NCBI RefSeq assembly: GCF_028641065.1
Contig: NC_073378.1
Coordinates: forward strand, 127,224,001 to 127,288,000
Source: Leucoraja erinacea
Lineage: Eukaryota
Direction: 5' to 3'
Length of the DNA: 64,000 bases
The notes beneath the pieces were generated by a model. It made no database searches and was not told the DNA's origin. It saw only the letters and a list, made by a program, of their open reading frames with translations. Numbering within the stretch: position 1 is the stretch's first letter; each line of letters begins with the position of its first letter. This document shows, one piece after another, positions 1 to 64,000 of this stretch. A program made the translations under genes and the position numbers.

Positions 1-10568: not shown

Positions 10569-11709
10569 TTGCAAAGAATGCTGTTAAAGAGATGGTTATG
10601 GATGGCAGGATCTTTGGCAGTCTAAAGAGATTTACAGAAACTAAGATGAAAGCTTCGAGTGCCAGCAAAGGGTCATGCTCATCTTTGCTGGCAGTAAAAA
10701 CAAGTAAAAGCAAAAGGGATTCTTTTATTTTGTGATGTCTCTGACGTTGTACAACTGTCCTTCCAGTCTTGTGTGTATAACCTCCCCAGGCACTACGGCA
10801 TCTGGGCCTGTATAATATATGGATACTTTACCTTCTGCAGTGCCCTTGCTGAAAGAGGTGTGTTGTATCGCATGCTTACTAGATTCATCAAAAAAATGTA
10901 CATGTATTGAATATGCTTCCCTTGAGGGGATGAGTGCCTCCTCCCCAACATACTGGGATGCATGCAAATGTTGAAAGATGTTGTCAGCTTTACAAAACAC
11001 TATTGGTATTTTCCCACTCTCACTGCCTCACCATTTTTGTAACCAGTCTGTTTCTCGATTGAACGAAAGACAAATGAAGCATGTAGACATGCGAGTGTCT
11101 TGCAGCTCACATTCCCATTGACTGCACCTGATAGCGATCGTTGCCAAGGAAACGGGGCAGCATTCACTTTCAATGCACAGGCAATTATTTTTAAAAGCCA
11201 CCAAACAGTGTGTTTAAGAAACAAACATCGTGATTTATTGCAAATGATGAATCTCAGAGTTGTCAGATGATATTAGGAAAATTCTGACTTGTTCTCAACA
11301 TATCTGCTTGTGTTCGCTTTAATGCAATCATAATTTTGTGAGGGAGGCTGATTTCAAGTTAGTGTGCCTTCATTGCATGCAGGTGGTTCATGAAAATGTC
11401 AGATCGCAGCACTAAAAATTCTGTTCCATTCACAAAACTGGGCGTAGCAAATAATTGATTCTATGCAAACAGGGATTTGCATTTTATCAGTCCTGCATTC
11501 TTTTATCCTGATGGTGCTCCTAATCGGAGTGTTTATTTTCCATAAATGTACGATCTAATATCTGTGTAGCAATATCATGGATTTAGGTTGGCAACTGTGA
11601 TTGAATGTAATACTGAAGGCTTTTGTCCCCCATATTATCTCCTGTTTATAACTGCTCCACCTCGACGTTGCACCCACTGGTTGCCTGCACATCTATCTAT
11701 GTCTATTTG

Positions 11710-11900
11710 CAGATAGACACAAAAAGATGGAGTAACTCACACCGTTCTTTAGATTCCTTTTCTCCAGAGATGCTGCCTGACCCGCTGAGTTAGGCTCAGG
11801 CTCCAAAGAAGGGTCTCGACCTGAAACATCACCTATTGCTTTCCTCCAAAGATGCTGTCTGACCCGCTGAGTTACTCCAGCTTTTTTGTGTCTATCTTCA
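11710..11900 (+). mobile_element. Rearranged PLE pLTR fragments
   Basis: A short minus arm followed by two plus copies of gatgctgcctgacccgctgagtta. Confidence 0.7.
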
Positions 11901-11925
11901 ATGCAAGTTAATATTGAACTCCTTT

Positions 11926-12475
11926 CATAAGATCATAAGTGATAGGAGAAAATTTAGGCCATTCGGCCCATCATGTCTAACATGCCATTCAATCATGGCT
12001 GATCTATCTCTTCCTCCTCACTCCATTTTGCTGCCCTCACATAACCCCTGATACCTGTACTAATCAAGAATCTATCTATCTCTGCCTTAAAAAGTATCCA
12101 TTGACTTGGCCTCCACAGCCTTTTGTGGCAAAGAATTCCACAGATTCACCACCCTCTGACTACAGAAAGTCCTCCTCGTCTCATTCCTAAAGGAACGTCC
12201 TTTAATTCTGAGGCTACTCTAGTCCTAGACTCTCCAACTCATGGAAACATCCTCTCCACATTCACTCTATCCAAGCCTTTCACTATTCAGTACGTTTCAA
12301 TGAGGTCCCCCCCTTATTCTTCTAAACTTTAGCAAGTACAGACCCAGTGCCATCAAACGCTCATCATATGTTTTACCCATTCATTCCTGGGTTCATTCTT
12401 GTAAACCTCCTCTGGACCCTCTCCACTACCAGCACATCTTTACTCAGATATGGTGCCCAGAATTGCTCGCAATCT
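11926..12475 (-). mobile_element. CR1 LINE 3' fragment
   Basis: Reverse complement of the CR1 ORF2 end (RVVNLWNSLPQK) and 3'UTR. Confidence 0.88.
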
Positions 12476-12964
12476 TGCAATGAATGAATAAATACATGCT
12501 GGAAATTGTTCAGCCATCTCCCAACCTGTTTTTCCACCTAGCAGCACATTTTTGTAGACATTCGGTTCTAATGGACATTTTAAACAGCTCATTAATGAAT
12601 TGCTTATTCGCTCTTTTTAAGATTAGTAATTTAAATATCAATTGAACCATTAACATTGGCTAATGTTTTTGATTGCGTTGACAATCCCAATTTGCTATGC
12701 TAAATGCATTGCCAATCAGTAGTAATCAGTGCTCTAAATAGCTAAACCACAATAACAGCGGGATCCCGATGTGATGATTATCCCATTATATTAATCATTT
12801 GGGCAACTGGTCAAATTGATCACAAACCAGAACCAATTGGAATTACATCTCTATTGTACTCATAATAGTAGCTGCAGTCAGTTTGGCATTTTCACAACAT
12901 AATCAGCAAATGGTAGAACTGGAACACATTTAGTAGCATATCCACCCCACAGTAAATTTTGTAT

Positions 12965-13332
12965 ATGTAGGAACTGCAGATGTTAGTTTACATTGAAGAT
13001 AGACCCAAAATGCTGGAGTAACTCAGCAGGACAGGCAGCATCTCTGGAGAGAAGGAATGGGTGATGTTTCAGGTGTTCTATCTTCGATGTAAACCGGCAT
13101 CTGCAGTTCCTTCCCACACATTTCATCTGCTGTAAAATCTCCTCAAAGTACGCCGACTTTGAAGAAGTTCTCCTTCTCTCTCTGAGGAGAGTTCGACAGA
13201 GTCCGAAGAAGGGTCTCAACCCGAAACGTCACCTATTCCTTCTCTTCAGAGATGCTGTCTGTCCCGCAGAGTTGCTCCAGCATTTTGTGTCCACCTTCGG
13301 TTTAAACCAGCATCTGCAGTTCCTTACTACAC
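12965..13332. mobile_element. Composite inverted/tandem PLE pLTR insertion
   Basis: A minus arm (12965-13075) and two plus arms, one running into a downstream PLE extension also seen inverted at 14150-14235. Confidence 0.75.
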
Positions 13333-13558
13333 ACTGCAATAATCTTTGATACATTCAGCTTCCAAAGTCCAAAGGCTGGCTGACAACATGTAAAATATAA
13401 ACATTTTGACATGGTGTGTTGACGTCCATAAAGGTGAAAATATTTTGAGCAGAATTAAGGACAAGGGGACCAGAATAACAATCTGCACTTGCTGTGCATG
13501 ACATTTGCAGATGCTCAAAACTGTGCCCTGCACGTTTGCTGACTGTTCTCACAAGTAA

Positions 13559-13930
13559 AGGGCCTGTCCCACTTTCCTGAGTTATTCACGAAATGTCCTA
13601 AGTTTTCAATCTCGCAGAATGTTCGTAACGAGTCTGTAGGAGGCCGTAGGAGTCCGTGGATATATCATAGCGGCCCCTTATGCCAGCCGTAGGTACCCGG
13701 GACATCAGGTAAGTCGGGACGTTTTTTCCAGCATGATGAAAAATGTCCACGAGTAAAAAAATAGCCCCCGAGTACCTACGGCTGGCTTAACGAGCTGCTA
13801 CAATATATCCACAGACTCCTACGGCCTACTATGGACTCGTTACGAACATTCTGCGAGTTTGAAAACTCGGAGGAATTCGTGAATAACTCAGGACAATTCG
13901 TGAATAACTCGGGAAAGTGGGGCAGGACCT
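13559..13930. mobile_element. PIF/Harbinger-type MITE
   Basis: TAA|AGGGCCTGTCCCACTT...AAGTGGGGCAGGACCT|TAA with long imperfect palindromic arms. Confidence 0.88.
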
Positions 13931-14149
13931 TAATGCCGTAGATTTACAGCAAGTGCTGATTGTTATTTTGGCCCAAGTCCATAGTTCTGTTTAAATATCT
14001 CGTTTGATTTCCAGCACATGTAACCACGACTGAAGGGCAGCTACCCATAGACCATTTAGAAATATAGAAAGAATGAATGAAAGATGTGCAAAGAGTCGAA
14101 GAACAGGAGGAATCACGGTGGGGGGTGGGGGGGGGAGCAAAGAGAAGGG

Positions 14150-14441
14150 GTGTTGCAGGATTCTCATCGGAGAGAGGAGAACTTTTTCAAAGTAGGCAAA
14201 CCTTCAGGAGATTACGGTGTGGAGCAGACAAAATGTGGAGGAAGGAACTGCAGATGCCGGTTTACATCGAAGATATTAAACACCTTTTGCCTGGCTCTAC
14301 GACCTTTTGCATATCTTTCCTTCATTTTTTTCTATATCTCTCTCTTTCACCTTCTACATCTCTCGTTTTCCTTTCCCCTGACTCTCAGTCTGAAGAAGGG
14401 TCTCGACCCGAAACGTCACCCACTCCTTTTCTCCAGAGATG
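14150..14441. mobile_element. PLE fragments (inverted piece, 3'UTR and intact hammerhead-like core)
   Basis: Pyrimidine-rich UTR followed by ctgaagaagggtctcgacccgaaacgtc. Confidence 0.8.
14390..14417 (+). ncRNA. Minimal type I hammerhead ribozyme motif (representative copy)
   Basis: CUGAAGA-A-[GGGUC UC GACCC]-GAAA-CG-UC. Identical copies at 57474-57501 (+) and 29910-29937 (-). Activity is not shown. Confidence 0.7.
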
Positions 14442-14670
14442 GGCAGTCGCGGTGGCACAGCGGTAGAATTGCTGCCTTACAGCAAAAGGCGGTGCCAAAG
14501 ACCCAGGTTCGATCCCGACTACGGGTGCTGTCTGTACGGAGTTTGTACGTTCTCCCCGTGATCTGCGTGGGTTTTCTCTGAGAACTTTGGTTTCCTCCCA
14601 CACTCCAAAGACGTACAGGTGTGTAGGTAAATTGGTTTGTTTAATTGGCTTGATAAAATGTTAAATTGTC
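14442..14670 (+). mobile_element. HE1 V-SINE
   Basis: A box, B box and V-domain. Confidence 0.88.
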
Positions 14671-15189
14671 CAAGTTGACGATATGCAGAGTACTGCCCTG
14701 CCGACTACAAAATTCAGAAGGTTCAGAAGGATGTTGCCTGACTCGCTGAGTGGCTCCAGCTTTTTGTGTGTATCTTCGATTCAAACTAGCATATGCAGTT
14801 CTTTCCTACACATCATTACGAAATATTTGACACAGATTGGGATAAGTTATTAATTATTTTAAATAAAATAATTAATTTCGAGCCCACCGCGCAAGTTTTG
14901 CAAAGACATCAACTTTTAGATCTTCATTGAGCCACCTCTAAAGCAGTAACACAACCTTAAGTTTATCCGAAATATCAACCACTACACTGGGCATAAATCC
15001 CCTACTTATCTTTGAAAAAGTATATGGAGTCTATTGATGGCTCAGGCAGAATATCAATTTATTCCACATCTGAAAGGCAAAGCCTCTGGGAGTGCAGTAT
15101 ATCCTTCACACAACACCAAAGTAAAAGCCAAGGTTTATCATGCGTGACTTAAGTACATAACCTATGTCACAAAGGCAAGCTACAGATAC

Positions 15190-15660
15190 TTTAGTTTAGT
15201 TTAGAGATACAGAGGCCCACCTTTGGCCCACCAAGTCCGCACTGATCCCCGCACACTAACACTATCCTACACACACCAGGGACAATTTACACTTATACCA
15301 AGCCAATTAACCTACAAACCTGCACGTCTTTGGAGTGTGGGAGGAAGCCGAAAATCTCGGAGAAAACCCACGTGGTCACGGGGAGAACGTACAAACTGAT
15401 ACAGACAGTATCGAGTGTCTGGCGCTGTAAGGCAGCAACTCTACTGCTGTGCCACCATGCCGCCCTAAAAAAAAAAATGATCTTCATGACCATCACCTCA
15501 CTGCATTGGCCTTCCCTAATTCTTGTAAAGTGCCATTAGTTTGTCATTCCTCTTGGAAAGACTCAGACTCTGTACAGACAGCACCCGTAGTCGGGATCGA
15601 TCCCGGGTTTCCGGCGCTGCAAGCACTGTAAGGCAGCAACTCTACCGCTGCGCCACCGTG
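15190..15660 (-). mobile_element. HE1 V-SINE (15190-15465) and a HE1 head fragment (15568-15660)
   Basis: Reverse complement of the HE1 head, V-domain and tail. Confidence 0.85.
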
Positions 15661-15849
15661 GCTGCCGGTGACATCAAATACTTGATATCAACACGCCCTT
15701 GGACCTCAGCACACACCTTCCTGATCTCAGTATCCTCCTTGTCTTTCAGAAGAAGGGTCTCGACCCGAAACGTCATCTATTCCTTCGCTCCACAGACGCT
15801 GCCTCACCCGCTGAGTTTCTCCAGCATTTTTTTTGTCTACCTACCATTA

Positions 15850-17060
15850 CAAAGTACTCATTTTGTATCTCACCTACTTCTTCTAGCTCCAGGCATAAAT
15901 TCCTCCCTATTTCCTTTGTCCTTTAGAGATCCTACCCTCTCCCCAGTTACACTCTTGTTCTTTTATGTACAAATAAAAATCCCCTGGCATTCTCTTATCT
16001 TTATCTTTATTTTGTGGCCCCTTTTAGCTTTGATGGCGTTATTTTTTGCTTCCTTCAGGGACCCTGTCTTATTTCAGCTGCCTATATCTCTTGGACTAAA
16101 TTTGCACCATCCATCTTCATCCAAAGTTCCTGGACCTTGCCATTGTTTTTGTTCTTCCTCACAGGATTTGGTCCCGAATTCTGACCAGCTTGGCCATAAG
16201 ATGACTGGCACATGCCAGATGATGATTTACCAAATGAAAAGCCACTCACAATCTATTCTCTCCAGCCTCCCCTCAATTACTGTTGTCGATAGCCTCTTCC
16301 AATTGAGTAAATTCCCCTGAGACCTCATCTTAACCTTATCCAAATCCATCTGAAAACCCATAGAATTATGATCACTCTTAACAAAATGCTTTCCTACTCA
16401 AACTCCAATCATTTGGCTAGGCCCATTTCCCAATAGAAATTCTGGGATGGGCCCTTCTCTGGTTGAGCTATTGACATATAGTTTCAAGGAACCCCCCATG
16501 AATGCAACTTAGAAATTCTGTTCCATCTATGCCTCAAGCACTAAAGGGCCTGTCCCACTTACGCGATTTTTTTGGGGACTGCCGGCACCTGTCATAGTCA
16601 CAGCAGGTCAGCGAAAATTTTCAACATGTTGAAAATCTAGCAGTGACCAGAACAAGGTCTTTGCGGACTACTCACGATCATACAGGCTTCACCCCGCAAC
16701 ATGTCGCCAGGGTGTCTGTCACCTGTATGGTCGTGAGTCGTCTCCTCAGTCGCCCAAAGAGTCGTAGCGTCTTTCTGGTCGCCGCTGAATTTTCAACGTT
16801 GAACATTTTCGGCGACCTGCAACGACCTATGACGGGTGCCGGCAGTGGCCGAAAAAGTCACGTAAGTGGGACAGGCCCATAAGGGAGTCACCGAGCATGA
16901 CATACCTGATGCTTTCACATCTTTCCATAATTTGCCTATATATCTGTTCCTTGATCTCCCACTGGTTAGTGTGGGACCAAAAGTATAGCTCCATCAGAGT
17001 AATTGCACATTTCTTATTCCTGAGCTCTAGCCATATGGCCTTACTTGATTATCTCCCCCA
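15850..17060 (-). mobile_element. Old CR1 fragment, AP-endonuclease region, interrupted by a MITE
   Basis: Minus strand gives AIWLELRNKK and VGKHFVKSDHNS (APE SDH motif), with stops and frameshifts. Confidence 0.7.
16545..16879. mobile_element. PIF/Harbinger-type MITE
   Basis: TAA|AGGGCCTGTCCCACTTACG...CGTAAGTGGGACAGGCCCA|TAA. Confidence 0.9.
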
Positions 17061-17070
17061 GATCAATCGT

Positions 17071-17831
17071 CTGTCCCACTGCGGCGACCTAATCTGCGAG
17101 TTTAGAAGAGTTTGCCCTCGACTCAAACTCGCAGCATGGTCGACACGTGGTCCTAGGAGGTCCCACGAGGTCACTGGAACTCTCCTTCTTGCTCGAGGGA
17201 AGTTCCCGAATACACGCGGCCTCAGCTAGGTCGCGGAAAAATTTTCAGCAAGTTGAACATTTTTCTGCGAGTAAACATTGGTCAGCATGGTTGTTTTAAA
17301 CTCGTGGTGCAGTGGAATGGGGTCGCTATGCAGTTACAGGCAGTCGACGGCAGCCGTAGGCAATCGCTTCGCTGACTGGGCATTTTAAATGACTCCCCCC
17401 CCCCCCCACGCTCTCTAAAGGACTTACTGTACACTGTGCAGCCGTCTTTTACCTTCCTCTTCATCGCGGGTGTGATTTTTGGACAGCGCTCCCCCGCTTT
17501 NNNNNNNNNNNNNNNNNNNNNNNNNNNNNNNNNNNNNNNNNNNNNNNNNNNNNNNNNNNNNNNNNNNNNNNNNNNNNNNNNNNNNNNNNNNNNNNNNNNN
17601 NNNNNNNNNNNNNNNNNNNNNNNNNNNNNNNNNNNNNNNNNNNNNNNNNNNNNNNNNNNNNNNNNNNNNNNNNNNNNNNNNNNNNNNNNNNNNNNNNNNN
17701 NNNNNNNNNNNNNNNNNNCATCGCTGACAGTCGATCCAGCTCGAGGTTTTCCAGGTGAGTGCCCTCGAGCTTGAAGGTCGAAGACACTCTTCTGAATTCG
17801 CGGATTTGGTCGCCGCAGTGGGACAGCCCCT
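17071..17831. mobile_element. PIF/Harbinger-type MITE spanning the gap at 17501-17718
   Basis: ctgtcccactgcggcgacc...ggtcgccgcagtgggacagcccct; the left arm is homologous to the 28846 element. Confidence 0.8.
17501..17718. other. Assembly gap
   Basis: Run of N. Confidence 1.
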
Positions 17832-18119
17832 TCAGGGGAAGGGTCCCGACCCAAAATGTCAACCACCCTTTTCCTTCAGAGACGCTGCCTGACCCGCTGA
17901 GTTACTCCAGCATTCTAAGTGCAGCTGCGTAATTCCCCCCGATCACTAGTGAAACTCTCCCGCACCTCTGTTTACATTCACAGTCGAGTGTGAAACATCA
18001 AAGCCCTGGAACATTGTTGAGCTTCCAATCCGGCCGTTTTCACAACCAAGTCTCCGTCAATACCCACAACATTGTAGTTCCATGCACAAATCCAGCTTCT
18101 GAGCTCATCGGCCTTTCCC

Positions 18120-18590
18120 AATCAATCAATCAACCTTTATTGTCATCTTGCAAGCAACAGTTGTACAGTGCAAAATGAAAAGACGTTTCCCAGTGAATAG
18201 CGGAGCATCGCACATGAAATTTAAAACATTTCACACATAATAACACTAAAAACAATCCAGTCCCTGATGGAACAGTATAAATATTTAAAAGCAGGTAAAA
18301 CACAATGTTAAATTACAATAAACCAATCATAAAAATGTCCGGGGCAGCTGATTTGAGTGGCCAGTGCCAGTTATTAAAGTGTCCGTGCCAGCCGCAGAAT
18401 CAAGTGACTGTGAGTACAGAGTGACTGTTTAGCAGCCTCACAGCCTGTGGTAGGAAGCTGTTTAGCAGTCTTGTAGTCCGGGCTTTGATGCTGCGATATC
18501 TCTTGCCTGATGGCAGGAGATCCAGGTGTATGTGGAGGGGGTGCAGTTTGTCCTTAGCAATTCTCTGAGCTTTTTTCAGACAGTGGCTCT
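18120..18590 (-). mobile_element. Rex1/Babar LINE 3' fragment with (attg)n tail
   Basis: Minus strand reads HCLKKAQRIAKDKLHPLHIHLDLLPSGKRYRSIKARTTRLLNSFLPQAVRLLN. Confidence 0.85.
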
Positions 18591-18704
18591 TCCCATCAGT
18601 TCTCCTTGCGCCTAAAAAAATACTTTATGGCCCATCAGCCCCGCTGCGTTCATTAACCTGGCCCTGCCTGTCCTTCCTTCCTTTCAGACTCACTTGACCA
18701 TCCT

Positions 18705-18915
18705 TCCATGTGGTGGTGGACAACTGAACGGCTAACAGTGGGGAGCTCAACATCAACGATGGTAGGGACCCAAGCATGAGGTGCTAATGTCTGAAGCATT
18801 CAGCAAGATGCGCCAGAGAAATGATCCATCTCGGCCTCCTCCTGTGACCCCCCCACCGCATCACAGAAGCCCGTCTCCAGCCAATTCAATTCACTCCACG
18901 TGATATCAAGAAACG
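18705..18915 (+). mobile_element. Old L2/CR1-group LINE internal fragment
   Basis: WWWT...DPSRPPP...ITEARLQPIQFTPRDIKK resembles the linker between endonuclease and RT domains (recognised from memory of this LINE group). Confidence 0.55.
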
Positions 18916-20084
18916 ATAGCTCTTTTTGCTCCCGTTTTGCTAGAGACTGTGAATGTACAGTACTTGCCCTCACAACCCACAACTGCATAGACATCACTCT
19001 ATGAAGCAGTGCAATACCTGCACATACTGTGACCAAAAAAATGTGGTTACCTTAGTATTAACTAAATAGATGACTGAAATGCCTGGCAAACAAACACTGC
19101 ACCAAGAAAGGAAACCTCCTTTCAACATGTGCATGTTTTAAATTAGGGAGTGCTGCATCTTCATTTAGCCCAAAGACATTCTCCAAACATAATGACCAAA
19201 TGAAATCCCGTTTTTCAATTGCTTTGCTATTCTCTTGCTGCCAACCGTTGTACACTCACCATTCTGAATCAAGTTTTTTTTACCCAGTGGAGTGTCTCTT
19301 TTCAACTTGTTTAGCACTTGGATTGCAAGTTAGTTCACGAGATTCAGTTTCAAAAAGGTATTAGGAAATAACACGGCATAAAACACTGTTCTCTCCATAG
19401 ATGCTGCCGCACCCGCTGAGTTTCTCTAGCACTTTTGTCTACCTTCGATTTTCCAGCATCTGCAGTTCCTTCTTGAACATTGTTCAAATGTTATTCTGCG
19501 ATGTAAGCTGAGTCAAGAAACATTTCATTTCATGTTTTATGTGTCATTCCTAACTGTCACTGTATGTCATGTTGTCACTTGTGGGCGGAGCATCAAGGCA
19601 AGTTCCTTGTATGTGAATACTTGGCCAATAAACTTATTCATTCATTCATAAATGTATTCATTCATTTACTTGGAGTGGACTGGTGTGAAAGCAAAATACC
19701 TGCTGCAATGAACACAAGGACCATAGAGTCCCAGATGCGACCCACAATCTTTGCTGAGTTAGTCGAAGCAGCTGCTTTTGTATTAGTCTGTTTCAATTTG
19801 AAGATTTTGTAAATTGACATCAATGACACAGCTCCTGGCACCTAAATGGATAAAAGCAGTTCCTTTATCCCAACAGCCTTGCTCTTACAACTAATGGATT
19901 AGCATATTTTGTCAGAGGTTAAGCAGTCCAAGGATTTACACTCTTGCTGCTGGAAAGGAATTAGCAGAAAGACCACAAATGTTATTAAATCCACTTGACA
20001 GACCTATAGGCACAAATGCCAAAAGACGCCTTTACAAAATAAACAACCCTTCATGGAAGTTGTCAACGCACAGCAAACACTTTT

Positions 20085-20615
20085 TTTGTAGGAAGGAACT
20101 GCAGATGCTGGTTGAAACCGAAGATAGACACAAAATGCTGGAGTAACTCAGCGGGACAGGCAGCATCTCTGGAGAGAAGGAAAGGGTAACATTTCGGGTC
20201 AATAGACAATAGACAATCGGTGCACGAGTAGGCCATTTGGCCCTTTGAGCCAGCACCGCCATTCAATGTGATCATGGCTGATCATCCCCAATCAGTTCCC
20301 CGTTCCTGCCTTCTACCCATATCCCCTGACCGCTATTTTGTAAGAGCCCTATCTAGCTCTCTCTTGAAAGCATCCAGAGAACCTGCCTCCACCGCCCTCT
20401 GAGGCAGAGAATTCCACAGACTCACCACTCTCTGTGAGGAAAAATGTTTCCTCGTCTCCGTTCTAAATGGCTTACTCCTTATTCTTAAACTGTGGCCCCT
20501 GGTTCTGGACTCCCCCAACATCGGGAACATGGTTCCTGCCTCTAGCGTGTCCAAACTGAAGAAGGTCTGAAGAAGGGTCTCGACCAGAAAGGTCACCCAT
20601 TCCTTCTATCCAGAG
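20085..20615. mobile_element. Opposed PLE pLTR pieces enclosing a minus-strand CR1 3' fragment (20201-20553)
   Basis: ORF 20333-20596 includes LDTLEAG.MFPMLGESRTRGHSLRI...QRVVSLWNSLPQ. Confidence 0.82.
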
Positions 20616-21060
20616 ACACTTTAAAAAAATCCCTTAATGCTCTTAAAAATCCCTCAATGCTCACCTGCAGCATCTTTCAATGACTGGATCTAAGTCATTA
20701 CATTGTTGATTATAAGTATACACAACAATTCGTCGACAGATCCTGAAGATCAAGGTTGCTTCATTTCCAGTTTTGTAGGTTCTAGTCTAGTTTATTGTCA
20801 CATGCACCGTGGTAGAGTGAAAAGTTTTTGTTGCGTGCTATCCAGTCAGCAGAAAGATAGTACATGATTCAGGTGGGAACTCCAAAGAAATATCCCGACC
20901 CAAAACGTTGTCCGTCCTTTCCTTCCACAGACCCGCTGAGTTACTCCAGCACTTTGTTTTTTTCCCTCAAGTTATCGAGGATCTCTCACAGTCTGAGATA
21001 AGAAAAATTATACGTGAAAGTAATTAAACAAGTATCGTAACTGTGTGTGCATCAAGGGAT

Positions 21061-21525
21061 AATGATTCCTGAGATGTCAGGACTGTCTTATGAAGAAAGA
21101 CTGGATAGACTTGGTTTATACTCTCTAGAATTTAGGAGATTGAGAGGGGATCTTATAGAAACTTACAAAATTCTTAAGGGGTTGGACAGGCTAGATGCAG
21201 GAAGATTGTTCCCGATGTTGGGGAAGTCCAGGACAAGGGGTCACAGCTTAAGGATAAGGGGGAAATCCTTTAAAACCGAGATGAGAAGAACTTTTTTCAC
21301 ACAGAGAGTGGTGAATCTCTGGAACTCTCTGCCACAGGGGGTAGTTGAGGCCAGTTCATTGGCTATATTTAAGAGGGAGTTAGATGTGGCCCTTGTGGCT
21401 AAGGGGATCAGGGGGTATGGAGAGAAGGCAGGTACGGGATACTGAGTTGGATGATCAGCCATGATCATATTGAATGGCGGTGCAGGCTCGAAGGGCCGAA
21501 TGGCCTACTCCTGCACCTAATTTCT
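21061..21525 (+). mobile_element. Young CR1/HER1 3' fragment with open ORF2 C-terminus
   Basis: ORF 21047-21445: LSYEERLDRLGLYSLEFRRLRGDLIETYKILKG...GYGEKAGTGY. Confidence 0.95.
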
Positions 21526-21554
21526 AATGGGGATAGAAGATCCAGAGTGAGTAA

Positions 21555-21812
21555 AGGGCCTGTCACATTTGGCGATTTTTTTCAGCGGCTTCCGGCGTCA
21601 ATGACTGGCGTATCCGCTCACCAAAAAAATTGCAGCGTGATGTTGCGTAACGCGGCGGTGAGGCGGCGTGATGATGTATGACGCGCGATGTTGTTTCAAG
21701 TGTCGCAACATTTTTTTTGTCGCTGCTGCATTTTGAAATGTTCAAAATCTTTTGGCGACACTGATATGACGCCGGCAGTCACCGAAAAAATTTGCCAAGT
21801 GGGACAGGCCCT
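21555..21812. mobile_element. PIF/Harbinger-type MITE
   Basis: TAA|AGGGCCTGTCACATTTGGC...GCCAAGTGGGACAGGCCCT|AAA. Confidence 0.85.
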
Positions 21813-22014
21813 AAAGAAGCTGAAAGTAATGAGCATCAGTAGAAAAGAAATATATACAAAAAAGACCTGGTAAAGGACCTGATGATCTACGTACAACTCA
21901 ATGGCACCGAAAGAGGTGGCTCTGAAAATAGCAGATTCACACATTCTCACCGTCCAAAATGCCAACAGATACTGGAATGATTACCACAGTGTAGAGGGCA
22001 GTAAATACGGTTTT

Positions 22015-22970
22015 AGAAAGGGATGAGAGAAAATAGCGAACTACAGGCCAGTTAGCTTGATGTCAGAAGTTGGAGAAGAAAATACAAGAATATTTTATTC
22101 AGGAAGTAATTGTCGGACATTGAGAAAAGTAATCATGATTTTGCATGAACTTAAGTAAGGGAAATGATTTCTGACAAACCTGGTACATTTTGATTGCTGT
22201 TCTAACGAGCAAATAGTTAGTAAATGTTGTGCATTTGAACATCATTAAAACAAGCTTATGGCACAGATTGGCATAGATTGTGTTGGTTTTCTGACAAAAA
22301 ACAGAGAAGGAAACGACAGCTCATTTTTTGGATTAGGAGACGACAATTAGTCGGCCACTGTCGGGTTCAGTGCTGGGACCCCGGCTGTTTACAATCTGTA
22401 TTAATGATATGGACGAGGGGAATGATGCCTTGTACAACATCATTATGCAATGATGTTGTATCATTGTATGATACAAATTCTTCAGTCTGAAGAAGGGTCT
22501 CGACCCAAAACATCGCCTATTTCCTTCGCTCCATAGATGCTGCCTCACCCGCTGAGTTTCTCCAGCATTTTTGTCTATCTTGTATAACCAAATGAGCTGC
22601 TGATACAAAGCTGGGTCACAGTATTGCTCACAAAGTGGATGTAGGGAGACACCGAGGAGTCAGAGGTGGGCAAATTGAATAGGCAAGGACATGGCAAATG
22701 GAATAAATTGTGATGAAATTTAAGATCTTCCACCTTAAGGAAGGGTAGAGGGGTTAAATTCACACGTGGGGCAAGATTAAGCAGATGATGTAAAATTCCT
22801 TTGGATTTTGACTGCAGTGAGATAACTTCAATGAAATATGGTAAACACTTAGAGGAATTGACAGGGTAGATGTTTCCCCTGGCTAAAATGTTCAGATTCA
22901 GAGGTGGAGTCTCAAAATGAGAGGTCAGCCATTCATAACAGAGGCGAGATGAAATGTCTTCACCCAGTGA
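22015..22970 (+). mobile_element. Old CR1 reverse-transcriptase region fragments with a PLE repeat inserted (about 22481-22578)
   Basis: NYRPVSL, LTNL, GSVLGPRLF and INDMDEG remnants. Confidence 0.7.
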
Positions 22971-23021
22971 AGGCCCACCTGCTCTGCAGCCAAAGAGTCT
23001 GCTAATATTTGCATTTTAAAC

Positions 23022-23337
23022 CGTGTTGTGGTGCAGCGGTAGAGTTCTGCCTTACTGTGCTTGCAGCGCCAGAGACCCGGGTTTGATCTCGACTACTGGT
23101 GCTATCTGTACGGAGTTTGTACATTCTCCCCGTAACCTGCAATGGGTTTTCTCCGAGATTTCCTCCCACACTCCAAAGACGTACAGGTTTTGTACGTTAA
23201 TTGGCTTGGTGTATGTGTAAAATTGTCCTTTGTGTGTGTAGAATAGTGTTAATGTGCGGGGATCGCTGGTCGGCGCGGAACCCGGTGGGCCGAAGGGCCT
23301 GTTTCCGCGCTGTATCTCTAAACTAATCTAAACTAAA
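23022..23337 (+). mobile_element. HE1 V-SINE, near full length
   Basis: Head, V-domain and gggccgaagggcctgtttccgcgctgtatctctaaactaa tail. Confidence 0.9.
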
Positions 23338-24949
23338 TACAGAAATTACACCAATTCTACAAGACAGAGTGCAGGAACTAGTCGGAATGTCTGAACAAGG
23401 GGAAAATGGTGGCAAAGCTCGGATCATGCCATAGTCTCGTTCGAGGGTGGCACAGTGGCGCTGTGATGGAGTTGCTGCCTTACAGCGCCAGAGTCCAAGG
23501 GCTCACATCAGGCAAATGAGTGACTATTGCCAGCTGAACAATGGAATCTTCGAACATCTGCCTACCTGAATACGTTGACAAGACAACTATCTGCATAAAG
23601 GTAGACACACAAAGCTGGAGTAACTCAGCGGGACAAGCAGCATCTCTGGAGAGAAGGAATGGGTGATGTTTCAGGTCGAGACCCTTCTTCAAACCGGCAT
23701 CTGCAGTGCCTTCCTACACATTTTCTACATGAAGATTTTGCCTTGTTTACAAAGGGACAGGTAACAGCTGAGATGATATTGCAGCAGTGTCCTTCATGTG
23801 CCTAGACAAATATTTAATGCAAATTCCTCAACAATGGTAAAAAAAAATATCAAAAAGGAATAATAAAAACTAAAACGCGAGAGATTCTCTGAAAGCCAAA
23901 GTGTAAAGTAAAACCAGTCATTGGCATTACTGCTTCAGTGTCCTATGACACTAATTAATTAATTATCAATTCAACTAATTTTCTTCCTTCCCTAAGTCAA
24001 CTTCAACTTGTCGAGAGAATCCTACAATCAGATCAATGCGTTTCAGGAGCTCCTCAAATTATTCCATTTAAATCAGTGCTAATACAAAATAATAGTTGCA
24101 CAATGACCTTTCTGTACAAAAGCCAGATTAATTTAGAGAGGTGCATTTTTCTAAAATGAAAGTTATTATAACATATGTTCAAATGCATTTGCTCAACATA
24201 GCATCTGATTATTTTTGTTACTCTAATAGGTTTACTTCTGTCAGATTATTATAATAAACTATATTCCAGCTATAAATACCCTCATTTTCAAATTGAAAAG
24301 CAGGAGAATGGCTTGCTAATCATTACTAACAGCCTCAAGGTAGCTAAGCAATGACCTCTATTTACTTTAGTTATGAATAGAATGAATGCGGTAAGAACTC
24401 TAATCGTTCCACATGTCCCATTCTCAAGACCAATTCCGTTTCAAACCATATTTCTAAAGAGCATAAATAAATGTAATTGGATAAAGCCGCATATTGCATG
24501 AAAAATGATCTTGAGAGAAGGCTATCATCTTGTCTCATACATGTCAGACTGCAGTCTTTCAGCCTGGGACAGATATTATCATCCCTTTATTCCATCTGTC
24601 AGCTCTGCCACACTCAGCAAGAAATGGAGTTAGTCATTGCTTAGTCTTACAAACAAATTTAATTTGCAAGTCTCTCTGCAAAACAGAAGTAGAAGAACAG
24701 GCATTAAAATGAGTGATCTAAGTCGAGCATCTCCGATATTGTGCAGTCTGCAGTGTTACGCTCCACTCGTGAACCTCTACACTGGAATACGTGGCCTCAA
24801 AATAGTTCAGCTTTCAACACAAACTGTGGAACATCGCCACTCAATGAAAGGACTGTAAGCCATATTTGCATAATGCTGCTGGGTGCAGAGTTTTAATTCA
24901 AAAGGAAGAGTTAACCCAATGACAAATACTGCAATTAAAGTGCAGGAAA

Positions 24950-25980
24950 GGATGGCACAGTGGTGCAGCGGTAGAGGTGCTGCCTTACAGCGCCAGAGAG
25001 CTGGGTTCAATCTCGACTATGGCTGCTGTCTGTAAGGAGTTTGTACGTTCTCTCCGTGACTGCGCACAAATAACAATCAGCCCAAGAAAACAAAGTCCCC
25101 ATTTTTTTTAACAACTTTGTTCTTTTAGAAAGGCTTTTTGTTGGAAACAATAATATATTTTAAGATGGGCACTCAGTGGCCAGATCACAAATGCATTTAG
25201 GAAAGAACTGCTGATGCTGGTTTAAATCAAAGGTGGACACAAAATGCTGGAGTAACTCAGCAGGACAGGCTGAATCTCTGGTGGGAAGGATTGGGTGACG
25301 TTTTTGGGTTGAGACTCTTCTTCAGATTGAAGCATTTTGCGTCTACCACAAATGTATTTAGTTTAGAGAAGCAGCAAGGAAACAGGCCCTTCAGCCCACC
25401 AAAACAATGCCAACCATTATCACGCTCACACTAGTTCTATGCTATCCCACTTTCTCCTTTACCCCCTATACATATGGGGTAATTTACAGAGGCCAATTAA
25501 CCTTCAATCAGGCACATCCACTGGGAAGGAGGAGATGTAGGAGAAAACCAAAGCAGCCGGAGGTTAGCCACAGGGATAACATGCAAACTCCACACAGACA
25601 GCAGCACGGTGGCGCAGCAGTAGAGTTGCTGCCTTACAACGCCAGAGACCCAGTTTTGATCCTGACTACGGGTTTGTGTCTGTACGGAATTTGTACGTTC
25701 TCGCCATGACCACGTGGGATTTCTCCAAGATTGGCGGTTTCACCCGCACTCCAAAGACGTACAGGTTTGTGAGTTAATTGGCTTGGTGCAAGTGTACATT
25801 GTCCCTAATGTGTGTAGGATAATGTTAATGTGCGGGGATTGCTGGTCGGCGCGGAGTCGGTGGGCCAAAGGTTCGCGCTGTATCTCTAAACTACACTAAG
25901 CTCGGGTCCCAAGGTCAGGATCGAACCCTGGTCTCTCGTGCTGTGAGGCAACAATTCGAGCAGCTGTGCCTCTGTGCTGC
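24950..25980. mobile_element. Cluster of HE1 SINE copies plus a PLE insertion (25201-25346)
   Basis: HE1 heads at 24950 (+) and 25600-25898 (+), with an older minus copy split around the latter. The PLE piece is flanked by cacaaatg[c/t]atttag. Confidence 0.8.
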
Positions 25981-27079
25981 ATTGCACACGTAAGATGTTC
26001 AATTTCTACCACGAGGAAAATCACGCCACTGCATGGCCATTTTGTTCCATTGTTGCCCCACAGTGTGTCCCTAGGAGCAAAAAACACACTTACACTTCGA
26101 TTAAAGGATATTGTATCATGATGGGGAGTGCCATAGTTTTGCTTCCCTTCCTATCAGTCCGTCATTTGTAAGAGTGCCTATTATGTTTATCAAAACCCTC
26201 CGCAGTAGAACTAATAAATCTTTTGCAAGCATTCCACTCATTAGAAAACATTAAATGCAGTCTCTAAACTAAATTACATTTTGCCATTTCTGCTCCTGGA
26301 TTACACTGTAAATCAGTGATGATGAATGCATTTATCTAGGTTCCCACAGGCAACACAGTACAGGCAGCAGTAAAGATATCAACTACCTGTAATATTTCAC
26401 TCACAAATTGCATCAAGGTTAAAAAAAAGATTTAAACAGGAAATACCAAAAACAATTGTGAGATTTGACACAACATTTTTATAATGCAAACATTTTTAAG
26501 TCAACACCAGAATCACAAACACTGCACTCTTTCATTAATGAGAGATATTCTTGTGACCAGGGCATTCCTTGCAAGGTCTCTGTAGTTGTAACCCGAACAC
26601 TGTAAGACTCCATTCTACACTATGGTTGTTTTTTCTCTTTGCACTACCTGTTGTACTTGTCCATGACTTGAATTGTGCACATGAACAGTAAGATTTGACT
26701 GGATAGCACAAAGTATTTCACTACTTCTGCATGTGTTCACCTAATGTAAAATATACACATGACCACAACAAACCAATACCAACATTAAATGCCCATCTCC
26801 ATTTTCCCCAAGAATAATGGATAGTCTTCTTGATCCATTCAATGTTAATAGTTTGACACTACTCATTATGTTGCTCAGCTGTTTCAGAGGCCAGTTCAGA
26901 GCTGACCATATTGTATTGTGTTCAGATTTGCATTTGGGTCAAACCAGGATAGGAGTGAAAATTTCCGATTCAGGGATACCAGTGTGCCGGTCATGTTCTT
27001 CTGACAATCCTTCAACTTTTGCTGACATCATGTTTCAATTGTAAAACAAATTATGTCTCTGAAATATTATGGGATTCAA

Positions 27080-27320
27080 AATGTGTAAGAAAGAACTGCA
27101 GATGCTGGTTAAAATCGAAGGTAGACACAAAATGCCGGAGTAACTCAACGGGTGAGGCAGCATCTCTGGAGAGAAGGAATGGGCGACGTTTCGGGTCGAG
27201 ACCCCTCTTCAGACTGATGTGGACACAAAATGCCGCTTTCTGCAGGAATAACTCAGCAGGTGAGGCAGCATCTCTGGAGGACACAAAATGTCGGAGTAAC
27301 TCAGTGGGTGAGGCAGCATA
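27080..27320 (-). mobile_element. PLE pLTR with internal tandem re-duplications
   Basis: gacacaaaatg...taactca..ggtgaggcagca occurs three times. Confidence 0.8.
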
Positions 27321-28236
27321 AGGCAAATGCTTATTCCCTGGTTTACATATTCAACACATTATTAAACACATGACTTTAATGGTGCTACAAAACTACCTTC
27401 AGCAAAGAAAACATTACATGAGAAACGTCCTTAAGTTATTTGCATGTAAATACACACAATTGTGCACACGGCAGGTCTGAAATTTACTACCATGATTTAA
27501 TATAACTTCCTTTACAAGTTACATATCTGCACACATGAAGTTACATGAAAAATTTACTTTGCTTGCTGCACGGCACATCATTTGTCATCTGGTAATTTAG
27601 TTTGACGAGTCATTGGGACTGAACTGATTACAACAATTAGTATTTCGAGGTGGACATGTCATAATGCCATTGCTCCACCAGGAACACTTGATATATCATG
27701 TCGACTGTCAGCAAAAATAAAGAACGACTCCAAGCCTTATTATGAAGACAATTACTGCCATGGCATTGAGACTGAACATCACAAATCACTCACTTAAATT
27801 TCAAAACACACTACGTTAAGAGCTTGTTAAGGCTGCAGACTGATTGACACCTTCACCGAATATCCTGTTTAACAAAAGGCAAAATGAAAGCCTGGACCAT
27901 TGTGTGTCAAAATCAAACTGAATGCATGTTATCATTAATGGTTGCAATGCAATGCAACAGGAAATGCCACCAGGAGGACTTTTAAAGGGTCTGTTTGGTT
28001 CACATAAAGTGTTTATAATAATACATTTACTGAAAAAAAAACCCCAATACAACCGATTCCCAAATCAAGTTTATCTGCTCATTTCAACTGAATTTTTGTT
28101 GAAGTGTTACACCAACTTGGTTGGCTTAAATTCTAACTCAGTAAACGGTGCGACAAGTGGTAAACTATTCAATTGTCACCGCCATTTCAAACTCAAGAGC
28201 ATCCCCAACTTCTGTCCGAGTTACTGCATACAATGT

Positions 28237-28441
28237 GTAGGAAGGAACTGCTGATGCTGGTTTACACCAAAGGTGGACACAAAAAGCTGGAGTAACTCAG
28301 CGGGACAGGCAGCATCTCCGGAGAGAAGGAAAGGGCGGCGTTCTTGTTCCGAAGTGGGGTCTCGTCCCGAAGCGTCACCCATTCCTTCGCTCCGGAGATG
28401 CTGCCTGTCCCGCCGAGTTACTCCGGCATTTCGTGTCAAAC
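28237..28441. mobile_element. PLE-derived inverted-duplicated insertion
   Basis: Flanked by the 16-bp direct repeat ttactgcatacaatgt (28221-28236, 28442-28457). Confidence 0.85.
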
Positions 28442-28845
28442 TTACTGCATACAATGTTTGCACTTAAGCACTGAGATCTTAGCCACCATTTATTCATTCA
28501 TTCACTGAATCATAGATGTGTCTCACACTCCACATCACGAGGGCTACAAATGCTGAGAACATGACCAAATGTTGGAAATCTAAAGCAAAGAAAGAAGTGG
28601 TGGAAATTCTCAAAGATAGACCCAAAATCCTGGAGCGGGCAGGCAGCATCTCTAGAGAGAAGGTGACGTTTCGTTTCAAGACCCTTCTTCAGACTTACTC
28701 AGAAATATTCAAGTCTGAAACGATGAAACAAAGTAGCAATGCTCCTGCTCAAAATAAAAGCAATGAATGCTGCTTACAAACATTTTCTTCGCATAAAACA
28801 TTTTCTCCACGGCTCCTTAAGTAAGCAAACACCTAGTGTATTTAA

Positions 28846-29385
28846 CGGGGCTGTCCCACATGGGCGACCTAATCCGCGAGTTCTGGCGAGTTTGCCCTCG
28901 ACTCATTCTCGCAGCATGGTTGATACAAGGTCGTAGGAGGTTTTCGTAACTCTCATGCTTGAGAGTGGTCTCCGAGTACTAGAGGCCTCAGCTAGGTCAC
29001 GGTGTTTTTTTCAATATGTTAAAAAATGCCTGCGAGTAAAAAAAGGTGGCAATGGAAAAAATCAATACTTTTTTTACTCGTAGGTTTAGTCATAGTAGGT
29101 CGGCATGTTAGTCGTAGGTAATCGAGGGCAGTCGAAGGTAGTCGAAGATAGTCTTCATCATAGTCGAAGGGAGGTCGACGGAGATCGAAGGGAGGTCGTC
29201 TTCACTCTCTACTATTCGGTGTCCAATTTTCCCGAAGTTTGTCGTAGCTAGTCGAAGCTGGTCTTCAACATAGTCAAAGGAGGGCGAAGGAGGTCTTCTA
29301 CATAGTTGAAGGAGGTCTTCAACATGTCATTTTTTCAAACTCTTCTAAAACTCACCAATTAGGTCGCCCAAGTGGGACAGCCCCT
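28846..29385. mobile_element. PIF/Harbinger-type MITE with internal agtcgaagg-like repeats
   Basis: TAA|CGGGGCTGTCCCACATGGGCGACCTAAT...ATTAGGTCGCCCAAGTGGGACAGCCCCT|TAA. Confidence 0.9.
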
Positions 29386-29804
29386 TAAGACTGGCATTTT
29401 TCCACAATGCAACACAAGTTGAAAACATTTTTCCCACTCTTAACAGTCATTAACTGAGCAATTTCCTGTGAACTTTAAAATCAAAACAGCTTGTTTCTAT
29501 CACTGTCATAACAACATAACATCTTCAATCAGCCTGCCTTTTCTTTTCCTTCCTCCTTTTATCAGAAATTGACCAAATGTATTTTACATTAGTAGAGGAA
29601 AAAATATCCTAAACCTACTTGACCTATTGTACGATACACAAAAGGGGCTCTAAACTCATTGTTATTTTTAAATCCCGCCCTATGCTTCCAATCGTAAAGA
29701 CAAGGATTTATCAACACCAGTTTCATGAATAACTGGTTCTAATTCTATTAAGCCGTTCTCCTCATGTGGTCTATGCTTCTTTAATTTGTGGGAACAAAGA
29801 GGAA

Positions 29805-29970
29805 AATGTTTCGGAAGGAACTGTGGATGATGGTTTAAACCAAAGATAGACACATAAAGCTGGAGTAACTCAGCGGGTCAGGCAGCATCTCTGGAGAAAA
29901 GGAACAGGTGACGTTTCGGGTCGAGACCCTTCTTCAGACTGAGAGTTAGGGGAAGGGAAACGAGAGATAG
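29805..29970 (-). mobile_element. PLE pLTR with intact hammerhead-like core
   Basis: gacgtttcgggtcgagacccttcttcag at 29910-29937. Confidence 0.85.
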
Positions 29971-30559
29971 AAAATGTCTCAGTACAGAATCTAAAAATAC
30001 ATTCCCGAGAATGGATTATGCTACAAAAATGTCAATGTTTTGTTGCATGTGGTAGGTAAAGCACCAGGGTTGGGTGTTTATGCGTGCTATTTTCATGATA
30101 TTTATTTTAGTTGTTTATCTTTTAATATTTTATCTTGTATGTATCGTTAGCTTTTAGAAATGTTTGAATGGTGCACTGACTGGCTGACATTTTTAAATTT
30201 CGTTGTACATGGTTCATGTTACAATGACAATAAAGAAACTATTCTTCTATTCTAATGACTTTATTTCCCATATGCAGCAGACAATCTTATTTCTGTTTCA
30301 ATAACTTGCAGGAACATTGAGATGAAATTGTTTACTGGCTAAAAAAACCTGAAAGTTGAGTTCAGTTTATTGTCATGTGCAATTAGACTCCTGGACATGT
30401 CGATGGATAGAAAACGGGTGGAGGGAAATGGTCTAGTGTAGTGTAGTGGGGATAGGCATCTTGGTCAGACTGAATGAATTGGGCAGAAGGGCCTGTTTCT
30501 GTACTCTGTAGCCCCATGACTCAAAGATAGAAGTTGCCACAATGATAATAGGAGATTGT

Positions 30560-30838
30560 AGTTTAGTTTAGTTTAGTTAAGAGATACAGCGTGGAAACAG
30601 GCCCTTCGGCCCACTGAGTCCAGCAATCACCAATACACAGGTTTTATCCCACATACTAGGGACAATTTAGAAGCCAATTAACCTACACGCCTGCATGTCT
30701 TTGCAATGTGGGGGGGATCCGGAGCACCGGGAAAAATCCACGCGGTCACAGGGAGAATGTACAAACTCCGTACAGACAGCACCCACAGTCAGGATCGAAC
30801 CTGGCACTGTAAGGCAGCAACTCTACCGCTGCGCCACC
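30560..30838 (-). mobile_element. HE1 V-SINE
   Basis: Reverse complement of HE1. Confidence 0.85.
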
Positions 30839-31169
30839 TATAATGAGGGGACAGGAGGGGAAATAAACCATTCAGGTGGGGTTGATGGTCATAGCAACAT
30901 TTATTTCCAGTGTTAAAAATATTCTATTTCGCTAACATCCTTCGGCTGAGGAATCGTGTTTAAAATGAACTAAACTAAATGTGACCTTTAGTGCACATCA
31001 GAAACTCAGAAGTGGCAGTAACTACAAGCAGGAATGGACTGTTCCTGCATTTGACATTTAAACAGATAGTTAATGACACACTTTTCAAAAAGCCATCGCT
31101 TGCCTTCATTTCTAATACAATGTACTCTTTTAGAGTCACAGAGTCAGAGAATTAATAGGATTCTGAGGG

Positions 31170-31400
31170 ATTCTCACACAAAGGGTGGTGGGGTATGGAA
31201 CAAGCTGCCAGAGGAGGTAGTTCAGGCTGGGACTATCCCAACGTTTAAGAAACAGTTAGACAGGTACATCGATAGGACAAGTTTGGAGGGATATGGACCA
31301 AACGCAGGCAGGTGCGACTAGTGTAGCTGGGACATGTAGGCCAGTGTGGGCGAGTTGGGCTGAAGGGCCTGTTTCCACACTGTATCACCCCATGACCCTA
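31170..31400 (+). mobile_element. CR1 LINE 3' fragment
   Basis: VWNKLPEEVV...FKKQLDRYIDR...EGYGPNAG plus tail. Confidence 0.85.
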
Positions 31401-31679
31401 TGAGAGCTATTGCACCATCTGATGAAGGCTTATTTTTGCTTATTTTCCTGATCTTTCCCTGTAATTTTATGAATGGTGCCATAGCGTTTATCACCCTTTC
31501 CTTGCGAACAATGGATCAAGAAAAATCTATCACTTCTAAAGGTATCTGTTCAAATACAAACTCATGCACTTTTCACATTTACAAAAGTATCCAAACCACT
31601 TTCCTAAACAAACATGGATATGTCGAAAGCACGAATCTTTGCAGTGTTCTAACATTTTTTTAAATACCATTCTTTACTG

Positions 31680-32335
31680 AAGATGGACACATAAATGCTG
31701 GAGTAAAGGGCCTGTCACACGAGCATGCAACCTGCATGCGGCAAGCGTGACCAAACCGGAAGCGGGGGTCGCGCGGAGGTCGAGTGAGTGACGTGAAGTT
31801 CGAGCGAAGTCCGCGGGAAGTTCGTGCGTGACGTACGGCGTAGAGATGCTGCGCACGCCCGTCCCGCCCGTCGAGGCGGTGCGTACGGCGTCGAGGCGGC
31901 TGCGGGCCGGCAGGCCGTGTCCGCGCGGAATTATTAAACACGGTCAGTTTTTCAGAGCCCCGCGCGATGTTGGGACCAGCTCCGCACAACTCCATACGGC
32001 TCCAGCGATCGAAGTGGGACCGGCCCCGCGAGGCCGTACGACTCAAGCGACCACGGTAGGTCGCGCTTGCCGCATGGATTCGCATGCTCGTGGGACAGGC
32101 CCTTAACTCAGCAGGACAGGCAGCATCTCTGGAGAGAAAGAATGGGTGATATTTCGGGTTGTCATGGAAGTGGGCGGGACAGAGATAGAATGTAATCAGA
32201 GACAATAAGACTGATCGGAGAACTGGGAAGGGGGAGGGATGGAGAGAGAGAAAGCAAGCGCTACTTGAAGTTAGAGAAGTCAATGTTCATAACGCTGGGA
32301 CGTAAGCTGCCCAAGCGAAATATGAGGTGCTGTTT
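31680..32335 (-). mobile_element. PLE 3' end (ORF end, UTR, pLTR) split by a MITE
   Basis: Minus strand reads HLIFRLGSLRPSVMNIDFSNFK* at about 32262-32330, then the repeat. Confidence 0.85.
31707..32103. mobile_element. PIF/Harbinger-type MITE, GC/CpG-rich
   Basis: Inserted in the host sequence ggagTAActcag with TAA duplicated; TIR AGGGCCTGTC[A/C]CACGAGCATGC. Confidence 0.92.
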
Positions 32336-32930
32336 ACTGGATTTGGATTTCGGCAAGGGAATTCAAAGGTGGTGCTGGGCTAATTATGTTTAATGGTGTG
32401 GAGCAAGCAATAGAGGATTGATGACACAATAACTTGACTGTACCCTGTGGACATTCTCTTTCTGGAATAAGAAGCCCTTCAAAGAGAAAGAGCCCGAAAG
32501 CGATTTTCTAATTCAATTCTTACACTGAAACCACATCAACATGAGGAATCAGATGAACTGTAACTCCGAATTGATCATTTCTGCCACAAGTCTCATCCAT
32601 CTGTGATATTGGCTCAGGTTCTCTCTCTCCACCAGCTCAGCCTGACCTGCTGGATACATCCAGCAACCCTGCATTTCATAGCTCCTTTTATTTCTCCAAT
32701 AGGGAGAGGTTGAGTAGGCTGGGACTCTATTCCTTGGAGCGCAGGAGGATGAGGGGTGATCTTATAGAGGCGTACAAGACCATGAGAGGAATAGATCGTG
32801 GAGATGCACAGAGTCTCTTGACTGCATTTTGTTGTCTCTGTACTGTACACTGACAATGACAATTAAAGTTGAATCTGAATCTGAATCTGAATCTGAATCA
32901 GAGTAGGGGAATCGAGGAACAGAGGACATA

Positions 32931-33561
32931 CAGTGCCCTCCATAATGTTTGGGACAAAGACCCATCATTTATTTAATTGCCTCTGTACTCCACAATTTGA
33001 GATATGTAATAGAAAAAAATCACATGTTGTTAAAGTGCACATTGTTAGATTTTATTAAAGGCCATTCTTATACATTGTAATGTTTGGGACACATGGCTTC
33101 ACAGGAGTTTGTAATTGCTCAGGTGTGTTTAATTGCCTCCTTAATGCAGGTAGCAGAGAGCTCTCAGCATCTAGTCTTTCCTCCAGTCTTTCCATCATCT
33201 TTGGAAACTTTTATTGCTGTTTACCAACATGAGGACCAAAGTTGTGCCAATGAAAGTCAAAGAAGCCATTATGAGACTGAGAAACAGGAATAAAACTGTT
33301 GGAGACATCAGCTGAACCTTAATCTTACCAAAATCATCTGTTTGGAACATCATTAGGAAGAAAGAGAGCAGTGGTGAGCTTACTAATCGCAAAGGGACTG
33401 GTAGACCAAGGACGACCTCCACAGCTGATGACAGAAGAATTCTCTCTACAATAAACAAAAATCCCCAAACACTAGTCCAACAGATCAGGAGTCAGGTGTG
33501 GATTTGTCAATGGCCACTGTGTGCAGAAGACTTCATGAACAGAAATACAGAAGCTACACTG
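32931..33561 (+). mobile_element. Tc1/mariner transposon left end with decayed transposase N-terminus
   Basis: TA|CAGTGCCC terminus. From ATG 33229: MRTKVVPMKVKEAIMRLRNRNKTVGDIS*TLILPKSSVWNIIRKKESSGELTNRKGTGRPRTTSTADDRRI (paired-like HTH and GRPR motif). Confidence 0.92.
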
Positions 33562-33907
33562 TCAATAATGTATTGATGTAATTGATATGTATGATTGGAT
33601 TGTATGGGGACCACCCCTATGTAGTTCAGCCCCTCAAGGTTCATGGACCTAAAAAAGGTAGCCCCCATTTAGATCGGTGTCGATCTTCTGGAAGGTCGTT
33701 TGGGACTGCGTGACCTTTTGGGTAGTGTCCGCTTGCACGAGGCTGAAGGGCTTGGCCAGGCAGAGACAAGGATCGAACCCGCCGTGGTTTAGGTATCGCA
33801 TAGGGGAATTTGTTGTTCGTTCTAAAAATAAAGATAAGTTGGTCCTGTGCTTGAGTCAGTGTTTTCTGAACTAGACTAGGGGGGTAAGCTTCAGGGGCAT
33901 ACTTACA
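33560..33907 (+). mobile_element. Possible solo LTR
   Basis: TGT...ACA ends, an internal AATAAA and an abrupt truncation of the Tc1. No TSD found. Confidence 0.35.
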
Positions 33908-34371
33908 CAAGGGCATCAACGATGTAGATTGGGATATCAGGAATTTATCGTTCCCGTTTGAGACGTCTATCAAGGGTGCAATAACAGCGGGGAAGCAGCT
34001 GTCCGTGAATCTGATGGTGTGTGCTCTTGAGCTTTTGCCTGACAGGAGAGGTGAGAAGTGAGAATAACCAGAGGGGCCCTTGATTATGTTGGCTGCTTTC
34101 CCAAGGAAGTATGTAGAGAGGCAGGGGGAAGCCGGTTTGTGGGACAAATTCTCTGCAAATTTCTTTCACAATTCTCTGCAAATTTCTTGCCGGTCTTTGG
34201 CAGAGCAGGTCAAGGTTGGCTGCTAGAGGCATCCCCGGGCTGAAGAGGGCCGGGTGTGGAGAGGGACGACGGTTCGCTGGACACCCGGAATGGAGGTGAC
34301 GGCTGCAACGGGCCTTGATCACCTGCTGTAGCTGGGACTGTAAAGTGGAGCCAAAATGGCGACTCTTGCAA

Positions 34372-34586
34372 TAGACACAAGATGCTGATGTAACTCAGCG
34401 GGACAGGCAGCATCTGTGGACAGGAGGAATGGGTGACGATTCGGGTCGAGACCCTTCTTCGGACCCGACCCAAAACATCACCCTGGATTCCTTCCATCCA
34501 GAGATGCTGCCTGTCCCGCTGAGTTACTCTAGGTTTTTGTGTCTATCTTTGGTGTAAACCAGTATCTGGCAGTTCCTTCCATCAAG
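34372..34586. mobile_element. PLE-derived inverted-duplicated insertion
   Basis: Flanked by tggcgactct[t/g]gcaa (34357-34371, 34587-34601). Confidence 0.85.
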
Positions 34587-35344
34587 TGGCGACTCTGGCA
34601 AACGGATTTAGTGGGCTGTTCTGTACATTCTGTACTGGCAGAGATGGTGCTTATGTGCGGGGATAGTCTTGCTGAGATCTGAGGCTAAATAAATATTTCA
34701 CAGTACCTCGGTACACGTGATAATAAGAAAACAACTTCTTATTGCACATGCTTCTGAGTCCTGCCACATATGGGTTCCCATTCCTTGTTCCTGGTTCCCA
34801 ACGCGCATTAAATCCCATTCCCAATCCCTCAATTTGGTAGCGTATCTAATTACGATTCCAGTCCCTGTCTCCAGAGATGGTGGGCAATGACAAGTACCGC
34901 TGTGTTTATTGTGCTCCTATCTTTTTTCAAGGGACATTCTTTTACTTCATCACTTTGTGAGATAATCTGGCAAGTAGCCACAACTTGAATGCCGGAATAT
35001 CAGTGGAAAGCTATCAGGATGCGCGCGGAATGTGTTGAAGGACCAAGTGTCAAATCTGATTTGCACAAATGAGATTATCGCACGCTTCAAAACAATTTTT
35101 ATTTTTATTTTGCTAGAGGTGGTAAATTGTTGGATTTTGACAATTTTTTTTTATTGTTTTAACAAAATCAAAACAATTCTTTGAGATATTTTCACTGGAG
35201 GTTACAGCTTGAATTTTGCAATTAACGTTCATGATGTTCTTTAGAAGGTTGTGCACCTGTACCAATAAAAGCATAATAACTTGGATTCTGTGGGTGGCAA
35301 GTTACCATCTTTTTAATACAGTTATTTATTCACCAATAGGCCGA

Positions 35345-36140
35345 AGTGCAGAAGATTGAAAAGTTGAAATTCCTTGGAGTGAATATCACCAACAACCTTG
35401 CCAGGACCACCCATACTGAAGCAACGACCAAGAAAGCACACCAACGAACGGCTCTACTTCCCAAGGAGGCTTAGGAAGTTCGGCATGTCCCCAAACAACC
35501 CTCACCAACTTCTACAGATGCACCATAGAAAGCATTTTATCGGCACGAATCACAGCTTAGTTTGGGTGCACCACATACAAGAACCACAAAAGATTGCAGC
35601 AAATTGTGGATGCAGCCCAGACCATTACACAAACCATCAGCCTGAAGAAGGGTCTCGACACGAAACGTCACCCATTCCTCCGCTCCATAGATGCTGCCTT
35701 GCCCGCTGAGTTTCTCCAGCATTTTTGTCTACCTTCCCTGCTATTAACTCCATTTATACCTCACGTTGCCTCGGCAAGGCCAGCAGCACAATCAAGGACG
35801 AGTCACACCCTGGCCACTCTTCTCCCCTCTCCCATTATCCAAAAGGTACAGAAGTGTGAAAATGCACACCTCCAGATTCAGGGCAGTTTCTGCCCCAGCT
35901 GTTGTCAGGCAACTGAGCCATCCTACCACAACCAGAGAGCAGTGCTGAACTGCTGTCTACCTCATCAGGGGCCTTCGAACTATCTTTACTGCCTTTGCCT
36001 TGGACTAAACACTGTTCCTTTGTCATGGAACTGTACACTGCGAATGGCTCAGTTGTAATCATGTATTGTCTTTCCACTGGCTGGTTTGCAATAAAAGCCT
36101 TTCACTGTACCTCAGTGTACATGTGACAGTAAACTAAACT
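35345..36140 (+). mobile_element. Rex1/Babar LINE 3' fragment with a PLE repeat inserted (about 35637-35733)
   Basis: KFLGVNITNNL...RLYFPRRLRKFG...FYRCTIESILS...KRYRSVKMHTSRFR. Confidence 0.88.
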
Positions 36141-37981
36141 AATTCAAAAATAATAAAACTAGGCTGGAACACACTGCATGAATGGGTCAAAGAGAAAAGC
36201 ACTCATGTCGACAAGTACTGGAATCACTAAAGCATATATGGCTATGAACCAAGCCCTGGTAAGTGAGAGTAGTATAGTTGGGTACTTGATGGTCAGTATG
36301 GACAGGGACAGTGTGGCATGACTCAGTGAATGTCACTATTTGTTGGAACTCAAAATGCCATGTTGTATTTGAGTGTTCAAGAATGTTCAAGAAGAGTGTT
36401 GAGTGTCTGAAGAAGGGTTTTGGCCCGAAACGTCACCTATTTCCTTCGTTCCATAGATGCTGCTGCACCCGCTGAGTTTCTCCAGCATTTCTGTGTACCT
36501 TATATTTGAGTAACTGGTTTTAAATCTCGTTTGAGTGATTAACAGAGTCCCATCTTATCTCTCAAGCGAACATCCAAAGCGTGCATGGAGAAGTTGGGAA
36601 TTCTCCCCCTGTTGGCCAATATTATTACCTTCATTAACTTTTGAAGATACACAACCTTTTTTTAAATAATGACAATTGGCAGTGAACATATTGGCAGCCA
36701 TTTTGCAAAAGAAAAAAAATCAAAACCACTTTACTGTCTGTGGTAAACCTGATGTTATAAAAGATGTCGTACAATGGGAAATATTTTTATAGCGTTTGTA
36801 CGTTAAACTGTAATTCAATATTATGAAAATTTTTCGCAATAATAAATGCATCTTTAATGATAAATGTAAAATGTCTCAAAACACCAACATTGCAAATTCT
36901 CTTCTAATTATACCTTAGCTGAAGGACTTGCCCTAATCATTTGTTTTTCCTCCATAAAATAGAACCACAGGATTTACAATACCCGAAAAGACGTATTCTC
37001 TGCAAAATGTTGAATGTTAAAATGATGTCATATCTCCCAGACGGCAGATTATCTTATTTTTAATCTGCAGATTTGCTTCAATGGTAAATCACAACCTTCA
37101 CTCCTAATTCTTGTCAATCGGGGAGCCTTGAGCATTGGTTGAAGGCCGTGGAGGTCAGTGCCCTGACTAAATGAACCACATGGCTACTCATTTCAATCTC
37201 TTGATGTTAGGAAAACAAATGGGAGGAAAATACATGATCATTGGAATCTTAATACTTTCTTTTTGAGCTTGAAGGGTACATAATATAATGAAAAGTAAAG
37301 TTATGAAATGTTTATAACAGAATGGCAGCAAAAATGTTTTCCCTTAATACATGGCCAAATGAAAATAAATATATCTTCGCAATTTGTGGCTCAATTGAGA
37401 AATGTTAGATCCTTGATTAAAGTTTGAATCATACTCAAACTAGTTCAGAAAGTAATTCTTTCCATTATTAAGATTTCTCATTGCAGTTTACAAACCTGAA
37501 GTACAAATACTAATGAGCTGCTCAAAACTTTAATGTCGAATAAAGTTATGAATTATCATCTCTTTGGATTAACTCAAGTTCAATTTCAAACCGTACATAA
37601 TTCATTTCAAGTTTCAAATCAAAGTACACTGGGACACAAGAGGTAGACATCAGTAAAATCAGATGGAAGTCATTTGTGGACCACCAGGGAAATTAAATAC
37701 CGGCCACTCTATGCAGGGAGCCCAGACTCACAAACAAGACATTAAATCAGTCCAAATTGGGCTGGCATTTGACCCTTTTCCAGAGAATCAAATCTGTGAC
37801 CAAATACTGATTCTGCCTGTGCATAACGAGTGGCCATTTCGACAGCAATGCTTCAATGTTGTTTTGACTACAGTATGTTTATCTCAAATCACTATTCGTG
37901 GATGTACTGCATTTGGGAAGGAAATCCGACTCAACAAATGAGGTGGGAAGGAACTCTGCACAATCAGCATCCTTGCTGACT

Positions 37982-38033
37982 CCCCCCCCCCCCCCCTCCC
38001 CCCCCCCCCCCCCCCCCCCCCACACACACACAC
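37982..38033 (+). repeat. Poly-C tract followed by (CA)n
   Basis: Read directly from the sequence. Confidence 0.95.
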
Positions 38034-39166
38034 AATTAAAGTGTGCAAATCCAGTGTGTGAACAGAAAAACAAGCTTTCTTCCATCCTATTCATGAAAAC
38101 TGCACCAACATTATTAAAGTGATTGATTCTGTTAACCAGGATTAGACATTCCGCCATTCCAAAATGAAAGGTCAAAGTTTGTTGTGTCACAGTGAAGGAT
38201 AAGTTTTCAATGAACTCCTGTAAATCTGAATGACAACTTCATGCATTCAATTTCTGATGCATTCAACCAAGTAGCTTATTTGCCCAAATCAGATAAATAA
38301 ATGAACAATCTTTTCAGTGCGGACAGCACCCTTTTCTCCCTCATCTCAAGGCATGCGCAAACCAAAATCTGAAGAAGGGTCTCGACCCGAAACGTTGCCA
38401 TTCCTTCTCTCCAGGTTTGCCGCCTGTCCCGTTGAGTTACTCCACCATTTTCTGTTTATCTTCAAAATAAACGTAACTCTCCTTTAATTATTATAAGCAG
38501 ATTTTTTTTTTACCCCCCCCCAAAAAGGAAAATTACTTGGAATAACTTGTCGTGTTCGTGTTCTGATCTGGGTATCAGGAACTGCTCAAGAACAAACAAG
38601 TCTGTTCGATGGCTACAAAATGTGATGAATCAGCAAGAATCCAGCAAATGAAACAAGAAGTTCAGAATATAAAAGATAATGTTTAAAATAATTAGACTGA
38701 ATAGCTAGCTAGCTGAGTGAACCAGGCATACTTTCAGCAAATGCAAAGTGCAAGATGGAGCTGCTGAATTAACCAACAATGAATGATATTCTTATTTTTC
38801 AGTTTCCTTGCTGCAGTTTTACAAGCCTTGAGGCCCACTGACAGTCAACAAGTGGAATGTTAATTCTAGTCACAGAATGGCTGGCAAATCATGTCTGCAT
38901 TCAGTCCAAAACCAACACCCCTGTGAAGAATATTTTGAGAAGAACCTACTTACTGAATGTATGGCAAGGAGCAGCAGATTATGGTTCAAACATAAGATAG
39001 ACATCAAAATGCTGGAGTAACTCAGTGGGACAGGCAGCATCTCTGGAGAGAAGGAATGGGTGACTTTTCGGGTCGACAAGGGTCTCGACCCGAAACGCCG
39101 ACCATTCCTTCACTCCAGTGATGCTGCCTGTCCCGCTGACTAGCTCCAGCATTTTGTGTCTACTTA

Positions 39167-39385
39167 AGGGCCTGTCCCACTTAGGCGACTCTTTAGGCGA
39201 CTGCCAGGGACTAATTTTAATGGAATTCACCTACGACACCTGGCGACAACCTACGAAAGTACCTACAACAACCTACGACAACAAAAATTGTCGCCACTGT
39301 CGCCGAAAAACTTTGAAACATGTTGAAAATTCTGCGGCAGTCGCCTGTAGTCGCCCAAAAAAATCGCCTAAGTGGGACAGGCCCT
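39167..39385. mobile_element. PIF/Harbinger-type MITE
   Basis: TTA|AGGGCCTGTCCCACTTAGGCGA...TCGCCTAAGTGGGACAGGCCCT; the right TSD is partly deleted. Confidence 0.88.
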
Positions 39386-39669
39386 ACTGAATGCATCCTT
39401 GTGATTTACTAAACTCACTCTCAAGTCCATGTGCGATCCTGAGTCTTTCTGAGATGATATGGGAATCATCTCATGAAAATCTCACGTGGATTTCATGGGA
39501 ATCATCTGCTTTCTAATGCAAGTGTTGTTCCTGCAGCCCATAAATTTGAGGGACACCTCTCATTTGTGTACACTTGGTCTCGCCATCAACCTGGTTATTT
39601 ACCGACATGCCCCAGAGAGGACCCATGTGCCACCCAATATTTGCAGTGTCAATGGGGCAAAAAGTAAAT

Positions 39670-40330
39670 TTAGGAGGAACAGCACCTCATATTTCGCTTG
39701 GGCAGCTCACAACCCAACGGTATGATTATTGATATCTCTAACTTCAAGTAACCCTTGCACCCGCTCTCTCTCCATCCCTCCCCCACCCGAGTCATCGTAC
39801 TGATTTCCTTGTCGCCCTGGTGAGTTTCATTGTCTGTTTCACTCATCTTCACCCAGCCCACAGCCAACAATGGACCTTTGCTTGATCATTTGTTACTTTT
39901 TTGCATATCTTTCATTAATTTGTTCTGTACCTCTCTATATCACCATCTAAACCTCACTTTTCCCTTTCCCTTGACTCTCAGCCGACCCGAAACAAAACCT
40001 GTTACTTTTCTCCAGAGATGCTGCCTGACCCACTGTAGATCTGCTCTACCCTATACTAACACACACATACACGCTACACACCATTCAGATATATAATCCA
40101 GTCTGTGTTTTACCATATAGTCACCAACGCCCCCAGACACTAGCGGTTAGTCGGGATGTATTCACAGTGGTGACAACCTGTAGTGTAACTTGATTATATG
40201 TTAATAAACTTGTTGGGTTATTACTTGGAGTATTTGCTAATAGCTCTACATGGTGTCAGAAGTGGGATCCACTTGGAGACCAGAATAGCTCTACGCCCAC
40301 TGAGTTACTCCAGCATTTTGTATCTATTTA
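39670..40330 (+). mobile_element. PLE 3' end (ORF end, UTR, pLTR) interrupted by an LTR element
   Basis: EEQHLIFRLGSSQPNGMIIDISNFK*, then UTR and repeat. Confidence 0.85.
40034..40295 (+). mobile_element. Collapsed LTR retrotransposon (Gypsy-like): LTR, tRNA-Leu PBS and LTR-end remnant
   Basis: TGTAGA...TCTACA (40034-40250) containing AATAAA; PBS TGGTGTCAGAAGTGGGAT (40251-40268); TSD CCCAC (40029-40033, 40296-40300). Confidence 0.85.
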
Positions 40331-40899
40331 CAATGTTAACCACAGGTTATCCCCAACTGAGATGCTTCCTATCCCAAATGCTTGAGTTGCTTGAGACTTC
40401 GAGGGAATGAGCCAAAGCTTTTTTCCAAACTTAATATTGTTTTTGGGAGGGTGGGATTACCTTGTAACACATCTTTAAATGTTTCGGTAAATCGAATAAC
40501 AAATAGGATAATGATAACTGTCCGTGGAAATTAGGAGCAAATATTTCAGAATAACAAATTGGGAACAAACACAAGCTGACCAAAGACTCAAGGAAGGACA
40601 TGGTTTCCAATGTTTTGTGTGTGGGAAATTATATCACTGCAATTCTGTCAAAGTTAACTTTGATTTGTGACCATAAATCCTGTATTAAAGTCAATACAAA
40701 CCTCAAATTGGCTAGGATAATGAAAAACCAACAATCTTCTTCAATCAAATGTGCCTCTTTATTTCTTCCTACCATGTTATGAATATTTCTGCTTAGCTTA
40801 TGGATTATCTTTATTTATTTATTTTAATATTTGCCAAGGAACCAAAAACGTATTCAGCCATCACTACTAATTTCATAACGGACTTTTGTTTCCATGAGC

Positions 40900-41220
40900 T
40901 GACCCCACTTGCTTGGACCATGTCTTTCTAAACCTTTTCTATCCATTCACCTGGCCAAATATCTTTTCAATGGTGTATCTAATCCTGCCTCCACCACTTC
41001 CCCTGGCAGCTCGTTCCATAGCCCACCCCCCTTTGTGAGAAAAACATGCCTTGAGGCTTATTTAAAATCTTTCTCCTCTCACTTTACACCAACGCCCCCT
41101 AGTTTTAGGCTCCACTAACTCTGGGAAAAAGACTGTGACCATTCACCTTATCTATCTGCCTCCAATCATTTATAAATCTCGATAAGGTCACCTCTCTGCC
41201 TCCTTCACTCCAATGAAAAC
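40900..41220 (-). mobile_element. Old CR1 3' fragment
   Basis: Degenerate reverse complement of the CR1 ORF2 end. Confidence 0.65.
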
Positions 41221-41634
41221 AGCACACCAGTGTTGTCTCATCAATGCCCTTCCACCTAATCTGTTAGAAAATATTTTCAGAGTATTTCAACCTTCCCTCT
41301 AATCAACGTCCCTGAACTTGATCAACTCTTTTGCTTTCACCTCATTTATCTGCTTGAGTTCTACCTCCTCTCTTGGGACTCCAGTTCATGTCAAGTTGAG
41401 TTCATTGTCACATACACAAGCATAGTGAGGAACAGATACGTGAAGAATGGTCTCGACCTGAAATGTCACCCATTCCTTCTCTCCAAAGATGCTGCCTGTC
41501 CCGCTGAATTACTCCAGCTTTTTTGTCGTCGGTTTAAACCAGCATTAGCAGTTCCTTCCCCCCAAACCGCTCTGAGATCTTTGCTTCCTACACAGATGCA
41601 TCAAAAAATCTTGTTCGTAGTGGTATCAAACAGT

Positions 41635-41995
41635 GAAAGGCTTGGATCGAGTGGATGTGGAGAGGGTGTTTCCACGCATGGGAGAGTCTAGGACTAGAGG
41701 TCATAGCCTCAGAATTAAAGGACGTTCCTTTAGAAAAAAGATGACGAGGAATTTGTTTAGACAGAGGGTGATGAATCTGTGGAATTCTTTGCCACAGAAG
41801 GCTGTAGAGGCCAAGTCAGTGGATATTTTTTAAATCGAAGATAGATAGATTCTTGATTAGTGCGGGTGTCAGGGGTTATGAGAAGACAGGAGAATGGGGT
41901 TAGGAGGGAGAGATAGATCAGCCATGATTGAATGGCAGAACAGGCTTGATGGGCCGAATGGCCTAATTCTGCTCCAATCACTTATGACGTTATGA
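41635..41995 (+). mobile_element. CR1 LINE 3' fragment
   Basis: KGLDRVDVERVFPRMGESRTRGHSLRIKG...QRVMNLWNSLPQKAVEA. Confidence 0.9.
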
Positions 41996-42419
41996 TCATA
42001 GACTCAGACAACTCATAAAAATAAAGTATGTATAAATTACACAACATTTCTAAATAACATACCATGCAAAAACAAGTCATTTTGTTTCAGATCATATATT
42101 GTTTAATCTAAAGCTTCTACATTATAAAAATGTCACGTGGCCATTCAAACTCCAACCACATAGCACACATTTTCAACATTCATAATCAATTACTGAAAAC
42201 TGCAAAAACAGATGATAATTTTATTTCTGAGAAGTAAAATACGAATTTTCTTCACACAAAAATTCATGCATAAATTATTTGTTATGCAGCAATTATGAGG
42301 TACGTGATCCATCCTGCAATTATATATTATCGTGTGCTCTTGGAAACCTCACGTGGCCCCCTCATCTGTTCTCATCTCACAAACATTTTCGAAATAAATA
42401 ATAGAAATTACTTAATTTA

Positions 42420-42915
42420 ATTTAGTTCAGTTTAGTTTGGAGAAACAGCGTGGAAACAGGCCCTTCGACCCACCGGGTCCGCACCGACCAGCGATCCCCG
42501 CACACTAACACTATCCTACACACACTAGGGCAGTGGTTCTTAACCTGGGGGTCGTTTGGGGCTCTGGCGGGGGTCATGAAGGGGACACAAATAACATATC
42601 AACTTGTTGAGCCCATGTTTAGGAACCTAACAAAGGTACAGACCACATACAGTATTTTGTTCACGTATGTGCGTACTAGTGCCAAAAAGGTTAAGAACCA
42701 CTGCACTCGGGGCAATTTCACATTTTATACCAAACCAATTAACCTACAAACCTGCACGTCTTTGGAGTGTGGGAGGAAACCGAAGATCTTGGAGAAAACC
42801 CGCGCAGATCACGTGGAGAACGTACAAACTCCACACAGACAAGCACCCGTAGTCACGATCGAACCCGGGTGTCTGGCGCTGTAAAGCAGTAGCTCTACCG
42901 CTGCGTCACCGTGCT
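42420..42915 (-). mobile_element. HE1 V-SINE interrupted by a hAT MITE
   Basis: HE1 sequence is continuous on both sides of 42531-42703. Confidence 0.88.
42531..42703. mobile_element. hAT (Charlie-like) MITE
   Basis: TIR CAGTGGTTCTTAACCT / AGGTTAAGAACCACTG; 8-bp TSD cactaggg/cactcggg. Confidence 0.9.
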
Positions 42916-43734
42916 GCCATTGGTTTTTTTTGCTTATTCACCCCTGCTCTATTTATTGGCAATATCCTCACGATTACAAACATTCTGTCCCATGTGCGAG
43001 ACTGTGGGAAAAAGTATTTGTAAGCTACGATACGATACGATACAACTTTATTCATCCCACTGATCTGCCATCGGTCATAAAACGCAAAATACATGAAACA
43101 TGAAATTAAAGTGACGAGTGGAAAGGATTGGGGATGTGCAAAGATTGCGGAGGGGAGTCAGTGTATCCCATGACAGAAGGGGGAGGGGTTGTACAATTTG
43201 ATCGCTAGGAAGCAAGACCATTCTTTGACAAGTTGTCGCCAGTACCAGGTATGCTGTTCAGAAGTAAGGCTACCCTTCCCAACCTTGGGTGGATTGTAGG
43301 TAAAGCAACTGAGCCGCTAACACAAGTACTTTTAAATAGCAATCTGAAAATACAGCTTTACCCATTTTTTTTACTTTTCTCCATTCTACCAGCCACAGCC
43401 TCAAAAATACAAGCCCAGCAGGTTTTCCCTTTGAGAATGGAGCGTTACAATTATACAGGACTTTAAAGCTGCCAATGACTTACTCTCATTTGTATTGGTG
43501 CTACTGCTGCCTCTATTAGCACCCGTTGGACTAATTGGCCATATTCATCAGCCCTGCTATTTCCAACACATTATGTTTAATTTGCACTAACACCCTCCAA
43601 AGGCCCCCTGTTGATGAGTGAACCAAAACAGCTCATCGCCGCGGCAACCAGGTACACTGTGGAAAGCACCCTGTCTGAATGCATCAGAGTTTGGGTTGGC
43701 ATCAGCCCTGCCCAAGATTGCAAGAAATTGCAGA

Positions 43735-44220
43735 GTTTAGTTTAAGTTTAGAGATACAGCCCGCGGAAACAGGACCTTCGGCCCACCGAGTCCGCGCCGA
43801 CCAGCGATCCCCGCACTTTAACACTATCCCACACACACACTAGGGACAATTTACACATGCACCAAGCCATTCAACCTGTAAACCTGTGTTCAAGAAGGAA
43901 CTGCAGATGATGGAAGATCGAAGGTACACAAAATTGCTGGAGAAACTCAGCGGGTTCAGCAGCATCTATGGAGCGAAGGAAATAGGCGACGTTTCGGGCC
44001 GAAACCCTTCTTCAGACTGAGGTTTCTCCAGCAATTTTGTGTACCTTCAACCTGTAAACCTTTACGTCTTTGAAGTGTGGGAGGAAACCGAAGATCTCGG
44101 AGAAAACCCAATGCAGGTCACGGGGAGAACGTACAAACTCTGTACAGACAGCACCCGGAGTTGGGATCGAACCTGGGTCTCCGGCGCTGCAAGCGCTGTA
44201 AGGCAGCAACTCTACCGCTA
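43735..44220 (-). mobile_element. HE1 V-SINE with an inverted PLE insertion (43886-44045), itself inside a Rex1 fragment (about 43650-44430)
   Basis: The PLE piece is flanked by the 16-bp repeat ttcaacctgtaaacct (43870-43885, 44046-44061). Rex1 reads CKKLQ|AQSITQT...TTRFKNSF across the SINE. Confidence 0.85.
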
Positions 44221-44469
44221 GCCCAGTCCATCACACAGACCAGCCTCCTCTCCCATCAACACCATTTGCTCCAGCTGCCTTGGAAAAACAGCCAACATTA
44301 TCAAAGACAATTTACACCCCGATCATTCCCTCCGTTCTCTCGTATCAGGCAGAAGATTTTAAAAAGCTTGAAAGCAAGTACCACTAGGTTCAAGAACAGC
44401 TTTTCCCCTGCTGCTGTCAAATTCCCCTGCTGCTGTCCTCCCATCAGCTGAGGTGTGGTCCCAGTCATC

Positions 44470-44750
44470 CACAGTGGCGCAGCAGTAGAGCTACTGCCTG
44501 GCAGCGCCAGAGACCCGGGTTCAATCCTGACCACGGGAGCAGTCCATGCAGAGTTTGTACATTCTCCCCGTGACTTGCGTGGGTTTCCCCCGGGATCTTC
44601 GGTTTTCTCCCACACTTGTTCATGGATAGTGCAGGTTTGGAGGGATATGGGCCAACTGCAGATGGGGGGGGGTTGGTGTAGCTGGGACATGTTGGCCGGC
44701 GTGGGCAAGTTGGACCAATGGGCCTGTTTCCACACTGTAAGACTCTATAT
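44470..44750 (+). mobile_element. HE1 head and V-domain (44470-44615) followed by a CR1 3' tail
   Basis: Motifs as in the other copies. Confidence 0.75.
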
Positions 44751-44774
44751 CGTATTGACGCTTATGGAATATAT

Positions 44775-45327
44775 CAGGGGTTGGCAACCCTTGTTCTGCA
44801 TAGGGGCCAGGACGCATGTCTGTGAGCAGATGACGGGCCACATCTATCACGTGTACACATGGATCCCTCCCCAACCCGCCCCGGATGGCAGGCAACAAAT
44901 CACATGTTCACATAGATCCCGCTCCTTCGAAGACGCCACCCGGAGCACTGGCCCCTAGTTACGGGCGCTCACGAACATGGCGCACCTACGGCCCATTGCC
45001 TTGGCTCTGTCCTGAAGGCGGCGGCTCAAATACTCATACTCACCCGTCCCCGGCCTATTGACAACCCCGATCCCCACAGTGAAGCTCAGACACAGAAGGT
45101 GCGCGGGCGGCCGTGCCGGCGGCTTTGCGCAGGACGCGGTACAGGCAGAGCTCGGCCATCAGCACAGGCCTCCTTGTGTCCTTGCATCACCGCGCCTGGG
45201 CGCCGCGGCCTCCGTCCCGGGAGGTACCGGAGATGAAGGAAGTCTGCGGGCCGGACGATTACGGAAAGAAACAAACGCTTGTGGGCCGGATGATTTTGGG
45301 TTCCTGGCCTCAGGTTGCCGACTCCTG
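44775..45327. mobile_element. hAT-type non-autonomous element, GC-rich
   Basis: CAGGGGTTGGCAACC...GGTTGCCGACTCCTG; 8-bp TSD gaatatat/gaatacat; subterminal gggccg/gggcca motifs. Confidence 0.85.
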
Positions 45328-47125
45328 GAATACATCATATTGAATGTATTAGCCTGCAGAAACGTACGGAATTGGGATGGGTGCGATTAGTGTTGTTGCA
45401 GAGTGTCTCGCAAATGTGCCAACGTGTGATAGATGACAGTGTAAGGAAATTAAAGTTGTAGTTAATCCAGGGAGAGACAACCACAGAACGTTGAAAAATG
45501 GAGATTCTGAGGTCTACTCATCTGTGTAGCAGGCTCTCACAAAAATTAGCTGATCAATAACCTTCACCACATCATGCTCTACAAACCCCGCTGTCCCCCA
45601 CAGAATGCAAAACTATGCATGTGCATTTCAGGTCTGTATTTTCCTCATTCGTTCACTTGCCCTTGTCCAGGAGATGTAAATGTCCATAGATCAAGTCCTT
45701 TCCTTGACATGTCCATTACATTTCCAATTAGTCTGTTGAAATATTATGATGATCATGTTCTTGTTTGCAATGCGGGTTGGTTTATTTGACTCCATGAGAG
45801 GTGTTGACATTCCGCTGGCATGTCAAACCCCAGCCTTCATAGCACGTGAACGAAAACGGACATCTAAACCTCATATGGCAGCTGCGCCACATGTTAAATA
45901 CCCATAGTATGTTTTGCTTCCAAGAGCTTTTGATTTAAGTACTTAATAGTGCCAAAGCATTATCAGCTTTACTTAGTTTAAAACAAAGTATTTTAAATTC
46001 AACCTCCCAGAATTCTACCAAAAACCTGAATGTCATTATCAGTTTCTGCAGTAATATCTATAACCCAGCTGGAAATTTGCAAAAAGTATCCAATTATCTC
46101 AAATTGCCAAGTCACTAAAACGTTAGCAGATCAGTTGCAGGTTAAAGAAATCATCAAGTCCTGTGGTCTGGCAACATGTACTCTTGCAGGTCCAGCAAAC
46201 CCTGCCAGTAGATCATAAAATAAACAGCAAACCAGTGACAGTTGTTTCCCCAACCACAGTAACCTGAGAAATACAAGTCATCAGTTCCGGAAGCAGTGAT
46301 CAACAGAGCATGAGAATTCCCAGTTCTATAATCCCTCTGTAAATTTCAAACTGCACCAGCCTTAATTTATGTACCTATGCAACAGAAAGGGGATTCGGCA
46401 TCAGCTGGTCTGAAACATTTCTGACAAACCAGTAGCCCAGACGATAACATGATATCCATCTCCATCCCATGGAACAACAGCACTGAACAAGATCAGCTGG
46501 CTGCTTCTATGTATCCATCAACAGATTTGCAGACTCCCAAGACACAAAAGCACATTAACATATATTTTCATTCATCAAAAATGAAAATCTCTCTCAAGAC
46601 ACCCAGAATGTTTATTTACAATTTTTACCCCATTTTCCTGAAGCCGACAGGGAAAAGTACCTCAGATAAATGACATCTCCAACAATTTAGAAAGTGTACA
46701 TCTGTCATTTATGTTTTACTTAAAATTCACCACCCTTCATGTCAGTGACACGCTCCATGAAGTAAATGCACTGTTGTCACACCATTGTTTCCTTCATATC
46801 TTCTTCGGGGCACAGCTCTGAGCATTTCGAAGACCTTGGCAGTGGATAGTCTTCACATGCATGGGAAGACCCTCAGTTGTGATCAGCCATGGTTAAATAG
46901 GCGGGGATGAGGGAGCAGAAAGAAATGGTGGAATGTCAACAGGTGAGGGAGTTAAAACCCATGCTCAACATAATTAATCCAGCCATTCCTTCTGTACATA
47001 ATTCGTAAACCCTTTAGACACTAGCTTTTGTCTATCCCAGTACCAGAGTGAACTTGCTATCATCAGAAATCAAAATACCGGTCTTCTCCAAATCCAAATC
47101 ATTCAATGTGTGGAAGGAACTGCAG

Positions 47126-47200
<75 letters not shown>

Positions 47201-47864
47201 TATTTTATTGTCATTGCACGTCAGTGCAACGAGATTTAGTATGCAGCTCAACCGATGAAAAAGAAAAGTAAAATAAATAAATAAGCTGTGTGACGTGACC
47301 ATCCGAGGGAGACAGTCCAGGGGGGACGGGGGGCACTCAGCAGAGCCGGTTCAGAGCCGCTATAGCTCTGGGAATAAAGCTGTTTCTGAGTCTGGAGGTT
47401 CGGGCATAGAAGGCCATGTAACGTCTGCCGGAGGGAAGTAGTTCAAACAGTCCGTTACAGGGGTGTGAGGAGTCTTTATGGATGCTGACTGCCTTCCTGA
47501 GGCACCGTGTGTGGTAGATGCCCTCCAAGGCTGGTAGCTGTGTCCCAATGATCCTCTGCGCTCTGTGGCCGACGCGCTGAAGAGCTCTCCTCTCCACCTC
47601 CGTGCAGCTGAGATACCACCCAGAGATGCCATACGTTAATATGCTCTCTGTGGTGCAGCGGTAGAACGTTGTCAGCAGCTGTTGGGGCAGACCAGTCTTT
47701 TTTAATGTCCTCAGGAAGACCAGTCGTTGCTGTGCCTTCTTGACCAGCGCAGCGGTGTTGGTGGACCATGTGAGGTCCTCTGAAATGTGAGTGCCCAGAA
47801 ACTTAAAGCTGGACCCTCTCTCCACACTTTCCCCGTAAATGGAGATTGGGGCATATTCTCCGGT
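47126..47864 (-). mobile_element. Rex1/Babar LINE 3' part with an uninterrupted 162-aa ORF and a (TAT)n tail
   Basis: ORF 47337-47825: SFKFLGTHISEDLTWS...KKAQQRL.FLR...FYRCTTESILTY...LLPSGRRY...RLRNSFIPRAI. (AAT)n at 47126-47200. It interrupts a PLE repeat. Confidence 0.93.
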
Positions 47865-48344
47865 GATGCCGGTTTAACCCAAAGAAAGACACACAAAATG
47901 CTAGCAGAGAAAAGGAGAAAAGGAACAGGTGACGTTTCGGGGTGGTCACCGAAACATCAACTATTCCTTTTCTCACGAGATGCTGTCTGACCCGTTGAGT
48001 TTCTCCAGCTTTGTGTGTCTTATCTTCACATCGTACAGCGTACATCTTTGCTGCAGCCACTTTGAGGGGCACTTAAAGAAAGCTTAATCACACCGTGCTG
48101 TGAGCTGAAAATTAGAGAAGACATGGAGATATTGTTAGAACAAGCCCAAGATTAGTAAAGTGAAGCTGTTGCTTGGTAACTGTTACAAGAATGTAATGTC
48201 CAGGAGAGAACATTCGCCATTCATCAATAACCCGGCAGTGACCCCTACTGGTCAACTTGCACAAGCACAATATTTGTCACATTTTGGGCAAAGCTGCAAA
48301 TGACGACTTGCACAAATGAACAGATCTACCACTTAAAATGTCAT

Positions 48345-48478
48345 CAGTCTGAAGAAGGGTCTCGACCCAAAACGTCACCCATTCCTTCGCTCCATAGATG
48401 CTGCCTCACCCGCTGAGTTTCTCCAGCATTTTTGTCTGCCTTCGATTTTTCCAGCATCTGCAGTTCTTTCTTAAACAT
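48345..48478 (+). mobile_element. PLE pLTR
   Basis: Full repeat unit; acttaaaatg is present on both flanks. Confidence 0.85.
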
Positions 48479-48939
48479 TCTACTTAAAATGCATCATTTA
48501 CATGTTGTGGTGTCCTGGTTCTGGTGGTTTGTTGGGGGACCAATTGCAGCGTTGTATCACAAACGTGCTTCAAAGAGGGTTCAAATCTAAATGCAAATCA
48601 AGAAAAAATCTGAGGCTGGAAACGTGAAACAAAAAGAGAAAACGGTGGAAATACTCAGTGGGCCAAATGGAATGTGTGAAAAGAGAACCAAAGTTCGTGT
48701 TTTGCCTGCTTCAGACAGTATGGTGTTCAACTGAAACATTAACTATAATTCTCTTTCCACTCACGTTGCCTGACCTGCCAAATGTTTCCTGACATTTCTC
48801 TCTTTTATTTCAACTCCCTTGTGATCTTGGCCCTCTTTGTTCAATATTCAGGCCTCTATTCAAATCAGATATAATAAATTGGGCAGCAAACGCTTAACCT
48901 AGTTCATAATCCAGAAGCTGATGGATTTGACATTGAGGC

Positions 48940-49900
48940 GTACTGCATGGAAACAGGCTCATCAACCCAACTCATCCATGCCAACCTATATGCTCATCTG
49001 AACTCGCCCCGTTTGTCTGCTTTAGCCCCATATCTCTCTAAACCTTTTCTATCCATGTACCTGTCCAAAAGTCTTTAAAATGTTATTATATCCGCATCAA
49101 CCTCTCCATGTATGTACAACCCTCCCTATGAAAATATTCTCCTCCTATGAAATATTTCCCTTTTCATCTTAAATCTATGCTCTCTAGTTCTTGATTCCCT
49201 AACCCTGGGGGAAAGAAAACTGTGTGCATGCACCCTATTTATACCCCTCATGATTTTAAACACCTCAGAAAGATCACCCCTCATGCTCTTTGTTCCTCAC
49301 AGTCACAAGTGTACTTTACTTGAGTATCATTTTATACGCAGCAAAGCATAGGATCATGTGATAGGAGCAGAATTAGGCCATTCGGCCTATCAAGTCTACT
49401 CCACCATTCAATCATGGCTGATCTATCTCTCCCTCCTAACCCAATTCTCCTGCCTTCTCTCCATAACCTCTGACACCCGTCAAGAAGCCATCTACCTCTG
49501 CCTTAAATATATCCATTGATGGCCTCCACAGTCTTCTGTGACAAATATTTCCACAGATTCCCCACCCTCTAACAAAAGAAATTCCTCCTCATCTCCTTCC
49601 TGCCCTCTAGTCCTAGACTCTCCCACTAGTGGAAACATCCTCTCCACATCCACTCTATCCAAGCCTTTCACGCTATCCAATGAGGTCCCTCCCTCATTCT
49701 TCTAATCTCCAGCGAGTACATACATGTCCAGTGCTGTCAAACGCTCATCATATGTTAACCTACTCGTTCCTGGGATCATTCTTGTAAACCTCCTTTCCAG
49801 AGCCAGCACATCCTTCCTCATATAATGAGCCCAAAATTGCTCACAATATTCCAAATGCAGCCTGACCAGCACCTTAGAGAGCCTCAGCATTACATCCCTT
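48940..49900 (-). mobile_element. Two CR1 3' fragments (about 48940-49290 old, and 49350-49900)
   Basis: LVRLHLEYCEQFW and KGLDRVDVERMFPLVGESRTRG on the minus strand. Confidence 0.82.
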
Positions 49901-50157
49901 CAATAACCAAATCACCAGATCATGTCTAATTCACTACAATTTCACCCGCATAACCACGGCATATTTTGGCAGGCAATACAACTATGAGGAGCAATGCAAC
50001 ATATCACAATCCTGTCCATCACCTCCAAATTTTTCCCCATCTTAAAAGGTACCTGTAAAATAATTCCAAAGAACGCCTGTTTTTACAATCTGGTTCAAAT
50101 CCAAAATCATCAACCTGAAAATATAACGTTCCCCCGTCCCTCCTCAAGAACTGGCAA

Positions 50158-50474
50158 ACCCCTGTCCCACGGTACAAGTTCATTCCAAGAACTCTCCCGA
50201 GTTTGCCTTGACTCGAGCTGCGAGATTTGCGGTAATGGCCACTCGTCGGTACTCGGGGCTCTCATGGACATTTTTCATCATGTTGAAAAATCTTCACGAG
50301 TCTTCCCGCGCTTACCTGCCGTTAGCGAGTCTTACGAGTACCTGCCGTTAGCGCTGAGAGACATCCCCGAGCTCCGACGTGCCCGCTACGTTCATTCTCC
50401 GTGCTTAACACGAGTTTGATTTTTCTTAAACTCGGGAGAGCTCTTGGAATGAACTCGTACCGTGAGACTGGGCT
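50158..50474. mobile_element. PIF/Harbinger-type MITE
   Basis: Inverted ends of about 45 bp: cctgtcccacggtacaagttcattccaagaactctcccgagttt / aaactcgggagagctcttggaatgaactcgtaccgtgagactgg. TSD degenerate. Confidence 0.8.
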
Positions 50475-51255
50475 TTTAATGATTACATTAATCTCTGTGG
50501 GAGATTTTGCTCTTCACTGCTCAACTACTCTCTCAGTAGAAGTGGCTGACTGCTCCCTTACTGGTTCTCTTAGACACAGTCCATCACAACATTTCAAAAG
50601 TTGAGAGATATTCCTTATTTTGCTATTAATACTGGAGTCAAAACTGCGGTGCAATTGCTCTTCAATCTGATGACATTTTAATGGACTGGCGTTTCATTTG
50701 GTCAGCCAACTATCTAAAAAATGCAAAAATCCATCAACACCTTCAACAGCCTCTAATTCAAGGTAATAGGAAATCTATAAACACCTGTAGGATTTAGTTT
50801 GGCTCTGCTGAGTGCATAGTTTCCGATAGGAGCTCAATGCTTTGGTGCTAGTTGGAGGGAGGTAACAATCAAAGTTATCTTCCAATTCCTCCCAAAAAAA
50901 CATGCAAAATAGCAAAACTCACATGGCCCAACACAAATAGTGTAACTTGCCCAATCGTACTGGGACAACCAGAAGTTTACATCAATGCAGACTTGTCAAC
51001 ATAGCCCACGCAATAATCTATCTAATTTCTTTCTCAATACTTTTACAGACTTCTATAGAAAGTAGAAAAAAAAATGCTAGTTAATACACAAAAAGGACAC
51101 AAAGTGCTGGAGTAACTCAGCGGGTCAAGCCGCATCTCCGGAGAATATGGATAAGTGATGTCTTGGGTCTGGATCCATCTTCAGACTGATTGGAATGGAG
51201 TGGAGTACTTTATTGTCACATGTGCCAAGTCACAGTGAAATTTCTTGCTTGCAAA

Positions 51256-51672
51256 CCCGGTGGCTCAGCACTTCAACTCCTCCTCCCATTCCGAATCCGA
51301 CCTATCTGTCCTGGGCCTCCTCCATGGCCAGACTGAGTCCCACCACAAATTGGAGGAGCAGCACCTCATATTTGCGCTTGGGTAGTTTAGACCCCAGCGG
51401 TATGAACATTGACTTCTCCAATTTGAGGTAGCCCTTGCATTCTCCCTCTTTCCCCTCCCCTTCCCAGCTCTCCCACCGCCCACTGTCTCCGCCTCTTCCT
51501 TTCTTCAAGTTCCGCATCCCCCCCCCCCCCCCCCCCCCAGTCTGAAGAAGGGTCTCGACCCGAAACATCGCCTATTTCCTTCCCTCCATAGATGCTGCCT
51601 CACCCGCTGAGTTTCTCCAGCATTTTTGTCTACCTTTGATTTTTCCAGAATCTGTGGGTCTTCCTTAAACAA
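51256..51672 (+). mobile_element. PLE 3' end: GIY-YIG C-terminus, UTR, poly-C and pLTR with hammerhead-like motif
   Basis: PVAQHFNSSSHSESDLSVLGLLHGQTESHHKLEEQHLIF/RLGSLDPSGMNIDFSNLR*, then ctgaagaagggtctcgacccgaaacatc at 51542. Confidence 0.9.
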
Positions 51673-52734
51673 GGAATGCAAATTTCTCGCCGCAAAAACG
51701 GCGCTGACAAACTTACAAAGTACGCCGCCGGTTCCTCCTTTGTTCTTCCCCCTACCCTTCCCCCAGGGCAGTCCGACCACACCAGGTTCCCCATTGTGCT
51801 TCCCCCTTCCCCTATCACGGTGGTTCCCCCCCGCACCCTCATCAATCGCCGACCAAGAGTCGACCCGCGAGGCTTCACCGCTGCGAGTCTCCGTCGGCCA
51901 TGGGTGGTGGTGGTGGGGGGTAAGGGGTGAAGACAGCTTGAAGAGAGGAGAGGCAGGTAAGTGCATGGAAAGTATCCAGAGTGGTTGTACCATGGCCTGC
52001 TACAGCGATTCCAATGCACAGGAATGGAATAGACTGCAGGGATTGTGAACTCAGACCAGACCACTCCAGGCACAGCCCCCCCCCTCCATCAAAACCATCT
52101 CCAGTTTCAGATTAGTTTATTGTCACGTGTACCGAGGTACAGTGAAAGGCTTTTTGTTTCGTGCTAACCAGTCAGCGGAAAGACTGGGTAGCACATGGTC
52201 ACAATCGAGCCATTGGGGCCTCAAGATGGGGACATCTAACATCCAGGATCCCTGCTATTTAGGTCACGTCCTCTCTTCACTCCAACCATCGGGCTGGAGA
52301 TACAGAAGCCTAAAGTCCCACATGATCAGATTCAGGAACAACTAAATTCCGACAACGAACAGGTTCTTGAACCAACCTGCACAACTCTAACCTGGCCTCG
52401 ACAATGGAACACTGCAGTCCAACTCTTGTATTGACACCGACTTGTTCACTTTTCTAAGTATGTTTTTGTATCGGTTTTGGTTTTCTTACAGCCGTTCTTG
52501 TGGAGATGTCAGGTACAATTAAACTCAACTCGACCGAATTTCACAGCCCCAAAGGTTTCACTTCTTTCTCAAAAATACAATCTAATCCTTCAGTGCAACT
52601 AACCTCAAGATTGTTGGCTGTCCTCACTGAACATCCCCCACAAATAGTCATTCTCCATTAAAGTGCCAGGAGCACAGCTAACAAATCACCAGCTTCAGCC
52701 AAGTCCAATTCATTCAGCAGATTTACTTCATAAA

Positions 52735-55135
52735 TTCATGTCATAGGAGCAGAATTAGGCCATTCGGCCCATCAAGTCTCCTCCGCCATTCAATCATGGC
52801 TGATCTATCCTCTTAACCCCATTCTCCTGCCTTCTCCACATAGCCGCTGACACCCGTACTAATCAAGAATCTATCTAATCAAGAGTCTGAAGAAGGGTCT
52901 CGACCCAAAACGTCACCCATCCTCTCCAGAGATGCTGCCTGTCCCGCTGAGTTGCTCCAGCTCTTTGTGTCTATCTTCGGTTTAAACCAGCATCTGCAGT
53001 TCCCTCCTGCACAAGAATCTATTGCGAATTATTGTCACTGCCCGGCTATCGTTGAGAAAATCAAAAAAAAGATCTTGGAGACATGCAGCAGATCAGGCAG
53101 CGATCACGGAGAAATAAACAATTAACACTTGAGATGAACATGAAACATTTACTCTGTTCCTCTCTCCACCAATGCTGTCTGATTAGAAACATAGAAAATA
53201 GGTCCAGGTGTCAGCTATTCGGCCCTTTGAGCCAGCGTCGCCATTCTACATGATCATGGCTGATCATGCAAAATCAGTACCCTGTTCCTGCTTTCTCCCC
53301 ATATCCCTTGATTCCGTTAGCCTCAAGCCCTATATCTAACTCGCTCTTGAAAACATCCAGTGAATTGGCCTCCACTGCCTTCTGTGGCAGAGAATTCCCA
53401 GTACTCCCAGCATTTCCTTTTGTTCCAGCGTCTGCAGCTGTCGTCCCTTTCTCAATCCCAACTTATTTTCTTATTTTCACACTTGCCAATCCAAAAGCGA
53501 CAAATCAAATCGCAGTGCTTATATTACGGCCCCCGGGTGGAACCAGTTAAGTCGAAATTGACAACAACAAAAAAATTGAGCTTGGAATTTTGAACATATT
53601 ACAAAAAAAAACCCTGCAGATGATAGAAATCTAAAACAATTTGGGAATTCTCTTCTGTGGCATGGGGGCAGACTTTGCCGTTTTAAAATGTAAAGAACAT
53701 ATTTATCGTTAGATAACATCTACAGTGAAATCCCATTGCAACTGTGATGTTAATGCAGACTGACATGGGAGACATCAGTCACTGGTTCACAAAAATCTAC
53801 ATCGAGCTGCAGCTTTAGTACCATTTTATGCAGGTTGTCTTTCACCGCTAGGTTGACATGCAAGATAAAAATCTCATCCGTCTAGCTCCATGTTCATTTC
53901 TCTACTTATTGCCTGCTTTCTGCCAGATTTTGAGCCCGAGGACATTCAATCTTTTTTTTCCCACAGGAGACAAAAATGCTGGAGGAACTCAGCGGGTGGG
54001 GCAGCATCTATGGAGCGAAGGAAATAGGTGACGTTTTGAGTCGAGGCCCTTCTTTTTATCCTGACTCTCAGCTCGATGTCACTTCAGGACTTTCCATGAC
54101 CACACATCGCTACACTCCTGGCAGATTTCACTTAATGTCGTTGAAGTCAGCATAAGATCAGAAGGTCATGAGGAATAGAATTAGGCCATTTGGCCCATTG
54201 TCTCTATCCACCATTCAATCATGGCTGATCTGTCTCTCCCTCCGAACCCCAATCTCCTGCCTTCTCCCCATAACCTCTGACACCCGTACTAATCAACAAT
54301 CTATCTATCTCTGCCTTAAAGATATCCACTGAATCTGAAACTTTTGATGCTGAGCTTTAATGAAAAAATATATGAATGCATTTAATGCTAAGAGCAACCG
54401 TGTGGCTTTCTTGACACTTCATTAGAACAATGGGGACATTGACTTACGATAGCAGAGAAACATAGAAACATAGAAAATAGGTGCAGGAGTAGGCCATTCG
54501 GCCCTTCGGGTCTGCACCGCCATTCAATATGATCATGGCTGATCATCCAACTCAGTATCCCGTACCTGCCTTCTCTCCATACCCCCTGATCCCTTTAGCC
54601 ACAAGGGCCACATCTAACTCCCTCTTAAATATAGCTAATGAACTGGCCTCAACTACCTTGTGTGGCAGAGAGTTCCAGAGATTCTCAGTTCAGTCACACA
54701 GAGAGTTACTGTGTAACTGCTCAGTTTGTTGCAGAGTTTAGAAGAATGAGGGGGGACCTCATTGAAACATACAGAACTGCTTGGAGAGAATGGGTGTGGA
54801 GAGGATGTTTCCATTAGTGGGAGAGTCTAGGACCAAAGGTCATAGCCTCAGAATTAAAAGACATTCCTTTAGGAAGGATATGAGGAGGAATTTCTTTTGT
54901 CAGAGGGTGGTGAATCTGTGAGATTCTTTGCTACAGAGGGCTGTGGAGGGCGTCAATGGATATTTATAAGGCACAGATTGACAGATATTTGATTAGTACG
55001 GGTGTCAGGGGTTATGGGGAGAAGGCAGGAGAATGGAGTTAGGAGGGAGAGATAGATCAGCCATGATTGAATGGCGGAGTAGACTTGATGGGCCAAAGGA
55101 CCTAATTCTGCTCATATCACTTGTGACCTTATGAC
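52735..55135. mobile_element. Cluster of CR1 3' ends (52735-52880 -, 53185-53400 -, 54160-54330 -, 54457-54683 -, 54737-55135 +) and PLE repeats (52885-53010, 53965-54055)
   Basis: Same motifs as the other copies. Confidence 0.8.
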
Positions 55136-56269
55136 TTGGCCTACGTAAGAATAAATATGATCTCAAAGAGTCACTGCTCAATGGCATTCTTCACTGCTGC
55201 TGTCAATTGGCCATTAAGAGGGTTACCATAGCAAATTGCTAAGGTTCATCCATCCTGCTCAGTGTTGAGAGCTGCCATTCTGTTGACAATTAATGAAGTG
55301 CTTCACACTTAAGTTTATGTATAATCAAATGAATACACATAAAGCAGCTAAATATGCAAGCAGTAATTTCAAGTTTCAGTTGCAAATAGGAATGGAACCA
55401 CCCTTATTCTAGTGTAGACTTCTGAACACAATCAGAAGCAGCTTGTAAAGAAAATGCAATATCACAGTGAATATGCAATTGTTTATTTCAACAGCTTTTT
55501 AGTAAAAAGCACTTTTTTTTAAAAGAACAAATTCTCACTCTGGAGATGCACCAATAATAATTCCTCACAGCTCTGCAGCAATGCAATCTCTGCTAAAGGA
55601 CGAACTACTCTAGTCTTGGTAAGTGAGTGAAGTAACACACTGAAGAAGTTATCCGACGGAACTGTTTCATCGTCACTTCTTTCAACTGAAAGTCTCTCGT
55701 CTCAAACTTCTTACAGTTAGCAGAAGATTGTAAACGGAGCAAAAAGCAAGCAGTGTTGGATGCAAGAGCAGCAAAATATCAAACAACCCAGGCAACCCGA
55801 ACAGAGAGCAACACTCCCCAAGTGTCAGGTGGGGTGTTTGCACAATTCTCACCTCCTTGTCCAACCTACACAACACAGGATCAAGTCCTCGTGTAACGAT
55901 TCAAGGTTTCCATCTATAGACGTGACATTAAAAATGAAGCCCCATCTGCTCTTTCAGATGGACTCAGCAGAACACATCGTGCTATTTCCCTGAAGAAATC
56001 GCACATGGCACTGTATAAATGCAAGACTCTTTCTGCAAGCAGTCTGCTATTCCTTCCCTTGTCAAACTGTTTCAGGATTTTAACCACGGGAATTATTATT
56101 TTTGAATAAATTGAGGTCATATTTAAAGGCACAACCAGAATTTGAATTACATTTCCAGAAATCCCTTGGATTGGTTACGACTTTATGGCTATGATTGGGT
56201 TCTGCTGTGCTGCTGAAAATAAGATTTTCATTGTTCACTCAAGATTTTAATTGTTCCATTTAGTCCATT

Positions 56270-56690
56270 TATATCTCACGCTGCCTCGGCAAGGCCGGCA
56301 GCATAATCAAGGATGTGTGTCACCCTGGCTACTCCCTGTGCTCCCCTCTCCCATCAGGCAAAAGGTATAGAAGTGTCAAAACGCACACCTCCAGATACAG
56401 GGACAGTTTCTTCCAGCTGTTATCAGGCAACTGAATCGTCCCACCACAACCAGAAAGCAGTGCTGAACTACTATTCACCTCATTGGTGACCCTCGGACTA
56501 TCCTTAATTGGACTTTGCTGGCTTTATCTTGCACTAAACGTTCTTACCTTATCATCTATCTATGCACTGGAAATGGCTGAATCATGTCTTGTCTTTCTGC
56601 TGTCTGGTTTGCACGCAACAAAAGCTTTTTACTCTACCTCCGTACTTGTGACAATAAACGGAACTGACCTGACATATGACAATAAAACAC
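56270..56690 (+). mobile_element. Rex1/Babar LINE 3' fragment
   Basis: RCLGKAGSIIKD..HPG.SL.SPLPSGKRYRSVKTHTSRYRDSF. Confidence 0.85.
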
Positions 56691-56849
56691 TCTCGACTCT
56701 TTTACAGGAAGGTTGACAGGCTCAATGTCAACACCTCACATCAACCTGCTATTCAAGAATATGCTTAAGAAAAATAAATGTTGTGTTTATGCACAAAAAA
56801 TATGATTCCAATTCATGTTGTGAACTTGGAGATCAACTGGAGGTTGAGG

Positions 56850-57270
56850 TGTGTAAGTTGGAACTGCAGATGCTGGTTTAAACCGAAGATAGACCCAAAA
56901 AGCTGGAGTAACTCAGAGGGTCAGACAGCATCTCTGGAGGAAAGGAATAGGGTCGAGAGATGCAGGACAGAACGCCACAGGAGATCCTTCTTCCCTGTGG
57001 CTATCAAACTTTACAACTACTCCCCCTTCCGTTGTGGGATAGACTGAGACTGACTCCCCTCTCTCCCCCCCCTCCCCTTAAATTCTTTGCACATCCCCCC
57101 AAGCCTTTCCACTCGTCACTTTGATTTCATGTTCCATGTATTTTGTGTTTTAATGACTGTTGGCAGATCAATTTCCCTCCCGGGATAAATAAAATTCTAT
57201 CGTGTCGTATTCCTTTTCTCCAGAGATGCTTTCAGACTGGCCGAGTTATTCCAGCTTTTTGTGTCTACCT
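56850..57270. mobile_element. Opposed PLE arms enclosing a Rex1 3' end (about 56955-57210)
   Basis: RCRTERHRRSFFPVAIKLYN lies between a minus and a plus PLE arm. Confidence 0.7.
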
Positions 57271-57470
57271 AGAGTTTAAGATTGTGGAATTCTCTCCCCA
57301 GGTTCTCCTTCTCAGCCAAGGGCATCATATGCTGGCTGAAGTTGACATGGGAAGATGAGAAAGTGAATGTGTTTGGGTTTGCTGAACACTGGCATGGCAT
57401 TGATGGACCAAATGGCCTCCTTCAGTGTCATGACTAGTATTCTCAGCCTGCCAATAACTGGCTGGGAGCG

Positions 57471-57565
57471 AGTCTGAAGAAGGGTCTCGACCCGAAACGT
57501 CACCCATTCCTTCTCTCCAGAGATGCTGCCTGTCCCGCAGAGTTACTCCAGCTTTTTTGTGTCTA
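57471..57565 (+). mobile_element. PLE pLTR with intact hammerhead-like core
   Basis: ctgaagaagggtctcgacccgaaacgtc at 57474-57501. Confidence 0.85.
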
Positions 57566-58120
57566 GCTTGGGATCTCTTCCTGGTGGCTTTGAGAACATA
57601 AACTGGTCATCTCGTGCCTAATCGAGGATCGAAGATCTGGTAGCACGCGTGCAAACATTGAAGCCTGACCAAAGGGACCAAGAGTAATCATCACACCAAA
57701 GCTGGAAATGTTAGCCAGAGAGAGAAAAGTGACGACAGTTCAGTTAGCCGGCCACTGAATTCGGTTGATTTTGCAGAGAAAGCATTGGTTCTTTCTCTTC
57801 AATGCTCTGAGGTGCCCAAAATAGGAAATCTGCCGGTTGACAACCTCAACCCAAGAGCTTCAAATCAGCAACATACTGATCAACAATAAACAGTGCCATG
57901 AGAGAGATGTTAATTTTCTCATACCAAGCAACCGACAGAAAACTGATAGTAATGACAAAAGATAGGAATGTGATCTTGATCAGATGGTTCTATCTTAATG
58001 TGGAGTGAAGGTTTAAATTTGACTATGGTCCCAAGGGATTCTTTCATGTACCGGACTGATCAAAACCAATTATATGTATATGCCACGTGATCTTAAATAC
58101 GTGATTAACGTCTTTGGGAT

Positions 58121-58480
58121 AGGAACATAGAAAATAGGTGCAGGAGTAGGCCATTCGGCCCTTTGAGCCTGCACCCCCATTCAATATGATCATGGCTGAT
58201 CATCCACTCTGACAGTTTTTTTCTGGATTTTTTTTCACACAGAGAGTGGTGAATCTCTGGAACTCTCTGCCACAGAGGGTAGTTGAGGCCAGTTCATTGG
58301 CTATATTTAAGAGGGAGTTAGATGTGGCCCTTGTGGCTAAGGGGATCAGGGGGTATGGAGAGAAGGCAGGTACGGGAGACTGAGTTGGATGATCAGCCAT
58401 GATCATATTGAATGGCGGTGCATGCTCGAAGGGCCGAATGGCCTACTCCTGCACCTAATTTCTATGTTTCTATGTTTCTA
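58121..58480 (+). mobile_element. Young CR1/HER1 3' end preceded by an inverted CR1 tail (58121-58208)
   Basis: Near-identical to the copies at 21290-21525 and 60437-60680. Confidence 0.9.
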
Positions 58481-58649
58481 TGACAGCTTAGAACGCAACA
58501 AAAGCTTTTCACTGTTTCTCGGTACACAATACACTAAACTACTAAACTGAGATCCTCTTAATCCTCTCTCTTTTTGTTGCGCATTCCACCATTTCTGGTC
58601 TCTTTTCAGATGAAGAGTCTTAAAGGTGGCTGAGCATTTCCAGCATATT

Positions 58650-59272
58650 AGAAACATAGAAACATAGAAATTAGGTGCAGGAGTAGGCCATTCGGCCCTT
58701 CGAGCCTGCACCGCCATTCAATATGATCATGGCTGATCATCCAACTCAGTATCCCGTACCTGCCTTCTCTCCATACCGCCTGATCCCTTTAGCCACAAGG
58801 GCCACATCTAACTCCCTCTTAAATATAGCCAATGAACTGGCCTTAACTACCTTCTGTGGCAGAGAGTTCCAGAGATTTACCACTCTCTGTGTGAAAAATG
58901 TTTTTCTCATCTCGGTCCTAAAGGATTTCCCCTTTATCAATAAACTGTGACCCCTTGTCCTGGACTTCCCCAACATCGGGAACAATCTTCCTGCATCTAG
59001 CCTGTCCAACCGCTTAAGAATTTTGTACGTTTCTATAAGATCCCCCCTCAATCTTTTAAATTCTAGCGAGTACAAGCCGAGTCTATCCAGTCTTTCTTCA
59101 TATGAAAGTCCTGACATCCCAGGAATCAGTCTGGTGAACCTTCTCTGTACTCCCTCTATGGCAAGAACATCTTTCCTCAGATTTGGAGACCAAAACTGTA
59201 CACAATACTCCAGGTGTGGTCTCACCAAGACCCTGTACAACTGCAGTAGAACCTCCCTGCTCCTATACTCAA
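58650..59272 (-). mobile_element. Young CR1/HER1 3' fragment with open ORF2 C-terminus
   Basis: ORF 58746-59240: YRVLVRPHLEYCVQFWSPNLRKD...GEKAGTGY. Confidence 0.95.
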
Positions 59273-60304
59273 ATCAAATCCTTTTGCTATGAATCAAATC
59301 CTTTTGCTATGTTGGAATACAACATCCTGGACTATAATTACATATTCCAAAGCTTTGAGAAAGGTTTGGATAGGGTAATCATGAATGCACGACAAAATTA
59401 AAGCAACAAAGCCTCAGAATAAAACGTTACAGAACTTGCATGTTTTCATAGAACTTCTGTAATACTTCAGTGAAGTTTAATTTTTGGCATATCTTTCATT
59501 CATTTTTTTATATCTCTCTCTACATCACCATCTATATCTCTTGTTTCCCTTTCCCCTGACTCTCAGTCTGAAGAACTTTCCCCTGACTCTCAGTCTCAGT
59601 CAACCCGAAACATCACCCATTCCTTCTCTCCAGAGATGCTGCCTCACCCGCTGAATCACTCCAGCTTTTTGTGTCGATCTAATTTGGTCCCAATTGATGC
59701 AAATCTAAAGTCCTTTCATGCAGATAGAGAAAACCTCATGACAAAAATTAATTCCAAAATGATCTAGTTAAATTACTGGGATGAATCACTGATTTAAATA
59801 CTTATATACCTACGATTATCTTCACTATATTTTAGATGAAAAGAGAAAAATGAGGGCCATAACTTCATTTAAACCAGCAAACATAAGTAGATAAGACTAA
59901 AGGTTCACCATGATACAAATTATCATATTCTTCAAGGAATCTCATGGATTATTCATCGAAACAGCAACAGATGTCATTTTTAAGTAGAGGCATGGAGTTG
60001 CTTTTTTTTTTCCATGATTAAATTGGTTGTTAGCACAAAGCTTTTATGACCTCAACATCTGAAATAAATTCACAACTGAGCACCAAAACACATCAGTCAG
60101 AAAATAAATTAAGCAAAAAAAAAAAAATGTTTTGCTTGTCAAGAGAGTTTCACACAGTCCAGATCTGCTTTCAGTTTATGGTGGGCAGTAAAATAAATCT
60201 TAATTGTAGGTGTACAATTGTAACCATTTGAAAAAAACACACCACTGCAAGCAGCAAACTAAACATCAAGTGTCTTTTAAAACAGAGCTCTTTGTTTTAT
60301 TTAA

Positions 60305-60735
60305 TGCTGGAAAATCAAAGGTAGACAAAAATGCTGTAGAAACTCAGCGGGTGAGGCAGCATCTATGGAGCGAAGGAAATAGGTGATGTTTCGGGTCCAG
60401 TCTGAAGAAAGGTCTCGACCTGAAACGTCACCTATTTCACGCAGAGAGTGGTGAATCTCTGGAACTCTCTGCCACAGAGGGTAGTTGAGGCCACTTCATT
60501 GGCTATATTTAAGAGGGAGTTAGATGTGGCCCTTGTGGCTAAGGGGATAAGGGGGTATGGAGAGAAGGCAGGTACGGGATACTGAGTTGGATGATCAGCC
60601 ATGATCATATTGAATGGCGGTGCAGGCTCGAAGGGCCGAATGGCCTACTCCTGCACCTAATTTCTATGTTTCTATGTTTCCTTCGCTCCATAGATGCTGC
60701 CTCACCCGTTGAGTTTCTCCAGCAATTGTCTACCT
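60305..60735. mobile_element. Inverted PLE insertion with a young CR1 3' end nested inside (60437-60680)
   Basis: The host sequence cacctatttc|cttcgctccatag is split by the CR1. Confidence 0.88.
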
Positions 60736-60889
60736 TCTTTATTTTATTGATAATTTTAATGTTGTAAAACAATTAGCAATATAAATTTAATAGAAATGAA
60801 ACAGACACAACGCGCTGGAGTAACTCAGCGGTTCAGGCAGCATCACTGGAGAACGTGGATTCATGTTACTGGTCGGGACCCTTCTTCAA

Positions 60890-61325
60890 TGTCATAGAGT
60901 CATACAGCACGGAAACAGATCCAGTGGCCCAACTTGCCCATGCCGACTTATTTGACCCATCTACACTAACCCCACCTGCCTACATTTGGCCCACACCCCT
61001 CTAAATCTTTGCTATCCATGTACGTCCAAATTTATTTTAAATGTTGTTATAGTACCTGTCTCAACTACCTCCTCAAGAAGGTCGTACCACATGCCCATCA
61101 CCCTTTGAGTGAAAAAGTTACCCCTCAGGTTCCTATTAAACCTTTCGCCTCTCACCTTGAACCTACGCCCTCTGGTTTTTGATTCCCCAACTCTGGGTAA
61201 AGGAATCTGTGCATTCATTCTCTCTATTCCTTTCATGATCTTGTACATCTGTATAAGATCGCACCTTATCCTTCTGTGCTCCACGGAATACTGTCTTAAC
61301 CTGCTCAGTCTCTCCCCACGGCTCA
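60890..61325 (-). mobile_element. CR1 LINE 3' fragment
   Basis: EHRRIRCDLIQMYKIMKG...RGNFFTQRVMGMW. Confidence 0.88.
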
Positions 61326-61369
61326 GCCCCCCACATGCCCCTCAGTCCCTTTATTTTTGTAATCCAGCA

Positions 61370-61682
61370 TCTGCAGTCCCTTGGCCGGCTTGCGAGGACG
61401 GACCATGTGGAAGTGAGGAGGCAGCTGCCGGGGGAAGGAACAGCTGCCGGGGGAAGGAACCACCTTGAGGAGGGGGGAGAGAAGAACCATGAACAATGGA
61501 GGACCCGGCATGGAGGGATCACCATGAGGAGGGGGGAGAGGCGGGAGGACAAAGGTGGGACCCGGCATAGGGGTACTTTGTAATTTTGCAAGCGCCCTTA
61601 GCAGGCGACTATTTGCATACCTTGGGTATGCAAGCAAAGAATTTCACTGTGACTTGTCACATGTGACAATAAAGTATTCAAT
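61370..61682 (+). repeat. Unclassified GC-rich interspersed repeat with a LINE-like tail
   Basis: The tail gcaagcaaagaatttcactgtgacttgtcacatgtgacaataaagta has an inverted homologue at 51205-51256, continuing at 51672-51930. Confidence 0.6.
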
Positions 61683-62277
61683 TATTGTTTCTCGGTTAAA
61701 TAGATATTGGGCTCAGCATTTGGAACCAGATGAATTAACAATTCTGACGGTCTTTGTGTCAATTCATTCTGTTGAGCAGAGCCATGCCTCCTAATCAGTG
61801 TCCGAAATTAAGTAGTGAGAAAATAAAGTTAACGCTATTAAAATTATAACGAATGGCTGGACTTTGTAAAGGAAAAACAAGTGCTCTTGTGTTTTATTAT
61901 TCAAAATAGAGCTTCCAAGTGCTCAGGGTGGCAGGGGGTAGGACTGTTTTACCTCAATTGGTTGCAGTTGTAAATATAAAAATCCAATTACACTCATGAC
62001 TTACCAAATGCCCACTAATGTCTGTTTCATTGTGGGATTAATTATTCCTTGGTATATACGTTCCCCTGAGTAAAACTTCATCAAATGACTTTAACTTTTT
62101 GCACCATGCTCCAAATGAGCAAAACCAGAATGTGGGAAAAACAGAGGTAGTTTTCGCTTGTGTACGACGTGCAGGGGCGGAGGTGAAATGCTCGTTGAAA
62201 ATTTGACCATTTATTAATTCCACTAAATGTGCCGGTAAAGTCCCACCCCCAATCAACCTCAAGAAGATAACATAGGT

Positions 62278-62712
62278 TGACAATAGGTGCAGGAGTAGGC
62301 CATTCAGCCCTTCGAGCCAGCACCGCCATTCAATGTGATCATGGCTGATCATCCCCAATCATTACCCCGTTCCTGCCTTCTCCCCATATCCTCTGACTCC
62401 GCTATTTTTAAGAGCCCTATCTAGCTCTCTCTTGAAAGTATCCAGAGAACCGGCCTCCACCGCCCTCTGAGGCAGAGAATTCCACAGACTCACAACTCTC
62501 TGTGAGAAAAAGTGTTTCCTCGTCTGCGTTCTAAATGGCTTACCCCTTATTCCTAAACTGTGGCCCCCGGTTCTGGACTCCCCCAACATCGGGAACATTT
62601 TTCCTGCCTCTAATGTGTCCAAACCCTTAACAATCTTATATGTTTCAATGATAATCCCTCTCATCCTTCTAAACTCCAGAGTGTACAAGCCCAGCTGCTC
62701 CATTCTCTCAAC
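62278..62712 (-). mobile_element. CR1 LINE 3' fragment
   Basis: ERMEQLGLYTLEFRRMRG...GYGEKAGTG. Confidence 0.92.
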
Positions 62713-62869
62713 ATGGAAATGAATCAAGGCAATGGTGCAGGGGTAGAGAGAAACTAATTGGACCAGTTGGTGCGAGGAAAGAGCCACAGAGGTGCCGGTT
62801 ACCTGAAATTAGAAAATTCAATATTCATTGCATTGTTTTCTCCGGCTATCCAGGTGGAATGAGGTATTG

Positions 62870-63017
62870 TACGAACAAGGAACTGCAGATGCAGGTTTAC
62901 AAAAAAAAAACACAAAATGCTGGAGTAACTCAACTGGGTCAGGCAGCAGCTCTGGCGAATATGGAACAGGTGACGTTTCAGGTCAGGACCCTTCTTCAAA
63001 CTATAGGTACGGGTAAA
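62870..63017 (-). mobile_element. PLE pLTR insertion
   Basis: Flanked by the 12-bp repeat aatgaggtattg (62858-62869, 63018-63029). Confidence 0.78.
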
Positions 63018-63256
63018 AATGAGGTATTGCTTTATCATCCATTTTGATCCAGTGGCTCCGGAACAAAGATTATGATTCCCATGATATTTCATAATCGAGA
63101 GAAATAAACAGAAGATTATTTTGCAACTCGGCTGCAACCTTTTTTGCATGTTTCCTGCACATACCCAACAATAGTCTTTCCCAAATTTAAGGGTTTTTGT
63201 TTGATTCAGGCTATTGTTTAACTGCTCAGTTAATCTATTTTGCATTGTATCAACAG

Positions 63257-63612
63257 TGCGGCACAGTGGCGCAGCGGTAGAGTTGCTGCCTTACAGCGCT
63301 TGCAGCGCCGGAGACCCGGGTTCAATCCCGACTATGGGCGCTGCCTGTACGGAGTTTGTCCATTCTCCCTGTGACCGTGTGGGTTTTCTCCGAGATCTTC
63401 AGTTTCCTCCAACACTTCAAAGATTAAAGGTTAATTGGCTTGGTGTGCGTGTAAAAAATTGCCCCCAGTGTGTGTATGATAGTGTTAATGTGCGGGGAAA
63501 GCAAGAATTGTCCTATCTGGGATACATGACAATAAACTCTCTTGAATCTTGGATTGCTGGTCGGCGCGGACTCGGTGGGCCAAAAGGGTTGTTTCCGCGT
63601 TGTATCTCTCCA
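63257..63612 (+). mobile_element. HE1 V-SINE with a small LINE-tail insertion (about 63500-63548)
   Basis: A box, B box, V-domain and tail. Confidence 0.88.
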
Positions 63613-64000
63613 AACTCAACCCTCCCAAGTTTTCAAGATTCAACTTTCCCCACATTTTAATGGTTAATGATAGCTCCGAGGGCTTAATAGTCATAAGTAT
63701 CCCCTTAATTATATCCATCTATTGTCTTTGTCATAACCAAGCATAATTGCCACACTAGATTATTATTGCATTTGCAAAATATCACTCCAAACATTTCCCA
63801 CAGTTCAAAGCACCTACTAATCCATAAACCCATTCATTTAAACAAAAAGTTAAATTTTTCTCATTTACAATGAGTTAAAATGAGTGCTCTTAATTTCTGC
63901 AAAAATATAATTAACTAATAATCTCACACAAAATGTTCCCACAAGACCTAAATGAACCTGCTGCACAATCAACTCGATTCCCTGAACATTAACTTGATAT

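What the first reader, a model, noticed from the sequence alone, without database searches (positions are those of the whole stretch)
14381..14425. Dozens of dispersed minimal hammerhead-ribozyme motifs carried by a Penelope-derived short repeat
Seen: the most frequent repeat (about 40 loci by eye) contains CTGAAGA-A-GGGTC-TC-GACCC-GAAA-CG-TC. The motif is intact at 14390, 57474 and 29910 (-), and intact with variants at 9447, 36407, 43988 (-) and 60402. Stem II variants keep pairing: GGGTC/GACCC, GGGTT/GGCCC (G-U pairs) and AGGTC/GACCT (double change, 60402 and 1404). At 51256-51672 the motif lies directly 3' of a GIY-YIG ORF stop. Established: CUGANGA...GAAA...UH is the hammerhead core, an extra A after A9 occurs in natural hammerheads, and PLEs are known to carry minimal type I hammerheads whose palindromic stem III loop (here ACGU) permits dimeric cleavage. 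Inference: this genome carries a very high density of potential self-cleaving RNA sites. Stem I is only 2-3 bp in these copies and CpG decay could explain some variants, so many copies may be inactive.
Basis: partly seen in the sequence, partly recalled or inferred. Interest (0 to 1): 0.75.

Follow-up and report, generated by a model that had tools for sequence, protein, structure and literature searches.

The report
Penelope retrotransposon ends with minimal hammerheads
This very common 130-letter repeat in a skate-like fish genome is the cut-short end of a known kind of jumping gene (Penelope-like) carrying a known miniature hammerhead-ribozyme motif; the copies decay like neutral DNA and likely do not cut host RNA, but their fixed ends likely record how the element copies itself.

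Summary
The motif is real: 36 loci within 7 edits (3 exact); 11 pass a strict minimal-hammerhead descriptor against 0.035 in shuffles. It is the minimal type I hammerhead described for metazoan Penelope-like elements (PLEs), in the 3' pseudo-LTR and tail of a Neptune-type PLE (closest protein: Leucoraja erinacea, 91%). The 64 pieces (8.8% of the window) are mostly 5'-truncated insertions, some head-to-head, with 11-16 bp target duplications and two fixed 3' ends (the PLE tail). The 'high density of self-cleaving sites' is not supported as function. Intact cores number 11 of 31 against 11.3 expected from neutral decay. G12 is lost as often as its CpG partner (10 vs 11). Covariation is not significant, stem I is 2 bp, and stem II is 4 bp plus a tetraloop. 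48 of 64 pieces span the cut site and 1 starts at it; poly-A reads from a relative show no pile-up there. The GIY-YIG piece is frameshifted and its stop lies 110 nt upstream. Of residual interest, 26 of 29 copies reaching the core start 1-10 nt before it, likely the RNA's 5' end. The scan noted this family before, in this genome and in others.

The parts
14390..14417 (+). Minimal hammerhead core: CUGAAGA 14390-14396, extra A 14397, stem II 14398-14401 with 14406-14409, tetraloop 14402-14405, GAAA 14410-14413, palindrome ACGU 14413-14416, C17 14417; predicted cut 14417/14418
   Evidence: Sequence; descriptor; matches the published consensus
14388..14419 (+). Stem I: only G14388-C14419 and U14389-A14418
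   Evidence: stem I is 2 bp in 10 of 11 descriptor hits, 1 bp in one
14280..14389 (+). Upstream, pyrimidine-rich part of the pLTR (family A), shared with 29938-29968(-), 39899-39981 and 59483-59575
14418..14812 (+). Rest of the pLTR and tail, interrupted at about 14442-14729 by another repeat (13 BLAST pieces in the window counting this one; HE1/V-SINE by recall)
14234..14275 (-). Inverted partial arm (+89 to +131), head-to-head with the 14390 copy
2..286 (-). Open 95-codon piece of the PLE GIY-YIG endonuclease
   Evidence: Pfam PF01541 E 6.9e-5, 23.5 bits vs cut-off 22.6; best relative XP_055496363.1, Leucoraja erinacea, 91%
51254..51665 (+). Frameshifted endonuclease C-terminus (stop 51429-51431), 110-nt spacer, hammerhead at 51542 (G16.2 changed to A), tail
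39666..40035 (+). ORF end joined to family-A pLTR with the 5' half of the hammerhead deleted
32104..32332 (-). ORF end joined to pLTR with the 5' half of the hammerhead deleted
57471..57572 (+). Short copy, exact core, starts 3 nt before C3 with a G in front, no tail
29807..29968 (-). Copy with exact core, about 30-40 nt of upstream pLTR and tail
28234..28443 (.). Head-to-head pair, arms ending at +131 and +95, 16-bp target duplication
43885..44042 (.). Head-to-head pair, descriptor-passing core at 44015(-), 16-bp target duplication
1280..1520 (.). Head-to-head pair (cores 1373- and 1404+), arms ending at +94 and +129, 13-bp target duplication
34371..34580 (.). Head-to-head pair joined in stem II, arms ending at +92 and +125, 15-bp target duplication with one mismatch

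Best explanation
The repeat is the 3' pseudo-LTR and tail of an endonuclease-bearing, Neptune-type Penelope-like retrotransposon, the motif is that element's minimal type I hammerhead, and the dispersed copies are truncated insertions that decay neutrally and likely do not cut host transcripts. Shown: the link to the GIY-YIG ORF, target duplications, two fixed 3' ends, head-to-head pairs, neutral decay. Inferred mechanism: the endonuclease nicks both target strands about 11-16 bp apart. Each nick primes reverse transcription at one of two internal start sites on uncut element RNA (about +95 and +130 from C3). The cDNAs usually stop 1-10 nt upstream of the hammerhead, probably at the RNA's 5' end, or within the near-palindromic stem II, and are joined to the target or to each other through short homologies. 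The hammerhead would be kept by selection only in the master elements, where it would need a partner copy (for stem III) and probably the element's protein in order to cleave.
For: PLE identity: GIY-YIG hit. Relatives combine RT and GIY-YIG and carry a CX2-5CxxC linker (P0002, P0090), which Craig et al. report as absent from Penelope/Poseidon. Three loci join the ORF end to the repeat. Motif: fits the published consensus; 11 descriptor hits vs 0.035 per shuffle. Insertion marks: duplication score >=10 in 8 of 52 units vs 0.24 expected. 3' ends at +86-99 in 25 and at +123-131 in 23 of 64 pieces. All 8 two-strand units are head-to-head, and 5 of the 8 have the tail on one arm only, as in PMC3846280 and PMC11167929. 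Neutral decay: core non-CpG sites 30/399 vs flank 183/2534, p=0.84; C11.1 to T 11 vs G12 to A 10; intact cores 11 of 31 vs 11.3 expected. Uncut template: 48 of 64 pieces span the cut site and 1 starts at it. RNA reads lie on both strands about equally, depth does not drop across the site, and no start or end pile-up is listed.
Against: No full-length element lies in the window and no genome was held, so the master and its ORF start were not seen. With the 12 subfamily-diagnostic flank columns kept in, the core is more conserved than the flank (7.5% vs 12.2%, p=0.006), which fits selection in the masters. The RNA run is from a related species, about 6% of it was read, and fragmented poly-A libraries are a weak test for cleavage. 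44 of 52 units show no clear target duplication. G16.2 to A (15) exceeds C15.2 to T (4) and is unexplained. The Neptune label rests on motifs in relatives, not on an RT tree.
Confidence: 0.82

Rival explanations
1. The dispersed copies are active self-cleaving sites that affect host transcripts, for example by pairing two copies within one pre-mRNA.
For: 11 descriptor-passing copies in 63 kb (174 per Mb), so long pre-mRNAs would hold several. The family is abundant in poly-A RNA of a relative (11,109 of 7.3 million reads laid). Dimers of a Schistosoma minimal hammerhead cleave weakly in vitro (PMC4209133).
Against: Neutral decay. Stem I is U-A plus G-C only; the 2-bp examples in the published table have two G-C pairs. 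The monomer prefers another fold. The nearest same-strand intact copies are 2-26 kb apart. No strand skew (7+/4-, p=0.55), though no host gene was identified to orient the test. The anole PLE hammerhead needs protein and shows no cleaved reads (PMC11167929).
Confidence: 0.07
2. The 130-nt unit is an independent non-autonomous element (SINE- or retrozyme-like) transcribed from its own copies and mobilised by the PLE enzyme.
For: Sharp 5' edge at an initiator-like TCAGT (recalled consensus). Short copies outnumber those with upstream pLTR (26 vs 6 in the window). Head-to-tail joints from the 3' end back to the 5' edge occur in DNA contigs of two runs (14 and 10 contigs for one joint). Retrozymes derive from pLTRs (bioRxiv 10.64898/2026.07.22.740005).
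Against: No tandem array of the unit in the window. Junctions run through the cut site rather than from cut to cut. Each short subfamily has a counterpart still attached to upstream pLTR or ORF. The starts spread over 10 nt.
Confidence: 0.15
3. The 5' edge is the 3' splice site of a PLE intron (pyrimidine tract plus CAG just before the core), or a reverse-transcriptase pause, not a transcription start.
For: The D. virilis Penelope intron ends at the 5' side of helix I (PMC4209133). The upstream tract is pyrimidine-rich and a donor-like AG|GT lies at the ORF stop.
Against: The commonest start (-3) keeps the AG, and short copies share no upstream exon. None of the 15 listed joints had reads in the RNA run (315 joints not shown). 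A pause cannot be excluded.
Confidence: 0.2

Closest known systems
[quoted passage not shown]
   Same: CUGANGAH core, extra base after A9, G10.1-C11.1, palindromic 15.1-16.1 with no stem III of its own, position in the pLTR after the ORF, mostly single dispersed copies
   Different: Stem I is only U-A plus G-C and stem II is 4 bp (many listed families have 5-8). No cartilaginous fish among the rows seen of Table S1 or Fig. S3. Local density is 174 per Mb, against about 9,000 per genome in Xenopus tropicalis (one window, so an extrapolation).
Neptune-clade EN+ PLEs; inverted pLTR and tail insertions (PMC8557442, PMC3846280)
   Same: C-terminal GIY-YIG, CX2-5CxxC linker in relatives, 5' truncation, head-to-head inverted arms, 30-40 bp tail on one arm, target duplications
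   Different: Duplications of 11-16 bp vs 8-10 bp in Adineta; most copies here are only the last 95-135 nt with a shared 5' edge
Poseidon_Ac of Anolis (Frangieh et al. 2024, PMC11167929)
   Same: Two 3' end positions about 35 nt apart downstream of the hammerhead; uncut RNA as template; no cleaved reads
   Different: Different clade; the ORF start in stem II was not shown here
Non-LTR retrozymes (PMC7229834; bioRxiv 10.64898/2026.07.22.740005)
   Same: Type I hammerhead, PLE origin
   Different: Retrozymes are tandem arrays, in PMC7229834 with canonical hammerheads and circular RNAs; here the copies are single or inverted and the hammerhead is minimal

Membership tests
Minimal type I hammerhead of PLEs | CUGANGA and GAAA boxes, NUH triplet, stem II with G10.1-C11.1 and an extra base after A9 | tested here: met
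   11 hits vs 0.035 in 200 shuffles
Minimal type I hammerhead of PLEs | Palindromic 15.1-16.1 allowing a dimeric stem III | tested here: met
   ACGU in 10 of 11 descriptor hits
Minimal type I hammerhead of PLEs | Helix I (2-7 bp in the published rows) | tested here: inconclusive
   2 bp (U-A or U-G plus G-C), at or below the published minimum; pairing probability 0.001 in the monomer
Minimal type I hammerhead of PLEs | Covariation supporting the helices | tested here: inconclusive
   23 copies, one pair with double change; 42-300 of 500 shuffles reach the observed values; copies of one family have little power
Minimal type I hammerhead of PLEs | Self-cleavage after C17 | not testable with these tools
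   No read-end pile-up in a relative's poly-A run, a weak test
EN+ Penelope-like element | GIY-YIG endonuclease C-terminal to an RT, followed by the pLTR | tested here: met
   EN pieces joined to the repeat; RT only in relatives, none in the window
EN+ Penelope-like element | Inverted 5'-truncated arms, tail on one arm, target duplication | tested here: met
Neptune clade | CX2-5CxxC linker before the EN; RT phylogeny | tested here: inconclusive
   Linker seen in P0002 (79% identical) and P0090; not in the window piece; no tree built
Non-LTR retrozyme | Tandem units, each with a complete hammerhead | tested here: not met
   No array in the window; only scattered head-to-tail joints in contigs
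Non-LTR retrozyme | Circular RNA monomers | not testable with these tools
   Poly-A library only

The most novel reading that the evidence does not exclude
The element's capped RNA starts three bases before the hammerhead core, and the skate genome holds on the order of a million run-off cDNA copies of just the first 95-135 nt of that RNA, made when both target nicks prime at the tail sites near the RNA's 5' end. The copies would then map the promoter, both priming sites and the nick stagger of a vertebrate Neptune element in vivo, and show that the hammerhead sits at the very 5' end of the RNA and stays uncut during copying.
Probability: 0.4. Interest if true: 0.5.

Novelty: new member of a known kind. 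Interest (0 to 1): 0.25.

Why it matters
As a ribozyme finding it is ordinary: PLE hammerheads and their dispersed single copies were described in 2014, and these copies behave like neutral DNA. The remaining value is for PLE biology, where the transposition cycle and the hammerhead's role are open questions. The fixed 5' edge, the two 3' ends, the one-tailed head-to-head pairs and the 11-16 bp duplications match in vitro results from an anole element and give a very large natural data set to test that model.

Tried and rejected
Rfam scan at E<=5: no hammerhead family hit; this says little, because the motif lacks stem III and most of stem I. No whole genome was held, so no genome-wide count was made. 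A homolog search with 51240-51428 found nothing because that frame is mostly wrong across the frameshift; Pfam found nothing for 51239-51385, 51240-51428 or 51254-51385. A first target-duplication search anchored on single cores was not better than its control and was replaced by a unit-based search. The first fuzzy count undercounted and was discarded. Column labels were off by one and were corrected. Folding of 8 stretches gave z-scores from -1.3 to +1.1, so no stable special fold. Cap-derived G: G precedes the start in 5 of 8 copies beginning at -3 (about p=0.04 by hand), but one is target-templated and one is a palindrome centre, so it is inconclusive; a read-based count of this base was not obtained and the question stays open. 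No RNA holder was listed for the stretch. Summed contig depths were not used as copy numbers. No host gene was identified, so intron strand bias was not tested. Literature searches listed no paper describing this family in skates; they cover open-access text only, not Repbase or Dfam.

Full report
Observation. The sequence at 14390-14417 is as described. An edit-distance scan finds 36 loci within 7 edits (3 exact, 34 within 6), against at most one in each of four shuffles. An HMM built from 28 of these finds 64 pieces of a unit of about 135 nt, in 52 insertion units covering 8.8% of the window. A strict minimal-hammerhead descriptor passes 11 loci against 0.035 per shuffle in 200 shuffles; 9 of the 11 have both the CG palindrome and a 2-bp stem I. 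Stem II is 4 bp with a tetraloop, since a 2-nt loop cannot close. Rfam has no hit.

What it belongs to. The piece at 51254-51431 is a frameshifted C-terminus of an ORF whose stop lies 110 nt before the core. A sister piece at 2-286(-) is open and hits Pfam GIY-YIG. Its best relatives are Leucoraja erinacea proteins at 91% and 79%, which places the window in a skate-like fish by inference. Among 8 relatives scanned, 3 hit both RT and GIY-YIG models; P0002 and P0090 carry a CX2-5CxxC linker, which Craig et al. describe as absent from Penelope/Poseidon (PMC8557442, passages). So the element is most likely Neptune-type. Three loci join the ORF end to the repeat; two of them have lost the 5' half of the hammerhead by deletion.

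Comparison with print. Cervera and De la Pena (PMC4209133; main text parts 1-3 of 4 and supplement parts 1-2 of 3) define this motif, report thousands of single copies in fish, coelacanth and frog, and found no monomer activity and low dimer activity. I saw no cartilaginous fish in their tables. Frangieh et al. (PMC11167929; parts 1-2 of 4) show for an anole PLE that both target strands are cut and extended, that reverse transcription starts at two internal sites that define the tail, that the hammerhead cleaves only with protein, and that uncut RNA is the template. Li et al. (bioRxiv 10.64898/2026.07.22.740005; parts 1-3 of 5, supplements not seen) found retrozymes in one chondrichthyan and cleavage in 1 of 9 Xenopus dimers; their supplementary tables may include this family. 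Arkhipova et al. 2013 (PMC3846280), Schostak et al. 2008 (PMC2377424) and Cervera and De la Pena 2020 (PMC7229834) were read as passages only.

Are the copies under selection? Non-CpG core sites differ in 30 of 399 cells, non-CpG flank sites in 183 of 2,534 after dropping 12 subfamily-diagnostic columns (p=0.84). With those columns kept, the flank is more variable (12.2%, p=0.006), as expected if only masters are constrained. At the C11.1-G12 CpG, the tolerated change (C to T, 11) and the lethal one (G to A, 10) are equally common (the role of G12 is established knowledge). Among 31 copies covering core and flank, 11 have an intact core against 11.3 expected from neutral decay. On 23 aligned copies only one pair shows a double change, in 2 copies, and shuffles reach each measure in 42-300 of 500 trials. 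In the monomer, stem II pairs at about 0.07 and stem I at 0.001.

Is the RNA cut? 48 of 64 pieces span the predicted cut site and one starts at it, so templates were mostly uncut. In a poly-A run from a related species (X22, about 6% read, 11,109 reads laid at 85% identity or more), depth over the core is similar on both strands (about 2,800-3,200 vs 2,500-2,800), does not drop at the site, and no place with many starts or ends is listed. This fits passive read-through of many copies, but it is a weak test.

How the copies arose. 3' ends cluster at +86-99 (25 pieces) and +123-131 (23 of 64). All 8 units with pieces on both strands are head-to-head, and 5 have the tail on one arm only; two more such pairs are visible. 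Eight of 52 units have 11-16 bp target duplications against 0.24 expected. Of 29 pieces that reach the core, 26 start within 1-10 nt upstream, most often at -3 (8); the stopping rate there is 26 per 157 positions at risk against 29 per 2,878 downstream. A second cluster lies in stem II (10 per 299, p=0.0004), but 3 of these 10 are internal deletions in longer copies. In the RNA reads, 2,590 have unrelated sequence in front of positions -4 to -2, though some of these are longer copies of other subfamilies. The simplest reading, which is inferred, is priming from both nicks at two internal sites and run-off at the RNA's 5' end next to the hammerhead. A splice site fits worse, and a pause site is not excluded.

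Verdict. A real, known kind of motif in a known kind of element, at a high local density (174 descriptor hits per Mb in this one window). The regulatory reading is unlikely. The boundaries are a useful mechanistic lead. The scan has noted this family before: 28 notes in this genome fit the words searched and 8 were shown from other genomes. These are unchecked notes and not independent support.

Noticed in passing
window 14442-14729: Another repeat (13 BLAST pieces in the window counting this one; HE1/V-SINE by recall) has inserted into the hammerhead-bearing copy that the finding points to, splitting it after +52.
   Followed up: partly
window 32104-32332(-), 39666-40035(+), 59483-59680(+): Three of the six copies that keep upstream pLTR have lost the 5' half of the hammerhead, with the break ending in stem II; possibly slippage between two GTCT words 12 nt apart.
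   Followed up: partly
window, G16.2 of the motif: At this CpG, G to A (15 of 50) far exceeds C to T (4 of 50), unlike the other CpGs of the unit; unexplained.
   Followed up: no
window 8318, 11803, 13203, 20882, 28349, 34462: Six of 36 copies have U4 changed to C, more than usual for a non-CpG site; perhaps a master variant.
   Followed up: no
window 52870-52884: About 9 nt copied from the target flank lie between the target duplication and the element's 5' edge.
   Followed up: partly
window 45001-45500 and 31501-32000: CpG-rich, mostly non-repeated stretches (observed/expected 0.93 and 1.35); possible promoters, no gene identified.
   Followed up: no
window 51254-51505 in run X22: Over the ORF end and spacer the reads are about 2:1 skewed by strand, while over the hammerhead unit they are about equal.
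   Followed up: no
window 47337-47873(-): LINE-like ORF tail that hits Pfam ALKBH8_N (E 2.5e-18); probably a retroelement domain under a misleading name.
   Followed up: no
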